NCBI GenBank assembly: GCA_963760795.1 | Contig: CAVXEP010000015.1 | Location: 106,239 to 170,238 of the forward strand | Origin: an uncultured delta proteobacterium | GTDB taxonomy: Bacteria; Desulfobacterota; Binatia; UBA9968 | Reading direction: 5' to 3' | Length of the DNA stretch: 64,000 nt | Part shown: in pieces, positions 1 through 64,000 of the stretch | Position numbering within the stretch: the stretch's first letter is position 1 | Layout of the letters: each line of letters opens with the position of its first letter | The notes under the pieces: model-generated | Databases searched by the model: none | What the model was told of the DNA's origin: nothing | The model's input: only the letters and a program-made list of their open reading frames with translations | Made by a program: the position numbers and the translations under genes

Positions 1-245
1 TTGCTACTCAAACCTTCGATGGTCTCGATCGCGCAACCGTCCACGTCGACAGCTAACATCGAACAAGCGCTCACCGGCTTGCCATCGACCAACAACGTGC
101 ACGCACCGCAAACTTGGATATCGCAGCCCAACTTCGCGCCGGTGAGCCCAAACTGCTCCCGCACTAAGTCCAGCAGCGTCGTGCGCGCTTCGACTTCCAC
201 GCTACGCTCGCTGCCGTTAACTTTGAGTGAAATAGTTTTTTTCAT
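1..245 (-). CDS. CoxS/CutS-type (2Fe-2S) small subunit of a molybdenum hydroxylase, truncated at the window edge
   Basis: Hand translation from ATG 245: MKKTISLKVNGSERSVEVEARTTLLDLVREQFGLTGAKLGCDIQVCGACTLLVDGKPVSAC; GC-x4-CGAC iron-sulfur motif; directly follows the CoxM-like gene. Confidence 0.9.
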   Translation of the reverse strand, partial: MKKTISLKVNGSERSVEVEARTTLLDLVREQFGLTGAKLGCDIQVCGACTLLVDGKPVSACSMLAVDVDGCAIETIEGLSS

Positions 246-254
246 GATTTCGAA

Positions 255-1127
255 TCAAATTTGTGAAGCACCTTCATTCGCTTTCATCGCCGCGCGCTTC
301 ACTAACGTCTTCACGATCGCGCGCTTGTAATGCTCCGAGCCGCGCAGATCGCTCGTGGGGCTGCATTCTTGCGACGCGAGCGAACCTGCTTCTTCCGCTA
401 ACTGCGGCGTGAGTTTTTTTCCATTGATCAACGCCTCGGCATTGCGCGCGCGCACCGGCGTCGCGCCGACACAGCCAAGCACGATGCGCGCGGTCTGAAT
501 CGTCGCATCCGAATTCACTGTCAGCCGCACCGCCACGCCTGCGCACGGCTTGTCGACCACCGAGCTGCTGGAGAAGCGAATGTATTCGATGCCCGAACGC
601 GCAGGCAGCGGCGGCAACACAACATGGGTAAGAATCTCGTCTTCTGCCAAGCTGGTCGTGTAAAAGTCGAGAAACAGTTCTTCAACCGCAATCGTTCTCG
701 GTCCATTGGGACCGGCAATTTTAACCTTGCCGTCGAGGGCGATAAAGATTTGCGCTAGATCCGTCAGCGCCTCGCCGGAAGCGAGATTGCCGCCCACCGT
801 GCCCATGTTGCGCACGCGGATGTTGGCGACTTCCCGTTCCGCCGCGCACAGCACGGGACATTGTTCTTGCACCAGCGCGGAAGTTTCGAGCTCGCGGTGG
901 GTCACCAGCGCGCCGATGGCCAAGCCTTCACTTGCATCGAAGCGGATGCCTTTAAGCTCGGCAATCTTTTTGATGTTGATTAGTGACGCCGGTTCCAACA
1001 ATCCCTGCTTCATGAGAATGGTCAGATGCGCGCCGCCGGCAAAGACTTTCGCGTCACTGCCATGCTGCTTGAGCAGCGCACACGCCTCGGCTACAGTCTG
1101 CGGTTCCAGGTAGTCGAAGTTTTTCAT
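255..1127 (-). CDS. CoxM/CutM-type FAD-binding medium subunit (xanthine dehydrogenase family)
   Basis: FDYLEP start, AGGAHL, IRVRNMGTVGGNL and PTSDLRGSEHYKR motifs. Confidence 0.92.
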   Translation of the reverse strand: MKNFDYLEPQTVAEACALLKQHGSDAKVFAGGAHLTILMKQGLLEPASLINIKKIAELKGIRFDASEGLAIGALVTHRELETSALVQEQCPVLCAAEREVANIRVRNMGTVGGNLASGEALTDLAQIFIALDGKVKIAGPNGPRTIAVEELFLDFYTTSLAEDEILTHVVLPPLPARSGIEYIRFSSSSVVDKPCAGVAVRLTVNSDATIQTARIVLGCVGATPVRARNAEALINGKKLTPQLAEEAGSLASQECSPTSDLRGSEHYKRAIVKTLVKRAAMKANEGASQI

Positions 1128-1152
1128 TGATGGTCAGTCGGATTAAGATCAT

Positions 1153-1242
1153 CTCTCGCAAAGGCACCAAGGCGCGAAGTCATAACGAAGAATAATTTTT
1201 GCTAGTTTTCCGACCTTGGCGTCTTTGCGTCTTTGGCGAGAG
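1153..1242. repeat. Palindromic intergenic element (CGCAAAGG/CCAAGG arms and their inverted copies)
   Basis: ctctcgcaaaggcaccaaggcgcgaag ... cttggcgtctttgcgtctttggcgagag. Confidence 0.75.
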
Positions 1243-1259
1243 TAATTCCTTTTCCGATA

Positions 1260-2606
1260 TTATATATACTTCACCTGATCGACGCCGGGGATCTCGACCT
1301 TCTCGAAGCGCCAGTGTTCTTTCAACGGCGCGGTGGCGTCGATGCCCATGCCCGCGGTGACCCGCGCTTCGGGGCAGGATGGGTCGAGGGTCGAGCAGGC
1401 GATGCGCGGGATGACGATTAAATCCTTATCCGCCTGAAAGCGCGTCGCCATCGCCCAGTCGACTTGCATCGGATCGAAGGGATCGATGTCGTCGTCGACG
1501 ACGATCACTTGCTTCAAACCGATGCCCATGGACAACAGCGCGAGAATGACGTTGCGCCCTTCGTTCTCCGCGCGCTTCTTGATCGCCACCACGACATGAT
1601 GGCGAAACGTCCCGCCCGGCGTCATGTTGACGCCTTTGACTTCCGGGACGATTTTTTTCACTTCACGATGGACCACCGCGGCGTTGCCGTATTCGATCAG
1701 CGTGTGGTTTTCCGTCACCGGCATGCCGGTGAGCGCGGTCTGCCAGATCGGCTGCTTGCGCATGGTGATCGCGGTCACCTTCAACACTGGCGCCTGCTTG
1801 GCGTCGCTATAACAGCCGGGATACTCACCGTAAGGACCGTCCGGCACGCGCTCGCCGGGGATCGTCACGCCTTCGATGATCACCTCCGCCATGGCCGGCA
1901 CTTCGACATCGATGGTTTCGCATTTCACCAGCTTCACCGCGCCGCCGCGCAGGCCACCGGCGACGTGAAATTCGTCGATGCCGTAGGGCACCCGTGCTTG
2001 CGACGCAACGACGATCGACGGCTCCACCCCCACTGCGGTGGCGACCGCCAATCCCTTGCCATTTTCCTCGGCCTTCAAAATCATCCGGCCGAGATGGTGG
2101 TCGGCCGGCGCCCAGAGCGATAACTTGTCTTTGCCCAACACCAGCATGCGGTGGACGGAAAGATTGCGAATGCCGGTGTCAGGATCTTTGCCGATCTGCA
2201 TGCCGATGGTGACGTAGGGGCCGCAGTCTTTGGTCGCGTGGGTGACGATGGGGAGCTTGGTCAGGTCGATTTGCTCGCCGGTCCATTTGATTTCCTTGCA
2301 CGGACCGGTGGCAACGATCTCAGGCGGGATGCGCTTGTCTTCCAAGGTCATATAGCGCTCGAGCAGCTCGTCCTGCGGCACGCCGAGACCAAGAGCAACG
2401 AGTTTGCGCGTCGCGAACAAACCGCCGAGCACGCGCCAGTCGGGATAGTTTTTCACGTTTTCGAACAGCAGCGCCGGCCCTTCGATGTCCGAGGTCTTGC
2501 GCATGCCCGCGGCGATCTCATGCTTGACGCTGACCTCGTCTTTAACCAGCTTCAACTGCCCCAAGTCTTCCAGGTGGGCGAGAAAGCTTCTTAGATCTTC
2601 AAACAT
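1260..2606 (-). CDS. UbiD-family (prFMN-dependent) decarboxylase
   Basis: DLRSFL start, ALLFENVK, RNLSVHRM, DGPYGEYPG, VIVVDDDID, LDPS, GIDAT. Confidence 0.93.
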   Translation of the reverse strand: MFEDLRSFLAHLEDLGQLKLVKDEVSVKHEIAAGMRKTSDIEGPALLFENVKNYPDWRVLGGLFATRKLVALGLGVPQDELLERYMTLEDKRIPPEIVATGPCKEIKWTGEQIDLTKLPIVTHATKDCGPYVTIGMQIGKDPDTGIRNLSVHRMLVLGKDKLSLWAPADHHLGRMILKAEENGKGLAVATAVGVEPSIVVASQARVPYGIDEFHVAGGLRGGAVKLVKCETIDVEVPAMAEVIIEGVTIPGERVPDGPYGEYPGCYSDAKQAPVLKVTAITMRKQPIWQTALTGMPVTENHTLIEYGNAAVVHREVKKIVPEVKGVNMTPGGTFRHHVVVAIKKRAENEGRNVILALLSMGIGLKQVIVVDDDIDPFDPMQVDWAMATRFQADKDLIVIPRIACSTLDPSCPEARVTAGMGIDATAPLKEHWRFEKVEIPGVDQVKYI

Positions 2607-2628
2607 GGAAACCCCTCAAACTTCCAAA

Positions 2629-2716
2629 TTGGAGTGGTGGAGTATTGGAGTGATGGAATGTTGGGTAGGAAATCCGGAACCCATTACTCCAACACTCCAG
2701 TACTCCATTACTCCAA
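2629..2716. repeat. Inverted array of 8-mer repeats (TGGAGTRN x4 / NACTCCA x4)
   Basis: ttggagtggtggagtattggagtgatggaatgttggg ... cccattactccaacactccagtactccattactccaa. Confidence 0.85.
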
Positions 2717-2719
2717 CCT

Positions 2720-3703
2720 TCAGCCCATCCGCAACAGCGGCAGCACTTCGTCGACAAATCGCTTCACCTGCCCCGGCTGATCCTGAGCGGTGAAACGCAG
2801 CACCGGCGTGGTGATACCCATGTCGAGCCATTGTTGGATTAATTTCGCGCAATCTTTCGGCGCACCGTGAGCGAGCCAGACCTTGATCAGGCTATCCGGC
2901 GGATAGTTCGGACCGTAATAATGATTGAAGTAATCCTTGGACTGCTGATAAGCCAATGCCCTGTCGTCGTTGATGTTGACCATGCCGTGGATGGCAACTT
3001 CAAAGTTGGACAAATCCTTGCCAATCTCCTGGGCAGTCTGCTCAATAACTATCAGACGCTTGGCCAATTCTTCGGCAGTGACGCCCATGGTAATGTAACC
3101 GTCGGCGAGGCGACCGACGCGACGCATCGCTTGATCAACGATGCTGTCGCCCACCTGCTCACGGTCGGGACTGACAGCGATCCAGATCGGCGGCGGCTTT
3201 TGTACCGGCTTGGGCACGATGTTGTAGTCGTCGAGAGTGTAATACTTGCCGTGAAACGAAGTATTCCGGTCGCTCCAAATCTGCCGCAACAGCTCGATCC
3301 CTTCGCGCATGCGGCCGACCCGTTCTTCTTTTTTCACGCCGAAAGCGCGCAGCTCGCCGTCATGACCGCCGCCGATGCAGACACCGAGCAGCGAGCGGCC
3401 TTGAGAGAGCTGGTCCAACGACGCCCACTGAATCGCCAACAAGACCGGATGACGCACCGGGAACGACGCCATGCAAATGGTGCCGAGCCGAACCTTCTTG
3501 GTATGGGTCGCCACCGCCGCGAGCATGGTAATTGCTTCAAGCCGTGGTTTATGAATCAAACTATCGCCAAACCATACCGACTCGAAGACACCGGATTGCT
3601 CAGCCAGGACCGCAGTGTGAATCAGTTCCTCGACGTCGGTGAGACCGAACAGCGCGCCACGGTTGGGCAGGCTGATGCCCCATTTCACCGGCAGCTTAAC
3701 CAT
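2720..3703 (-). CDS. LLM-class flavin/F420-dependent oxidoreductase
   Basis: GVFESVWFGDS, LAAVATHTKKVRLGT, ASLDQLSQGR, PKPVQKPPPIWIA. Confidence 0.9.
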   Translation of the reverse strand: MVKLPVKWGISLPNRGALFGLTDVEELIHTAVLAEQSGVFESVWFGDSLIHKPRLEAITMLAAVATHTKKVRLGTICMASFPVRHPVLLAIQWASLDQLSQGRSLLGVCIGGGHDGELRAFGVKKEERVGRMREGIELLRQIWSDRNTSFHGKYYTLDDYNIVPKPVQKPPPIWIAVSPDREQVGDSIVDQAMRRVGRLADGYITMGVTAEELAKRLIVIEQTAQEIGKDLSNFEVAIHGMVNINDDRALAYQQSKDYFNHYYGPNYPPDSLIKVWLAHGAPKDCAKLIQQWLDMGITTPVLRFTAQDQPGQVKRFVDEVLPLLRMG

Positions 3704-3852
3704 GGCTTTGTGTTAGAAGAACCGTCACAGGGAGTCAAGCCAATCTTGGCTTGACAGAAACAGACATTTGCGAGCATAGCATACTCAGCGCGCTCGCCCG
3801 CGACGGCCAGCGTTCAGCGATTTTCACCTCAAGAAACCGGAGGTTCATGGCC

Positions 3853-5286
3853 ATGTCAAAAGATCTGCGCAGTTATCTCGATGAGTTGTTGGAGAAGCGT
3901 CCCAAGGATGTCGTCGTCGTCGACAAGGAAGTCGATCCGGTTTACGAAGTCACCGCCATCGTCGAAAAATTTGAACGTGAGAATAAATTCCCCTTGGTGT
4001 TTTTCAAAAACGTCAAGGGTTCCAAGATCCCGGCGATCGTCAACCTCGGCGCCACCTACGAGCGCTTGGCCTTGGCGCTCGGTTCGCCCAACGTGCCGCA
4101 AATGGTCCGAGACCTGGCCCATCGGGAACATAACCCGCGGCCGGTAAAAGAAGTCGCCGCCAAGGACGCTCCTTGTAAAGAAGTAATCCTCAAAGGCGAT
4201 CAAGTCGACCTCGATCTGTTCCCCGTCTTGACCCATAACGAAGGCGATGCCGGCGCCTACATCAACGCCGCGGCGTTGATCTGCAAAGAACGTGGCACCG
4301 GCGCGGTGAACGTCGGCATCTATCGCCATCAAAAACAGGGCAAACGACAACTCGGCTTGATGGTCAATCCGGCCAACCATGCCAACTACGTGCGCGCCGA
4401 ATACGAAGATCACAACGAGCCGATGGAAGTCGCGCTCTGCATCGGCCACCATCCGGCGCTCAACATGGCGGCGGTCAGCAAGCAAGCCGGCGTCGGTTCC
4501 GAACTGGAGATCGCCGGCGCATTCCTCGGTGAGCCCTTGGAAGTCGTTAAAGCCGAGACCGTCAATCTGCTGGTGCCGGCCCATTGCGAGATCATCATCG
4601 AAGGCATCGTGCCGCCCAAGAAGCGCCATTACGAAGGCCCATTCGGTGAATGGCCGCACTACTATTACAAGGAGGGCGAGCAGCCCTACATCGAGGTGAC
4701 CGCCATCACCATGAAGAAAAATCCGATCTACCAGAGCATTCACAGCGCCCACATCGAACACAACATCATCGGCGCCGCGCCGCGGCTCGGCAGTCTGCTC
4801 AAACGGGTGCAAGAAGTCGTGCCCAGCACCACTGCGGTCAACCTGCCGATCTCCGGCGCCGCCCGCTCGCATTGCTACATCTCGGTGAAAAAACGCGCCG
4901 AGGGGGATCCCAAGCAAGCAGCCCTGGGCGCCATCGTCACCGATCCGAATATCAAACATGTCATCGTCGTCGACGACGATGTCGATGTCTTCAACGAAAA
5001 CCAAGTGCTGTGGGCATTGGCGATGCGGTTCCAAGCCGACCGCGACTTGGTGATCATCCCGAACATCATCGGCTCGCACTTGAACCCCACCGCCTACGGC
5101 TACAACCGTATGGAGCGCGGCCCGATGGAGACCAAACTAATTTTCGACGCCACCAAACCGCTGCCGCCCTACGACTTCCCCAAAGAAGCCCAGGCGCCTG
5201 ACGCGGTATTGAACAAGATCGATCTTAATCGCGACACCCGCCCCTACGAGCCGGGCAAGGACGACAAAATCATCACGGGCAAGTAG
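3853..5286 (+). CDS. UbiD-family decarboxylase (second paralogue)
   Basis: KDLRSYL, NVGIYRH, EGPFGEW, VIVVDDDVDVF, FDATKP; GGAGG at 3839 supports a start at 3847 or 3853. Confidence 0.93.
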   Translation: MSKDLRSYLDELLEKRPKDVVVVDKEVDPVYEVTAIVEKFERENKFPLVFFKNVKGSKIPAIVNLGATYERLALALGSPNVPQMVRDLAHREHNPRPVKEVAAKDAPCKEVILKGDQVDLDLFPVLTHNEGDAGAYINAAALICKERGTGAVNVGIYRHQKQGKRQLGLMVNPANHANYVRAEYEDHNEPMEVALCIGHHPALNMAAVSKQAGVGSELEIAGAFLGEPLEVVKAETVNLLVPAHCEIIIEGIVPPKKRHYEGPFGEWPHYYYKEGEQPYIEVTAITMKKNPIYQSIHSAHIEHNIIGAAPRLGSLLKRVQEVVPSTTAVNLPISGAARSHCYISVKKRAEGDPKQAALGAIVTDPNIKHVIVVDDDVDVFNENQVLWALAMRFQADRDLVIIPNIIGSHLNPTAYGYNRMERGPMETKLIFDATKPLPPYDFPKEAQAPDAVLNKIDLNRDTRPYEPGKDDKIITGK

Positions 5287-5307
5287 CAGCCGAGTCAATG
5301 ATCGGTA

Positions 5308-5386
5308 TTCCAAATTACAGATTACAAATTCCAAAAGCAGAATCTGGAATATGGAGTCTGGAATATGGAATGTGAAATTTGCAATT
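5308..5386. repeat. Inverted heptamer-repeat element (TTMCARA / TGGAATN)
   Basis: ttccaaattacagattacaaattcc ... ggaatatggagtctggaatatggaatgtgaaattt; the same family recurs at 13763-13959 and 14673-14708. Confidence 0.8.
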
Positions 5387-5405
5387 CCCTGCGCAGCGAG
5401 GACGC

Positions 5406-6194
5406 ATGGTAGAAATCGAGCGGGTCTCGAAAAGTTTTCACAAGACCGTCAAGGAGCACACCACCGAGGTAAAAGCTCTGGCGGAAGTGAATCTTTCGAT
5501 CCGCGCAAACGAGTTTTTGAGCATCATCGGTCCGAGCGGCTGCGGCAAGACGACGCTGCTCAAGATGATCGACGGTCTGATTCCCTACGACAGCGGCAAG
5601 ATTTCCATCGCTGGCAAGCTAGTCACCGCGCCCGGTCCGGACCGCGCCGTAGTCTTTCAAACCTTCGCGCTACTGCCATGGCGCACGGTGTTGGCTAATG
5701 TCGAGTTCAGTCTCGAGCTGCGCCAGATCGGCGCCCAGGAACGCACCGAGATCGCCCGCGATTGCTTGCAGCGCGTCGGCTTGAGCGATTTTGAAACCCA
5801 CTATCCCCACGAGCTCTCCGGCGGCATGCAGCAGCGCGCCGGTCTCGCCCGCGCCCTGGCGGTCAATCCGTCGATCTTGTTGATGGACGAGCCCTTCGGC
5901 GCCGTCGACGCCCAGACCCGCCAGTTATTACAGGAAGAGTTGCTCGAACTCTGGCAGCGCGAGCGCAAGACCGTGATCTTCATCACTCACAGCATGGACG
6001 AAGCGGTCTACCTATCCGACCGCGTCGTCGTCATGACGCCGCGGCCAGGCCATGTCGCCGAAGTCCTCGATGTCCCGCTGGCGCGTCCGCGCAGCGCCGA
6101 AGCAGTCCGGCGCGAGCCCAAGTTCGTCGAGTTGACCAATTACATCTGGGATAGCCTCAAGAAAGCGATGGAGAATGGCCATGCAAGCACGTGA
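5406..6194 (+). CDS. ABC transporter ATP-binding protein (SsuB/TauB/NrtD type)
   Basis: Walker A GPSGCGKT, LSGGMQQR, LLMDEPF, FITH. Confidence 0.95.
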   Translation: MVEIERVSKSFHKTVKEHTTEVKALAEVNLSIRANEFLSIIGPSGCGKTTLLKMIDGLIPYDSGKISIAGKLVTAPGPDRAVVFQTFALLPWRTVLANVEFSLELRQIGAQERTEIARDCLQRVGLSDFETHYPHELSGGMQQRAGLARALAVNPSILLMDEPFGAVDAQTRQLLQEELLELWQRERKTVIFITHSMDEAVYLSDRVVVMTPRPGHVAEVLDVPLARPRSAEAVRREPKFVELTNYIWDSLKKAMENGHAST

Positions 6195-6257
6195 CGCTCG
6201 CTGCCGTCACGAAGGTAAGATTCTGAACCTATGGCGCAATTCGCAAAAGTCCGATTG

Positions 6258-6415
6258 CTGCCATCCCGAGCAGGCGAGGGATCTCGTCTTTTCTGCCACT
6301 TACGAAGACGAGATTCCTCGGCGGAGTTTATCCTGAGCAACGTCGAAGGGCCTCGGAAGGACAGTTGCGACACAGTCTCTTGCGGGAGAAGGTGAGGATG
6401 AGGGTACGACCAATG
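6258..6415. repeat. Composite nested repeat cluster inside the ABC operon
   Basis: ccatcccgagcaggcgagggatctcgtc...gacgagattcctcgg...ctcggaaggaca with an inserted cctgagcaacgtcgaaggg unit; related units near 20813, 22012, 46582 and 50905. Confidence 0.6.
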
Positions 6416-6446
6416 AGGGGTAAGGCAATTGCATAGCCAATTCAAA

Positions 6447-7184
6447 ATGAATGCGCTGTCGATCCTCTCCCTCGCCGCGGTTTGGGAAATCGCCGGGCGC
6501 ATGGCCGACTCGACGCTGATCCCGCCGCTAACGCAAATCGCCGCAGCCTGGTACAAACTATTGCTTGGCGGCAAGCTCCTGCCCAATCTCGGCGCCAGCC
6601 TCTGGACCATGGTCGTCGGCTTTGTCCTGGCGGTCTTAGTCGGCATCGTCATCGGCCTGCTCATGGGCCGCTTCCGCGCCGTCGAGCATTTTCTCGATCT
6701 TTATGTCAACGCCCTGATGTCGGCGCCCACCACCGCCTTCGTGCCCGTGCTGATCCTCTGGTTCGGTCTCGGCGTGCAATCGCGCATCGCCGTGGTCTTT
6801 CTCTTCGCCGTGTTCGTCGTCATCATCAACACCATGACCGGCGTCAAACAGGTCGACCGTGTGCTGCTTGAGATGGCGCGTTCCTTCGGCGCCAGGGAGA
6901 AAGAAACGTTTTTAAAAATCATTCTGCCCGCCGCCATGCCGGCGATCATGGCCGGTGTCCGCCTCGCCATGGGACGCGCGGTCAAAGGCATCGTCACCGC
7001 GGAGATGCTGCTGACCCTCACCGGCATCGGCGCCATGATCATGCAATATGGCTCGGCCTTCGCCACCGACGCGCTGTTCGCCGTGATCTTGACGATTTTA
7101 ATCGTCGCCATGATCGCCATGAAGCTGGTCCAATTGCTCGATCGTCGTCTCACCGGCTGGAAAGTCGAAGTCGCCATTGAATAG
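6447..7184 (+). CDS. ABC transporter permease (SsuC type)
   Basis: Hydrophobic helices; EMARSFGA EAA-like loop; ILPAAMP. Confidence 0.93.
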   Translation: MNALSILSLAAVWEIAGRMADSTLIPPLTQIAAAWYKLLLGGKLLPNLGASLWTMVVGFVLAVLVGIVIGLLMGRFRAVEHFLDLYVNALMSAPTTAFVPVLILWFGLGVQSRIAVVFLFAVFVVIINTMTGVKQVDRVLLEMARSFGAREKETFLKIILPAAMPAIMAGVRLAMGRAVKGIVTAEMLLTLTGIGAMIMQYGSAFATDALFAVILTILIVAMIAMKLVQLLDRRLTGWKVEVAIE

Positions 7185-7208
7185 TCGATTAAACCAGGAG
7201 GGATTCCT

Positions 7209-8192
7209 ATGACCAGGTCACTCGTAAGATTATCCGCCCTACTGATCGTGCTTGCCGTCGGAGTCGCGATGACCGGACCGGCACAAGCGCAGAAAAAAGT
7301 CCGCTTCGCTTACCCATCGTCGGCCGACATGGGTGACGTACCGTCACTGCTCGCTTGGGAACAGCTCAAGAAACAGGGCATCGAAGTGGTGCCGGTTTTT
7401 TTCCCGAGAACCGATCTCGCCGTCCAAGCGGTGGTCGCCGGCGAAGCCGATATTGGCTCCGCCGCCGGCATCGCCGTCATCAAGGCGGTGGAAAGCGGCA
7501 TGAACGTCAGGGTAATCGGCGAACAAGTGCGCAACGAATGGCAACTGGTAACGCCGGTGTCGATCAAAGACCCCAAGCAGCTCGACGGCAAGCGGGTCGG
7601 TTACCATGCGCCGATCACCGTCACCGAGGCGCTGGTCAAATGGATGGCGCAGCACTACAAGATCGCGCCCAACTGGCTGATTATTCCCGGCTCGGATGTG
7701 CGCGCCGAAGCGATCATGCGCGGCCAGCTCGACGCCACCCCGGCGGAGATCGTCGACGTGCTGAATATTTTGAACGCCAAGCCCGGCCAGTTTCATGTCT
7801 TAATCTCTTACGCCAAGATCTTCCCGCAACTGATCGGCTCCATGTACTTTGCCCGCGCCGATTACTTGCAAAAAGAAAGCGCCGCCGTCGATAGCGTGAT
7901 GGAAGCGCTCCTGCGCGCCCACCGCAACGCCGAAGAACGGCCGGCGTCGGTGCGCGAAAACGCGCTCAGGCTGCTGCCCGAGACCAAACCTGAACTGATC
8001 GACGCCATCGCTGCGAATTACAAAGACCTGCGCATCTGGGATATCAACGGCGGCGCCGGTAAAGAGCGCGGCGATGCCAGCATCAAGTTTTTCGAGGATG
8101 CCGGACTGCTGAAGAAAGGCGCGGTGAGCTTCGCGCAATCCTTCGACACCGGCTCCCTCGACCGCGTGCTCAAGAAGATCGGCCGAAAATAA
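7209..8192 (+). CDS. ABC transporter substrate-binding protein (NMT1/SsuA-like)
   Basis: Signal peptide ending AQA, AVQAVVAGEADIG, LDGKRVG; operon context. Confidence 0.9.
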   Translation: MTRSLVRLSALLIVLAVGVAMTGPAQAQKKVRFAYPSSADMGDVPSLLAWEQLKKQGIEVVPVFFPRTDLAVQAVVAGEADIGSAAGIAVIKAVESGMNVRVIGEQVRNEWQLVTPVSIKDPKQLDGKRVGYHAPITVTEALVKWMAQHYKIAPNWLIIPGSDVRAEAIMRGQLDATPAEIVDVLNILNAKPGQFHVLISYAKIFPQLIGSMYFARADYLQKESAAVDSVMEALLRAHRNAEERPASVRENALRLLPETKPELIDAIAANYKDLRIWDINGGAGKERGDASIKFFEDAGLLKKGAVSFAQSFDTGSLDRVLKKIGRK

Positions 8193-8273
8193 ACGCTCGC
8201 ATCGATTCACGACCGCATGTGACGCATTCGCAAGGGCGGGTTTGAAACCCGCCCTTGCATGGGCGACGACGAA

Positions 8274-9017
8274 ATGAAACCCAACACGCTCAGACTGCTC
8301 TCCCTCATCACCCTTGGCGCGGCCTGGGAGATCGCCGGCCGCACCGGCAACGCCCGCTTGCTGCCGCCGATCTCGAAAGTCCTGAGCGCGTGGTTCGACC
8401 TGCTCGTCTCCGGCCAACTCTTTCAAGCCCTCGGCGTAAGCTTGCAGGCGCTCACCATCGGTTTCGTTCTCTCGGTACTGTTCGGTGTCCCGCTGGGGTT
8501 GCTCATGGGCCGCTACCGCCGGCTCGAAGCTTTTCTCGATATCTACATGACCGCCCTGCTCACGGTGCCGATGATTTCGTTCATCCCATTTTTAGTCATC
8601 GCCTTCGGCCTCGGCCTCCACTCGCGAGTCTGGATCGTTTTTCTGTTCGCCTTCGTCATCATCGCCATCAACACCACCGCCGGCGTGCGCAACGTCGATC
8701 CGACGCTGACCGAAATGGCCAAGTCCTTCGGCGCCAAAGAGAGTGAGCTATTTTTAAAAATTATCCTGCCCGCCGCTCTGCCGATGATCATGGCCGGAAT
8801 TCGTCTCGGCATGGGACGCGCGGTGTTGGGCATGGTCACCAGCGAAATGATTCTCGCCGTGGTCGGCTTTGGCGCCATGCTGATGACTTTTAGCGCGTCG
8901 TTCAATTCGGCGGCGCTGTTTGCGACGATTCTGACGATTGTCCTGCTCGCCGTGGCATTGTTGGCATTGATTCAAAACCTCGACCGCCGTTTAACGCCCT
9001 GGCGTGCGGCCGCGTGA
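8274..9017 (+). CDS. ABC transporter permease
   Basis: Paralogue of 6447-7184; EMAKSFGA, ILPAALP; preceded by the hairpin caagggcgggtttgaaacccgcccttg. Confidence 0.92.
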   Translation: MKPNTLRLLSLITLGAAWEIAGRTGNARLLPPISKVLSAWFDLLVSGQLFQALGVSLQALTIGFVLSVLFGVPLGLLMGRYRRLEAFLDIYMTALLTVPMISFIPFLVIAFGLGLHSRVWIVFLFAFVIIAINTTAGVRNVDPTLTEMAKSFGAKESELFLKIILPAALPMIMAGIRLGMGRAVLGMVTSEMILAVVGFGAMLMTFSASFNSAALFATILTIVLLAVALLALIQNLDRRLTPWRAAA

Positions 9018-9112
9018 GGCTTTTTAAATCCGCCGACTTGGGTTACAGATGCACCGAGGCCACGGGCCGGCGTTTACCGGTGAATCAGCCCATCCCTGGA
9101 GATTATTTCGTG

Positions 9113-10120
9113 ATGAAAAATCGCATCTTGAATAGACCGCTCTCGCTCCTTTGCGCATTCATGGCAATTTCGCTGGCGCATTCTCATGCCGGGGCGCAAA
9201 CGCCAATGGAGAAACTGCGCGTCGCCTACACCGTCATCGCGCCGACCCAGGCGACCGTCTGGACCGCCAAAGACCTGGGCCTGTTTGCCAAGCACGGACT
9301 CGACGTAGATTTGGTCCTGCTCGTCGGCGCGCCGCTGGCCATCGCCGCCCTGGTCTCGGGGGAAACACCGATCGTCCATGCCGGAGCTTCCGCAGTGGTC
9401 ACCAGCAACCTGCAAGGGTCCGGCACCGTGCTGGTTGCGGGCGGGGCCAATCGCTTTCCCTACGTGCTTTTCGTCACCGACGAGATCAAACGAGTGGAAG
9501 ACCTGAGAGGCAAGAAATTTGGCGTCAGCCGCATCGGCAGCGCCGATCACGCCGCGGCAACTACCGTTTTCGACAAGCTCGGCGTCAAGGAGACGGAAAT
9601 CACCTACGTGCAAGCCGGCAATATTCCAGCGCGCCTGGCCGCCATGCAGGGGAACGCGCTGCAGGCGAGCTTGCTGCAAGCACCGGAAACGCTCAAGGCC
9701 AAAGAGCTTGGCTTTCGCGCCCTGCTCGATTTCACCAAGCTCGACGTCGAATGGCAGCAAAACGGCGTCGCCGTCACCCGCGACTACATCAAAAAAAGGC
9801 CCGACACCGTGCGCCGCTTCTTGCGAGCTTACGTCGAGGGCAGCCATTACAATCTGACCAATGCCAGGGGCGCACAGAAAATCCTGCAAAAATATCTGGC
9901 GATCAAAGACGAAAAGTCCGTCGAAGAAGCTTACAATGAAATCGTCGTCAAGCTGACCAGACGCGTGCCCTATCCGACCGAGCCCGGCATCCAGCTCTTT
10001 CTCGACCAACTAAAAGTGAAAAACCCCAAAGCCGGCCAGGCCAAACCGAGTGATTTTACCGACGTAAGTTTTTTGAAGGAACTCGAGTCCAGCGGCTACA
10101 TCGACAAGCTGTATAAGTAG
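9113..10120 (+). CDS. ABC transporter substrate-binding protein (NMT1/SsuA-like)
   Basis: Signal peptide, GLFAKHGLDVDLV, DLRGKKFGVSRIGS. Confidence 0.9.
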   Translation: MKNRILNRPLSLLCAFMAISLAHSHAGAQTPMEKLRVAYTVIAPTQATVWTAKDLGLFAKHGLDVDLVLLVGAPLAIAALVSGETPIVHAGASAVVTSNLQGSGTVLVAGGANRFPYVLFVTDEIKRVEDLRGKKFGVSRIGSADHAAATTVFDKLGVKETEITYVQAGNIPARLAAMQGNALQASLLQAPETLKAKELGFRALLDFTKLDVEWQQNGVAVTRDYIKKRPDTVRRFLRAYVEGSHYNLTNARGAQKILQKYLAIKDEKSVEEAYNEIVVKLTRRVPYPTEPGIQLFLDQLKVKNPKAGQAKPSDFTDVSFLKELESSGYIDKLYK

Positions 10121-10134
10121 AATACGCTCAAGTA

Positions 10135-10200
10135 GTTCAAACCGTCCGAATCTTTCGCAACGATTTGAACGCCTTGAAAGTTTTGAACGGCTTGAACGAA
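10135..10200. repeat. 9-mer tandem repeat element (TTGAACGNN)
   Basis: ttcaaaccgtccgaa ... tttgaacgccttgaaagttttgaacggcttgaac; same family at 35609-35661 and 29335-29360. Confidence 0.7.
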
Positions 10201-10239
10201 AACCGTGCAAACGTAAAGCCGTTTGCGAATCCACCAAGG

Positions 10240-10875
10240 CTACGGTTTGTAGATAACGATCCGCAAATCCCTCCCCCGCCCGCCTTCCGGACAAGCGCTG
10301 ATGGCGACCAAGCAGTCCATTTCCGAGCGGAAGTCGACCCTATCGCCCTCCGGCCGCGGCCGGGTCATCGAGTAGCGCATGCTGCCGCTCTTGGCGTTGA
10401 TCACCATGGTTTGAAACACGTTGAGCGGGCTCGGCACATCTTCTTTCGCCACGCCGTGGGGCTTGAGCGCCTTGGCAAGATTCTCCCAGCAGCCATGCTT
10501 GGGCGCGACGACTTTTTTTCTACCCAATTTTTTCCACACGCCGCCGTAAATTTTGAAAATCTCCTCGCCCCATTTCTTGTAGAAAGACGTGCTGCACATG
10601 CCTTTCTCCATATCATGGCTGCCTTTGTAGGTGTCTTTGACGATGGTCTGCATGACGTTGTTGAATTTGGAAATGAGCACGTCGCCAGTCGACACGTAAA
10701 TTTTCCCCTGGTCGACCTTGGTCCGCGCCTGATCGAATCGCTCTTTGACGTTGTGCAGATTGAACACGGTGTAGTCGGCGGTCGAATGCCCCATCACGCT
10801 AATGATCCGGCCTTTCTTGACGGCAAAGGTCGCGCCGCTATTGCTCTTAATGATCGACTCACTGACGATTTTCAC
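10240..10875 (-). CDS. Urea carboxylase-associated family protein (DUF1989)
   Basis: GDVLIS, IVKDT..HD...MC, HGCWENL, PLNVF, EMDCLVAISACP. Confidence 0.85.
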   Translation of the reverse strand: MKIVSESIIKSNSGATFAVKKGRIISVMGHSTADYTVFNLHNVKERFDQARTKVDQGKIYVSTGDVLISKFNNVMQTIVKDTYKGSHDMEKGMCSTSFYKKWGEEIFKIYGGVWKKLGRKKVVAPKHGCWENLAKALKPHGVAKEDVPSPLNVFQTMVINAKSGSMRYSMTRPRPEGDRVDFRSEMDCLVAISACPEGGRGRDLRIVIYKP

Positions 10876-11022
10876 GCTCGCCTCCTCGGTGAAACGAAAA
10901 TAATTTTTTGTAAGTTACCGACTGGTCCCGTCAAAAGCAAGTTAATCCCGCGCCGCGCTGGCAGTTTGATTGACTCTACCGTGGGCTCGTGGATAAATAC
11001 GCGGCAAGTTGAGCGCAAACCC

Positions 11023-11857
11023 ATGAGCGATCCATCGGCAATCAACCCGTCATCCTCATCCGTCATCCAGGTCGAGAACGTTTCCAAAACCTTTCAGACT
11101 TCCGACGAAGACAAAATCGCCGCTCTCGAAAACATCTCACTCGAAATTCATCCCGGCGAGTTTGTCACCGTGGTCGGCCCGAGCGGTTGCGGCAAGTCGA
11201 CTTTGATAAAATTAATCGCCGGCCTGGTCGGTTTGAGCGCCGGGCGGATTATCTGCCAGGGCGAAGAAGTGCGCGGTCTGAATACCAAGGTCGGCTACGT
11301 GCCGCAGGAAAGTAAACTGTTCCCCTGGCTCACCGTGGAAGAAAATGTCGCCTTCGGCCTCGACAGCAAAGGCTATTCGAAAGAAGAGCGCACGCGAGCG
11401 AGTGCGCCATTACATTCAACTGGCCGGGCTGGCGGGTTTTGAGAAACGTTATCCCTCGCAGCTCTCCGGCGGCATGGCCAAGCGCGCCTCCATCGTCCGC
11501 GCGCTCGCCTACGATCCCACGGTGATATTGATGGACGAACCCTTCGGCCCGCTGGACGCCCAGACGCGCATGATCCTGCAAGACGAGCTGTTAAAAATCT
11601 GGGAGCAAAAGCGCCAAACGATCATCTTCGTGACGCACGATCTCGTCGAAGCCGTGGCGCTGGCCGACCGCGTCGTGGTGCTGACGCACCGGCCGGGAAA
11701 AATCCGCGACGTCATCACCGTGGCGATGCGCCGGCCGCGCAATATTTTCGAAATCCACCGGCAAGATGGTTTTGACGAAGCCCATGCCCGGCTATGGAAT
11801 ATTTTCCGCCATGAGCTCAATGTGCGGGATAACGGCGCCAACCCGACAACTGAATAG
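11023..11857 (+). CDS. ABC transporter ATP-binding protein (one frameshift near 11395, probable assembly indel)
   Basis: GPSGCGKST in one frame; LSGGMAKR and ILMDEPF in the next. Confidence 0.9.
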
Positions 11858-11861
11858 TGAC

Positions 11862-12698
11862 ATGAGCACCGATCGACAATCCCAAGTCCGCCGCACGCCG
11901 ACACTGTCACAGCCTGGCTGGCGCCGGAACTTAATGATTCACGCCATTCGCATCTTCGTCGTCGGCGGTTTCTTCCTGCTCTGGGAAGTCGCCTCGGGCC
12001 GCTGGATCGAAGCGTTCTTGATCAGCAGCCCGAGCAAGATCTGGAAGGCGTTTTTGCAGGCCTTTCAATCCGGCGATCTGATCAATAATACCTGGGTGAC
12101 CTTTCAGGAGATCGGCATCGGCTTTCCCATCGGCGCCTTGACCGGCATCTGGACCGGCTATATTTTCGGCAGGAGCAAAGCGTTGGCTGAGATCTTCGAG
12201 CCAATCATCATCGCGCTCTACGGCGTGCCGCGCACGGCGCTGGCGCCGCTGTTCATCGTCTGGTTAGGCATCGGCATCTGGTCCAAGGTCGGCGTCGTCT
12301 TCATCCTGGTTTTCTTTCTGAATTTTTTTAACACCTACGCCGGCATGAAACAGCTCGATCAAGAGTTCGTCGATCTGGCGCGGCTGATGGGCGCCAACCG
12401 CTGGCGCTTGTCCTTTCGCGTCATCCTGCCGGCGGTGTCGCCGTACATTATCACCGGCTTCAAAACCAGCATCCCGTTCTCGGTCATCGGCGCCATCACC
12501 GGCGAATTCATCGCCGCCACCGAAGGGCTGGGCTATTACATCCGCGCCGCCGCCGGTGTGTTTAGAACCGCCGACGTGTTTGTCGGCATCGCCGTCTTGA
12601 TGATAATCGTGATCCTAATGAACAAAGTTGCCGATCTGATCGAACGGCGCGTGTTGCGCTGGCAGACTCAGACCGAAAGCGTCCAGGTCCAAGGATAA
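11862..12698 (+). CDS. ABC transporter permease
   Basis: PRTALAPLFIVWLGIG, LARLMGA, VILPAVSP. Confidence 0.92.
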   Translation: MSTDRQSQVRRTPTLSQPGWRRNLMIHAIRIFVVGGFFLLWEVASGRWIEAFLISSPSKIWKAFLQAFQSGDLINNTWVTFQEIGIGFPIGALTGIWTGYIFGRSKALAEIFEPIIIALYGVPRTALAPLFIVWLGIGIWSKVGVVFILVFFLNFFNTYAGMKQLDQEFVDLARLMGANRWRLSFRVILPAVSPYIITGFKTSIPFSVIGAITGEFIAATEGLGYYIRAAAGVFRTADVFVGIAVLMIIVILMNKVADLIERRVLRWQTQTESVQVQG

Positions 12699-12708
12699 GG
12701 AGGTTTCG

Positions 12709-13746
12709 ATGAATAAAAAGCTATGCGCGCTGGCCATCGCCGTCATGGCCTGGGACGCCGTCCCCGTCGGCGCTCAGCAAAAAGAAGAAATTACTATCAC
12801 CACGGCGGTTTCCAACCTGGCTTTCTCGGCGGTCTGGGTCGCCGAGCAATTGAAATATTTCGACCAGGAGGGCGTGCGCGCCAAAGTCGTCGCCGCCGGC
12901 GGCGGCTCGCAATGCCAGAGCGCGGTGGTCGGCCGTTCGGCGCAGTTCTGCGCCTCGTCGTCGGAAGGTTTGATCCTTGCCTACGCCGAAGGCGCGCCGT
13001 TGATCGCCGTGCAGTCGCATAACCGTAACATGACCCTCACAGTCGGCGTGCGCAAAGCGATCGTCGATAAATTAAAGCTCACGCGCAAAAGTCCGCTGCA
13101 GGAGCGCATGCAGGTGGTGACTCACCTTGGCACCATCGGCACCACCGGCCCCGGCGCGGTGTCGGAGCAAATCTTTCGCTTCATGGCCAACAAGGCCAAA
13201 GGCGCCGACCCGAGCAAGTTAAAATTCGCCGCCCTCGGCGGCAATGAACTGGTGCCGGCGCTGATGAACAACGTCATCGATGGCTTCGCCCAATCACCGC
13301 CATCGGTGGAGATCACCGAAGCCGCCGGCAAAGGCTACGCGCTGATCCCGTTGGGGCTCGGCGAGATAGCGGAATTCACCGACTATCACTACGAAGTCTT
13401 GATGGCCCGCCCCGACTACGCCGAGGCCAACCGCGCCACCACCACCGCGGTATCCCGCGCGATCTCCCGCGCCGGCGCGCTCTACCACAGCAAACCCAAT
13501 GAGTTCAAAGCCGCCCTGCGCGCCCATAAATTTTCCGACAAATCGAAGCTGGAAGACGATGTTTTCAACCTGGCCTACAGCATGGTCGCCCCGGCGATGC
13601 CCAAGTGGGGCAATATGACCGTCGAAGGGTGGAACAAGGTCATCAACTTCGCCGCCGGCGCCGGCATGTTGAAAGACCGCGCGAAGATCCCGACAGCCAC
13701 CGAAGGATTGTTGTGGACCAACAAATTCATTGGCAAAGCGCCGTAG
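12709..13746 (+). CDS. ABC transporter substrate-binding protein
   Basis: Strong RBS (taaggagg), signal peptide, YFDQEGV; operon context. Confidence 0.88.
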   Translation: MNKKLCALAIAVMAWDAVPVGAQQKEEITITTAVSNLAFSAVWVAEQLKYFDQEGVRAKVVAAGGGSQCQSAVVGRSAQFCASSSEGLILAYAEGAPLIAVQSHNRNMTLTVGVRKAIVDKLKLTRKSPLQERMQVVTHLGTIGTTGPGAVSEQIFRFMANKAKGADPSKLKFAALGGNELVPALMNNVIDGFAQSPPSVEITEAAGKGYALIPLGLGEIAEFTDYHYEVLMARPDYAEANRATTTAVSRAISRAGALYHSKPNEFKAALRAHKFSDKSKLEDDVFNLAYSMVAPAMPKWGNMTVEGWNKVINFAAGAGMLKDRAKIPTATEGLLWTNKFIGKAP

Positions 13747-13762
13747 CCTCGCGGCGCTCGGC

Positions 13763-13959
13763 CTTCCAGATTACAAATTCAAAATTCCATATTAGGAGAC
13801 CGCGGCCGTGCGATCCGGCAATCTGGAATATGGAATTTGCAATTTGGCATTCGTTGAGCGCCGGCAAAATTTCAAATTACAGATTCCAAATTCCAGATTG
13901 GGAATTTGCCACTGATCGCAGCCCGGCTATTGAATCTGGAATTTGTAATCGGGAATTCG
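13763..13959. repeat. Two tandem inverted heptamer-repeat elements
   Basis: ttccagattacaaattcaaaattccatatt...atctggaatatggaatttgcaattt followed by aatttcaaattacagattccaaattccagatt...aatctggaatttgtaatcgggaatt. Confidence 0.85.
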
Positions 13960-13974
13960 CTGAGCGCGCAGCGC

Positions 13975-14649
13975 TCAGCGATACCCCATCGCCGCCAGGA
14001 ATTGTTTCAGCGAGCCAAATCTTAAATAGGGATTGGTCTTCTTCTGCTCGCCGATGGTGGCTTGCTTGAGCGCCGCATAGTTGTGGCCGGGGAACAGAAT
14101 CGTGTCTTCCGGCAGCGCCATCAGCTTTTGCGTCAGGCTGTAATACATCTGCTCGGCGTTGCCGCCGGGGAAATCCACGCGGCCGCAGGCGTCGATGAAC
14201 ATCGTGTCGCCCGAAACCACCCGCCCATCGACCAAAAAGCACTGCGAACCGGGCGTGTGGCCGGGGGTGTGCATGAGTTCGATCTCGATACCGCCGACGT
14301 CGATCTTGTCGCCGTGATCGGTTTTAACCAGGTCCGACGCTACCAAGCCTTTGAGAAACTCCGCCTCGGCCTTATGCACCACCACTTTGGCTTTGCACTT
14401 CTCCAACAATTCACTCACGCCGGCGATCTCGACGCCGGCGAACGCGCCGCCGACATGATCCGGGTGGGTGTGGGTGACGAAAGCGTGAGTAATCTCCATG
14501 TCGTCCTGGGCCGCGGTTTTGACAATCGTGTCGATCTCCCACGCCGCATCGACCACCGCGACTTTGCGGGTCTCGGTGGAACCGATGAGATAGACGTAGT
14601 TCTGCATCGGGCCGATTTCGAGCTGTTTAAAATAAAGCGAAGGATTCAT
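13975..14649 (-). CDS. MBL-fold metallohydrolase (glyoxalase II / persulfide dioxygenase-like)
   Basis: THTHPDH, HTPGHTPG, SGDTMF, CGRVDFPGG, FPGHNY. Confidence 0.92.
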   Translation of the reverse strand: MNPSLYFKQLEIGPMQNYVYLIGSTETRKVAVVDAAWEIDTIVKTAAQDDMEITHAFVTHTHPDHVGGAFAGVEIAGVSELLEKCKAKVVVHKAEAEFLKGLVASDLVKTDHGDKIDVGGIEIELMHTPGHTPGSQCFLVDGRVVSGDTMFIDACGRVDFPGGNAEQMYYSLTQKLMALPEDTILFPGHNYAALKQATIGEQKKTNPYLRFGSLKQFLAAMGYR

Positions 14650-14711
14650 GAGAGCACTGTAGCAATGGCTGCGGAATTTGTAATGTGAAATTTGCTATAT
14701 GGAATTCGCTT

Positions 14712-15158
14712 TCAGCGTCCTTTCGCTGAAAGCGATTGGTAGCTAACCCCGTCGCCATTATCACTACTCACCGGCAGCCCCGACGCCGACCAGCCCGGCG
14801 CGATGACCGTTCCAGATTGGTCGCGCATGCCGCCGAAGCCGCCGAGTAAGTTGGAAATGTCCTGATAACCGGCTTCTAACAGCATACCCGCCGCCCTAGT
14901 GGAGCGCGGACCTGCCTGGCAACCGACGATGATTTTCTTGTCTTTGGCAAAGTTTTTATCGACGACGTTGACGAAGTTCTCATTCAACACCATGCCGCGC
15001 GCCGGATCGGCAAACGCCACGGGAATATTCACCGCGCCGGCCGGATGGCCATTGGCAAACTCCTGCGCCGTGCGCACGTCGATGTAGACGACGCTCTTAT
15101 CGGCGCTTAGAGTTTCGTGCGCCTGTTGTGGTGTGATCTCTTTGATCGCCATAGTCAT
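14712..15158 (-). CDS. Rhodanese-like sulfurtransferase
   Basis: IDVRTAQEFANGHPAGAVNIP, active loop CQAGPRS, LLGG. Confidence 0.92.
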   Translation of the reverse strand: MTMAIKEITPQQAHETLSADKSVVYIDVRTAQEFANGHPAGAVNIPVAFADPARGMVLNENFVNVVDKNFAKDKKIIVGCQAGPRSTRAAGMLLEAGYQDISNLLGGFGGMRDQSGTVIAPGWSASGLPVSSDNGDGVSYQSLSAKGR

Positions 15159-15218
15159 AATCCATTTCCAAGTTCGTTGAACTTTGAACCTTGAACGTTG
15201 AACCGCGCGGTGCGCGCG

Positions 15219-15990
15219 CTACATCCCCATAATATTGTAGCCGGCGTCGACATGCACGACTTCGCCGGTCACGGCGCTGCCCCAGTCGCTGCATAGATAT
15301 AGCGCGGTTTTGCCGACTTCTTCGGCGTCGATGTTGCGCTTCAGCGGCGCGCGCTCGGCGACGTGGTGCAGCATGGATTTGAAGTCGGAAATGCCAGCCG
15401 CCGCAAGGGTTCGCAGCGGCCCGGCGGATATCGCGTTGACGCGAATGCCCTTTCGGTCCGAGATCATGGGCCAGATAACGCACGCTCGCTTCCAACGCGG
15501 CTTTGGCTACGCCCATGACATTGTAGTTGGGAATGACTTTTTCCGAACCCATGTAGGTCAGCGTCAAGACCGCACCGTTGCGCCCTTCCATCAGCGGCGC
15601 GGCGTGGCGCGTCAGTGAAACCAGTGAATAGGCGCTGACATCCATCGCCAGATGAAATCCCGCCCGGCTGGTCTGCACATAGGGATTGGCCAGGTCTTCT
15701 TTATTAGCGAAGGCGATGGCGTGGATCAAGATGTCGAGACCGCCCCATTCCTGCTTGAGCGTCGCGAAAACTTTCTCGACCTCTTCGTCCTTGGTCACGT
15801 CGCAGGGCAAGATAATTTTCGCGCCGATTCCCTCGGCCAACGGCCGCACGCGCTTCTCCAAAATCTCGCCGGCGAAGGTAAAGGCCAACTCCGCCCCCTC
15901 GGCATGAAACGCCTCCGCGATCGCCCAAGCGATGCTCCGCTCATTGGCCACGCCAAAGATCGCCGCCTTTTTCCCCTCCAACAGTTTCAT
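15219..15990 (-). CDS. fabI: Enoyl-ACP reductase (frameshift near 15455, probable assembly indel)
   Basis: GVANERSIAWAIA, DVSAYS, YNVMGVAKAALE, then IRVNAISAGPLRTLAA and TGEVVHVDAG. Confidence 0.95.
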
Positions 15991-16007
15991 GAACGCCTCC
16001 CCGCCTA

Positions 16008-16038
16008 TTTTGGATTTTGGATTTTCGATTTTAGATTG
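16008..16038. repeat. Heptamer tandem repeat (TTTTGGA family)
   Basis: ttttggattttggattttcgattttagatt; family also at 17122-17249 and 58151-58348. Confidence 0.8.
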
Positions 16039-16145
16039 TCGGACAGAGAATCCAGAACTCGGAGCCAAGAATTTTCATCCACGCGTGTACTTCCTAATCC
16101 AAATCCGTCCGAGTCGCCTTACTCCTCACTATTCACTCCTAACAG

Positions 16146-17117
16146 TCACCTGATGATTCTACTCGCCCGCGCCAACACTTCGGGTGGTATCGTCATGCCG
16201 AGCTGCTTTGCCGTCTTCAGGTTGATGACCAAATCGAACTTCTTGGGCCGTTCCACGGGTATGTCAGCGGGTTTTGTCCCTTTGAGAATCATATCGACGA
16301 TCTCAGCGGCGCGCCGAAACATCTCTGCACGATCCTCCCCGTAAGACATCAATCCACCTGCCTCAACAAACCGCTCGACAATATACATTGCTGGAAGCCG
16401 ATTCTTTGTCGCCAGATCTATGATCCGTTTCTCGTGAAAGGCGAAGAACCCGCCGCCTCCCAGCATAAGCGCCTGAGCCCGCTTTTTGGTTGCGGCTTGA
16501 AATGCCCCTTCGAAGTCGTCAGGCCCTTTCACCTCTATGGATTGAAGCCCTATCCGTAAAAACCGAGCTACAGGCTCCACCTCCTTCAACTCATCGTCCG
16601 CGTTGGGATTGGTCGGACTCCAGAGAAAAGCCACTCGCGCGAGCTTGGGAACCGTTTCTTTTAATAGCTCGAGCCGTTTGCCGTATAGCTCGGCGCCAGC
16701 ATTGGTCATCCCCGTTATGTTTCCACCCGGATGCGCGAGGTCGGCGACAATACCACGCCTTACGGCATCCGCGCCGAATGCCATGACAACGGGGATCGTC
16801 TTGATCACGTCCTTGGCAGTCTGCGCCGCTTCAGTTCCTTGGGTAACGATGACACCACAGTTGAGACGGACGAACTCGGCGGCAAAGTTTTGGAGGCGGT
16901 CAACATTGCCCTCCCAATACCGATAATCGATTGTGAGGTTCTGCCCCTCGACATAGCCGAGCTCCCGTAAACGTTGTTGAAATGGCTTTATGATTTCCGC
17001 TGTAGCAGAAACGGTGTTCCCTAGATAACATACGCGTGCAACTTTCTTAGGGTGCTGCGCGTCGACCATTACCATCACCACAGCGCAAGACGTGATAGCG
17101 ATCGGCGACAAGCCCAA
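16146..17117 (-). CDS. ABC_sub_bind-type substrate-binding protein (orphan, no permease adjacent)
   Basis: LRELGYVEGQN, LAHPGGNITG, KRLELLKE, GGLMSYG, KPADIPVERPKKFDLVINLKTAK; the true N-terminus probably lies further upstream. Confidence 0.9.
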   Translation of the reverse strand: MGLSPIAITSCAVVMVMVDAQHPKKVARVCYLGNTVSATAEIIKPFQQRLRELGYVEGQNLTIDYRYWEGNVDRLQNFAAEFVRLNCGVIVTQGTEAAQTAKDVIKTIPVVMAFGADAVRRGIVADLAHPGGNITGMTNAGAELYGKRLELLKETVPKLARVAFLWSPTNPNADDELKEVEPVARFLRIGLQSIEVKGPDDFEGAFQAATKKRAQALMLGGGGFFAFHEKRIIDLATKNRLPAMYIVERFVEAGGLMSYGEDRAEMFRRAAEIVDMILKGTKPADIPVERPKKFDLVINLKTAKQLGMTIPPEVLARASRIIR

Positions 17118-17121
17118 CCCA

Positions 17122-17249
17122 TTTTGGATTTTGGTCCGCGTGGCCGCTTTTAGATTTTGGATTACCGGAACAAGAATTCCGGACTGAATTCCAAAGTCTG
17201 TGTGTCATCGATTTGCCCTAGTTCAATCCAAAATCGAAAATCCAAAATT
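17122..17249. repeat. Inverted heptamer-repeat element overlapping the 5' end of the SBP gene
   Basis: ttttggattttgg...ttttagattttggatt ... aatccaaaatcgaaaatccaaaatt. Confidence 0.8.
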
Positions 17250-17288
17250 ACTAGCGCTTCCTCGGCTTTTCTTTTTCCCTTTGCCTTT

Positions 17289-17900
17289 TTACTTTTTACT
17301 TTTGCCTTGGCCGCGCAATCCGCGCTGCCAAAGATACTCCGGTTCGCCCATTTGATGACTGATCCAGCGCGCTAGGACGAAAAACAAATCGCTCAGCCGG
17401 TTAAGATATTTAATCACGTCGTCGTTGATCATTTCCTCGCGCGATAGGCGCAAGACATCCCGTTCGACGCGCCGGCACACCGTGCGGCACTGGTGCAAGT
17501 AGGCGCCGATGCGGCCGCCGCCGGGCAGGATGAAGGACTGCAACGGTTCGAGATCTTTCTGGCACTGGTCGATCCATTTTTCCAGCCGCTTGATTTCATC
17601 CGCGCCGACGCGGTACATGCCCGCTTGGAAAAACTCCGGCGGCGTCGCCAGCTCGCTGCCGATATCGAACAGCTCGTCTTGTATCTGGCACAGGACTTCG
17701 TCGAGAAACCGATGCCCTTCACCCGATTCGCGATCTTCTTCGTTGAAAACCCGCGCCACGCCGACAACCGAGTTCAGCTCATCGACGGCGCCATAGGCCT
17801 CGACCCGCAGCGAGTCCTTGGCGACGCGCTTGCCGCCGACCAGCCCGGTCTCGCCCCGGTCGCCTGTGCGTGTGTAAACTTTAGTGATGCGAACAGCCAT
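17289..17900 (-). CDS. pduO: ATP:cob(I)alamin adenosyltransferase, PduO type
   Basis: KVYTRTGDRGET, AYGAVDELNS, FILPGG, RTVCRRVER, YLNRLSDLFFVLAR. Confidence 0.93.
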   Translation of the reverse strand: MAVRITKVYTRTGDRGETGLVGGKRVAKDSLRVEAYGAVDELNSVVGVARVFNEEDRESGEGHRFLDEVLCQIQDELFDIGSELATPPEFFQAGMYRVGADEIKRLEKWIDQCQKDLEPLQSFILPGGGRIGAYLHQCRTVCRRVERDVLRLSREEMINDDVIKYLNRLSDLFFVLARWISHQMGEPEYLWQRGLRGQGKSKK

Positions 17901-17919
17901 GGATCTCAATTCAATTGAG

Positions 17920-18030
17920 AATGAAAAGTGCAGAATGCAAAATTCAAAATTAAGACAATCGAAACAGCTCCAAATCTATTCCTAAATTTTGCATTCTGCA
18001 TTCTATCTGCACTTTTCATTTTGCATTCTG
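17920..18030. repeat. Inverted heptamer-repeat element (AATGCAR / YTGCATT)
   Basis: aatgaaaagtgcagaatgcaaaattcaaaatt ... aattttgcattctgcattct...ttttcattttgcattctg. Confidence 0.85.
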
Positions 18031-18033
18031 TCT

Positions 18034-19404
18034 TCAGCTCTTCGCCGCCCGCTTGCGCCAGATCAAATAAGCCGGAATGCCCAGGCAAACGATGGCGAGA
18101 CCGATCAGCGAATCTTTCGGTTTTTCGGTCACCGAGCCCCAGACGATCCACAGGTGAACCAGGACAAAGAGTATCGGCACCAGCGGATAGCCCCAGAGCC
18201 GATAGGGCCGTTTGAGTTCCGGCCGCTTGATACGAAGCACGATCACCGAGCCTACCGTGAAAGCGGAGAAAAGTGTGATGACCACGCTGACATAGGTAAA
18301 CAAAGTGCCCCAAGTATTGGTGAGAATCAGCAGACAACACCACAAGGCCTGGAGCAGAATCGCCTTGGTCGGCGTGCCGAAGCTCGGGTGAACGTAGGTG
18401 AGCTGGTGAAAGAAGACACCGTCCTTCGCCATCGCATAATAGATGCGTGGCCCGATCATCGTCACCACGTTGAGCGCGCCGAGAATCGACACCGTGATGA
18501 TTGCGGTGATCCAGGCTGAGGTCTTGTAGCCGAACAGCGCCGTGGTCGCGACTTCCGACATGCGCAGCGCGCCTTTCATCTCGGTCACCGGCACGGCATA
18601 GATATAGACGGCGTTAATCGCCAAGTAGAGCGCGATAACTATAAGCACGCCGTACATCAGCGCCCGTGGCAGGTTCCTATCGGGATCTTCCACTTCGCCG
18701 GCAATGTAGGTCACCGCGTTCCAGCCCGAGTAAGCAAAGATCACCGGAATGAAGGCCGCGCCGAACAAACTTGAGTTGCCGATCTTACTCCAGTCGAACA
18801 GCGGTTGGAAGTGGCTCGTGTTGCCGTTGCCGAAGAATATGCCGAGTAGAATGATCCCCAGGAGCGCGCCGATCTTCAAGATCGTCAAGATATTCTGCGT
18901 CACAGTTCCTTGCCGGACGCCCATACAGTGGAGTCCGGACAAGAGCAACACGACCCCGATGGAAAACAGCGTGCCAATTTTGACGGTGATCGGTATCAAC
19001 GGTAGAGACAGAGAAAAGATCACTTCTTCCGAACCCAAGATAGGGAAAAAGAATGACATAAAGCCGTTCAAGATGACCGAGAGAAATGCGATGGCGCCGG
19101 AAAAAGTTACCAGAAACGAAGACCAGCCGGAGAGAAATCCCATCAGTCTGCCGTAAGCCTCGCGGATGTAAATGTAATCGCCGCCAGCGTAGGGCAGGCT
19201 TGCGGCCAATTCGGCGCAAGTCAGCGCGCCGGCAAGAGCCAGCAAGCCGCCAAAAAGCCAGACGAGCAAGACACCGCCGGGGGACGGCAAGGTCTCCGCG
19301 ATCGCCCCAGTAGAGATAAAAATTCCCGTGCCGATCATATCGCCGGCGATCAGCATCACCGCTGAAAACAACCCGATTTGCCGCTTGAGTTCAGTTTGCG
19401 CCAT
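18034..19404 (-). CDS. APC-family amino acid permease
   Basis: LKRQIGLFSA, MIGTGIF, AELAASLPYAGGDY, FAYSGW, RPYRLWGYP. Confidence 0.94.
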   Translation of the reverse strand: MAQTELKRQIGLFSAVMLIAGDMIGTGIFISTGAIAETLPSPGGVLLVWLFGGLLALAGALTCAELAASLPYAGGDYIYIREAYGRLMGFLSGWSSFLVTFSGAIAFLSVILNGFMSFFFPILGSEEVIFSLSLPLIPITVKIGTLFSIGVVLLLSGLHCMGVRQGTVTQNILTILKIGALLGIILLGIFFGNGNTSHFQPLFDWSKIGNSSLFGAAFIPVIFAYSGWNAVTYIAGEVEDPDRNLPRALMYGVLIVIALYLAINAVYIYAVPVTEMKGALRMSEVATTALFGYKTSAWITAIITVSILGALNVVTMIGPRIYYAMAKDGVFFHQLTYVHPSFGTPTKAILLQALWCCLLILTNTWGTLFTYVSVVITLFSAFTVGSVIVLRIKRPELKRPYRLWGYPLVPILFVLVHLWIVWGSVTEKPKDSLIGLAIVCLGIPAYLIWRKRAAKS

Positions 19405-19509
19405 AGCGATTAGAAATACAGGGAAACGGCAAAACAGGCAACGTCGAATCGTAATTTCTGCAGCGAGAAGCATTCATAAGAACTCGCAACAGACAGAACG
19501 GGGTAGGCC

Positions 19510-19947
19510 TTAGCGACATTTAAGCACGGGCGGTTCGCCCGGTGCTAATTTAGATCGATTTATCTTCCCCTCGGTCGGCGCCACACAGCCGCACCGCCCG
19601 GCAGAAGCCGCATCAGGTTTTTGCACGGTGACGCCTCGGTGGCAAAACAGCTGCAGCAAACGTTTCAGGGTTACATTTTGAGTTTTAGATTGGCGCCGAT
19701 AGAGTGCCGCCAACACTCGTTGGCCGAGCGCTTGTATGTAGTTTCTATCCCCCGCGTAGAGAGTGACCAGGTGGCGGCGATAGCGCAGATTCGTCGGATC
19801 CAATGCCACACAATAACGAGCTTCAGACAGAGCATCCTGCATGCGGCCGTTTTGCGCCAAAAGTTTGCTGAATTGAAACCTGAGCCTTGGTTCAAGCGTC
19901 TTCCAACCTGCGTTACCGCCGATAGACTTGCACTCACGGGATGATAT
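19510..19947 (-). CDS. Hypothetical protein or gene remnant with a TPR-like segment
   Basis: LRFQFSKLLAQNGRMQDALSEARYCVALDPTNLRYRRHLVTLY resembles a TPR motif; start is uncertain. Confidence 0.35.
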   Translation of the reverse strand: MSSRECKSIGGNAGWKTLEPRLRFQFSKLLAQNGRMQDALSEARYCVALDPTNLRYRRHLVTLYAGDRNYIQALGQRVLAALYRRQSKTQNVTLKRLLQLFCHRGVTVQKPDAASAGRCGCVAPTEGKINRSKLAPGEPPVLKCR

Positions 19948-20045
19948 CATCGGGAAACAATGCAATGCCAATCTACTCAACGCAAGTGAAACATGGATCG
20001 GCGCAGTCCAACTCGCTAATATCAAGTAAAAGAGGGCGCTTTATC

Positions 20046-20723
20046 ATGACACAATCGTGGTTATCTCTATCACTGCTATTTCTGGCGTTCATATCGACGA
20101 ACGGCGACGCCCAAGACGCAGCCAAGCGCGATCATCAACGAATGGATCGCCTGCACAATGATCCCAAAGCGTACATGAAAGCTTTGGAGGACCCCAAGCG
20201 CGATGAATATCAGAAACCTCATGAGGTCCTGAGCGCGCTCAACATCAAGCCCGGCGAAACCATCGCCGATATCGGCGCCGGCACGGGCTATTTCACATTC
20301 CGCCTGGCCCATCATGTCGGCGACAAAGGCAAAGTCTACGCCGTCGACGTCAGCGCCGACATGGTCCGCCACATCAACCGGCGCATCCGCGAAACCAAAT
20401 CGGCCAACGTCGTCTCCATCCTCGCCGACCTGGACGATCCGCTGCTGCCGGACCAATCGGTCAATCGCTTCTTCATCTGCGACGTCTGGCACCATGTCGA
20501 GAATCAAACGAAATATCTCTCGCTGATGAAGAAGATGCTCAAACCCGGCGGCGAGATCGTCATGATCGACTTTCACAAAAAAGAACTCCCCTTCGGCCCG
20601 CCGCTGCAAATGAAAATCGCCCGCGAGGATTTGATCAGACAGATGGAAGCCAACGGCTTACGACTCAGCAAAGAACACACCTTCCTGCCGCACCAATATT
20701 TTCTGGTCTTCATGGTGAAATAA
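20046..20723 (+). CDS. Secreted class I SAM-dependent methyltransferase
   Basis: Signal peptide, RDEYQKP, IADIGAGTGYF, VYAVD, LKPGG. Confidence 0.88.
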   Translation: MTQSWLSLSLLFLAFISTNGDAQDAAKRDHQRMDRLHNDPKAYMKALEDPKRDEYQKPHEVLSALNIKPGETIADIGAGTGYFTFRLAHHVGDKGKVYAVDVSADMVRHINRRIRETKSANVVSILADLDDPLLPDQSVNRFFICDVWHHVENQTKYLSLMKKMLKPGGEIVMIDFHKKELPFGPPLQMKIAREDLIRQMEANGLRLSKEHTFLPHQYFLVFMVK

Positions 20724-20836
20724 CCGACGGGCGCAGCATGCAGCGCCCCGACAGTTCTCGCAGGGGCGATTTGCATGCGTTCTCTTCTCTGCGTGCCATA
20801 TGCCCTGAACGCCCTGAGCGCCGTCGAAGGATGCGG

Positions 20837-21937
20837 CTATTTCTCCCTGATTCCGTAGAATTGGATCGCATTCTCATACAAGATCGCGCCTTTTTCCGCT
20901 TCCGACAGTTCGCCATTTTCAATCAACTCGTTCAACTCTTTCTTGCAGGTCGCGGCGTTGACCTCATGTGGAAAGTCGCTCGAATACATGAATGGCTCGT
21001 TGCCGACCATCTGCACTGCTTTACCGATTAACGGCTCGCCGCCTTCGCAGCCGACGAAGATGCGCCGCGCTTTGACATGGCGGATGATGTAGTCGCTGAC
21101 TTTCTCACCGGGCTGTAGTCTTAAATAACTGCCGCGCAAATCGCGCATCACATGAGTATCGTAGGATCGATCGAAGCGTTCCAGGCAGAAAAGCAACCAG
21201 GCGACGCCGCCTTCGAGAAAGCCGAAACGAATCTTCGGGAACCTCTCCAGGACTCCGTTGAAGACCAGCGACGCCAGCGAGATCATTTGTCCCAACGGAT
21301 GGCCAATGGCGTGTACCGCCGCGTAGGGATCGAGGCCGTCCATACCCATGTTGCCATGCACACCGCCATGGATGGCGACGCAGCAACCGAGTTCATTGGC
21401 AGCTTGATAAACCGGGAAATAGGTCGGCGTACCCAGCGGCGGCGCGTGCAAACTATTCGACGGCAGCACTGCGCCGCACATGCCGAGCTTGATCACAGCA
21501 CGGCTAAGCTCATCGGCCGCCGCGCGCGCATTGATCAGCGATTGCGGCAAGAGCGCTAGACCGCAAAAACGCGGACTATGCTGTAAATAGGTCTCGTACA
21601 TCCAATCGTTGTATGCCCGCGTAGCATCGACCGCCCAGTCGGGATTGACGATATTCGCCGAGGCCACGCCCGCGGTCGGATAGAGCACCGTCGTGTCGAT
21701 GCCGACTTCGTCCAAGAACGCCAACCACTCCTGCGGCCCGACTTTGCGGTTAAACGCCCCCGGTGGCATGTCGACCAGATGCCCCGCGTGCAAATGATCG
21801 AAGGGCGGAAACGGATTGAATGGCTGCGCTTTCGCCTTCTCCCGATACGCCTTCGGCATCCGCGCAATGATCGCCGCTGAATCCTCGGCTACGTGGCCGT
21901 CGGCGTCGATGATCTGCCGCTGCTCATTTGTCACCAT
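20837..21937 (-). CDS. Amidohydrolase_2 family protein (decarboxylase/hydrolase)
   Basis: IIDADGHV, VLYPT, RAYNDW, FLEGGVAW, YSSDFPH, ILYENA. Confidence 0.92.
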   Translation of the reverse strand: MVTNEQRQIIDADGHVAEDSAAIIARMPKAYREKAKAQPFNPFPPFDHLHAGHLVDMPPGAFNRKVGPQEWLAFLDEVGIDTTVLYPTAGVASANIVNPDWAVDATRAYNDWMYETYLQHSPRFCGLALLPQSLINARAAADELSRAVIKLGMCGAVLPSNSLHAPPLGTPTYFPVYQAANELGCCVAIHGGVHGNMGMDGLDPYAAVHAIGHPLGQMISLASLVFNGVLERFPKIRFGFLEGGVAWLLFCLERFDRSYDTHVMRDLRGSYLRLQPGEKVSDYIIRHVKARRIFVGCEGGEPLIGKAVQMVGNEPFMYSSDFPHEVNAATCKKELNELIENGELSEAEKGAILYENAIQFYGIREK

Positions 21938-22169
21938 TGTTACACCTCCTACGCCTTTCGTCAGCGTTCCTTCTCCCGTCTGATACTGTGTTGTTATTGT
22001 CATTCCGAGGCCCTTCGACTCCGCTCAGTCTCGTCTCGCGGGAAGGAAAAATACCCAGTGCCCTTCATGAGATAGCAAACCCCACTCCCCACACGCAACG
22101 TCTTTCACGATTGCGCCGATCGTTAGGCCTGTCGTATAGAAGCAATGAGCAAAACCCGGAGGTCATTCA

Positions 22170-23105
22170 ATGAAAATCATGGTCGTCGGCAGCAGCGGCT
22201 ACATCGGCCGCCACGTGGTGAAAAACCTGGCGGCTCAAGGCGCCGAAGTCGTCGCCTTCGACCTCGTGCCCGCGCCGGCGCAGTGGTCGCTGCCTGGCGT
22301 GCCGTTCATCCAAGGCAACATGACTAATCTCGAAGAAGTCATGTCGGCGGTATTGGAGAATGGCATTCAGCGCATGGTCGCGCTGGGCTACTACATGACG
22401 CCGCTGCTCTCGCCCGAATGCCGCGATCTGTTGAACGCCGCCCGCGTCAACATCATTGGCGTGACCAATCTGTTCGAAGCCGCGCGCTTGGCAAAAATCC
22501 AGCGCGTCATCTTCGCCAGCACCGTCGGTATCTTCGGCTACCAAGACGGTTACGGCTCCGAGCCGATCGATGAGAACACCGAATCGCGCGCGCCAAAAAG
22601 CCTTTACGGCCTGATGAAGCTGGTCAACAATGGTTTAGCCGAGCGCTACACCAAGACTTACGGTGTCCAGATCGTCAAAGTCCACTCCGCCGCAGTCATC
22701 GGCCCCGGCAACACTGCATTTTCGAAACGGATGATCCAAGATCCCGCTCTCGGCAAACCCGGCTTCGCCAACTGGCCGTCCAACGGCCCGCGCAACATCG
22801 TCGGCGTCGGCGACATCGCCCAGCTCTACACCAAGATGGCGCTGGCGAGCGAGGTGAAACAAGACACCTACATGGGCACCGGCCCAAGCCCAACCGGTAA
22901 AGATCTCGCCACCCTCGTCAAGAAATATCTACCCAGCGCCGAAATCACCTTCGACGAAAAAGCCCGTATTCCAGCCTGGAACTTCAACAACTCTAAGGCC
23001 ATGAACGAATTCGATTGGAAGATTCAATCGGTAGAGGAAATGGTATTGGATGAAATCAATGGCACAAGGCAAGCGGCAGGATTGTTACGAGTTGGCGCTT
23101 CGTAG
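22170..23105 (+). CDS. NAD-dependent epimerase/dehydratase (extended SDR)
   Basis: GSSGYIG, VNIIGVTNLFEAA, FASTV, YGLMK. Confidence 0.9.
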   Translation: MKIMVVGSSGYIGRHVVKNLAAQGAEVVAFDLVPAPAQWSLPGVPFIQGNMTNLEEVMSAVLENGIQRMVALGYYMTPLLSPECRDLLNAARVNIIGVTNLFEAARLAKIQRVIFASTVGIFGYQDGYGSEPIDENTESRAPKSLYGLMKLVNNGLAERYTKTYGVQIVKVHSAAVIGPGNTAFSKRMIQDPALGKPGFANWPSNGPRNIVGVGDIAQLYTKMALASEVKQDTYMGTGPSPTGKDLATLVKKYLPSAEITFDEKARIPAWNFNNSKAMNEFDWKIQSVEEMVLDEINGTRQAAGLLRVGAS

Positions 23106-23180
23106 GATGGGTGGAGCGAAGCGATAGCCATCACCTCAGAAGACGATGGGTATCGGCACAAGATGCCTCCACCCATCCTA
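23102..23180. repeat. GTAG-type REP doublet (REPIN-like)
   Basis: gtaggatgggtggagcgaagcgatagccatc ... gatgggtatc...ctccacccatccta; related GTAG REPs at 23385, 30690, 35438-35579, 49043-49101 and 54080. Confidence 0.75.
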
Positions 23181-23318
23181 GGGGACTAAATCCCACCGCT
23201 GCGGATTGTCCCACAGAGTCTCGCGCGGCAAATTCGCGGCCAGATCCTTGCAATCATGAACCTCGTTTACCTCTTCTCGGATATGACAGCCAGCGTCGGT
23301 GATCGGAATTTTAATCAT
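23178..23318 (-). pseudogene. 46-aa ORF resembling an internally deleted amidohydrolase_2 gene
   Basis: GGAGG RBS; MIKIPITDAGCHIREE (N-terminal D-x-x-x-H motif) joined to LPRETLWDNPQRWDLVP (C-terminal ILWDNP-like motif). Confidence 0.5.
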
Positions 23319-23553
23319 TCAAACCTCCAGCCAAGTACAGTCTCACCGATCATGCATGCATCTCTGTTTACGACGTTGTCCCGTGTAGGGGCAACCCCCT
23401 GTGGTTGCCCTTCGGGAGGATAAGCGGGGGGCCGGCCTTCAATGAATTAAGTCTTGAGTTGTGGAGTTTGGCGTCTGGCGTTCCGCGAACTCCAAACCCT
23501 AGACGCTAATCCGAGTTGAAATAATCGCGAGATTCTATAGAAAAGACAAACCT

Positions 23554-24210
23554 ATGAACTGGCACGACCCCGTAGATTTCGAAGCCGGCAACCACGGCAA
23601 TAAACCTTTTTCCATCCGTATCCCATCGCTGGTCGTCACCCGCGGCAAAAACGATCGCTTGAACTTTTTGACCGCCATGTGGTTCACCCCCACCGGCGCC
23701 GAGCCGTCGCGCATGATCGTGGCGATTCAGAAAAAAACTTTGACTTACGACTTCCTGCTGGAGCGCGGCGAGTTCGTCATGAGCGCGCCCACCGACAAGA
23801 TGATGGACGTGGTGGTTTTCGCCGGCTACATTTCCGGCCATGATGTCGACAAGTGGGCGGCGGCCAAGCTCACCGCGGTCACGCCGTCGAAAGTCTCCGT
23901 GCCGCTGATCGGCGAAGCGATCGGCAACGTCGAATACAAAGTCGTCAAGCAGATCCCTTTCGACGACGGCATGGACTTGTTCGTCGGCGAAGTCCTCGCC
24001 ACGCATATCCGCAAAGGCGTCATGGAAGGCGAGCTCTATCGCGAGGACGCCAACCCGCTGCTCTACATGGGGACGAAATATGACGAGCAAGGCAAATCCA
24101 CCGGCAAATACTACGCCCATCTGCAAGGCGTCGGCAAAGCCGATTACGATTCGCCGCTGTTGAAAGAATACCTATCGCGTCCCAAACGCCGGCCGGAGAA
24201 AACCGACTGA
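23554..24210 (+). CDS. Flavin reductase-like (FMN-binding split barrel) protein
   Basis: LVVTRG..NFLTAMW, LTYD...GEFV, SGHDVDKW, VPLIGEA, LFVGEV. Confidence 0.85.
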   Translation: MNWHDPVDFEAGNHGNKPFSIRIPSLVVTRGKNDRLNFLTAMWFTPTGAEPSRMIVAIQKKTLTYDFLLERGEFVMSAPTDKMMDVVVFAGYISGHDVDKWAAAKLTAVTPSKVSVPLIGEAIGNVEYKVVKQIPFDDGMDLFVGEVLATHIRKGVMEGELYREDANPLLYMGTKYDEQGKSTGKYYAHLQGVGKADYDSPLLKEYLSRPKRRPEKTD

Positions 24211-24231
24211 GCCGGGATTTCCAATCGAACC

Positions 24232-25215
24232 ATGAAGCGGAATATCACTATCCTGACTATTTTGTTTGTCGCACTCGTCTGCGCCGCTACAGTCAGCGTT
24301 CACGCCCAGGAGCGCGAGAAGCTGCGCGTCAGCACGCTGTTCATCGGCTCGTCCCTAGTGCCGTTCTGGATCGGCCAGGAGCAGGGAATCTTCGCCAAGC
24401 ATGGCATCGACGTCGAACTGATCTGGATGCAGTCCAATCTGTCCACCGCGGCGCTGCTCGCCGGCGAAGTCGATACCGCCTTCGGCACGCCGCAGTCGCT
24501 ATTCGCCGTGCTCGCGGCGAAAAACCCGCCGCCGTTGACCACCATCGGCGCATGGGGTTCCGCTTCGGAGCATTGGTTGGTGGTCAATGCGGCAATCAAA
24601 TCCGGCAAGGATTTAGAAGGCAAAATCATCGGCGTCAGCCGGCCGCGCTCGGCCGACCACGGCTACACCACGGTCATTCTCGAACGCATGGGCATCGATC
24701 CGCGCAAGATCACGTTTCTATCAACCGGCGGTCAGGGACAGCGCGCTGCAGCCGTGGAGGCGGGAACCACGATGGGCAGCTCGTTCAACCGCTATTACAC
24801 TCTCCAGCTTAAACGAAAGGGGTTTCGCGATCTGGCCAAACTCGAACGACCCGACTATCCGTTTCCGCCGTCGATCTTCGTCGCCAAGAAAGACACGCTG
24901 CAAAACAAACGGCGCGCTTTCAAATCCCTGCTCACAGCCATGATGGAGGCGTCGGAACGGCAGAAGAGCAACAAGGAACTTTCGCTGCGGCTGATCCGCA
25001 AACATTTACGCATTCAGAATCCCGAAGTCGTCGAGACGGCCTATGAAGATGGCATCACGCTGAGCTATCCTTATTTCACCGAGCGGCAGTTCAAAATCTC
25101 CCTTGAGCTGCTCGAAAAAAGCATGGAGCAGCCGGTACAGCTCACCTATAAACAAGTGATCGATCACAGCATCCTCGACGAAATTAACCGGCCAGGAATG
25201 AACCGGCCCAACTGA
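24232..25215 (+). CDS. ABC transporter substrate-binding protein (NMT1/SsuA-like)
   Basis: Signal peptide, GIFAKHGIDVEL, AALLAGEVD, DLEGKIIGVS. Confidence 0.9.
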   Translation: MKRNITILTILFVALVCAATVSVHAQEREKLRVSTLFIGSSLVPFWIGQEQGIFAKHGIDVELIWMQSNLSTAALLAGEVDTAFGTPQSLFAVLAAKNPPPLTTIGAWGSASEHWLVVNAAIKSGKDLEGKIIGVSRPRSADHGYTTVILERMGIDPRKITFLSTGGQGQRAAAVEAGTTMGSSFNRYYTLQLKRKGFRDLAKLERPDYPFPPSIFVAKKDTLQNKRRAFKSLLTAMMEASERQKSNKELSLRLIRKHLRIQNPEVVETAYEDGITLSYPYFTERQFKISLELLEKSMEQPVQLTYKQVIDHSILDEINRPGMNRPN

Positions 25216-25292
25216 TCCGCCGGGCGGATCGGTTGCAGCCATTGGCGCTGTGAAATAGACTCCAAGGCCGTGAGAAATAGGAGTATTACGCT

Positions 25293-26390
25293 ATGAGATT
25301 TTCGCTCAAACTCGCCGCTATCGCCGTCGCCATGCTGACAACGCTGGCTGCCGGCAACTTCGCAATGGCTCAGACCTCCGAGGACCTTTGGAAATCTCTT
25401 GAGAAACTTCCCGCCGCCGAGCGCGAGAAAAAGCTCCTCGAAGGCGCCAAAAAAGAAGGCGAGATGGTGTGGTACACCAACTCGGGCATCGAGAACGCGA
25501 CCCGCTACATCCAAGGTTTCAAGAAAAAATACCCGTCCATCAACGCCAACTTCTGGCGCTCAAAGACGCGCCAGGTGACCCAAAGAATCGTAGCGGAAGC
25601 CAACGCCGGCAAACACCTGGTCGACGTCATCAAACCGTCCACCGACCTCCTGCCGATTTTACTCGAACGCAACTTAATCGGTAAATACGACACGCCGCTG
25701 CGGGCGATCTATCCGGCCCATGCCAAGTCGCCGTTTTACACCAACATGAACTACGCCTTCCGAGTGTTCGCCTTCAATCCGCGCAAGGTCAACGCCAAGG
25801 ACGCGCCAAAGAGTTGGGACGACTTGCTCCAACCCAGGTGGAAAAATGAGATTCTCTTTGACGAATCTTCGCTCGAAGAAGTCATGGCGATGCTCGGCGC
25901 CTGGGGCAAAGATCGAACGGTGAATTATTTAACCAGACTGACGCAGCAAAATCTCATGATCCGCGTCGGCCGCGATACCACGACGCAAATGATGATGGCC
26001 GGCGAGGGCAACCTCGCGGTGACGACTTACGCCTACAACAACGAAGGGCTGCGCGCGGCGAATGCACCGGTCGATTGGGTCGCGGAGGATTTGATCCCCG
26101 CCTTGATTTATCCGCTCACTTTGGCGCGCAATGCCCCACATCCTCATGCCGCTGCGCTTTTTTACGACTATTTGATCTCGGAAGAAGGCCAACGCTTGAT
26201 CGCCAGAGAAGGCCGCGTCGTCGCCCATCCCAAAGTCGAGCCGATCTATCCGCGCATGAAGGAGCTGCAAAATCTGCTCGGCACGCCGCGCATCCAACTC
26301 AACACACTGGAGCAAAATGCCAAGCTGTTGAAAGACGGCGTGCAGATCCTCGACGAAGTCGTTTTGAAGCGAAAATCTTCAGGGCACTAA
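25293..26390 (+). CDS. Extracellular solute-binding protein (AfuA/SBP_bac_6-like)
   Basis: LLEGAKKEGEMVWYT, PKSWDDLL, APHPHAAALFYDYLISEEGQ. Confidence 0.9.
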   Translation: MRFSLKLAAIAVAMLTTLAAGNFAMAQTSEDLWKSLEKLPAAEREKKLLEGAKKEGEMVWYTNSGIENATRYIQGFKKKYPSINANFWRSKTRQVTQRIVAEANAGKHLVDVIKPSTDLLPILLERNLIGKYDTPLRAIYPAHAKSPFYTNMNYAFRVFAFNPRKVNAKDAPKSWDDLLQPRWKNEILFDESSLEEVMAMLGAWGKDRTVNYLTRLTQQNLMIRVGRDTTTQMMMAGEGNLAVTTYAYNNEGLRAANAPVDWVAEDLIPALIYPLTLARNAPHPHAAALFYDYLISEEGQRLIAREGRVVAHPKVEPIYPRMKELQNLLGTPRIQLNTLEQNAKLLKDGVQILDEVVLKRKSSGH

Positions 26391-26402
26391 ACGGAGAAGT
26401 TT

Positions 26403-27299
26403 ATGTTTCAAGCTGAGACCCTCGACCATGTCGCCTTCCCGGTGCGCGATCTGCCGCGTTCGGAGAAGTTTTATTTGGAAACCGTCGGTCTGGCATTCAT
26501 GACCCGGCGCAAAAACGCCGACGGCTCGCCGCGCCATACTTATATGAAGGCCGGCGAGAACATCGTTGGCTTGACCTTGCCGGGCGTCGCCGTGCCGGCA
26601 TCGGCGAGCGGCGCGCCGCGTTACGCTCTGGCCATGCCGGATGAGCCGAGCTTTACTGCCGCGGTCGAGAGAATTCGTTCCAGCGGCGTGAAATGTTTCG
26701 ATGTCGAGAGTCCCCCAACGGATTCCCCGATCGTCAAGGCGTTTCAGTTCATCGATCCCGACGACAACCAGATCGAACTTTGCGTGCGCCGCCAACCGCT
26801 GGCGGCCAAGGACGGTATTAGCCATGTGATTTTCGAAACCGCCAACCTCGCCCGCGCGAAGAAGTTTTACACCGAAGCGCTGGGGCTAAAGCTTATCGGC
26901 GAAGTGCGCGGTGAAACGCTATTCGAATTTCAAAACGGCCAAATGGTCGGCGTCAAGGAAGTCAAAGAACTGTCCGAACGGACCAAAAAGAAAGGCCGCG
27001 CCTGCCATGTCGCCTTCAACGTCAGCCAGGAAGATTACGACGTGATGCTCGAACGCATACCAAAACTGGAAGGTAGATCACTCGGCGACTTCCGCGCCAC
27101 CGACGGCCTGCGCCCGGACGGCGAACGAAGCATTTACTTCTTCGACCCCGACACCAATTATTTACAAATCACCGCCCTCGGCGACAAAGAGGCGGGCATG
27201 ATCTCCGACGAAGAGAAATGGAAACTCACCGTCGAAAATCGCCAAAAGCAGGGCCGCGGCATCTCTAGCTTCGATAAAGGTGTAAAGATTCAGAAATAG
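26403..27299 (+). CDS. Two-domain VOC/glyoxalase-superfamily protein
   Basis: LDHVAFPVRDL..FY...DPDDNQIE, then SHVIF...FYTEALG...HVAF...YFFDPDTNYLQ. Confidence 0.88.
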   Translation: MFQAETLDHVAFPVRDLPRSEKFYLETVGLAFMTRRKNADGSPRHTYMKAGENIVGLTLPGVAVPASASGAPRYALAMPDEPSFTAAVERIRSSGVKCFDVESPPTDSPIVKAFQFIDPDDNQIELCVRRQPLAAKDGISHVIFETANLARAKKFYTEALGLKLIGEVRGETLFEFQNGQMVGVKEVKELSERTKKKGRACHVAFNVSQEDYDVMLERIPKLEGRSLGDFRATDGLRPDGERSIYFFDPDTNYLQITALGDKEAGMISDEEKWKLTVENRQKQGRGISSFDKGVKIQK

Positions 27300-27303
27300 C
27301 TTC

Positions 27304-27377
27304 TCACCACGAAGGACACGAAGATCACGAAGTTCGGAATATTATTTTTCCGAAACCTTCGTGCTCTTCGTGGCGAA
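27304..27377. repeat. Palindromic 9-mer element (CACGAAGNN x3 / NNCTTCGTG)
   Basis: tcaccacgaaggacacgaagatcacgaagttcgg...ccttcgtgctcttcgtggcgaa; copies at 29255-29338, 30607-30842, 50832-50938, 53960-54205 and 57632-57712. Confidence 0.88.
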
Positions 27378-27411
27378 TTTTCCATTTTGACATTCTCGCA
27401 AAGGAAGGCCC

Positions 27412-28603
27412 GTGGCATTAGAAAAACCGATCATCCCAACCTTCTCCATGAAAGAACGCGACCGGCGCTGGTCGCTGCTGCGCGCGGCCATGGCGCAGGC
27501 CAATTTCGACGCGCTCATCGCCTTGCCCCACGAGGGCCATTGGGACCAGTTCGGCTGCGACACGCGTTACATCACCCAAATCGGCGGCACTCAAACTGAA
27601 GTAGGCTGCGTGATGCCCTTCGAAGCCGATGTCACCGCCGTGGTGCGGGGCGAAAACGAAATCGAATGGTGGGGCCTGGCACAAGAATGGGTAACAGACA
27701 TTCGTCCATCGCGCCGTTCCTATGGCGAACCGGTCATCGACCGCTTGAAAGAAGTTCGCGCCGAGCGCGTCGGCGTCGTCGCCCTCTCGGGCATGGTACG
27801 CGCCCCGGAAGGCGTCGTGCCCTGGGGAACCTTTGAAAAGATTCGCACGGCGCTGCCGAACGTCAAGTTCGCCAACGCCACCGATGTCATGCAAGAAGTA
27901 CGCTCGGTGAAAAGCGCCGAAGAAGTCGAGTTTCATTGAGAACGCCGCGGAGATCATCGGCCATGCCAATGAAGTCTTGATCCAACACGCCAAGGTCGGA
28001 GTTGGCGAACATGAGCTGATCGCCGAAATGCTGCGCGAAGTGGTGCGCCGCGGCGGCGAACCGATTACCATGATGCTGTTCGGCACCGGCGGGCCGGAAG
28101 TGCCCTGGGCGCAGCGCGTGTTCACGACAAGAAAACTCAAAGCCGGCGACTTGATCAACACCGAGGTCGAAGGCAAATACGCCGGCTACATCGCCCAGGC
28201 ATTGCAACCGATTTCCCTCGGACCAAAGCCAAAAGAATTGGAGAAAATCTACGACGCCACCAAAGTCATTTTCGACCGCATGTTGAAATTTCTGAAACCC
28301 GGCATCAGCTTCGGTGCGGTCGCGAAGTTTTACCAGGACGAAGTCGCCGCCGCCGGCTACGAACCCGACGGCGCGCTCATGCACGGGCGCGGTTTGGGCG
28401 AAGACGCGCCGATGCTCTGGGGCGCGCGCAAGGATTTTCCCGAAAAAGATCAGCGATTGAAAGAAGGTCATGTGTTCATCCTGAAGCCCGCCTGCAAACA
28501 GGGCTTCATGCGCGACTCCATCCGCGCCGGCGACACCGTGGCCATCGAAGCGAGCGGCGCGCGCCGGCTGGGCAAGCGAGATTTGACATTTGTCGCGGTC
28601 TAA
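27412..28603 (+). CDS. M24 (pita-bread fold) family protein with creatinase-like N-domain and atypical active site (frameshift near 27933)
   Basis: FSMKERDRRW, RSVKSAEEV, GDLINTEVEG..AGYIAQ, MHGRGLG, FILKP, GDTVAI..GARRL. Confidence 0.85.
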
Positions 28604-28639
28604 ACATTAGATGCGGTAATTCCCAAACGGAGGATTTCT

Positions 28640-29227
28640 ATGAGCGATGAAAACATCAACCCCGATGCGCCGCTGCATATTCGCGGCTTGAATCATTTAA
28701 CCATTCCCGTCAAAGAGCGCTATCGCGCTGCGCGCTTTTACATCGTCGCCCTGGGCGCGGAGGCGCACCATGAGTCGGCGCCCGATCGTGTCGCCAAGGG
28801 CCTATCACGGTCACTTCAATTTGGCGTACGCATGGCGGCCAATTTCGAGATCGATCTTTTCGAACAAGAGTTTGGCCAACCCGACTGGAACCAGTCTCAT
28901 CCTCATGTGGCTCTCGATACTTCCGCCGACGACCTTGAAAAATGGGCCGAGCATTTCAATAAATGGCGGATTCCGTTCGTCGGCCCAGTGACCCGCTCGG
29001 GAACCAAAGGCGCGGAGATCTATTTCAACGACCCCGACGGCAATCATCTCGAGGTTCATTGCTCCGACGTCCCTGAAGAGAAGCGCAGCAAGTACCACGT
29101 CGGCCCCTACGACAAGAGCCTATGCGTCCACAAAGAAGAATGGCCGCCGAAAGAATTAGCCGATGAAGCGGAGCGATTATTCCAAGCCTCGATCACGCGT
29201 ATGCGCGCGCGTCGAAAACCGCACTGA
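28640..29227 (+). CDS. VOC-family protein
   Basis: IRGLNHLTIPV, HPHVAL, IYFNDPDGNHLE. Confidence 0.9.
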   Translation: MSDENINPDAPLHIRGLNHLTIPVKERYRAARFYIVALGAEAHHESAPDRVAKGLSRSLQFGVRMAANFEIDLFEQEFGQPDWNQSHPHVALDTSADDLEKWAEHFNKWRIPFVGPVTRSGTKGAEIYFNDPDGNHLEVHCSDVPEEKRSKYHVGPYDKSLCVHKEEWPPKELADEAERLFQASITRMRARRKPH

Positions 29228-29370
29228 GACTGGTAGGCAAGTCCGAAAGAATTCTTCACCACGAAGACACGAAGAGCACGAAGTTCGAAAAATTATTGGT
29301 CTCGAATCCTTCGTGTCCTTCGTGACCTTACGTGTTGAACAACTTGAACGACTTAAACGAAAGATTTTCC

Positions 29371-30594
29371 ATGTCCGAGCTGTACCCCTACCCTCGCTTC
29401 TCCCTCGCCGAACGCGACCGCCGCTGGCAAGCAGTGCGGGCGAAAAGATGGCCGAGCAAAACCTCGACGTCATCGTCACGCCGCAGAACACCGGCCATTC
29501 CATGGACTTTCAAGCCAACACCCGCTACTTGACCCATTGCGGCGGCGGCGGCGATGCCGACATCGCCGCGGTGTTTCCCTTGCATGGCGCGGTCACGGCC
29601 ATCGCCACCTCGGCCAATCCGCGCTGGACCACCACGCAGGAGTGGACAACCGATGTTCGCGAAGCGCGCCGCGAGTACGGCAAGATCATCGTCGAGCGCT
29701 TGAAAGAATTAAAGGTCGATCACGGCCGTATCGGCATTACCGGACTGGGCGAGGTCGAGGGCACGCGCACGCCCGAAGGAACGATCCTGCACGGCACCTG
29801 GCAAAGAATCCGCGACGCCTTTCCTAATGCTCAACTCGTCGACGCAACGCCGATCCTGGTCGAGGTGCGCTACATCAAGAGCGCCGAAGAAATCCAAGTG
29901 TTGACGCAATCGATGGCGATAGTCGAAGAGGGGTACAAGGCGGAGATTGAAGCGGCCAGAGCCCGGCGTCCGAGACTGGGATGTTTGGGCCGCGGCGCAG
30001 TACGGCATGATGCGCAACGGCTCGGAGATGCCGGTGCACTGCAACTGGATCTCCGGCAAGAATCCCGTGCGCACCCTCACCCGCCCGAGCATGCGCCTGC
30101 TCGAGCACGGCGACTTGATCATCAATGAACTGGAAGCGAACTGGGTCGGCTACCGCGCCCAAGGCGTGCAGCCGGTTTTTGTCGGCGCGGTCAATCCGGT
30201 GCATCAAGAACTGATCAAAGTCCAGCGCGAAATTTTCAACCGCGTCATGGAACATTTGAAACCCGGCGTCACAGTAAAGGAGCTGGCCGAACTGACGATC
30301 AAGACCGCCGAAAGCGCCGCGCCCAAATCCGGTCCGGCGGCGGGAGCGCGCGGCGATTTGAATATGCATGGCCGCGGCGCCGGCGACGACGGCCCGATTA
30401 TCACCGCCCATGCCAAGAGCCCGCGCCAACTCGGCGTCACGCTGCAAGAAAATATGGTCTACATCTTCAAACCGTCGGCGGTCGCCGCCGACGGCCAATC
30501 CCTCAGCACCTGGGGCGACACCATCGTCGTCACCGCCAGCGGCGGCAAACGCCTCGGCAAACGGCCCCATGATTTAGCGGTGTCGGGTGGTTAG
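29371..30594 (+). CDS. Second atypical M24-family protein (frameshifts near 29445 and 29955)
   Basis: YPRFSLAERDRRW, RYIKSAEEI, LIINELEA..GYRAQ, MHGRGAGDD, YIFKP, WGDTIVV..GGKRL. Confidence 0.85.
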
Positions 30595-30606
30595 TGAATT
30601 CTCGGC

Positions 30607-30842
30607 TTCACCGCGAAGAGCGGCAGAGCCGCAACCAAAAAGAAGAATGGCCGCAAAGAACGCAAAGGGCGCAAAAATTATCGGGAGTTGTAGGGGCGGG
30701 TCTTAAACCCGCCCTCTTGGCTTTGGCGCATCGAGAAATTTGCGTAAGCCGCGCAAATTGTCATGGATAGTCATACGAAGAGCACGAGGATGGGAAAAAT
30801 ATTTCAGAAACCTTCGTGTCCTTCGTGTCCTTCGTGGTGAAA
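30607..30842. repeat. Nested repeat cluster: a CACGAAG palindrome interrupted by a second element that contains a GTAG REP
   Basis: ttcaccgcgaag [ccgcaaccaaaa...ccgcaaagaacgcaaagggcgcaaaa...gtaggggcgggtcttaaacccgccct...] acgaagagcacgagg...cttcgtgtccttcgtgtccttcgtggtgaa. Confidence 0.75.
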
Positions 30843-30888
30843 ATTTCTTCCATAGTTAGCCGCGGCACCGACAACTTCGAAACCGCTC

Positions 30889-32406
30889 TCACTTTATTAA
30901 CCAGCTACGCTTCACTTTCAGCAGAATCAAGACCAACGTCGCGATCGTCATCGCCCAGGCGAACCAGTCGCCGAAGCGGACGTAGTAAGTCGTTTCATCC
31001 AAAACATCCACTTCGGTCTGCATGACCGCCGCAGTAAACATCGGCAAGGTTTTGACCAATTCGCCCTTGGCATTGACCAATGAAGTAACACCGGTGTTGG
31101 TGACGCGCAGCAAGCTGCGGCGGGTTTCGATGGCGCGCGATTGCGCCAGACGCAGGTGCTGCCAAGGTCCCACCGATTTGCCGTACCATGCGTCGTTGGT
31201 GAGATTGATCAGAATATTGGCGCGGGTTTCACTGACGAACTTGCGCACCACCTCGGGCAGCAGATCTTCGTAACAGATGAGCGGCGCCACCCGCACCGCG
31301 CGCGGCAAATGAAACACCACCGGACCCGGTCCTGGCGTAAAACCATCGGCCATGGGCAACGCCGGAATCCATGACAACAATTTTGCGAAGGGCAGATACT
31401 CGCCGAAGGCGAGTAATACTTGTTTATGATAGCGGGCGAGAATCCGCCCCTTGACTGTCGGTAAAAAAAGCGGTGTTGAAGGCTTTGCCGTCGGGCTGCC
31501 CGGGATTGCCGCGAAAACTTTTCGCGCCGAAGATGAAGTAGGCGCGGTCCGACTTGAAAGCCGGCATCACGTCCAACGGCAGCGCCTGCACCCTCTCCGG
31601 AATGATCGCCTCGATCGCCGACTCCGGCCAAACCACCAGCGGCACGGCGGGGAGATCGTTGGTGAGCTGGCGGTGCTGGTCGAGGTTTTTTTGCGCCAGC
31701 ACTGGATTCCATTTCATGTCGATGTCGACATTTCCCTGGACCACGCCGACTGATAATTTGCGCGCGCCGGCCATTTCGTCGCCGACACTCTGCAAACGCT
31801 GGAAGCCGTAAACCAGGGCAACGACGATCGCTAAACTAGCGTAAGCCAATGGCAGGATTTTCTTTCTCGGTTCCGCACTGGTGAACAGCGCGTGATAGAG
31901 CGCTGCGCTAAACCACATGACGATGAAACCAGTACCATAGGGGCCGACCAGGTCGGCGGTTTGGATCACCCAGAGAAACGTCACCTGGGAGTTGGCGATA
32001 TACCACGGGAACAAAAGCGGAAAGAGAAATTCGAGGGGCACCCAAAACAACGCCGGGAAAGATCAGCAACGGGCCGAAACCGATGCTACGCACGAGCAGG
32101 GCAAAGAGCGCCATCTGAATCCCCTGCAGCGCTGCATACAGCACGAAGACCACGACGCTGACGGCGAACGGCAAGCCGCCGAAGACACTGATCGTATAGG
32201 TGAGCCAATGGAAGCCGATCAAGTGCGCCACCAGCCCCATCAACCAACCGTACAAGATCGCATGCTCGTAGACTTTCGGCGCGATCGATGGCCCAAAACA
32301 GCGGCACGAAGGCAAACCAAGCCAACGGGAAAAACCACGGTTCGAGAAACGGCGCGGCAAGCAACGCCGCGGCGAGCATCGGCAGCAGGATGTTAGGTAA
32401 TTTCAC
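30889..32406 (-). CDS. lnt: Apolipoprotein N-acyltransferase (about 3 frameshifts, probable assembly indels)
   Basis: LAWFAFVPL, FPW, QTADLVGPYG, VVQGNV, VVWPESA, LAFGEYLP, PLICYE, NLTNDAWYG, RAIETRR..RVTNTG. Confidence 0.93.
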
Positions 32407-32433
32407 GGAATCGGATTGCGCTCGTTACAGAGT

Positions 32434-32901
32434 TTAGGGAACCGCGACCGGATGGGTGTCCTTGCCGTCGAAGGCCGGTGCGTACACCGCCAACACCACC
32501 GTCGCTTCGCTCGCGCCGTTGACATACTGATGGGCGACGCCGCGCGGGATGTGAATGACGTCGCCGGCTTTCAGATCGATGCGCTTGTCGGCCAACACCA
32601 GATAGCCTTGGCCGCGCAGCAGGGTCACCGTGCCGTCATGAAGTTTGTGCACATGCAAGATCTCGCGGTCGCGGATCTGCACGATATGCTGGCTGGCGCT
32701 CGCCGAGCGGCCGAGATTGGCGACTTTGATATTCTCCCCAGGCGCCAGTGGATTATCGGCGAGGATTTTTTCCAGATCGGTCTCGCGGTATTCATCGCCA
32801 TACTGCAAATAAAAACGCGGCCCGGAAACGCAGGCGGACAAAAGTCCCAAGCCGGCGGCGAGCAGCAGCGCCAGACTATTTCTTTTCAGACTCAAAATCA
32901 T
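32434..32901 (-). CDS. Cupin-domain lipoprotein
   Basis: Lipobox LLSAC; HVHKLHD...GQG and GDVIHIPRGVAH cupin motifs. Confidence 0.82.
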   Translation of the reverse strand: MILSLKRNSLALLLAAGLGLLSACVSGPRFYLQYGDEYRETDLEKILADNPLAPGENIKVANLGRSASASQHIVQIRDREILHVHKLHDGTVTLLRGQGYLVLADKRIDLKAGDVIHIPRGVAHQYVNGASEATVVLAVYAPAFDGKDTHPVAVP

Positions 32902-33451
32902 AAGCGAGCTCGAGAAACTGCACCAGGATGCGCGCGGTGACGCCCCAAATATCCCAGCCATTGTTGACATAGAAGTGATAACTCGGATGGCCGCCGGGCG
33001 AGAGATGGGCATTTTTCACATAAGTGCCGGGCTCCATCAGCGAGCGAATCGGCACCGAGGCGACCGCGCTGGTCTCCGCCAGATCGAGGAGAAAATCGTA
33101 TTGCGGCGGAATCACGCCGACCACCGGGGTCACGACGATGCCGTAGCCGGCGGTGAATTCGTCCAGCCGGCCGAGCACCCGTACATGTTCCGGCACGACG
33201 CCGATCTCTTCATGGCTTTCGCGCAACGCGGTGGCAACCAGATCGGCGTCCCCCGCATGCACCCGCCCGCCGGGAAAGGCGATCTGTCCTTTGTGCGTCG
33301 GCATGTTGTCGCCGCGCTTGGTCAGCACGACGTAGTCGCCGTCGGCGCGCTCTTGGATCGCGATCAACACCGCCGCCGGCTTGAGGCTGTTACCCGCGAC
33401 GATCTCCGGCGTCCGCGATATTAAAGCGGAAAAAATTTTGTCGGTAACCAT
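32876..33451 (-). CDS. Nudix CoA pyrophosphatase (NudL/NUDT7-like)
   Basis: AAVLI, LTKR..HKGQIAFPGG, TALRESHEEIG, IWGVTA. Confidence 0.92.
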   Translation of the reverse strand: MVTDKIFSALISRTPEIVAGNSLKPAAVLIAIQERADGDYVVLTKRGDNMPTHKGQIAFPGGRVHAGDADLVATALRESHEEIGVVPEHVRVLGRLDEFTAGYGIVVTPVVGVIPPQYDFLLDLAETSAVASVPIRSLMEPGTYVKNAHLSPGGHPSYHFYVNNGWDIWGVTARILVQFLELAYDFESEKK

Positions 33452-33532
33452 GGGGGAATAACTTTTGCCGGATGTGCGATCTGTGATAGATACCGTGGCA
33501 ATTTAGCCAATCGAAAGGCAAAACACTAGCCC

Positions 33533-34189
33533 GTGACCGAACGTGAAATTCATGCCGCCGTGCGCATCCTGCGCCGCGAAGTGCCCAAATGGGAAACCCC
33601 CGTCGTAACCCTCATGGCGGAGACCTACCAAAGCCCGTTTCGGGTGTTAATCTCGTGCATTCTGAGTTTGCGCACCCAGGACGCCACCACCGCGAAAGCG
33701 TCGCACCGACTGTTCGCCGTCGCCGATTCGCCGCAAGCGATGGTCAAACTGACGGCGAAGAAAATCGAAAAGCTGATCTACCCGGTGGGCTTTTATAAAA
33801 CCAAGGCGCGGCAGATTCGCGAAATGTGCCAGACCATCATCGACCGTCACGACGGCAAAGTGCCCGACGAGATCGACGAGCTGCTCAAGTTCAAGGGCGT
33901 CGGGCGCAAGACCGCCAACCTGGTCGTCACCTTGGGCTACAACAAGCCCGGCATCTGCGTCGACACCCATGTGCACCGGATTTCCAATCGCTGGGGCTAT
34001 ATCCAAACCGCCACACCGGAGAAAACCGAAGTTGCTCTGCGCGCCAAACTACCGAAGCAATACTGGATCGAGTACAACAACTTGCTGGTGAATTTCGGCC
34101 AGCATCTGTGCCGGCCGATCTCGCCCATGTGCAGCGACTGTCCGGTGAAAAAATACTGCCCGCAGTTGGGCGTCGGCGTGAGGCGATAA
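33533..34189 (+). CDS. nth: Endonuclease III
   Basis: HhH motif FKGVGRKTAN, VDTHVHRISNR, C-terminal C-x6-C-x2-C-x5-C iron-sulfur motif. Confidence 0.95.
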   Translation: MTEREIHAAVRILRREVPKWETPVVTLMAETYQSPFRVLISCILSLRTQDATTAKASHRLFAVADSPQAMVKLTAKKIEKLIYPVGFYKTKARQIREMCQTIIDRHDGKVPDEIDELLKFKGVGRKTANLVVTLGYNKPGICVDTHVHRISNRWGYIQTATPEKTEVALRAKLPKQYWIEYNNLLVNFGQHLCRPISPMCSDCPVKKYCPQLGVGVRR

Positions 34190-34191
34190 CC

Positions 34192-35424
34192 ATGGCGCAA
34201 GCGGTTCCCAAAGGCTACTTCGCGAAAAATATTGACGCCGTCGGCTACCATGATTTGAACGGCAAGCCGGCCTTCAAGTTGGCGATGCAGGAGAAAAATC
34301 GCCGCTGGTATCTCTACGTCGCCCACCTTTGGCATCGCGGCTGGAGCATACTCGATGTCACCGATCCGGCGGCGCCGCAATATTGCACTTCCGTTCCAGG
34401 GCCGGAAAATACCTGGACCATTCAGATCCAGGTCGCCGACGGTAAAATGATCGCCGGCCTCGAACGCATCGCACCCGGCTGGGGCGGCGCTGACGGCCAG
34501 CCATCGGCGGAAGGGTTTTTTATTTTCGATGTCAGCGAGCCGACCGAGCCCAGACAGATCGGCCACTGGAAAACCGGCAGCACCGGCACGCACCGCAACT
34601 TCTACGCCGGCGGCAACATGGTTCACGCCGCCGCCGGCGCGCCGGGACTGACAGGGAAAATTTATCGCAGCATCGACATCGGCGATCCGAGTAATCCACG
34701 CGAGGTCGGCCGCTTCTCGTTACCGGAACAGGAGGCTGGCGCCGATACCAAGGGGTTAAAATTTTCCTTTCACGGCCCGGCCCATATCGAAGGCGAGCGC
34801 GCCTACCTTTCCTACGGCGACGGCGGCGGCATTATCCTCGATGTCAGCGATCTCGCACAGCCGAAGTTGGTGAGCCAGTTGGCCTTCCGCGGCATCACCG
34901 CGACTCAAGGAATTCATACCTACCTGCCGCTGCCACGGCGCAAGCTTGCTGTGATCAATGACGAGGCGATTAGGGAGAACGGCGACGAGAATTTGAATCT
35001 CGCCGGCATCGTCGACATCAGCGACGAAAAGCGGCCGCGCATGCTGTCGCTCTTTCCCCTGCCAGAACCGCCACCGGAGAGTGAACTGAAGAATTTCTAC
35101 GAGAAAGCCGGTCGCTTCGGCCCGCATAACCACCATCACCCGAACCACCAAGCCTGTCTCGAAGACCGCGACGACGTCGCCTACTTGACCTACTTCAATG
35201 CCGGCTTGCGAGTCTACGACATCCGCGACCCACGCCAACCCAAAGAGTTTGGCTATTTCGTCCCGGCCGATCCAACGAAAAGAATCGGCACCAAGCCGAG
35301 TCGACTGGTAGCTCAGTCCGAAGATGTCCTGGTCGACCGCCGCGGCTTCATTTATCTAAGCGACAAGACCCATGGGATTCATATCCTACACGTAAACAAA
35401 TTCTGGCCGTACCGAGACACGTAA
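34192..35424 (+). CDS. LVIVD-repeat beta-propeller protein
   Basis: Repeated ILDVTDP / IFDVSEP / ILDVSD / IVDISDE / VYDIRDP units; RFGPHN; YFNAGLRVYD. Confidence 0.85.
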   Translation: MAQAVPKGYFAKNIDAVGYHDLNGKPAFKLAMQEKNRRWYLYVAHLWHRGWSILDVTDPAAPQYCTSVPGPENTWTIQIQVADGKMIAGLERIAPGWGGADGQPSAEGFFIFDVSEPTEPRQIGHWKTGSTGTHRNFYAGGNMVHAAAGAPGLTGKIYRSIDIGDPSNPREVGRFSLPEQEAGADTKGLKFSFHGPAHIEGERAYLSYGDGGGIILDVSDLAQPKLVSQLAFRGITATQGIHTYLPLPRRKLAVINDEAIRENGDENLNLAGIVDISDEKRPRMLSLFPLPEPPPESELKNFYEKAGRFGPHNHHHPNHQACLEDRDDVAYLTYFNAGLRVYDIRDPRQPKEFGYFVPADPTKRIGTKPSRLVAQSEDVLVDRRGFIYLSDKTHGIHILHVNKFWPYRDT

Positions 35425-35437
35425 ACAGAAACCTCTC

Positions 35438-35579
35438 GTAGATTGGGTTACCAAAGCGCAACCTAACATTAGTCTGTCATCACCAGCTGAAACCATGAGG
35501 CGGGTTATCGGCCGGCGCCCAGATCCGGTGGACTATCCGAATCGGAACCGTCGGGTTACGCTGGGCTAACCCGATCTAC
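35438..35579. repeat. GTAG REP doublet
   Basis: gtagattgggttacc...gcaacctaac ... tcgggttacg...ctaacccgatctac. Confidence 0.7.
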
Positions 35580-35672
35580 GGTACTAAAACCGTCACCCAT
35601 TGAGTCCTTTCAACGATTTGAACGGAGCGCAGCGTTTGAACGGCTTGAACGATTTGAACGGTAGTTTTCTTC

Positions 35673-36002
35673 CTAGGGTTTCATCGACTCGGGAAAATAT
35701 TTTGACGGCGCCCAAACATTGACCGTGAAATTTCGGCAACCTAAAACGCGCAGCTCGCGCATGATCCGGATATAATCCGCCGAATCGATGAAATCTCGCC
35801 AATTATCCAGCGTTTCGAAATCGATGGTGATCGCCACGTGGGGCGTCACTTCCAGCGGGTTGCGGTAGTTACGCACTTCGATCACGCCCTTATGGCCCAG
35901 GGTGACCGGCAACCAATCGTTCTTCGCCTTGTTGGCGTAAACCGTCAGGTTGGCCTTCTGATCGGGCAGATCCCACTGGATGACGAAATGCACCATGGTC
36001 AT
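35673..36002 (-). CDS. Small dimeric alpha+beta barrel protein (EthD/DUF1330-like)
   Basis: GGAGG RBS; pattern HKGVIEVRNYR...TIDFETLDNWRDFIDSADY. Confidence 0.7.
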   Translation of the reverse strand: MTMVHFVIQWDLPDQKANLTVYANKAKNDWLPVTLGHKGVIEVRNYRNPLEVTPHVAITIDFETLDNWRDFIDSADYIRIMRELRVLGCRNFTVNVWAPSKYFPESMKP

Positions 36003-36008
36003 GTCCTC

Positions 36009-36800
36009 CTACTGCGTCGCGCGCACGAGGCCGCCATCGATGGCGATGGTCGTACCGGTGATGTAGCTGGCGCGGTCAGATCCGAGAAACACGATCAGAT
36101 CGCCGGCTTCCTCAGGCGTGCCGTAGCGTCCCAACGGTACCTCCGCCGCCATCTCCTGGTTGATCTCCTCCAGCGAACGGCCCACGCGGTCGGCGCGCGC
36201 CTGGTTCAGCTTCTGCGCGCGATCGGTATCGATGCGGCCGGGGCAAACGTTATTGAACAGAATATTGTCGCGGGCTAGTTCCCGTGACAGCGTCTTGGCC
36301 CAGCCAATCACCGCGCTGCGCACCGCATTGGACAGTACCAACCCTGCGATCGGTTCTTTGACTGAGTAAGAAGTAATGTTGATCACTTTGCCGCCGCCGA
36401 CTTTGCGCAGATGCGGCACCGCTTCGCGGGTCATGCGCATGGTGCTCATGAAACTGAGATTGAAAGCATTCTGCCAGTCCTCGTCGGTAAACTTCATGAA
36501 CTCGCCGGGAGGCGGACCGCCGGCGTTGTTGACCACGACATCGACCCGGCCAAAATGTTTCGCCGCATCGTCGACGAATTTCTTGATATCCTCCGGCTTG
36601 CTCATATCCGCGACGATTGCCAAGACGTCGCCGCCGGTCTGTTTGCGAATTTGTTCCGCGGTTTCGTTCAACGCCGCTTGGCCGCGGGCGCAGATCGCCA
36701 CCTTGGCGCCTTCGCGCGCGAAGCCCACCGCCGCCGCCTTGCCCATGCCCTGGCTCGCGCCGGCGACCAAGGCCACTTTACCTTTGAGTCCGAGATCCAT
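36009..36800 (-). CDS. Short-chain dehydrogenase/reductase
   Basis: MDLGLKGKVALVAGASQGMG, NNAGGPPPG, LVLSNAVR, YITGTTIAIDGG. Confidence 0.94.
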   Translation of the reverse strand: MDLGLKGKVALVAGASQGMGKAAAVGFAREGAKVAICARGQAALNETAEQIRKQTGGDVLAIVADMSKPEDIKKFVDDAAKHFGRVDVVVNNAGGPPPGEFMKFTDEDWQNAFNLSFMSTMRMTREAVPHLRKVGGGKVINITSYSVKEPIAGLVLSNAVRSAVIGWAKTLSRELARDNILFNNVCPGRIDTDRAQKLNQARADRVGRSLEEINQEMAAEVPLGRYGTPEEAGDLIVFLGSDRASYITGTTIAIDGGLVRATQ

Positions 36801-36837
36801 GCGTGCTTTTCCCCCTGGTAATTTTTGAATGTGCCGG

Positions 36838-36866
36838 ATACTAACAAACCTAATGGAAGCGGTCAA
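36838..36866 (-). promoter_or_regulatory. Sigma-70-type promoter for the SDR gene
   Basis: Minus strand TTGACC-N17-TAGTAT, ending about 37 nt upstream of the SDR start. Confidence 0.6.
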
Positions 36867-36869
36867 AAC

Positions 36870-37023
36870 AGGTCGTAGCTGGAGGTTGGCTCGGCAGTCC
36901 GACAGGTCACGGAGCGTCCGTGCTAACGTCAGCCGTTCAAGTCGTTAGGGGAATGAAGCATAAGCAGAGAATCGACAGCACAGTGACAGCGTCAATCATG
37001 CTGCCGGACGCAGTTCATGGCCT
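36870..37023. ncRNA. Candidate structured non-coding RNA, family unassigned
   Basis: Nested helices: AGGUCGUAGCUG/CAGUUCAUGGCCU, GUCCGACAG/CUGCCGGAC, GUCAC/GUGAC, GUGCU/AGCAC, GUCG/CGAC; no ORF of 60 aa or more; not one of the local repeat families. Confidence 0.5.
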
Positions 37024-37080
37024 ACCTTTTAGTAGACCGCCGATTTCCGACCGCCGACCTCTGATCTCTGACCACTAGTC

Positions 37081-37326
37081 TCACTTTTGCGCCCAATAAA
37101 TATTGTCGCGAAACTGTGGATTGAGCCGCTTGATGTACAGACAGAGCATGCCGTGCACGCCCAGCTGGCGCAGCTTGCGCGGATCGCCGGCGCGCAGCGC
37201 GTCTTTTTCTTCGTTCGATAGCTCATAACCGGTCATGACGCTTTCGAAGTCGGCTGACGCTCGCTGGTAGATCGCTTCGTTCATCTTGAGATCGAACAAC
37301 AAACGACTTAAATCATAACAGCTCAC
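37081..37326 (-). CDS. LigA-like small subunit of an extradiol ring-cleavage dioxygenase
   Basis: YDLSRLLFDL...YELSNEEKDALRAGDPRKLRQLGVHGML; directly downstream of the LigB-like gene. Confidence 0.85.
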   Translation of the reverse strand: MSCYDLSRLLFDLKMNEAIYQRASADFESVMTGYELSNEEKDALRAGDPRKLRQLGVHGMLCLYIKRLNPQFRDNIYWAQK

Positions 37327-37353
37327 AAACCCTCCCTGACACCCGGCTCTCGG

Positions 37354-38221
37354 CTAAACTAGTTTCCAGCTGACAAAGCCCCACCCGGTGGCGACGAAGT
37401 CCGGCATGTAGGCGGTAAAGCTCGCCTTGGCATCGCCCACTGCGCCGATCACCACCATCCAGTTGAGAAACTCGGTATCGCCCGCCTGCAAGAGATCTTG
37501 CACTGAATAGTCAACCAAACTGCGGCCTTTCCCCTGGCGCATGACTTCGAGCAGCTTATGATCGAAACTCTCGTCGATCTCGCCGATGCGCGGCGAGCCG
37601 GGGAAATGGGACAAGCCGCCGGTGGCGAGGATCGCCACGCGCTCTTTTGCGCTATGCGCAACTTCACGGATCAGCTCGCCGACCTGATAACAGCGCCGCG
37701 GCGATGGCGCCGGGTCGACCCAGGTGTTCACGTAGATCGGTAAGATGGGAATCGTTGGTTGCGGCAGGAGAAAATGGAGCGGGACATTCTGCGTATGTTG
37801 CAACTCGACATGCTCGCCATAGGAAAAGTCGATGCCCTTCTCCATGCCGGCGCGGATGATCGCTTTGCCCAGTTCCTGGTGATTTTGATAATCGAACTTA
37901 TGCCGGGTGAACTGCCCCTGCACACGCTCGGCGATGGTGACAAAAAAAGTCGGGATATTGTTCCAAAAAAAATTGACGAATTGATCGTTGGCAACGACGA
38001 TCAGCACATCCGGTTTCGCCTGCTCCAGATCGGCGCGCAGCGTTGAAAATGCCAGCCTCCGCGTCTCGCCGCAGCTTCTTCTGCTGCTCCAGAGTCGGCC
38101 GGTTGGCCGAGGCCTGCGGCGCCATGCTGTAGTGCAAGTCCATAAAATCTTCCCACTCTTGACCGGGCTCGAGAAGAATATTCGGCGCATGGCTCGCCGC
38201 TAAGGCGGAAACTAGGGGCAT
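37354..38221 (-). CDS. LigB-like class III extradiol dioxygenase (frameshift near 38055)
   Basis: AASHAP, PDVLIVVANDQFVNFF, LQHTQNVPL, ATGGLSHFPG, GEIDESFD, GDTEFLNW. Confidence 0.9.
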
Positions 38222-38395
38222 AGCTCAAACTCCTCCGTGAAGTGAGCGAAATCCTATTCCCCGACCTGAGTAATTGCAACTATGGAATGGAACTATGGAA
38301 GGGCGCCATCGCGAAGAGACTATGAGCTGAGACCAGATGCGGGGCTGAGCGGTCGGTTCTTGCTCCGACTAATCGCCAGCCCGATGACCAATCGC

Positions 38396-38542
38396 TTAAA
38401 GCATCCGATAATTGCGCACGGACACCCAGACCGCAACAAAGACAACGACGAGCGAAACAATCGGATGATTCAAAACCCACGCGAGCGACGGTTCAAGAGC
38501 ATGGCGCGAAATCAATTCGAAGTACCGTGATAGAAGATCCAT
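38396..38542 (-). CDS. 48-aa single-TM membrane microprotein (not in the ORF track)
   Basis: AGAGG RBS; MDLLSRYFELISRHALEPSLAWVLNHPIVSLVVVFVAVWVSVRNYRML. Confidence 0.55.
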   Translation of the reverse strand: MDLLSRYFELISRHALEPSLAWVLNHPIVSLVVVFVAVWVSVRNYRML

Positions 38543-38961
38543 ATAATGCCTCTGTTTGGTTGGTTTCTGGTTATTCTACAGCAACCGGCGTTTCCGAATA
38601 CCACAAACTAGCCCGATGCGAATTCCTCAGGTCAATCATTGACGCCGCTGTCATCAATCCGCCAAGGGCACCGAGCTCAATTTTTTGAAGAGACTCCAGG
38701 TGTCGGCCCGGCGAGTGTCCGGCCATGAGAATCTGCCGTATCAACGACATTCACCTTGCTCACGGTTCCCGCATGGAAGTAATTTTTGGCAGTTTTAGAT
38801 CGTTAACGCAGGTTTCCCCCAGTTTTCCGTACAATCTTGGCTCGAAGTTGGACAATTCTGAAAGCTTTTCCGCCGACTTTCATTCCGTCATGGTCAGGGC
38901 AGCCTGCCGTAAATGACGAGATTCGTGAGGATTTAGTCCGTCCGATGACGTTTCGAGAGTC

Positions 38962-38977
38962 TGGCACCATGGTTGCT
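38962..38977 (+). promoter_or_regulatory. Sigma-54 (-24/-12) promoter
   Basis: TGGCAC-CATGG-TTGCT matches TGGCAC-N5-TTGCW; preceded by ~400 nt with no convincing gene (room for enhancer sites). Confidence 0.75.
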
Positions 38978-38988
38978 CTATCGTCGGT

Positions 38989-39165
38989 ATGTCAACGCAA
39001 ACGAAGTATCATCCGATGAAACTTTTACTCGTAACCATGTTTAGGAAAGTTCCCGTGCGCAAGACCAAGCAGCGTGCCACGTTCTGCAAACAATGCGGCA
39101 CAAGAATTTATTCGTTGACGTTTCTCAAGGCCCATCTCGAGTCCCATCAACGGAAGCCACACTAA
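38989..39165 (+). CDS. C2H2 zinc-finger microprotein (58 aa; alternative starts 39016 and 39037; not in the ORF track)
   Basis: MSTQTKYHPMKLLLVTMFRKVPVRKTKQRATFCKQCGTRIYSLTFLKAHLESHQRKPH contains C-x2-C-x3-I-x5-L-x2-H-x3-H. Confidence 0.7.
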   Translation: MSTQTKYHPMKLLLVTMFRKVPVRKTKQRATFCKQCGTRIYSLTFLKAHLESHQRKPH

Positions 39166-39185
39166 ACACAAAATGGAGACAAAAA

Positions 39186-39377
39186 ATGGATTTTTCAGTG
39201 ATCCCGTGGAAAATCTTTCTCGACGCCCTGCAGCACCAGCAACCGAGCACGTTGGAACTTTGGTTGCACCGCTGGCTGTTCACCAACGACGGCGTAATCA
39301 TGGCGACCACTGCCTGGCAAGAAACAGTGAGCCGAAGGAATAGTGGCACAGCCGATCATGAAGCTCTTCAAGCGTAA
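39186..39377 (+). CDS. 63-aa Trp-rich hypothetical microprotein
   Basis: GGAG RBS; MDFSVIPWKIFLDALQHQQPSTLELWLHRWLFTNDG...; 20 nt after the zinc-finger ORF. Confidence 0.55.
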   Translation: MDFSVIPWKIFLDALQHQQPSTLELWLHRWLFTNDGVIMATTAWQETVSRRNSGTADHEALQA

Positions 39378-39594
39378 TTCGATCGACGATAGGCGGCGGC
39401 CGGTTGCGGCGCGCTGTAACCATCGGCTCGCGGTGATCGTCGATCCCAGCGAACGGGAATTGACTGAACTCGAAACCATGCTCGCGCGATGTCCCAACTG
39501 CAGCCAATGGCATCCTGGCCAAGGACCGATCATGGCGGTGTTAACCAGCCGCCAAGACTCTAGCCAGAATAGTTCCAACCATTACATGCTGTGA
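39343..39594 (+). CDS. Small putative Zn-binding protein (C-x-H...C-x2-C)
   Basis: RCNHRL...RCPNCSQWH; overlaps the preceding ORF. Confidence 0.55.
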   Translation: MAQPIMKLFKRNSIDDRRRPVAARCNHRLAVIVDPSERELTELETMLARCPNCSQWHPGQGPIMAVLTSRQDSSQNSSNHYML

Positions 39595-39633
39595 CCAGAC
39601 TAGAGGAATCGCCAACCCTAGGAAAGTGTAACC

Positions 39634-39966
39634 ATGGAAGCTTTAAAGGTTGTCCTCCCCAGCGCCGAAAGCAAACCTTGCGTATGCGGCGCCACAATTT
39701 TTCGCACAGACGTAACTAGGCCCAGACACGAACCGATCTGGCTCTGCTCGCGTCACTGCGGCGCCTACGGGCTCACCTACGAAAGCGCGCTGCGGCGCAA
39801 AGTCAGACTGGATCTGTTGAGTTGGGGTAATCTGCGGCGCCATGCACAGAGGCTGATCGCTGCGGATGAGAAATCCGACGACGAGATTCCTCCGCAGTCC
39901 ATGACTCTGCGCACCGCACCGGTTTGCGCCACATTGGCAAGCGGTAATCGTTTTGAATCGTGGTGA
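39634..39966 (+). CDS. Small putative Zn-ribbon protein (C-x-C...C-x3-C)
   Basis: AGGA RBS; KPCVCGATI...IWLCSRHCGAYG. Confidence 0.6.
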   Translation: MEALKVVLPSAESKPCVCGATIFRTDVTRPRHEPIWLCSRHCGAYGLTYESALRRKVRLDLLSWGNLRRHAQRLIAADEKSDDEIPPQSMTLRTAPVCATLASGNRFESW

Positions 39967-39970
39967 AATA

Positions 39971-39991
39971 GCCGGAGGAAAGATCCTCGGC
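39971..39991 (+). terminator. Hairpin immediately after the microprotein cluster
   Basis: gccggagga-aaga-tcctcggc; no U-tract, so terminator function is uncertain. Confidence 0.35.
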
Positions 39992-40252
39992 CTGAGTCCG
40001 CCCGCTCGCAACATCAATATAAACCGGGAATTCGCGCCGCTCAGTGCCAACTTGATAAATTGATGAGCGCTGACGTCAGTTCAAGCTGAGATTTTTGGCG
40101 TTGGTAAAACCTGATATCAACTAGTGCGAACCGTTAGACTGATAAGAAATCCTGTGTTGTAAACATCCCTCACACTGCGCCGCGCGCGCTGGACTGTGCG
40201 GCGAAATTTGTTGAAAGCAAGAATTGATCGGTTCGGTTTGTTGGCGCTAGAT

Positions 40253-40669
40253 TCAGAAGGCGCTTGGCTGAAGATGAATATCCCCGCTCTGACCGCTGGC
40301 AATACGCAAAATCTTTTGACGCTCAGGACTAATGATGACCGCCGCTTCAGAAACGCCTCCACCACAAAAGCTGCTGATCGAAGTAGCCGCTACAACGTGC
40401 TCACCAAGGGGAACGAAAATCTCGACCTTTTCTGACGGTGCGAGATCGGCAACTGGCACGGCACCGACGAAAACCCGAATGGTGCAAGCCGAACCCATGA
40501 AACCACCGTCACGCTTGATAACGAGGCTCCCCGTGTACTGGGCTTCCGCTAACAAGTGCGGTGCCAGGATTCGCGAGGTCGGCACCTGGGATGCCTGATT
40601 AATGGCGATCGGGGAGGTGGCACACCCCATGAACAACAGAGTTACTAATACGGGAAAGGCACGCATCAT
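40253..40669 (-). CDS. Lipoprotein (DUF2846-like, a type often seen in prophages and islands)
   Basis: Lipobox LFMGC; VIKRDGGFMGSAC...VADLAPSEKVEIFVPLGEH. Confidence 0.7.
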   Translation of the reverse strand: MMRAFPVLVTLLFMGCATSPIAINQASQVPTSRILAPHLLAEAQYTGSLVIKRDGGFMGSACTIRVFVGAVPVADLAPSEKVEIFVPLGEHVVAATSISSFCGGGVSEAAVIISPERQKILRIASGQSGDIHLQPSAF

Positions 40670-41065
40670 GCGTCCTGATAATGTGACTGGTCTCGACGGC
40701 TTTACAGTATTCATTAGTTTTTTCTCCTCGGCATGTCGCAAGCCGCCACATGCACGGTAGATCACTCAGTTGTTAAAGGGTTTCGTGCAACGCAGGTTTA
40801 GCGTTTTAGCCGGCCGTGCTGACGATTCCGGCGCGAAGCGTTTAGTTCCACGATGCTACAGTTCATCACCCTCAAAAAAATACGACACAACCTTTTCTAT
40901 CTAATATGCCATCACACCACGAATCTATCATAGAACGATATCGGTAGAAGTTACGACAACCCTACAATTTTTTTTGCGTCTAACAAAGTAATGGCAATGT
41001 AGACGGCAAAAACGAACTTCCGCGACTAGAGCGGAAGACGTAACGGATTGGATTTTAAGAGGTAA

Positions 41066-41091
41066 AAATGTGGCCAGGGACGGAATCGAAC
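41066..41091. repeat. att site: duplicated 3' end of tRNA-Phe
   Basis: aaatgtggccagggacggaatcgaac is identical to 42931-42956; imperfect homology extends to ttaagaggt on the left and gacacgg on the right. Confidence 0.93.
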
Positions 41092-41146
41092 AATGGACAC
41101 GGGGCCTAAAATTAGTATCAAGATATGGATCGACTGAAAATAGCCG

Positions 41147-41180
41147 TTGCTAACTTATAGGCTGAAATGTACACTTCAGC
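41147..41180 (+). promoter_or_regulatory. Sigma-70 promoter overlapped by a TGTACA palindromic operator
   Basis: TTGCTA(41147)-N17-TACACT(41170); palindrome GCTGAA-a-TGTACA-c-TTCAGC at 41161-41180. Confidence 0.8.
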
Positions 41181-41200
41181 CATCAAGGGGGTCAACGGCT

Positions 41201-41455
41201 ATGGCACAGGTAAACACGGTAAATGCGCGGGCACAGTTTTCAGATATCATTAATCGGGCGGCTTTCGGCAAAGAGCGGGTCACGCTTACCCGCAGGGGCA
41301 AAGAGATCGTCGCCGTGGTGCCGATCGAGGATGTGAAGTTGCTGGAAGCATTGGAAGACAAAATCGATCTTGAAGAGGCGCGGGCTGCGCTGGCGGAGTC
41401 CAAGAAGAAAGGCACCGTGTCTTGGGACAAGATCAAGAAAGAGCTGGGCATATAG
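41201..41455 (+). CDS. Phd/YefM-family antitoxin
   Basis: VNTVNARAQFSDIINRAAFGKERVTLTRRGKEIVAVVPIED. Confidence 0.93.
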   Translation: MAQVNTVNARAQFSDIINRAAFGKERVTLTRRGKEIVAVVPIEDVKLLEALEDKIDLEEARAALAESKKKGTVSWDKIKKELGI

Positions 41456-41725
41456 TTGGCTTACCGGATTGAGTTTACACCCAAAGCCCAGCGCGATTTT
41501 AAGGCCCTCGATGGCTCGATACGCGGCCGGATTGCGCGGCGAATTGACTCGTTGGCGGAGAACCCGTTTCCATCGGGTATCAAGAAGCTTGAAGGCGAAG
41601 ATGAGCTTTACCGCTTGCGCGTGGGCGACTATCGGGTGCTCTATCAAGTGCAAGGCAAAGTGTTGTTGGTTTTGATTGTGGGCATGGGTCATAGACGAGA
41701 CATTTACCGGCGGATCGGGGGATAG
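41456..41725 (+). CDS. RelE/ParE-family toxin (RelE-like)
   Basis: YRIEFTPKAQRDFKAL, NPFPSGIKKLEG, YRLRVGDYRVLY, GHRRDIYR. Confidence 0.94.
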   Translation: MAYRIEFTPKAQRDFKALDGSIRGRIARRIDSLAENPFPSGIKKLEGEDELYRLRVGDYRVLYQVQGKVLLVLIVGMGHRRDIYRRIGG

Positions 41726-41727
41726 TC

Positions 41728-42997
41728 ATGGCAAAAGGCATCTACGAGCGCAAAGGTTTGAACGGCGACGTTACCTACTACATCCGTTACCAGGTCGACG
41801 GCACGGACATCAAAGAGCGCGTCGGCCGGAAGTCGCGGGGGTTCACTCGCGAGATGGCTAAGGATGCTTTGAGAGCGCGGCTCGGTGAGATCACCCAAGG
41901 TCGGTTCAATCTGGAGAAAACCCGTAAGCCTATCCCATTCTCAAAACTGGCGGAACGTTACCGCGAATACGGCGCCAGCACCAAGCGCGCATGGGACGAC
42001 GAAAAGCATATTACCGAACGGTTCGCGGACCTATTCGGGGAGACACCGTTGGCGTTGATCACAACTTGGCAGATCGAGAAGTGGAAGGGTGAGCGCGGCA
42101 AGGAGATCAAGCCGGGATCGGTGAACCGCCAGCTAACCGTCATCAAGCATATGTTCAAAATGGCCATCGAATGGGGCATGACGTTGACCAATCCGGCGAG
42201 CGCTGTGAAACGCTTACCTGTGAACGATCAAAGAACCCGTTTCTTAACCGGCGATGAAATCCAGGCAATTCTCAAAACTTGTGAAAGTCAGATCACTTCG
42301 CCGTGGTTGCTCCCCTCGTGACGCTGGCGCTCAATACCGGCATGCACCAGGGCGAGCTTTTGAATCTGAAATGGGAAGCTGTGAATCTCGCGCAGGGACT
42401 GATAACCGTGCGGCAATCGAAAACCCTTCGGCTAAAAACCATCGCAATCAATGCGCCGGCCAAAGATGCGCTAGATTGGCTTGGTGAAAACCGGTATGGA
42501 GAATATCTCTTCATGTGGCCGTGGGGCGATAAGATCGGCAAGGTCACTGTTTACGATGCTTTCAAAAAGCCTGTAGCGCGGCAGAGATCACCGATTTTCG
42601 CTTTCACGATCTGCGCCATACCTTTGCGTCTAATCTAGTCATGGCAGGCGTGGATTTGGTCACTGTGAAGGAACTCATGGGCCATGTCGGCATCGCTATG
42701 ACCGTGCGTTACTCTCACCTGGTGCCAGAGCACAAAGCGCAGGCCGTGACCAAATTGAGCGAACGGTTCGACGGATTCAAAACTGAATCGGCGAATCAAA
42801 GCGCAATCGTTTCACCGGAACTGAAAGAGGCGATCAATGCAGTTTTGCCGCTGAACTTGGAACAAGACCGGAACGTTTTCTTAATGCGGATGGGACGTGG
42901 ATTGAAAATCGTTAGTGATGTTAAGAGGTTAAATGTGGCCAGGGACGGAATCGAACCGCCGACACGGAGATTTTCAGTCTCCTGCTCTACCGACTGA
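41728..42997 (+). CDS. Tyrosine recombinase/integrase (2 frameshifts; first catalytic Arg reads His)
   Basis: Arm-binding-like N-terminus, SVNRQL, RTRFLT, LALNTGMHQGELL, FHDLRHTFAS, ELMGH..MTVRYSH; the last frame stays open into the tRNA antisense strand. Confidence 0.88.
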
Positions 42998-43008
42998 GCT
43001 ACCTGGCC
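42936..43008 (-). tRNA. trnF: tRNA-Phe(GAA), CCA not encoded
   Basis: GGCCAGGTAGCTCAGTCGGTAGAGCAGGAGACTGAAAATCTCCGTGTCGGCGGTTCGATTCCGTCCCTGGCCA, 73-nt cloverleaf. Confidence 0.98.
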
Positions 43009-43061
43009 AAAAGAAGTGAACCTGGAATATTGCTTAAAAGTTTCGGCGAGTCAAGTTTGAC

Positions 43062-44024
43062 CTAGGCTTTGGCGAGCTTTTCGACCTGGCGTTCGACGAA
43101 ATCGATGACTTGGCTTTCGAGGCGCACGCCGTCTAAAGAATTAATTTCTTGGATGCCCGTCGGACTGGTCACGTTAACCTCGGTGAGAAAGTTGCCGATC
43201 ACGTCCAGACCGACGAAGTAAAGCCCATCCGCGCGCAGAAGCGGCGCCAGCGCCGCGCAAATCTCCCGGTCGCGCTCAGTCACTTCGCTCTTCACGCACT
43301 GGCCGCCGACATGAATGTTGCCGCGGGTTTCCGACTCCAGCGGCACGCGTAAGACCGCGCCGAGCGGCTCGCCGTTGAGAACGATGATTCGTTTGTCGCC
43401 CTGGCGGATCTCGGGCAGGTAGCGTTGCCCCATCACCAGCCGCCGGCCGTTGTCGGTGGCCGCTTCGAGAATCGAATTGGTGTTGCGGTCCTGGCCGTTT
43501 AAGTAAAACACACCGCTGCCGCCGCAGCCGTCGAGCGGCTTGACGATCAGCTCGCCGCCCAGTTCATCCATGAACGCGCGCAGCCGCTCCATATTGCTGC
43601 TCACCAGCGTCTGCGGGATCTGTTCCGGAAAGCGCATGGCATAAAGTTTTTCGTTGGCCTCGCGCAGCCCCTTGGGATTGTTCATGAGAAAACATTTGCT
43701 CGGGTCGATCAAACTGAGCAGATGAGTGGCGAAGAAAAATTTCATGTCGAAGGGCGGATCTTTGCGCATCCACACCGTGTCGAAGTCCGCCAGCGATCCG
43801 GTGGCAAATTCACCAAGTTGGGTGTGAGGGGTGGCACGGGCCAGTTGCAGCCGGCGATAGCGGCCATGGGTGGCGCCGCCGCGCACGAACAGATCGTCGA
43901 CTTCCATGAAATAAAGTTCATGGCCGCGCCGCTGGGCTTCGAGCATCAGGACGAAGGTGGTGTCCTTGTCGATGTTGATGTTTTCGACGGGGTCCATCAC
44001 GACCCCGATTCGGAGTTTCCTCAT
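43062..44024 (-). CDS. gshB: Glutathione synthetase
   Basis: VMDP..KDTT, MRKDPPFD, EANEKL, KPLDG.GG, RGNIHVGG, FVGLDVIG..LTEVNVTSPTG. Confidence 0.96.
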   Translation of the reverse strand: MRKLRIGVVMDPVENINIDKDTTFVLMLEAQRRGHELYFMEVDDLFVRGGATHGRYRRLQLARATPHTQLGEFATGSLADFDTVWMRKDPPFDMKFFFATHLLSLIDPSKCFLMNNPKGLREANEKLYAMRFPEQIPQTLVSSNMERLRAFMDELGGELIVKPLDGCGGSGVFYLNGQDRNTNSILEAATDNGRRLVMGQRYLPEIRQGDKRIIVLNGEPLGAVLRVPLESETRGNIHVGGQCVKSEVTERDREICAALAPLLRADGLYFVGLDVIGNFLTEVNVTSPTGIQEINSLDGVRLESQVIDFVERQVEKLAKA

Positions 44025-44045
44025 GACGATTGCATCCTACGAAAT

Positions 44046-44747
44046 TTACTCGCGCACGACCCAAGTGCGCGCGACAAAGTCATGCCAGCCGCGCTTCTCA
44101 GACTGCCAGAGCACCCAGAGAAAGCCGAGGCCAATGGGCGCGAAGCCCACCGCCGCGAGCCAGCGAAGCGCCGCTTGGCGAAAGCTCGGCGGCTGGCGAT
44201 CGTCGCCGACGACGCGCAGACCGAGTAACATCTTGCCGATGGTCTGACCGCCCAGTCCATGCATGACGATGAAATAGGCGTCGATCAAGCCCAGCCAGCC
44301 CAGCGTGAGGATGGCAAACAGCGCCGCGGCGTTGTCGCCGGAGATGACCTGCCCGTGGGCGCTGAGGCCTACTTTGTAACCAACGTAGGCCATAGCACCC
44401 ATGATTGCCGATAGCAAAGCGATGACGAACAGATCGATGCTCAACGCATAGGCGCGGCGGAAAAAGCCGCCCCAGCTTACTCCCGCCGGCGATTCTGGCG
44501 TTGGCCGCTTAAGGGTGCCGAACCGCGTCAACTCAGCCTGAGTTAGGAACTGCCAATCATCACCCCCGGCATCCTCTTCAACGTCAGGCTTGTTCTCCTC
44601 CGCGGTTAAAGAAAAGTTCTCCGGCTTCGGCACACCCAGGAGCACACGGCGATGCAACAGTTTAGCGCCGCACTTGCCGCACAGTTCGTCGGCTGCCACG
44701 ACTGGAGCTTCACAGTTCTGGCATTTCAAGTTTTGTTCAGCGAACAT
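44046..44747 (-). CDS. RDD-family membrane protein with N-terminal zinc ribbon
   Basis: CQNC...CGKCG; GFFRRAYALSID, GQTIGKMLLGLRVV, GWHDFVA. Confidence 0.9.
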   Translation of the reverse strand: MFAEQNLKCQNCEAPVVAADELCGKCGAKLLHRRVLLGVPKPENFSLTAEENKPDVEEDAGGDDWQFLTQAELTRFGTLKRPTPESPAGVSWGGFFRRAYALSIDLFVIALLSAIMGAMAYVGYKVGLSAHGQVISGDNAAALFAILTLGWLGLIDAYFIVMHGLGGQTIGKMLLGLRVVGDDRQPPSFRQAALRWLAAVGFAPIGLGFLWVLWQSEKRGWHDFVARTWVVRE

Positions 44748-44793
44748 TTAATTACCACATGCTAAAAGTTGCAGCGCGCCAAGGCAAGCCGAA

Positions 44794-45535
44794 CTAAGTC
44801 AAATCGCCCCAAAGGAACTGCACCAAGGACAAAGCAGTCACCGCGGCGGTCTCAGCGCGCAAAATGCGCCGGCCTAAATGGACGCTGTGGAAACCCCGTG
44901 CGTTCGCCAATTGCACTTCAGCGCTGCTCAAGCCGCCCTCGGCACCGATGGCGACCAAGATCGCCGTCGCGTTAGCATGGGCCTCATGAATCTGGCGCAG
45001 CGATTGCACCGTCTCCTTTCTCCCAGAAAACAACTTGAGCTGGCCGCAGCCAGCACCCTCGACCATCTGCGTCGAATTCGCACAGCGGCATAATCTCCGG
45101 CACCTGGGTCCGGCCGCATTGTTTCGCCGCGCTCAGCGCGATCTTCTGCCAGCGCTCGGTGCGATTGGCGATTTTCTTGTCGTCGAGCTTGGGCACGGTA
45201 AAACTTGAGGTAAACGGCATGATCGAAGCCACGCCAAGCTCCGTCGCCTTCTCGACGACAAAGTCCATCTTTTCGCCCTTGGTTAACCCCAGCGCCAAAG
45301 TCAGCGCCAGCGGCGATTCTCGACCGGCTTCATAGGAGCGGCGAATTTCGAGCTCACCCCGATCGGCGTGGAGGCTGCGAATCACCGCTTCATGTTCCCA
45401 GCCGGTGTCATCGAACAGCGTCACGGGATCGCCCACGGTCAAGCGCAGCACGCGGCGCAGATGCTCCAGTTCCTGACCGGCGATGGTCGCGCTGGTCGCT
45501 TGGATATTCTCTTTGCGGACGAAGAATCGAGCCAT
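44794..45535 (-). CDS. rsmE: 16S rRNA m3U1498 methyltransferase (frameshift near 45060)
   Basis: HLRRVLRL, EKATELGV, SAAKQCGR, IGAEGG, LGRRILRAETA. Confidence 0.94.
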
Positions 45536-45541
45536 AGGTTG

Positions 45542-46408
45542 CTAGCGCCGCTGGAGCAGCAAGGTCACCCACTCGCGCGCCCGCTTGCGTTGGACGACGC
45601 GAAAGCGCGGCACAAAACAGCGCAGCACCGAGGCCGCCTTGTCATGCAGGATGCCGGACAAAATCAAATACCCGCCAGCCGCAACTCTTGGCGCTAAGGC
45701 GCTGGCAAGCGCGACAATCGTTTCCGCCGTCAGATTACCGACCACGACGGAAAATTTTCTTTTGAGGCGGCTAAGCGGGGTGCCGGACAGCTCGACCTTG
45801 TCCGCGGCACCGTTGATATGAAAATTTTCCCGAGCGACGCCAAGCGCCACCGGATCGTTGTCCAGCGCCCAAACCCGCTTTGCCCCCAACTTCGCCAACG
45901 CGATCGCCAGGATTCCCGAGCCGGTGCCGACATCGAGCGCGGTGAATTTCATCGGTGGCAACAGCGCCGCGACCTGCTCGATAAATTCCAAACAGCCGCG
46001 CGTGGTCGCATGGGAGCCGGTGCCAAATGCCATGCCGGGCTCGATGGTAATCACCTGGCGCGAGCGAAACTGCGGCGGCGTTAACCAGGGCGGCGTCAGC
46101 CAAAACTGATTACCGACCCGGCTGGGCCGGATAAAGCGCTTCCAAGAATTCTGCCAGTGTTCCGGCCGGGCGATCTGCCAAGACAAGCGCGGCTTGCTGC
46201 TGCGGCCTTGGAGTTTGACAACATCCATGACGAAGCTGTGAACCGCGCGCTTAAGCGCCGCCGCATTACGGTTATTGGGGAAATAAGCCTCCACAGCGCG
46301 GCGTTTCAAGATGACGCCCGACGAGCCGCTCTCGATCAAAAAGTTCGCCACGGCGTCCAGACAGGCGGCGCTGGTATGAACCGCGAGATGCAACCAAGAT
46401 TCAGTCAC
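45542..46408 (-). CDS. prmA: Ribosomal protein L11 methyltransferase
   Basis: IEPGMAFGTGSHATT, LDVGTGSGILA, DNDPVA, LILSGIL. Confidence 0.94.
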   Translation of the reverse strand: MTESWLHLAVHTSAACLDAVANFLIESGSSGVILKRRAVEAYFPNNRNAAALKRAVHSFVMDVVKLQGRSSKPRLSWQIARPEHWQNSWKRFIRPSRVGNQFWLTPPWLTPPQFRSRQVITIEPGMAFGTGSHATTRGCLEFIEQVAALLPPMKFTALDVGTGSGILAIALAKLGAKRVWALDNDPVALGVARENFHINGAADKVELSGTPLSRLKRKFSVVVGNLTAETIVALASALAPRVAAGGYLILSGILHDKAASVLRCFVPRFRVVQRKRAREWVTLLLQRR

Positions 46409-46783
46409 GGTTTTTTATGCCACAGCGATGCCAGTGGATCAATTGATCGATATAAAACTCGCGCGCTGTTATTTCGAGCGCAGCGAGAGACCTCGCCGGG
46501 ATTTGCGCCGCCGGGTAGAACCGAAGGTTATCGGATGGGGGAATTCCTCCTGCCAAGGCGCAAAGTGACGGGCCGAGGCCCGTCATCCCGAGGTGATACG
46601 AGGGATCTCGGAAAGATTTCTCCCTTCGGTCGAAATGACATGTTACTTGTCCTTTGCGGCCTTGGCGGCTTTGCGGGCGATCTTCCGAGGTTCGGATGCA
46701 ACACTTCTGCGCTTTTAACCGTCCAGCTTGTCAAAATCGCTACTTCCAGATATTGAAAATAGTTACACTGAAAGGAACTGCCG

Positions 46784-47656
46784 ATGAAATTCGCCACGAT
46801 CAAACCTGACGACCTCGCCATCGTTCACAACGACACGCTGATCCCCATCACCGGCGTCTTAGCCAAGGGAGCGACCATGCTCGACCTGATCGCCCATTAC
46901 GATCAAGTCAAAGCCGGCTTAGCCGACCTCTCCGCCAAGGGCGGCGGCACCAAGCTCGATCCGAAGCAGCTCAAACCGCCGGTCGAGCGGCCATCGAAGA
47001 TCTGGGCCGCCGCGGGAAATTATAAGCGCGGCAGCGGCGGACTCGACGACGCCCGCGGCCGCGGCACGGCGTCGAAAACTTCGCCGGAAGAGCTGCTGGA
47101 AAATATCTTCTTAAAGCCGCCGTCAGCCATCGCCGGCCCGGAAGACAACATCATCATCCCGAAAAACGCCGACTCGGTGTTTCCCGAGTTGGAGCTTTGC
47201 GTGGTCATCGGCAAGCAAGTCCGTAACTTGACCAAAGCGCAAGCGATGGATGCCATTTTCGGCTACACCATCATGCTCGACATGACCGCGCGCGGCTACG
47301 GCTTGAGCAAAAATATGTCGGGCACGCGCAGTGTCCGCAAAGGTTTTGAAACCTTTGCCCCCATCGGCCCATGGATCACGACGAAGGACGAAATCGCCGA
47401 CCCGCATAACCTGTGGATGAAATTGTGGATCAACGGCGAGCTCAAACAATCGGCCAAGACCGACGCCATGATCAACGATATCGCCACGCAAATCAGCTTT
47501 CTTTCCCAGGTGACGACTCTGTACCCAGGCGACCTGCTGACGACCGGCAATCCGGACTCGCCGGAGTTTCAAGAGAAACTCAAACCAGGCGATGTCGTGA
47601 AGTCGGAGATCGAAGGCATCGGCGCCATGAATCAAGGCGTGGCCAAGGAAAGCTAA
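46784..47656 (+). CDS. Fumarylacetoacetate hydrolase family protein
   Basis: PSKIWAAAGNY, FLKPPSA, PELEL, GYTIMLDMTAR, KGFETFAPIGPWI, TLYPGDLLTTG. Confidence 0.93.
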   Translation: MKFATIKPDDLAIVHNDTLIPITGVLAKGATMLDLIAHYDQVKAGLADLSAKGGGTKLDPKQLKPPVERPSKIWAAAGNYKRGSGGLDDARGRGTASKTSPEELLENIFLKPPSAIAGPEDNIIIPKNADSVFPELELCVVIGKQVRNLTKAQAMDAIFGYTIMLDMTARGYGLSKNMSGTRSVRKGFETFAPIGPWITTKDEIADPHNLWMKLWINGELKQSAKTDAMINDIATQISFLSQVTTLYPGDLLTTGNPDSPEFQEKLKPGDVVKSEIEGIGAMNQGVAKES

Positions 47657-47678
47657 TCACCGAGCGGATTCAAACATA

Positions 47679-49010
47679 ATGATACATATAGCGCCGTTTC
47701 GAGCACTCTGTTACAGCCCAAAAAAAATCAAGGATTTGAGCAAGGTAATCGCGCCGCCCTACGACGTGATCTCCAAGGAAGAGCAAGACAAGCTCTATAA
47801 GAAGTCGGTCTATAACTTCGTCCGTCTCGATCTCAATCAAGAAGCCGATTCGTACAACGCCGTCGCCCAGCTGCTCGACGAGTGGCAGAGCCAGGGTATT
47901 CTCGAGCGGGATGTTGCGCCGGCGATTTATTTCTCGGCGCACCGCTTCAAGTTAAAAAGCGGCGAGCAGAAAGTCCGGCTGGGCTTTTTCGCCTTGACCG
48001 AACTGCAAGATTTTGCCACCGGCGCGATCAAGCCTCACGAAAAGACCCTCGACGCGCCCAAAGAAGACCGGCTGAAACTCATGCTCGCCTGTCACGCCCA
48101 GTTGAGCCCGATCTTCGTCCTCTACGCCCAACCGAAACGGACGATCCATATCATCCTCAGCGTCGCCGTCGAAGGCATGGCGCCATTTATCGAAACCGAA
48201 CTGGACAACGGCGACGAACTCAAACTATGGCGCATCACCGACTCGGCGGTCATCGAAAAAGTCCAGCGGGAAATCGCCGAGCAGACCCTGCTGATCGCCG
48301 ACGGCCACCATCGCTACGAGGCCACGCTGCGCTACCGCGACCAGCTCCGCGGCGAGCGCGGCCCAGGCAACGGCAATGAAGCGTACAACTTTATCTTGAC
48401 CTATTTCGCCAATATCAATGACGACAATGTCGTCATTTTGCCGACCCATCGGCTGGTGCGCGGCTTCACCCACAAGCCATTTTTGGAATTGGAAGAAGCG
48501 CTGCAAACCTATTTTTACGTCGAGCAGCACCCAAAGACGCCGGAAGGCAAGATTTCGTTTCTCAAAGCGCTCAAGAACACCGCCAAGAAGCACCGCGTCA
48601 TCGGCGCCAGCTTCAAGCGCGACCCGCGTTATTTGATCCTGCGGCTGAAAAACAAACGCATCATGCAGCGCTTGGCCAAAGACATGAGCGCACCACTCCG
48701 AGAACTCGATGTCAGCACGCTGCATCTACTGATCCTAGAGCATATTCTCGGCATGCCCCCCGACCAGCAGGTCAGCGGCGCCACCATCCGTTACTCGCAG
48801 GACGAAGAATTAGTATTGCAGGTGTTGGAAAATGAAGACTACCAAGCCGGGTTTATCTTGAACGCCACCAAGGCAGAAGAGATCCAATCCATCGTCGCCG
48901 CCAACGAAAAGATGCCGCAGAAATCCACCTACTTTTACCCCAAGCTAAGCTCGGGCCTGATCGTCAATAAGATCGATCCGGATGGAACAGTCGAGGCGGC
49001 TACGAGGTAG
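47679..49010 (+). CDS. DUF1015 family protein
   Basis: IAPPYDVI, IKPHEKT, LIADGHHRYE, ILPTHRL, MPQKSTYFYPKL. Confidence 0.93.
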   Translation: MIHIAPFRALCYSPKKIKDLSKVIAPPYDVISKEEQDKLYKKSVYNFVRLDLNQEADSYNAVAQLLDEWQSQGILERDVAPAIYFSAHRFKLKSGEQKVRLGFFALTELQDFATGAIKPHEKTLDAPKEDRLKLMLACHAQLSPIFVLYAQPKRTIHIILSVAVEGMAPFIETELDNGDELKLWRITDSAVIEKVQREIAEQTLLIADGHHRYEATLRYRDQLRGERGPGNGNEAYNFILTYFANINDDNVVILPTHRLVRGFTHKPFLELEEALQTYFYVEQHPKTPEGKISFLKALKNTAKKHRVIGASFKRDPRYLILRLKNKRIMQRLAKDMSAPLRELDVSTLHLLILEHILGMPPDQQVSGATIRYSQDEELVLQVLENEDYQAGFILNATKAEEIQSIVAANEKMPQKSTYFYPKLSSGLIVNKIDPDGTVEAATR

Positions 49011-49042
49011 TGGTTCAATTTGGTTTTAACGACGCGTCAATG

Positions 49043-49101
49043 TAGGGGCGGACCTGTGTGTCCGCCCTCTCGGACGGGCGACCACACAGGGTCGCCCCTA
49101 C
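49043..49101. repeat. GTAG REP doublet between convergent genes
   Basis: gtaggggcggacctgtgtgtccgccct...gggcgaccacacagggtcgcccctac. Confidence 0.85.
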
Positions 49102-49308
49102 AATGTATTTGTGAAACTGAAACATTACCGGATATGGAGGCGCACTGACGACGCGCGAACGAGCCCGTCTTCTCCCTAAAACAGAACGCTGCTTAGTGCA
49201 TCTCAATCCATATGGCTCCATCCGAATAACCGATTGCGACGCACTCCGCGATCCAGCGAAATTTGCGTCGAAAACTTTGGCCTTGTTTACGACAAATCAA
49301 ACTTAAGT

Positions 49309-50691
49309 CTAACCCACAGGCTTCACCAACTGCCCGTCGCCCGGCTTGCCGGTGATCTTACCGTCGAGCATCACAGTCTTGCCGCGCAGGATCGTGCGGA
49401 TCGGCACACCTTTGACCTTGCGTTCGTTATACGGTGTCCAGCCGACTTTGGTGTAAGTGGTCTCGTTGGAGATCACTGCCTCTTTGTTCATGTCGACGAT
49501 CACCATGTCGGCGTCGGAACCCGGCAGGAGCACGCCCTTCTTTGGGTAGATGTTAAAAACCTTGGCCGGGTTGAACGACGAGATGCGCACCAAGCGATCG
49601 AGCGACAGCTTGTCTTGGTTCACAGCGTCGAGGAACAAACTCAGGTAATCTTGGATCTGCGGTTCGCCGCCGGGGCAGCTCCACATATCGGTCCAGCCGC
49701 GGTCTTTTTCCTCCTTGGTATGGGGCGCGTGATCGGTGCCGATCATGTCGATGGTGCCGTCGTTGATCGCGTCCCACAGTCCGTTGACATGGGCCGGCGG
49801 CACCCAGAAACCTAAACAGTAGGGCCCCATCTTCTCGACATTCTCCCAGGTGCCCAGAAACATCGCCCAAGGATTCACCTCGCAGCTGCACGGCCGGCCT
49901 TCGTCTTTGGCGCGGCGCAGCATGGCGATGCCTTCCGGCGTGGTCATGTGGAGAATATGCAGCGGCGTGCCGAGGGCTTTTTGCATGCGAAACAACGTCG
50001 CCATCGCCGTGTCCCAAATGATGCCGTCGTAGTCGCGATAAGCTTTGGCGTAGGCCTGCGGGCTGCGGTCTTCTTTCTTCCAGTAGCGCCCTTCGATCTC
50101 GTCCATTAAATCTTGATCGTGCGGATGCACCATCAGCGGCAGGCCGGTGCTGCCGACGGTTTCGAAGCATTTGAACAGTTCGCCGTTATTGTTGATGCCG
50201 ATGCCGGGCATATGCGGATAGTCGCGGCCGGTGTCTTTGACCATGAAGATTTTGAACGCCAGCGGTCCTTCCTTGGCCAGCCCCGGGATTTCCTCGGGCA
50301 CCGTGCCGGAGGGATTGTGGTTGAAATCGACAATCGCATTCTTGCTATGATGTTGCACCAACGCGCGGTAGCGCTCCACCGTGGTGGTCGGTGGATTGAC
50401 GTTGGGCATACCGATGGACGTGGTCACGCCGCCGGCGGCCGCGGCCATGGTCGCGGTAGTAATGTCTTCTTTATGAGTAAAACCGGGATCGCGATGATGA
50501 GTGTGGGTATCGACCAAGCCGGGGATGATTTTCTTGCCCTTGGCATCGATCACTTGGTCGGCCGTGTCCGGCAGCACCGGCGACTTGCCAAGCGCGATGA
50601 TCTTGCCGTCGTTCACCGCGATATCGGCGTCGATGAAACCGCCCGGCGTCCACACTGCGCCATTTTTAACCAGCAAATCCAGCTTAGCCAT
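49309..50691 (-). CDS. Dihydroorotase/allantoinase-family cyclic amidohydrolase
   Basis: PGLVDTHTHHRDPG..KED, AAAGGVTT..MPN, AFKIFM, GTDHAPH, KKG.L.PGSDAD. Confidence 0.92.
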   Translation of the reverse strand: MAKLDLLVKNGAVWTPGGFIDADIAVNDGKIIALGKSPVLPDTADQVIDAKGKKIIPGLVDTHTHHRDPGFTHKEDITTATMAAAAGGVTTSIGMPNVNPPTTTVERYRALVQHHSKNAIVDFNHNPSGTVPEEIPGLAKEGPLAFKIFMVKDTGRDYPHMPGIGINNNGELFKCFETVGSTGLPLMVHPHDQDLMDEIEGRYWKKEDRSPQAYAKAYRDYDGIIWDTAMATLFRMQKALGTPLHILHMTTPEGIAMLRRAKDEGRPCSCEVNPWAMFLGTWENVEKMGPYCLGFWVPPAHVNGLWDAINDGTIDMIGTDHAPHTKEEKDRGWTDMWSCPGGEPQIQDYLSLFLDAVNQDKLSLDRLVRISSFNPAKVFNIYPKKGVLLPGSDADMVIVDMNKEAVISNETTYTKVGWTPYNERKVKGVPIRTILRGKTVMLDGKITGKPGDGQLVKPVG

Positions 50692-51070
50692 GAACTTAAA
50701 TTCTCCCTTCGCCGATTGTGAGAAATCTTTTATATGATCGGTGCTTGACGGAGTCAAATCACGATCTGACTAAGCAAGTTAGGTTCTTCAGGCTTTAGTG
50801 TGAATAATGTGCCGCGTTCAGGTTGTTTTGTTCACCACGAATTGCCCGAAGGACACGAAGGTTCCGGCTAATCAACACTCCGAACTTCGTGCTCGTTGCC
50901 TGTGGTGAGCGTAGTCGAACCATGTCCTTCGTGGTGAAAACATCTTCACAGTAAAACGCGGAAGAACCGCAAGTTAAGCGCATCAAACTTAGCTTGACTC
51001 ACTAGGTTAAATCTGAAAATATCGCTGCGCTTCGCCGACCGTCGACCGCAGGAAGCCAAGGAGAAATTCC

Positions 51071-52079
51071 ATGCTAGCCATTTATCTCGTGCTGTTCGCG
51101 TTTCTCAGTGTGCCGTTAACCGCGACCGCGCTGTTTGCCCAAAGCGCCCAACTTATAGAAGCCGCCAAGAAGGACGGCAAAGCGGTGATCTACGGCTCAC
51201 TGGAATCCGACACCATGGATGTCATCGTCCAAGGCTTCAAGAAAAAGACCGGCATCGACGCCGAGTATTGGCGCGCGTCGGCGACCAAAGTGATGGACCG
51301 CGCCATGACCGAGTTTCGCGCCGGCAAACCGGCCGCCGACGCCATCGTCGCCGCCGATAACGTCATGCGCCTGATGCACAAGGAAGGCTTCTTTCAGAAG
51401 TACGATTCGCCGACCAACAGCGATTATCCCAAGGATGTCCTCGATCCAAACTTAGGACCGCGCTACCGCAATGTCGTCGTCGGCGTGGTCTATAATAAAT
51501 CGGCGCTCAAGCCGAACGAATACCCCAAATCGCTGGAGGATCTCGCCAAGCCGCTATACAAAGGCAAGATCGTCATGCCCGACCCGACCCAGCATACGAC
51601 GACGACCCAGTGGCTGGCGAGTCTGTATAAAATCATGGGTAAGGAGAAGGCCGAAAAGTTCATGCGCGACCTCGCCGCCAATAAACCGGTCTGGGTCGAA
51701 TCGCTCTTGCCGTCGGCGGAACGGGTTGCCAGCGGCGAGTCCCCCGTCGCCATCACCTATATAAAATACGCCTACATCCACGGCAAGAAAGGCGCGCCGG
51801 TGGATTATGTCAGAGACGCAAAACTGATCGGCGATGCCAGTTACATCACGCTGGCTAGCAAAGCGCCCCATGCGAATGCCGGCAAAGCCTTCATCGATTA
51901 CTTTCTCGGCGACGAGAGCATGAACCTGATGGCCAAGCTCGGCGAGTTTGTCAATCGCAAAGGCATACTGCCGCCATTGGCCGGCGCCGACAAGCTCGGC
52001 TTCGTCGAGATGGACGATCTCAGCACCAAAGATTTCGCCGAGAAGAAAAAAGAATACACTCAAATATTTCCTGCGCTAA
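51071..52079 (+). CDS. Fe3+/polyamine-type solute-binding protein (true stop probably at 52077-52079 after correcting one indel)
   Basis: LIEAAKKDGKAVIYGS, PKSLEDL, APHANAGKAFIDY; caaatatttcctgcgctaa reads QIFLR* when one T is removed. Confidence 0.85.
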
Positions 52080-52090
52080 GCGTGTATCCC

Positions 52091-53849
52091 GTGTCCACTC
52101 CTGAAACCACTCTCAGCACCCCAGCGCCGCGCACCTCTGCCTGGAGCCGGTCGCGCATCGGCGTCTTTCTCAGCCAACCGGTCAGTTGGGTGTTTCTCAT
52201 CGTCGGCGCCATCATCGCCTTTCTCAGTCTCTATCCGACCTACTTCTTGTTCTACGGCAGCCTGACCGACGCGCCGCTCGGGCTGCCGGGAAAGTTTACG
52301 CTGCAGAATTACGTGCGCGCCTACAGCGATCCCGAAGCCTATTCGCTGATGTTGAACTCGTTTATCTTCGGCATCGGCTCCTCGGGGCTGTCGGTTCTCT
52401 TTGCCCTGGCGCTGGCATGGATCACCATTCGCACCGACGCGCCGTTGCGCCGTTTGTTCGAATTGACCGCGATCATTCCGAATATTCTGCCGCCGATTCT
52501 GGTATCGATCTCCTGGGTCATGTTGCTCAATCCGAGCAACGGCCTGATCAACGGTCTGTTCGTGAAGATTTTCGGCATGGAGAAGGGGCCGTTTAACATT
52601 TACTCCATGGCCGGGCTGATTTACGTCGAAGCGCTGATCCTGACGCCGCTGGCGTTTTTGATCGTCGCCGCCGCCATGAAGAGCATGGACCCTTCGCTCG
52701 AGGAATCGGCGAAGACGCTCGGCTCAGGCGAATTCGGCGTCATGCGGCGGATTACGTTTCCATTGATACGCCCGGCGATTCTCGCCGCCGGGACTTTGAA
52801 CTTTGTCCGCGCCATCGAAAGTTTCGACACCCCGGCGATCATCGCCCTGCCGGCGCGCATCGAAGTGTTCACGACGAAAATCTGGCGCGAAGCGCTCGGC
52901 TCGTTTCCGACCAATCATAACCTCGCCGCCGCCTACGGCGTCGGCATCCTCGCCATCGCGCTGGTGTTCGTCTATCTCTATCGCCGCTTTACTTCGCAGG
53001 TCGAGAGTTTTTCCACCGTCACGGGCAAGGGCTTTCGGCCGCATCAAATCGAGCTCGGTCGTTGGCGTTATGCCGCATCGGGTGTGGCCTTTTTGCTGCT
53101 TGTCATGCTGGTCGTGTTGCCGATCTTGGTTTTGTTACTGGTCGCGATCCTGCCCTACTACCATGTGCCCACTTGGCAGACCTGGCAGAATCTGACGATG
53201 TCGCATTTTCAGTATGTCTGGGCTACGCCGCGAGTGCACAAGGCGTTCATCAATAGTCTCATCCTCGCTCTGGTCGGCGCCACGCTGTGCATGCTGCTCG
53301 CCTCCTTAGCCGCTTACATTACCGTTAGAACCAAAATCGCCGGTCGCGGCCTGATCGAAGGTTTGGTTTTCATCCCCTGGGCTTTTCCCGGTACGGCGAT
53401 GGCGTTAGGGCTCTTGTGGGCCTATGTCGATTTCCCGATTCCTGTCTACGCGACCATTTGGATTATTCTGATCGCCTACGTCACGCGCTTTTTGCCCTAC
53501 GGTCTGCAGAGCGGTCACCAGCACGATCATTCAAGTGCACAAAGAATTGGAGGAAGCCTCCATCGTCTGCGGCGCCGGCTTTTTGGCCACCTTCCGGCGC
53601 ATCCTGGTGCCGATGATGCGTCCCGGCGTCATGGCCGGCTGGATTATTCTCGTGACCATCTTCATGCGCGAGTTCAGCGCAACCTTGTTCTTGTACAGCC
53701 CCGGCGCCGAACCGCTCGGACCGCTGCTTTATTTTCTCTATCTCGACGGCATGCGCGGCCGGGTCGCGGCCATCGGCTTGGTGATTTCATTGATCTCGGT
53801 CATCTTAATCGCCATCGCGCAACGCTACTCGCGCTGGGATACGCATTGA
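52091..53849 (+). CDS. FbpB-type ABC permease with two membrane modules (frameshift near 53508)
   Basis: Two EAA loops (MDPSLEESAKTLG and HKELEEASIVCGA). Confidence 0.9.
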
Positions 53850-53918
53850 CGTCGAGGATCGAGGATGGAGAATCGAGGATGGCGTCGATCCTCGATCTTC
53901 GATCCTCCATCATCGACC
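53850..53918. repeat. Inverted heptamer-repeat element (GAGGATS / SATCCTC)
   Basis: gaggatcgaggatggagaatcgaggatgg-cg-tcgatcctcgatcttcgatcctccatc; second copy at 55276-55368, so the pair brackets the 54277-55270 gene. Confidence 0.85.
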
Positions 53919-54276
53919 TGAAATAGAAGCTTCTTGCGGGTTTACGGTAAAAAAGGTTATCACCACGAAGCGAAGCAACGAGTCTCAGCCTACGTCCACA
54001 GAATATGAAAAGGATTCGGAAATTCCAACCACAAAGAGCTCAAATGGGCGCAAAATACATTCCAAGAGGAAATCCGAGCGTAGGGGCGTATGGATACCCG
54101 CCCTGCGGGTCGGTGGAGCACGAAGTTCAGTGTGTTAGTATCCGAAACCTTCGTGTTCGGAGCCGGTTCGGAGTATATTCGAATTGGCGTGATCTTCGTG
54201 GTGAACAAAACGATCTGAACGACACACATGATCCACAGAAATGGCTGATGAGCCAATTAGAAAGGGAGAGATTTAA

Positions 54277-55270
54277 GTGGAAAAATTATTTCTTAACCGT
54301 CGCCTGCGGTGACTATGATCGAACCAAACCTTTACAGGATGGCTCGGTGGAGCCGGAGGGAATCAAACTAAATTACATACCGATGCAGTCGGAAGAAATC
54401 TTTTGGCGCATGGGACATTACCGAGAATTCGATGTCTCGGAAATGTCGCTTTCCGCCCATGTCACGATGATCGGTCAAGGCGACTCTCCCTTCGTGGGTA
54501 TTCCAATATTTCCCTCGCGATACTTTAGGCATTCTTCAGTCTACTACAATGTCGAATCGGGCATAAAAAAACCCGAAGACTTCAAAGGCAAAAAAGTCGG
54601 CACGCCGGAGTATGCTATGACAGCAGGTGTCTGGATTCGCGGCTTTTTTAGCGATGACTACGGCGTAAGAGCGCAGGATATGAAATGGTTTCTTGGCGGA
54701 CAGGCCGATCCCGGCCGAAAAGAACGAGTCAAGCTTGAGCTTCCGCCGGACATCAATATCCAGTCCATTGCCGATGATAAAACGCTCAACGGCATGCTCG
54801 AGAGCGGAGAAATTGACGCGCTAATTTCCGCCCGCAGTCCGTCTTCCCTCGGCAATGGGTCGGGAAAGGTGCGGCGCCTGTTTCCCAACTACAAGGAAGT
54901 GGAAATCGAATATTACAAGCACACGAAAATATTTCCCATCATGCACATCGTGGTGATTCGCAAAGATGTGTATGAACGCCACCCGTGGGTCGCGCGCAGT
55001 CTGTTCAAAGCTTTCTGCGACGCCAAGAACCGCGCCATTGAAACCATGCATATCTCCAACGCCCACGCCTACGCGCTGCCTTGGCTGTCGTGGGAACGGG
55101 AGCAGCTCAGAGAAATCTTCGGTCCTGATTGGTGGCCCTATGGCATCGAGCCCAACCGCCACGTGCTCGAATCTTTACTCCGCTACATGACCGAGCAGGG
55201 CCTTTTGAAACGCCCGCTGAAAGTGGAGGATATTTTCGCGCCGAGCGCTGTGGGAGAGTTCAAACTGTAG
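54277..55270 (+). CDS. 4,5-dihydroxyphthalate decarboxylase-like (Pht5/OphC-type, SBP-fold) protein
   Basis: LTVACGDYDRT, EFDVSEMSLS, PIFPSRYFRHS, PEYAMTA.VWIRG, IFPIMH, WWPYGIEPNR; GTG start after a GGAG RBS needs one indel correction. Confidence 0.85.
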
Positions 55271-55374
55271 GAACTGATGATCGAAGATTGAGGATGGAGG
55301 ATCGACAATAGAAGATTGCGTTGCCGAATCGATTTTCCATCTTCCATCCTCGATCCTCCATCCTCGGATTTTCC

Positions 55375-55799
55375 ATGCGTCTCACACCTCGTGCCTCACG
55401 CCTGATTCGCTCCGCCCGCATCGGCGCACCTGGCGACATCGGACAAATCCGGCCAGCCCCATGTCATCCCGATCTGCTTCGTCTGCGACGGCAAGTGTTT
55501 TTACTCGCCCATCGACGAGAAGCCGAAGCGGACAGTACCCAGCAAACTAAAACGGCTGAAGAATATCCGCGAGAATCCCAAGGTCTCCCTGGTCATCGAC
55601 CATTACGACGAAGATTGGCGCAAGCTCGCCTACGTTTTGGTATTCGGCAAAGCGCGGATCGTACAAAGCGGCGAGAAACATCGAAGCGCGGTTCAGCTGT
55701 TGCGCAAGAAATATCCTCAGTATCGATCCATGGCGATCCATGAGCGGCCAATGATCGCGATTACGGCGAATCGAGATCGTGAGCTGGGGTCAGCCATAA
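55375..55799 (+). CDS. PPOX-class probable F420-dependent oxidoreductase (Rv0121-like; frameshifted)
   Basis: Reconstructed: HLATSDKSGQPHVIPICF...PIDEKPK...LKRLKNIRENPKVSLVIDHYDEDWRKL...LLRKKYPQY. Confidence 0.85.
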
Positions 55800-55957
55800 A
55801 CGGATTTGGACTCGACTGGTAATCCAGAAGCTAGTGTCCTTACCAGAAACTATGATTGCTAAATTATTCATAACATCCCCCTGTGGAAACTGACCCAGCG
55901 TCACAACTTTTTGCTGGACACCGGAGCCACGACGGCAGATGGCTGCCTGTTATCGAT

Positions 55958-56100
55958 TCCCCCTTTGGAAAAGGGGGATCAAGGGGGATTTGTTTGTGCG
56001 GTGAGGCGGTTTTCTTCGTGCGCGTCACGCTGACCTGTGGGACGATAGGAGCAGCGAGTGAGCAAAAAATCTCCCCTGGCCCCTCTTTTCCAAAGAGGGG
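55958..56100. repeat. Inverted CCCCCTTT...AAAGGGGG repeat pair
   Basis: tccccctttggaaaagggggatcaagggggattt ... aaatctcccctggcccctcttttccaaagagggg. Confidence 0.8.
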
Positions 56101-56214
56101 TAACCGAGAACTTTGCTAGGTTTTGAGTGGTTGACCAGAATTTGTTGTGTGTCCCACACCCTCCCTGTTCGGACAGAACTCATGCGTCCAGATCAGCTTT
56201 CAAAGAGGAATGCG

Positions 56215-57564
56215 TTACTTGATGCCGAGAGTCTTGATCATGCGCAGAAAATATTTTTCGTGCAGTCCCAGGGCTTTAGCCGCGGCGGCGCGGTTGCCGT
56301 GCGATTGCGCCAACGCCTGGGCCACTAACGTCCGTCGCCTCGACTCCATCGCTTCGCGGTAGCTGAGGTTGTCATTCCGAGCAAGCGGCTCTACGGCAGC
56401 GATGCGGTTCGGCAGATCTTTGACTGGCAAGCGTCGGACCGTGGCCCAAAACCACGGCGCGCTCGATCACGTTGGCAAGTTCCCGGACATTTCCCGGCCA
56501 GTGATAGCCGGTCAGTCTTGCCAATGCGTCGTCCGCCAAAGCCGTAAACTGTTTCTTCGACTCCGCGGCAAAGCGTCGGAGGAAATGCTCCGCCAATGGG
56601 CCAATGTCCTCGGCTCTTTCACGCAGCGGCGGCAGCGTGATCGGGATGACATTGAGCCGATGGTAGAGATCTTCGCGGAAGCGGTTTTCTTTGACGGCGC
56701 TCTCGAGATCGCGGTTGGTCGCGGCGACGATTCTCACATCGACGCGGATCGGGTCGCGCCCGCCGACCCGGTCGAATTCCCGCTCCTGGAGAAAGCGCAA
56801 CAGCTTGGTCTGCAGCTCCGCCGACATATCGCCGATCTCGTCGAGGAAAACCGTGCCGCCGTTGGCCAGCTCCAGCTTGCCTTTCTTGAGCTGGTCGGCG
56901 CCGGTGAACGCGCCCTTCTCGTGGCCGAACAGTTCGCTTTCCAACAATTCTTTCGCCAAGCCGACGCAGTTGATCGCGACAAATGGCTGGCTTCTGCGCT
57001 CGCTCCAGTGGTGGATCGCCCGGGCGAATATTTCCTTGCCGGTGCCGCTTTCGCCCAACAGCAACACGGTGGCGCTGCTCGCCGCCGCCTTGCGCGCTGT
57101 ATCGACCGCTTCGGCCATTGGTTTACTCTCGCCGATGATCAACCGATGGCGATTATCGGTTTCTGCCGCGAGCAGTTCCCAGCTCCGTTTCAGCGCTTCG
57201 CTTTCCAGCGCCTTGCGCACGACGATCTCGAAGTGATTGGCGTCGAGCGGCTTGGTGATGAAGTCATAGGCGCCTTCTTTCATCGCCGCCACCGCGCTTT
57301 CGATGGAACCATGGGCAGTGATGACAACGACGGGAAACGCCGTCCCGGCGGTGCGCAAGTGGCGCAGCACGTCGATGCCGCCCATTTTGGGCATCTGCAA
57401 GTCCAACAACATCAAAGCCGGCTCATGCTTCTTGATCTCCGCCAGCGCCTCCTGGCCGTCGGCGGCCAAGGCGACCTCGCATCCCAACGCCCGCAAACGC
57501 ACCTGCAACAGCCGCCGCGCCGGCGCGTCGTCGTCGACGATCAGCACGCGCGCTCCGGTGTCAT
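56215..57564 (-). CDS. Sigma-54-dependent response regulator (NtrC family: REC-AAA-HTH; frameshifted)
   Basis: LIVDD, LLDLQMP, GESGTGKE, ESELFGHEKGAFTGA, FLDEIG, WPGNVREL, C-terminal GNRAAAAKALGL; GGAGG RBS before ATG 57564. Confidence 0.94.
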
Positions 57565-57768
57565 CTTCCCAGCCTCCACGACGTAGGTTTCCTCTCACTT
57601 TGACTCTTGCAGGTTTACTGTGGGGGAGGTTTTCACCACGAAGGCACGAAGGACACGAAGGTTCGGATGATTAAAGTTCCGAACTTCGTGCTCTTCGTGT
57701 CCTTCGTGGTGAACAAACCGCTCAAGTTCGCCTGTGCATATTATTCGACAACCTAGCCAGGAACGGTC

Positions 57769-58137
57769 TCACTTTAGATGCCGGCTGATCTCGGCGAGAA
57801 AGATCGTCTTGTCGATGGGCTTGGTGACGTAGCCGCTGCAGCCGGCGGCCAGCGCCTTATCGCGGTCTCCCGCCATGGCGTACGATGTCACGGCGATCAC
57901 CGGAATTTCCGCCGTCGCCGGTTCGGCCCTTAACTTGGTCGTCGCCTCCAGTCCATCCATTCCCGGCAGCTGGATGTCCATGACGATGAGATCGAACTGC
58001 TCCGTCTTAAGAATCTCGAACGCCTCCAGCGCGCTGGTCGCCTCGCGCACCTGATAGCCCTGCGAGCGCAGCAGAAAGATCGCCAGCCGCCGATTCACCG
58101 GATTATCTTCAACCAGCAGTATTTTTTCGCCAGCCAC
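57769..58137 (-). CDS. Single-domain response regulator (DivK/CheY-like)
   Basis: ILLVEDN, MDIQLPGMDG, AVTSYAMAGD, YVTKPID. Confidence 0.93.
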   Translation of the reverse strand: MAGEKILLVEDNPVNRRLAIFLLRSQGYQVREATSALEAFEILKTEQFDLIVMDIQLPGMDGLEATTKLRAEPATAEIPVIAVTSYAMAGDRDKALAAGCSGYVTKPIDKTIFLAEISRHLK

Positions 58138-58150
58138 ATTAGCACCTATC

Positions 58151-58346
58151 TTAGATTTTGGATTTTCGATTTTGGATTCCAGGAAAAGATCACGCGATCC
58201 AATTCGTTCATCGCGCCAAGTCGCTATGACGCTAAGAAAACTCGACGAACAAAACCCATTGACGAATCCTCCGAGCTTTGCGCCTTTGGGGCGAGTAATG
58301 ATTTCCCGCTTTCCCCAATCCAAAATCCAAAATCGCAAATCCAAAA

Positions 58347-58348
<2 letters not shown>
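58151..58348. repeat. Inverted heptamer element enclosing a second palindrome
   Basis: ttagattttggattttcgattttggatt [tcgcgccaagtcgctatgacgctaag...ctttgcgcctttggggcga] aatccaaaatccaaaatcgcaaatccaaaat. Confidence 0.8.

Positions 58349-64000
<5,652 letters not shown>

What the first reader, a model, noticed from the sequence alone, without database searches (positions are those of the whole stretch)
38962..39991. Sigma-54-driven cluster of microproteins headed by a eukaryote-spaced C2H2 zinc finger
Seen: an exact TGGCAC-N5-TTGCT promoter is followed by four tightly packed plus-strand ORFs (58, 63, ~80 and 110 aa) and a hairpin. ORF1 (38989-39165) is below the ORF-track cutoff and reads ...RKVPVRKTKQRATF-CKQC-GTRIYSLTFLKA-H-LES-H-QRKPH, i.e. 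C-x2-C-x12-H-x3-H with hydrophobic residues at both canonical core positions and a very basic leader. ORF3 has CxH...CxxC and ORF4 has CxC...Cx3C. Established: the classical eukaryotic finger has 12 residues between the second Cys and first His, whereas the bacterial Ros/MucR finger has 9. Sigma-54 promoters need an enhancer-binding activator. Inference: a signal-induced module of small Zn-binding regulators or nucleic-acid binders that gene callers would miss. I do not recognise it as a described system. The first ATG sits at the predicted transcription start, so translation is either leaderless or starts at 39016/39037.
Basis: partly seen in the sequence, partly recalled or inferred. Interest (0 to 1): 0.8.

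Follow-up and report, generated by a model that had tools for sequence, protein, structure and literature searches.

The report
Sigma-54-driven bacterial zinc-finger microprotein operon
A soil bacterium of the uncultured Binatia group carries a conserved, signal-switched little operon whose first gene makes a 49-residue protein that looks like a single "eukaryote-style" zinc finger, and its two sister gene families are wired to the same kind of switch, which marks an undescribed class of small bacterial regulators.

Summary
An exact TGGCAC-N5-TTGCT box (38962-38977) precedes four small plus-strand genes, and all four are real. They are conserved in related genomes and under purifying selection: median dN/dS is 0.07, 0.17, 0.29 and 0.20, against 1.4-1.8 in the off-frames.

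The first gene starts at ATG 39016, not 38989. It encodes a 49-aa protein of net charge +11 with invariant C-x2-C-x12-H-x3-H. The -24/-12 box sits 54 nt before that ATG in 35 of 35 loci.

Two paralogous zinc-finger microprotein families (about 66-80 aa) occur in the same lineage. They carry the same kind of box at the same distance in 21 of 21 and 80 of 80 loci, counting 1 and 17 one-mismatch variants.

Profile, language-model and fold comparisons all point to classical C2H2 fingers and none to Ros/MucR, but no Pfam cut-off is reached.

ORF2-4 are accessory (17, 19 and 14 of 35 loci). ORF4 is found only beside the finger gene.

Function is unknown. My best guess is a small nucleic-acid-binding regulator made on demand by an unidentified enhancer-binding protein.

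The hairpin is not significant, and gene callers do call the gene.

The parts
38828..38860 (+). Candidate upstream activator site: three direct repeats of about CAA-N3-TG at a 10-11 nt period (CGTACAATCTTG / GCTCGAAGTTG / GACAATTCTG), about 130 nt upstream of the -24 element
   Evidence: It is the only conserved block in the otherwise unalignable upstream region of 34 aligned loci. A weight matrix built from 32 loci scores them 28.8-47.7 bits, and the best other site in the genome scores 19.0. Its role as an enhancer is inferred from position alone.
38962..38977 (+). Sigma-54 (-24/-12) promoter TGGCAC-N5-TTGCT; transcription start expected near 38986-38989 (inferred)
   Evidence: Exact consensus and the only one in the window. 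TGGCAY-N5-TTGC lies at the same distance from the start codon in 35 of 35 loci and in 23 of 24 loci of the first set. rpoN is present.
39016..39165 (+). Gene for the 49-aa single C2H2 zinc-finger microprotein (family A); net charge +11; ligands C24, C27, H40, H44
   Evidence: 24 of 24 loci keep the ORF from this ATG with invariant ligands. Median dN/dS is 0.069 against 1.4 and 1.8 in the other frames. 164 database clusters. C2H2-like by PDB profile, library profile, ESM Atlas and sub-threshold Pfam hits. AF2 model with strands 9-14 and 17-23 and helix 34-46, pLDDT 71.5.
39186..39377 (+). ORF2, 63 aa here (44-68 aa in relatives as printed); Trp-rich, no Cys; only the first 40 residues are conserved (IPW..FLDAL..WLRRWLFTNEGV)
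   Evidence: Present directly after the finger gene in 17 of 35 loci. Median dN/dS 0.166. No family in Pfam, NCBIfam, PHROGs or PADLOC.
39358..39594 (+). ORF3, 78 aa from ATG 39358 (83 aa from GTG 39343); conserved RCNHPLAV..DP...LE.ML..CPNCS.W.PGDGPIMAV, with C-x-H...C-x2-C as possible metal ligands
   Evidence: 19 of 35 loci. Median dN/dS 0.291. No family hit: the best Pfam match is Zn_ribbon_CSL at E 0.21.
39634..39966 (+). ORF4, 110 aa here (88-104 aa in most relatives); four invariant Cys (C16, C18, C38, C42) on a small beta sheet, followed by a 34-residue basic helix
   Evidence: 211 database clusters, none with a Pfam domain. Invariant Cys in 30 of 30. All 16 of 16 strong genome hits lie on the same contig as the finger gene, about 0.1-0.9 kb from the finger-gene match. 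Median dN/dS 0.196. AF2 pLDDT 76.2, with blocks 11-80 at 82-95. No fold match.
39971..39991 (+).
   Evidence: No U-run. The fold energy of 39955-40030 is no better than shuffles (z -0.35; 60 of 200 shuffles fold as well). Not found by the terminator scan.

Best explanation
What it is. This is a sigma-54-dependent operon of an uncultured Binatia-type soil bacterium.

How it is switched on. An unidentified enhancer-binding ATPase (EBP) is expected to bind the triple-repeat element at 38828-38860. It would then open the -24/-12 promoter at 38962-38977. The transcript would start near 38988 and carry a leader of about 28 nt.

What it encodes. The first and only universal product is a 49-aa, strongly basic protein. 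It consists of an N-terminal beta hairpin with a basic arm and one classical-type C2H2 zinc finger. It is one of three paralogous finger-microprotein families in this lineage, and each family sits behind its own sigma-54 promoter.

Proposed mechanism. The finger microprotein is made only when its activator is switched on. It then binds nucleic acid, most likely DNA, through the finger plus its basic arm. Single-finger proteins such as GAGA factor and the archaeal-virus protein AFV1p06 work this way. It would act as a small second-tier regulator. ORF2-4 are lineage-specific accessory microproteins (two have four-ligand metal sites) that ride on the same transcript.

Shown versus inferred. Shown: the genes, the promoter conservation, the purifying selection and the C2H2-type similarity. 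Inferred: zinc binding, the start site, the activator, nucleic-acid binding and any regulatory role.
For: Promoter.
- Exact box, unique in the window.
- Conserved at a fixed distance in 35 of 35 family-A loci.
- In the paralogue loci, 20 of 21 are strict and 1 is a TGGTAT variant. In 80 metagenome loci, 63 are strict and 17 are one-mismatch variants at the same place. Those 63 are 63 of the 66 strict motifs in all 380,892 nt scanned.
- In the window's own genome, only 2 of 19 six-frame C-x2-C-x12-H-x3/4-H patterns have a box within 250 nt. They are the two finger genes.
- The genome has rpoN and 26 strong EBP matches. It has 62 strict boxes against 18.8 expected. By my own reading of the printed N-termini, these include boxes before PII-, ammonium-transporter- and hibernation-factor-like ORFs.

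Gene reality.
- 24 of 61 related genomes have a strong match, all in one family-level group.
- dN/dS values.
- 164 and 211 database clusters for the finger protein and ORF4.

Finger type.
- The ligands are invariant. The two canonical core positions are hydrophobic throughout: position 31 is I in at least 90% of sequences (V in the rest) and L37 is invariant.
- The profile hits multi-finger proteins: 38 stretches in P0121 and 10 in P0129.
- The six best PDB profile hits are eukaryotic C2H2 fingers, E 0.011-0.045.
- ESM Atlas neighbours at 0.95-0.96 are 50-66-aa single C2H2 proteins.
- Sub-threshold Pfam hits fall on zf-C2HE in 22 of 31 members and on zf-C2H2 in 16 of 31.
- The AF2 model shows a helix carrying both His after a beta hairpin carrying both Cys. 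By their descriptions, most of the top 50 Foldseek rows are C2H2 fingers at 1-3 A over 22-38 columns.

Basic character. Net charge is +11 for family A by my count from the sequence, and +2 to +13 for family B.

Precedent. AFV1p06, a 59-aa single finger with extensions, binds DNA (PMC3541406; abstract and sections 3 and 18 read).
Against: - No experiment bears on zinc binding, nucleic-acid binding, the start site or the activator.
- No Pfam model reaches its cut-off: 18.0 bits against 30.1 for zf-C2HE and 14.0 against 25.2 for zf-C2H2.
- PDB E-values are marginal. No Foldseek hit has E <= 0.001. The model is of middling confidence (pLDDT 71.5, no residue at 90 or above).
- The helix positions that read bases in canonical fingers (-1, 2, 3, 6; numbering recalled from Zif268, not from a call) are Ser, Ser, Phe/Tyr and Ala/Val here. 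That is a poor base-reading set and suits a protein interface at least as well.
- Family C is acidic to neutral (net -5 to 0), so nucleic-acid binding cannot be the shared property of all three families.
- No EBP gene lies within 4 kb in any of 35 loci, judged by gene clusters shared between loci plus Pfam on the window's own ORFs only. The triple-repeat element has no second copy in the genome, so no regulon or activator can be named.
- In one genome (L024) the gene has no box within the 149 nt available upstream and follows a terminator-like hairpin.
- One RNA-library contig covers 38829-39389, so it begins 133 nt upstream of the box. That is not what a sole start near 38988 predicts, although DNA carry-over cannot be excluded.
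- In the window and its two closest relatives the Shine-Dalgarno is degraded: AAGTAT here against AAGGAG in most relatives.
Confidence: 0.5

Rival explanations
1. The finger microproteins bind protein, not nucleic acid. Made from sigma-54 promoters, they dock through the conserved finger core onto a common partner. One example would be the AAA+ activator or the sigma-54 holoenzyme, giving feedback control as PspA gives on PspF. The family-specific tails would set the outcome.
For: - All three paralogous families are tied to sigma-54 boxes, yet their charges run from +13 to -5. A shared protein target fits that better than shared DNA binding.
- The exposed helix positions are Ser, Leu, Ser and Phe/Tyr (consensus; numbering recalled), which is hydrophobic for a DNA-reading face.
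- Families B and C end in a conserved amphipathic helix...ELKKLQ..M.RMR.
- PspA-type feedback is recalled knowledge, not tested here.
Against: No partner is known, and none is encoded next to the gene in 35 loci. The hydrophobic helix residues may simply pack against the N-terminal strands seen in the model. No binding test gave a verdict.
Confidence: 0.2
2. The 49-aa protein is a small basic RNA- or ribosome-associated protein made under stress, in the way sigma-54 drives a hibernation factor, and is not a transcription regulator.
For: - It is 49 aa with net charge +11, in the size and charge range of zinc-bearing ribosomal proteins.
- Weak PDB profile hits include eL37 (E 0.57) and S14 type Z (E 4.1).
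- ESM Atlas neighbours include clusters carrying zf-met and zf-C2H2_jaz. Those families are RNA-binding fingers by recalled knowledge.
- A sigma-54 box precedes an ORF that I read as hibernation-factor-like in this genome.
Against: The ribosomal hits are far weaker than the C2H2 hits. The protein is confined to one family-level lineage: f1 29 of 36, f2 0 of 5, f3 0 of 19, and 1 of 401 sampled genomes of the phylum. That is unlike a core translation factor. The H-x3-H spacing is the DNA-finger type, not the longer spacing that I recall for zf-met.
Confidence: 0.12
3. The cluster is a metal-handling module: three small proteins with four-ligand sites that buffer or deliver zinc when a metal-sensing activator (ZraR-like) fires.
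For: Three of the four products carry conserved four-ligand Cys/His sets. Sigma-54 control of a zinc-stress protein (ZraP under ZraSR) is known from E. coli (recalled).
Against: - One metal per 49-110 residues is a poor buffer.
- Many non-ligand residues are as conserved as the ligands: 16 invariant columns in the finger protein and 26 in ORF4. That points to specific recognition.
- The finger gene often stands without ORF3 and ORF4.
- No metal transporter or sensor is linked in 35 loci, judged by shared gene clusters and Pfam on the window's ORFs only.
Confidence: 0.05
4. The ORFs and the box are chance features of a non-coding spacer.
For: The ORFs are short, there are no family hits, and there is no direct expression proof.
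Against: Frame, length and ligands are conserved in 24 of 24 and 35 of 35 loci at 43-92% identity. dN/dS is 0.07-0.29, with off-frame controls above 1. There are hundreds of database relatives. The box is kept at a fixed distance in three families that share no other upstream sequence.
Confidence: 0.02

Closest known systems
Classical (TFIIIA/Zif268-type) C2H2 zinc finger, Pfam zf-C2H2 clan
   Same: The pattern C-x2-C-x3-hydrophobic-x5-L-x2-H-x3-H with the 12-residue spacer. Profile similarity to multi-finger proteins and to solved eukaryotic fingers. A predicted hairpin-plus-helix around the ligands.
   Different: It is bacterial, with a single finger in a 49-aa protein. Ile replaces the canonical Phe. 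The base-reading positions are Ser/Ser/Phe/Ala. There is an extra N-terminal beta hairpin. It falls below every Pfam cut-off. It is transcribed from a sigma-54 promoter.
AFV1p06 family of single-finger proteins of crenarchaeal viruses (PMC3541406)
   Same: A protein of about 50-60 aa with one classical-type finger plus extensions. AFV1p06 binds zinc and DNA. That paper found no bacterial homologue (sections 3 and 18 read).
   Different: No AFV1p06 entry appears among the 32 PDB sequences matched at E <= 10, judged by the molecule names listed. The extension here is N-terminal and strand-like, not a C-terminal helix and strand. All four ligands are kept, whereas AFV1p06 has Glu in place of the last His. 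The gene is chromosomal, with 0 and 1 hits in viral contigs.
Ros/MucR prokaryotic zinc finger
   Same: A bacterial Cys2His2 zinc site on a hairpin plus helix, with basic flanking residues that help DNA binding (PMC9779718, passages read).
   Different: [quoted passage not shown] Here the spacer is 12 and the protein has 49 aa. There is no ROS_MUCR hit at E <= 1, and no Ros entry among the PDB matches at E <= 10 by the molecule names listed.
GAGA-factor DNA-binding domain (single finger plus N-terminal basic regions)
   Same: One C2H2 finger preceded by a basic stretch that would supply extra DNA contacts. This is the working model for how one finger could suffice. GAGA is named as such a case in PMC3541406 section 3; the details are recalled.
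   Different: It is a eukaryotic domain within a large protein. No sequence relation was tested here. The recognition residues differ.
Zinc-finger micro-proteins of Haloferax volcanii (C(P)XCG type)
   Same: One-domain zinc-binding proteins under 70 aa in a prokaryote, with roles in stress adaptation (PMC6562870 and PMC11241148; search listings and abstract starts only).
   Different: Those are four-Cys zinc ribbons in an archaeon. This is a Cys2His2 beta-beta-alpha type in a bacterium with dedicated sigma-54 control.

Membership tests
Classical C2H2 zinc finger (Pfam PF00096 / C2H2 clan) | Ligand pattern C-x2-4-C-x12-H-x3-5-H | tested here: met
   C24-x2-C27-x12-H40-x3-H44, invariant in 23 of 23 aligned family-A sequences. 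It is also kept in all 21 B/C loci, which were found by that pattern.
Classical C2H2 zinc finger (Pfam PF00096 / C2H2 clan) | Conserved hydrophobic core residues (Phe after the second Cys +3, Leu before the first His -2) | tested here: met
   Position 31 is I in at least 90% of sequences (V in the rest) and L37 is invariant. Ile/Val/Met stands in place of the canonical Phe.
Classical C2H2 zinc finger (Pfam PF00096 / C2H2 clan) | Score above the curated Pfam gathering cut-off | tested here: not met
   zf-C2H2 14.0 bits against 25.2; zf-C2HE 18.0 against 30.1. Sub-threshold hits in 16 and 22 of 31 members.
Classical C2H2 zinc finger (Pfam PF00096 / C2H2 clan) | Significant sequence similarity to accepted members | tested here: met
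   The family profile hits multi-finger proteins at E 2.4e-46 (38 stretches) and 5.3e-14 (10 stretches) in a library of 1.84 billion proteins. P0129 reads as a typical tandem C2H2 array. These E-values sum many repeats. A single PDB finger reaches only E 0.011.
Classical C2H2 zinc finger (Pfam PF00096 / C2H2 clan) | Beta-beta-alpha fold around a tetrahedral zinc | tested here: inconclusive
   The AF2 model has the expected elements at pLDDT 71.5. Foldseek's best rows are mostly C2H2 fingers, but none has E <= 0.001. Zinc binding is not testable here.
Ros/MucR (Pfam ROS_MUCR) | [quoted passage not shown] | tested here: not met
   The spacer is 12 and the protein has 49 aa. No ROS_MUCR hit at E <= 1. 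The Ros features are taken from PMC9779718.
Sigma-54-dependent promoter | GG and GC dinucleotides 10 nt apart within TGGCAC-N5-TTGCW | tested here: met
   Exact at 38962-38977. Conserved in 35 of 35 loci.
Sigma-54-dependent promoter | The organism has sigma-54 and AAA+ enhancer-binding activators | tested here: met
   One Sigma54_DBD match at E 1.5e-62. 26 Sigma54_activat matches at E <= 2.3e-64.
Sigma-54-dependent promoter | An upstream activator site about 80-200 nt upstream | tested here: inconclusive
   A conserved triple repeat at 38828-38860, about 130 nt upstream, is a candidate. No activator is identified and no second genomic copy exists.
Sigma-54-dependent promoter | Transcription start about 12 nt after the GC, dependent on rpoN | not testable with these tools
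   Only assembled contigs of RNA libraries were available, and these cannot show ends.
AFV1p06 family | Detectable sequence relation and the C-terminal loop-helix-strand extension | tested here: not met
   No entry named AFV1p06 among the PDB matches at E <= 10. The extension here is N-terminal. The family features are taken from PMC3541406 section 18.

The most novel reading that the evidence does not exclude
Bacteria of this Binatia lineage own a home-grown superfamily of classical 12-spacer C2H2 fingers: three paralogous microprotein families, every one of them behind a sigma-54 promoter. They would form a dedicated regulatory tier of the sigma-54 system. For example, they could be small anti-activators or co-factors that dock on the enhancer-binding ATPases or on the sigma-54 holoenzyme, a class of regulator not yet known. 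They would also be a free-living bacterial lineage of the 'eukaryotic' finger, which bears on the debate over whether that fold arose from Ros-like bacterial proteins.
Probability: 0.15. Interest if true: 0.85.

Novelty: new variant of a known kind. Interest (0 to 1): 0.68.

Why it matters
Classical C2H2 fingers are described as practically absent from bacteria (PMC3541406, section 3). The accepted 'prokaryotic zinc finger' is the structurally different Ros/MucR domain with a 9-residue spacer (PMC9779718).

Here is a well-populated bacterial family, with hundreds of metagenome relatives, of one-finger microproteins with the eukaryotic spacing. No curated family covers it.

The unbroken link between three paralogous families and sigma-54 promoters gives a concrete, testable handle. 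These are proteins made only on an activator's command, so they are candidates for a second layer of sigma-54 signalling in an uncultured, globally distributed soil lineage.

The proteins are 49-80 aa. That makes them easy to synthesise for metal-binding, NMR and DNA/RNA/protein-binding tests. They may also interest those who study the origin and minimal requirements of the zinc-finger fold.

Tried and rejected
- Rfam scan of 37500-41500 at E <= 1: no RNA family.
- NCBIfam, PHROGs and PADLOC on ORF1-4: nothing below E 0.1. There is therefore no defence-system or phage assignment.
- Viral contigs: 0 relatives of family A and 1 weak relative of B/C. A phage origin was dropped.
- Search for fused forms among longer proteins: only 2 hits, both mis-called N-terminal extensions that read through the promoter. 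The tool warns that this is weak evidence of absence.
- Fold search with the ORF4 model: no hit better than E 5.4. The ESM Atlas gave only scores of 0.79-0.80 to unnamed clusters.
- Weight-matrix scan of the genome for the triple repeat: no second site, so no regulon.
- Homodimer prediction for the 49-aa protein (complex prediction): the verdict was 'no answer'. It is not used for or against anything.
- RNA libraries. Contigs of four metatranscriptome runs from four studies, all 90-99% identical to the window (11 of the 14 laid pieces at 95-99%), lie on 38829-39389, 39161-39304, 39292-39487, 39632-39894 and 39946-40096. They show that such sequence is present in RNA libraries. They cannot show a start, a strand or true transcription, and the uncovered parts mean nothing.
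- Phylum-wide search: 1 of 401 genomes matched, the window's own. Only 14 candidates per genome were scored, so this is 'not found in those searched'.
Supplements of papers were not opened. Figure S3 and the supplementary alignments of PMC3541406 might list bacterial sequences that I could not see.
- I did not identify which of the 26 activators serves this promoter. That would need more genome searches than the cap allows.
Full report
THE OBSERVATION

The window is G000:C15:106239-170238. At 38962-38977 the plus strand reads TGGCACCATGGTTGCT. This is the only exact match to TGGCAC-N5-TTGCW in the 64 kb. With one mismatch allowed there are 6 matches against 2.3 expected.

ORF1 contains C-x2-C-x12-H-x3-H. 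So what was described is there.

The 'hairpin' after ORF4 (39971-39991) is the one weak item. It has no U-run and folds no better than shuffled sequence (z -0.35). The terminator scan did not pick it up.

ARE THE ORFS GENES?

Genome searches. A search of 61 related genomes with ORF1 gave strong matches (E <= 9e-11) in 24, the window's own included. All lie in one family-level group: f1 29 of 36 at E <= 0.01, f2 0 of 5, f3 0 of 19. ORF4 gave strong matches in 16 genomes, every one on the same contig as the ORF1 match and about 0.1-0.9 kb from it.

The true start. In 24 loci (one from the unpublished genome G004) the frame, the length and the four ligands are kept. The conserved reading frame begins at the Met that corresponds to ATG 39016. 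It gives 49 aa in 22 loci, 50 in one and 61 in one. The gene is therefore 39016-39165.

A second set of loci. The window plus 34 loci from named public MAG records gave the same picture. Most of those records are titled Candidatus Binatia or uncultured delta proteobacterium. The finger gene is present in 35 of 35, ORF2 in 17, ORF3 in 19 and ORF4 in 14.

Selection. Pairwise Nei-Gojobori estimates on these loci give the following median dN/dS values, counting only pairs with unsaturated dS above 0.2:
- finger gene: 0.069 (205 of 595 pairs usable)
- ORF2: 0.166 (79 of 136)
- ORF3: 0.291 (116 of 153)
- ORF4: 0.196 (88 of 91)
- the finger region read in the two other frames: 1.42 and 1.77

Database relatives. 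The large protein collection holds 164 clusters of the finger protein, and most of the 120 listed are exactly 49 aa. It holds 211 clusters of ORF4. All are 'hypothetical protein' without Pfam domains. So the genes are real, and gene callers do find them.

THE PROMOTER

In the first set, 23 of 24 loci have TGGCAY-N5-TTGCTC in register. In the second set, 35 of 35 have TGGCAY-N5-TTGC, nearly always 54 nt from TGG to the ATG.

The exception, L024, has only 149 nt before the gene. It shows a terminator-like hairpin and no box.

Between the box and the ATG, most loci have ...GGAACATCAA...AAGGAGC.....ATG, that is, a leader with a Shine-Dalgarno. In the window and its two nearest relatives the Shine-Dalgarno is degraded (AAGTAT).

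The genome has one rpoN and 26 strong Sigma54_activat matches. It has 62 strict boxes against 18.8 expected from base composition. By my own reading of the printed N-termini, these include boxes before PII-, ammonium-transporter- and hibernation-factor-like ORFs.

About 130 nt upstream of the box, the only other conserved block is a triple direct repeat of roughly CAA-N3-TG at a 10-11 nt period (38828-38860). That is the place where an activator site is expected. A weight matrix finds no second copy in the genome, and no activator gene lies within 4 kb in any locus, judged by gene clusters shared between loci and by Pfam on the window's own ORFs only. The activator therefore remains unnamed.

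THE UNEXPECTED PART: PARALOGUES

The genome searches also gave weaker second and third hits per genome. I fetched 20 of them plus the window genome's own copy on contig C1. They fall into two further families:
- Family B: about 69 aa, ends in ...LRKLQ.TFSHMRDIA, net charge +2 to +13.
- Family C: 66-78 aa, ends in ...LKKLQYAMNRMR, net charge -5 to 0.

Every one of the 21 loci has a sigma-54-type box 66-165 nt before the first Cys codon, 110-165 nt in 20 of them. Twenty are strict and one is a TGGTAT variant. The box-to-start distance is again about 45-63 nt, with a Shine-Dalgarno.

A metagenome scan with a B/C alignment returned 334 relatives. Of the 80 kept, 63 have the strict box and the other 17 a one-mismatch variant at the same position. 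Those 63 are 63 of the 66 strict motifs in all 380,892 nt of the 80 loci, counting both strands.

In the window's own genome, 19 six-frame matches to C-x2-C-x12-H-x3/4-H exist. Only two have a box within 250 nt, and they are the two finger genes.

The upstream regions of the three families share no other sequence. Family C, however, shows CAA-N3/4-TG repeats reminiscent of those of family A. That is my reading; it was not tested statistically.

The link between this finger superfamily and sigma-54 is therefore a property of the superfamily, not of this locus.

WHAT KIND OF FINGER?

- The pattern is C-x2-C-x3-I-x5-L-x2-H-x3-H. This is the classical formula with Ile in place of Phe.
- A profile of 23 family-A sequences, searched against 1.84 billion representatives, found 38 proteins at E <= 0.001. 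These included long proteins with 38, 10 and 6 matched stretches. The 891-aa one reads as an ordinary tandem C2H2 array.
- Against PDB sequences the six best hits are all eukaryotic C2H2 fingers: ZBTB17, TZAP, BCL6 and HKR3, at E 0.011-0.045. No Ros or AFV1p06 entry is among the 32 matches at E <= 10, judged by the molecule names listed.
- ESM Atlas neighbours at 0.95-0.96 include clusters of 50-66-aa proteins carrying zf-C2H2, zf-C2H2_6, zf-met or zf-C2H2_jaz, some of them archaeal.
- Pfam gives only sub-threshold hits, concentrated in the C2H2 clan (zf-C2HE 22 of 31 members, zf-C2H2 16 of 31). ROS_MUCR is not hit at all.
- The AlphaFold model (31-row alignment, pLDDT 71.5) has strands 9-14 and 17-23, a short strand at 30-31 and a helix at 34-46. 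The finger hairpin plus helix is thus extended by an N-terminal strand pair.
- Foldseek finds no significant match for so small a domain. By their descriptions, most of its top 50 rows are C2H2 fingers at 1-3 A over 22-38 columns.

I therefore treat it as a classical-type C2H2 finger by sequence and likely by fold, but not as a certified Pfam member.

THE OTHER THREE PRODUCTS

- ORF2 is 44-68 aa in relatives, with no Cys and a conserved Trp-rich first 40 residues.
- ORF3 keeps RCNH...CPNC in 17 of 19 homologues as I read them.
- ORF4 keeps four Cys in 30 of 30. It is modelled with high confidence over residues 11-80 as a small sheet bearing the Cys, followed by a 34-residue basic helix. It has no fold relative in the PDB.
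- None of the three hits any family library.
- They are accessory. The finger gene often stands alone, but ORF4 was never found away from it.

SURROUNDINGS

Upstream gene order is conserved in about 30 of 35 loci:
- an LVIVD-repeat protein (+ strand)
- a 109-aa ORF, an SDR, LigA and LigB (all - strand)
- a conserved 48-aa membrane microprotein on the minus strand at 38396-38542
- then the divergent intergenic region

Downstream is variable. In the window it holds a lipoprotein (phrog_890), a Phd/ParE pair and integrase fragments.

The DNA, or close relatives of it, is held at 0.31-0.60 of sampled words by 14 runs of 9 studies. Twelve are labelled soil, one mine drainage and one bog metagenome.

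HOW IT MOST LIKELY WORKS

Shown:
- a sigma-54-type promoter with a candidate activator site
- a translated-looking leader
- four genes under purifying selection
- a first product of C2H2 type

Inferred:
- An activator ATPase responds to an unknown signal, binds the triple repeat and opens the promoter.
- The 49-aa protein binds zinc and folds.
- With net charge +11 and a basic arm (KKVPVRKTKQR) directly before the finger, it binds nucleic acid. This would parallel GAGA factor and the 59-aa AFV1p06, which binds DNA. It would act as a small on-demand regulator.

I give the whole chain about 0.5. The genetic anatomy I rate at about 0.85-0.9 and the nucleic-acid-binding step at about 0.4.

The main rival (0.2) is a protein-binding role, possibly feedback on the sigma-54 machinery. 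Three points favour it:
- The three families share the promoter type but not the charge.
- The helix face that reads bases in canonical fingers is Ser/Ser/Phe/Ala here (numbering recalled).
- Families B and C end in an amphipathic helix.

Ribosome or RNA association (0.12) and metal buffering (0.05) are weaker rivals. Chance is excluded as far as computation can go.

NOVELTY

Four full-text searches found nothing on sigma-54-driven C2H2 microproteins. They covered C2H2/prokaryotic/microprotein; sigma-54/zinc finger/small protein; classical zinc finger/Ros/MucR; and RpoN/small proteins/enhancer-binding protein.

The 2013 AFV1p06 paper states that classical fingers are practically absent from bacteria, and it found no bacterial homologue. 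The Ros/MucR review gives the 9- versus 12-residue spacer contrast and the hypothesis that eukaryotic fingers arose from Ros-like proteins.

The fold and the promoter type are both known. What is new is the combination: a bacterial one-finger microprotein superfamily with obligate sigma-54 control. It is covered by none of the four libraries searched here (Pfam, NCBIfam, PHROGs, PADLOC). I rate it a new variant of a known kind, with interest 0.68.

Noticed in passing
window 38396-38542 (-): A 48-aa ORF (MDLLSRYFELISRHALEPSLAWVLNHPIVSLVVVFVAVWVSVRNYRML) with one hydrophobic span and a conserved ...VRNYRML end. It is kept in 30 of 35 loci and heads the minus-strand LigB-LigA-SDR gene row. By my own reading, a TGnTAGAAT-like extended -10 lies about 30-40 nt upstream on that strand. 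No family hit in NCBIfam, PHROGs or PADLOC.
   Followed up: partly
G000:C1:33594-33887 (locus L068 1377-1674): The window genome's own family-C paralogue: TGGCATATTGATTGCT, then 60 nt from TGG to the start, then a 78-aa acidic finger microprotein. It lies between what I read as an enoyl-CoA-hydratase-like gene and a zinc-type alcohol dehydrogenase gene (no family scan was run on them). No family-B member was found in this 89%-complete assembly.
   Followed up: yes
L024 (G007:C45) 1-300: The one family-A locus without a sigma-54 box. The gene follows a terminator-like hairpin with a T-run and a different upstream sequence, and ORF4 follows directly. This may be a relocated copy under another promoter.
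   Followed up: partly
window 40253-42997: Directly after the cluster the conserved gene order ends. There is a 170-aa lipoprotein matching phrog_890 (E 4e-33, minus strand), a Phd/YefM-ParE toxin-antitoxin pair (41147-41725) and two integrase-fragment ORFs (41728-42321, 42641-42997). G+C is lower here, 0.50-0.53. It looks like the remnant of a mobile element.
   Followed up: no
window 39001-39015 and the same place in L033, L035: The Shine-Dalgarno that most relatives have before the finger gene (AAGGAGC) is degraded in the window and its two closest relatives (AAGTAT, AAGTAC, GTAGTC). Translation of the finger protein may be weaker in this sub-lineage.
   Followed up: no
G000, whole genome: There are 62 strict TGGCAY-N5-TTGCH boxes against 18.8 expected. 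19 of the 46 that have a Shine-Dalgarno and an ORF precede ORFs of 120 aa or less, several of them small hydrophobic or lipoprotein-like products. Small proteins may be a general part of this organism's sigma-54 regulon.
   Followed up: no
window about 56639-57139 (-) (G000:C15:162877-163377): A sigma-54 activator (AAA+) gene lies in the window, about 17 kb from the cluster. It is not linked in other genomes as far as I looked (4-kb flanks only).
   Followed up: no
L069-L088 upstream regions: Family-B loci carry repeated TGTCAC / TGACA(A) words 100-160 nt upstream of their box. Family-C loci carry ACAAAAATG..TTGACAA words. These are probably distinct activator sites, which would mean more than one activator serves the superfamily. 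This is my reading by eye and was not tested statistically.
   Followed up: no

Follow-up and report, generated by a model that had tools for sequence, protein, structure and literature searches.

How does a DNA segment of less than 2 kb, carrying a toxin-antitoxin (TA) pair and an integrase as its only genes, come to lie at the 3' end of a tRNA gene, and can it still leave? The locus is found in a 64,000-nucleotide stretch of DNA from an uncultured delta proteobacterium; this whole stretch is referred to here as the window, and all positions are numbered from its first letter. The first-pass annotation took the locus for a self-contained mobile element whose integrase is wired into an autoregulated TA operon. 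Our analysis favours a different answer. The best explanation of the locus as a whole, to which we assign a probability of about one in two, is a compact cryptic islet that is fixed in place and held there by its TA pair. The islet is probably immobile, a stranded selfish passenger being more likely than a working mobile element of a new kind. The features on which the argument depends are as follows, in order along the window.

41017 to 41037, minus strand: terminator-like hairpin followed by a run of T, some 28 nt outside the displaced 3' end of the tRNA.
41066 to 41091: attR-side direct repeat, a copy of tRNA-Phe from the T-loop to the 3' end plus 5 nt.
41092 to 41146, plus strand: short non-coding stretch, the presumed P' arm of the former attP.
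41147 to 41175, plus strand: proposed promoter TTGCTA-N17-TACACT, weak, agreeing with the consensus at 8 of 12 positions.
41160 to 41181: 22-bp palindrome GGCTGAA-A-TGTACA-C-TTCAGCC, overlapping the proposed -10 box.
41201 to 41455, plus strand: antitoxin of the Phd/YefM family, 84 residues (PF02604).
41456 to 41725, plus strand: toxin of the RelE/ParE superfamily, 89 residues (PF05016, TIGR02385).
41728 to 42321, plus strand: integrase piece 1, with the arm-binding and core-binding domains; its frame runs as far as the C-run 42312 to 42315.
42303 to 42638, plus strand: integrase piece 2, the first half of the catalytic domain including the Arg-I position; the frame is lost near 42569.
About 42570 to 42997, plus strand: integrase piece 3, with the HDLRH, GH and RYSH motifs and a low-confidence tail; it enters the tRNA antisense through the repeat.
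42931 to 42956: attL-side direct repeat, inside both the 3' end of tRNA-Phe and the integrase frame.
42935 to 43008, minus strand: intact tRNA-Phe(GAA), the integration target (ARAGORN; Rfam, 71.5 bits).

The 1,865-bp segment enclosed by the repeats did enter the tRNA-Phe gene by site-specific insertion at its 3' end. As in other elements that target tRNA genes, the insert lies between direct copies of the tRNA 3' end, and its integrase adjoins the tRNA. The first-pass annotation had described 26-bp repeats of the tRNA-Phe 3' end around some 1.87 kb, and this is what is found: the two 26-nt copies are identical, comprise the last 21 nt of tRNA-Phe and 5 nt beyond the gene, and enclose a segment that is about 96% coding. 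Their similarity continues outwards to 37 nt at 89% identity and, when aligned with one indel, to about 52 nt; at the attR-side copy this imperfect similarity spans approximately 41051 to 41102 and takes in some 14 nt past the tRNA end. The 21-nt repeat core has two matches in the 64-kb window at up to three mismatches, compared with none in 100 shuffled sequences, and a search of the same window for a third att-like copy, which would be a sign of a tandem array, found none. An Rfam scan of positions 37500 to 43500 gave the tRNA as its sole match. The hairpin to the left is probably the native terminator of tRNA-Phe, and since it fits the position of the original tRNA terminator, the left flank looks like host DNA and the insert can be taken as the 1,865 bp between the repeats. 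In a search for arm-site motifs several 9-mers recurred at up to one mismatch, about the level expected by chance. The motif GACTGAAAAT, which is present in the non-coding stretch 41092 to 41146 and again near 42900, is a lead only.

Within the repeats, the two genes nearest attR form a type II TA pair, being small and adjacent, with the antitoxin first and both proteins above curated profile cut-offs. The antitoxin is intact and matches PF02604 at 43.3 bits (cut-off 29.8), and the pair also gives a match to TIGR01552 at 40.2 bits (cut-off 20.8). For the toxin the matches are to PF05016 at 51.5 bits (cut-off 23), to a PHROG family named 'RelE-like toxin' and, marginally, to the RelE/StbE family TIGR02385 at 29.4 bits (cut-off 27.9). 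The earlier label 'RelE-like' therefore holds as a RelE/ParE superfamily assignment but claims a finer precision than the marginal RelE/StbE match allows. Translation of the toxin begins at a TTG codon immediately after the antitoxin stop; the database entries of several homologues begin with L, as expected if the start codon is not ATG. This TA pair is far commoner than the integrase family with which it is found here, with 627 antitoxin and 368 toxin matches compared with the 143 integrase relatives retrieved with the N-terminal integrase piece as query. The best 120 of the 627 antitoxin matches are all at least 89% identical to the query, and the exact antitoxin sequence is present on 21 contigs; the best 120 of the 368 toxin matches are at 69–97% identity.

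How might these genes be controlled? The promoter proposed in the first-pass annotation is present as letters, but it agrees with the consensus at just 8 of 12 positions, and a promoter scan of 40700 to 43100, which returned no plus-strand promoter-like site, placed it below threshold as a match at chance level. The palindrome said to cover this promoter fares better. It extends over 22 bp, pairs at 10 of 11 positions around a TGTACA core and does cover the proposed -10 box; such palindromes number six in the 64 kb, against 0.6 in shuffled sequence, and TGTACA itself occurs only three times in the window. Palindromes with a TGTACA core are the documented operator of YefM-YoeB (PMC1802561), whereas for P1 Phd, to which the same core had been attributed, we found no confirmation in passages of PMC4803016. 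Judged by its sequence, the islet palindrome is a credible and likely antitoxin operator of the Phd/YefM type.

The integrase follows almost without a break. The spacings of 0 nt between antitoxin and toxin and 2 nt between toxin and integrase had been correctly reported and are read directly from the DNA; the integrase ATG is at 41728, and a Shine-Dalgarno-like GGGGGA lies ahead of it within the last codons of the toxin gene. Neither a terminator nor a promoter would fit into gaps as narrow as these, and in the scan of 40700 to 43100 the plus strand showed no site resembling either between the three genes, so that co-transcription of the integrase with the TA pair is plausible. The earlier view that the genes look like one transcript is supported to this extent. 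It had also been stated that no replication, transfer or excisionase gene is visible, and this agrees with the family profiles: the three genes are the only ones between the repeats, and they give no match to relaxase or oriT, type IV secretion (T4SS), replication or packaging families, or to HTH_17 or Xis.

The third gene does encode a tyrosine integrase, as had been claimed, but not in a single open reading frame (ORF). In the window assembly it is spread over three reading frames separated by two single-base gaps. Compared with its intact relatives, which have 416–424 residues (P0001, 100% identical over the N-terminal piece; P0002, 99%; P0003, 92%), the window is without one base in the C-run at 42312 to 42315 and one beside an A-run near 42569. 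On the simplest reading these breaks may be indel errors of the assembly. In the window, four or more further genes are likewise broken into overlapping ORFs in different frames, namely those for an ABC ATPase (10165 to 11854), an Xaa-Pro peptidase (29163 to 30591), Lnt (30892 to 32360, in at least three pieces) and RsmE (44797 to 45535). For this reason the frameshifts do not establish a pseudogene; in this assembly a broken frame is no evidence of one.

A change at the catalytic centre is harder to dismiss than the frame breaks. The position of Arg-I is occupied by His (CAC, 42345 to 42347), in a box that reads NTGMHQGE. Arg occupies this column in 74 of the 75 family members aligned, and His is found only in P0002, a near-identical database copy; P0001, which is almost identical to the window integrase, keeps Arg-I. 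The Lys, Arg-II, both His positions and the Tyr are present in 75 of the 75 aligned integrases, and the window copy has these five positions of the full catalytic set of an active tyrosine recombinase, with His at the sixth. Substitutions of Arg-I abolish cleavage in lambda Int and in Cre. By analogy with those mutants, the integrase copy in the window has probably lost its activity and cannot cleave. The His codon adjoins a CCAGG motif, and a systematic base-calling error is possible there; alternatively, His is perhaps tolerated.

What kind of integrase was this? From the family alignment AlphaFold gives a model (mean pLDDT 76.6) in which residues 4–57 form a sheet of three strands and a helix, followed by a helical core-binding domain and the catalytic domain. 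The best matches of the model in the PDB are full-length lambda integrase chains, and among solved chains those most similar in sequence are 5c6k and HP1 integrase. As modelled, the enzyme is thus a lambda-type integrase, heterobivalent and arm-binding. An integrase of this type normally needs an excisionase, or directionality factor, in order to excise, although some integrases excise without a helper protein. In the islet the arm-binding N-terminal domain of a lambda-type module is present and its Xis or other directionality factor is absent. A lambda-type enzyme without such a factor favours integration, so that more integrase does not imply more excision. The suggestion in the first-pass annotation that excision is tied to the toxin:antitoxin ratio is consequently unsupported, the more so with His in place of Arg-I and the frames broken.

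The C-terminal end of the integrase is bound up with the attachment site. Its frame of about 423 codons runs some 94 codons past the catalytic Tyr, crosses the attL core and terminates opposite the tRNA D-loop, on the antisense strand; in the model, confidence is low for residues 357–423. Most of the full-length relatives listed end likewise, across the att core, and a few have other tails. Three main tail types, ARDGIEPPTRGFSVLCSTD, EAASGFEPLHRGFADLSLNHLGTPP and WWRRGESNPRPKVF, resemble the antisense of the 3' end of the target tRNA, and because most full-length relatives share tails of this kind, the att core appears to lie inside the 3' end of the integrase gene throughout the family. In the predicted circle the integrase frame would instead stop at TAA 41150 to 41152, within the -35 box. 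The tails of P0046 and P0049 diverge just past the att core, which makes them candidate attP-type junctions. The N-terminal extensions of P0009, P0016 and P0071 have no resemblance to the sequence upstream of the integrase frame in the window.

Is a TA pair the usual partner of such an integrase? Genome context was available for 80 loci among the matches listed, all of them distant integrase relatives at 30–47% identity. A tRNA lies within -150 to +400 nt of the end of the integrase ORF at 54 of these loci and at none of the other 26; the two are convergent in 33 cases, as in the window, and co-directional in 21. Plus-strand ORFs of at least 45 residues within 900 nt upstream of the integrase were scanned at 65 loci, the 15 with too little upstream sequence being omitted. 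At 30 of the 65 an HTH_17 (Xis/AlpA-like) protein is encoded there, with genes for Rep_trans, Phage_CRI, Prim-Pol or helicase proteins beyond it. PhdYeFM or ParE_toxin was found upstream of the integrase at none of the 65 loci, in none of 132 ORFs, which speaks, for distant relatives, against TA plus integrase as the usual design. Upstream repeats were sought at 43 of the 54 tRNA-adjacent loci, 11 being omitted for missing upstream sequence; repeats of at least 19 nt bound islands of 4.3–10.4 kb at eight of the 43, and none of less than 4 kb. The comparison with larger islands in relatives, which the first-pass annotation had set as a test of its own reading, extends here to distant relatives, at 30–47% identity. 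Among four of the smaller repeat-bounded segments that were scanned, rolling-circle Rep genes are present in those of L047 (4.4 kb) and L079 (6.6 kb), and that of L066 (5.2 kb) gave no family match. The L006 segment holds a carbamoyltransferase gene, and its 23-nt repeat may be a chance match.

By their gene content, the wider family of integrases belongs to small Rep-Xis-Int integrative replicons, and the TA pair here occupies, by its placement, the position that xis has in the relatives. The distant relatives thus suggest that Rep and Xis were once the norm. Searched with tblastn, the 80 distant-relative loci contain no close homologue of the TA proteins, and P0002 finds at most 32% identity in plasmids and phages. 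Linkage of TA and integrase genes in other genomes was judged from a proxy, the presence of proteins on contigs of equal size, which links many antitoxin-toxin pairs and so works. A contig size of 3,144 nt is common to antitoxin P0295 (93% identity), toxin P0155 (82%) and integrase P0039 (70%), whose tail is of the second type; the three probably mark a further contig with TA plus integrase and a different tRNA tail. It was the one triple match in the integrase-TA comparison, in which one pairwise match is expected by chance. Among some 21 family integrases on contigs of 2.2–3.8 kb, one lies on a contig equal in size to that of a listed TA protein, and among 31 listed toxin-bearing contigs of at least 3 kb, one matches the size of an integrase contig; entries on several contigs are represented by the longest alone, and further TA-integrase links may be hidden.

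In size and content the islet most resembles NitUzo-E2, a 2.6-kb element of Thaumarchaeota, which likewise has a tyrosine integrase, short att repeats, a tRNA-type target and few genes; both are without recognisable replication or transfer genes (PMC6563490). At 2.6 kb and four genes, NitUzo-E2 is the smallest such cryptic integrated element we found in print (PMC6563490). The islet differs in being smaller (1.87 kb) and bacterial, and in that its sole cargo is a TA pair in the presumed transcription unit of the integrase. With the YefM-YoeB and Phd-family operons it shares the antitoxin-first order, a Phd/YefM N-terminal domain with a RelE/ParE-fold toxin, and a TGTACA palindrome over the proposed promoter; it has, however, one long palindrome, where those operons have an L and an S repeat paired at a distance of 12 bp (PMC1802561, PMC4803016), and it adds a third gene, the integrase, 2 nt after the toxin. 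In Tn3-family transposons, too, a TA pair adjoins a gene and a DNA site for site-specific recombination, and a role in regulating or stabilising movement has been proposed, but the neighbours there are a resolvase, a res site and a transposase (PMC7157771), whereas the islet has a lambda-type integrase, a tRNA att site and no transposase. The mosAT pair of SXT (PMC2654960) and the TA cassettes of chromosomal integrons (PMC13108822) are portrayed as stabilising their element or limiting recombination-driven loss; these are separate operons on large elements, in contrast to a TA pair that is the only cargo and lies upstream of the integrase. TA pairs have been reviewed as maintenance modules of integrative elements (PMC5704250), and a weak TA-integrase association in chromosomes is on record (PMC13617665).

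The integrases of lambda, HP1 and P2 type (1z1b, 1aih, 5c6k) share with ours the three domains with an arm-binding N-terminal domain, the target at a tRNA 3' end and the placing of int by att; the islet differs in having neither Xis nor Rep, an ORF that crosses the att core and ends about 94 codons after the Tyr, and His at Arg-I. A full-text search of a limited literature collection found no description of a tRNA element consisting of a TA pair and an integrase alone. If TA-plus-integrase units of this size are mobile, few site-specific integrative elements would be smaller, and the units would offer a clear instance of an addiction module with its own means of entry into the chromosome; the long-debated link between TA regulation and the stability of mobile elements would then become testable directly with three genes. 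As found, the locus mainly illustrates, in well-preserved form, how a TA pair can keep a defunct or decaying integrase islet in a tRNA gene.

We conclude that the copy in the window is most likely fixed in place, since Arg-I is replaced by His, no excisionase is present and the frame is broken twice in the assembly. On this reading the antitoxin-toxin complex would repress the promoter at the palindrome, the integrase would be translated from the TA mRNA and hence be kept low, and the TA pair would make loss of the islet costly; the islet would then be held by addiction together with a crippled integrase that has no excisionase. Several points tell against such a fixed, TA-held islet. The two breaks in the integrase may be assembly errors, as the four or more other split genes indicate; the His codon may be miscalled or His tolerated; co-transcription and repression are deduced, and the promoter matches at chance level; integrases that excise unaided exist; and the 3,144-nt contig hints that TA plus integrase recurs and may work as a unit in other genomes. 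Either origin may apply to the islet, birth as a minimal unit or shrinkage from a Rep-Xis-Int element. The second of these, carried further, would make the islet a deletion remnant, all that is left of a larger Rep-Xis-Int element being a TA cargo pair and the integrase. The HTH_17 genes at 30 of 65 distant loci, with their Rep_trans, Phage_CRI, Prim-Pol or helicase neighbours, the repeat-bounded islands of 4.3–10.4 kb at 8 of 43 loci with none below 4 kb, and an integrase already in decay are all what it leads one to expect. Random deletion is nevertheless unlikely to yield a 2-nt toxin-integrase junction with a ribosome-binding site, or to leave the TA promoter just 55 bp from an intact att core; this tidiness suggests that the arrangement evolved, and the relatives on which the comparison relies are distant. 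We regard a deletion remnant as possible but doubtful.

Could the islet instead be what the first-pass annotation supposed, an active, self-contained TA-integrase element in which the toxin:antitoxin ratio sets the integrase level, and with it excision, through the shared operator? Its extreme compactness (some 96% coding, gaps of 0 and 2 nt), the GGGGGA in the toxin's last codons, the closure of the integrase frame in the -35 box of the predicted circle, the probable second contig with a different tRNA target (3,144 nt; P0039, P0155, P0295) and the retention of Arg-I in the near-identical P0001 would all suit such an element. Nevertheless, an active element is unlikely, given an integrase with His at Arg-I and broken frames, a lambda-like enzyme that lacks a directionality factor, the absence of replication or transfer functions, and a contig-size match with a listed TA protein for 1 of about 21 integrases on small contigs, a count from which further cases may be hidden. 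Quite improbable, too, is an incidental adjacency, in which a highly mobile TA cassette has come to lie beside a solitary integrase that is expressed, if at all, from a promoter inside relE or by read-through, the two modules being independent. The excess of TA matches (627 and 368, against 143 for the integrase) and the single size match to an integrase contig among 31 listed toxin contigs of at least 3 kb would fit such independence, but the gaps of 0 and 2 nt with no plus-strand promoter-like site inside the operon argue for one unit, and a single pair of att repeats bounds the whole segment. A bolder proposal, and one that we consider a long shot, is that of a family of autonomous addiction-plus-integrase elements of about 1.9 kb. 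Each would have a single autoregulated operon for the TA pair and a lambda-type integrase, with the operator in the P' arm of attP, and circularisation would join the end of the integrase frame to the TA promoter. The TA complex would act both as transcriptional governor and as an Xis-like architectural factor at att, and relatives would change their tRNA target while keeping the TA pair. The operator half-site GGCTGAAAT resembles GAYTGAAAAT motifs in both arms, a likeness that would fit such an Xis-like role of the TA complex.

The integrase of the insert belongs to a family (window 42570-42997; relatives P0001-P0117) in which the open reading frame reads on across the att core, and most of the listed full-length members carry a terminal tail, of three main types, that resembles the antisense of the 3' end of the target tRNA. 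A conserved motif, NRN[IV]FLVRxGRGL, lies some 20 codons ahead of the att core, in a region of the integrase with pLDDT <50. Its conservation might reflect the retention of arm-site DNA, rather than of protein function. Each of the presumed att arms contains motifs of the type GAYTGAAAAT or GGATT[CG]AAAA, which are similar to GGCTGAAAT, the half-site of the operator palindrome.

Candidate arm motifs and operator half-site
41132-41141, arm-type motif
42773-42782, arm-type motif
42899-42909, arm-type motif
41160-41168, half-site of the operator palindrome

Since their frequency is close to the chance level, these candidate arm-type sites are only a lead.

At two loci with distant integrase relatives, L002 and L010, the tRNA lies directly downstream of the integrase gene and on the same strand, with the tRNA repeat a further 3.0 kb (L002) or 4.8 kb (L010) downstream. 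The integrase thus appears to be external to the repeat-bounded segment.

What becomes of transcription from tRNA-Phe in the window? Within the insert, no terminator-like site is found downstream of this gene, reading leftwards from 42935 on the minus strand, and a terminator-like hairpin that probably once served it is now 1.9 kb downstream, ending at 41017 on the same strand. Transcription of tRNA-Phe may therefore run antisense through the integrase gene and the toxin-antitoxin pair.

In toxin-antitoxin pairs it is usually the antitoxin family that is the less conserved. Here the order is reversed, as judged on the best 120 matches to each protein: identity is at least 89% for the best 120 of 627 antitoxin matches (P0241-P0360), compared with 69%-97% for the best 120 of 368 toxin matches (P0121-P0240). 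An antitoxin identical in sequence to that of the window is listed on 21 contigs.

In many genes of the window the coding sequence is broken into open reading frames that overlap in different frames, each piece matching a successive part of a single Pfam profile; lnt and rsmE, both housekeeping genes, are among them.

Genes split across frames
10165-11854, split gene
29163-30591, split gene
30892-32360, split gene
44797-45535, split gene
27412-28600, possibly split
62011-62918, possibly split

This looks like the mark of an assembly with abundant indel errors, and apparent pseudogenes in the window are therefore not to be trusted.

Finally, external to the att repeats, a stretch of about 2 kb (38200-40250) contains no open reading frame longer than 135 residues, and none of those tried there reached the Pfam cut-off; one, of 58 residues, gave two weak zinc-finger matches below it. 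The GC content of this stretch is 0.47-0.51, compared with 0.55-0.62 around it.
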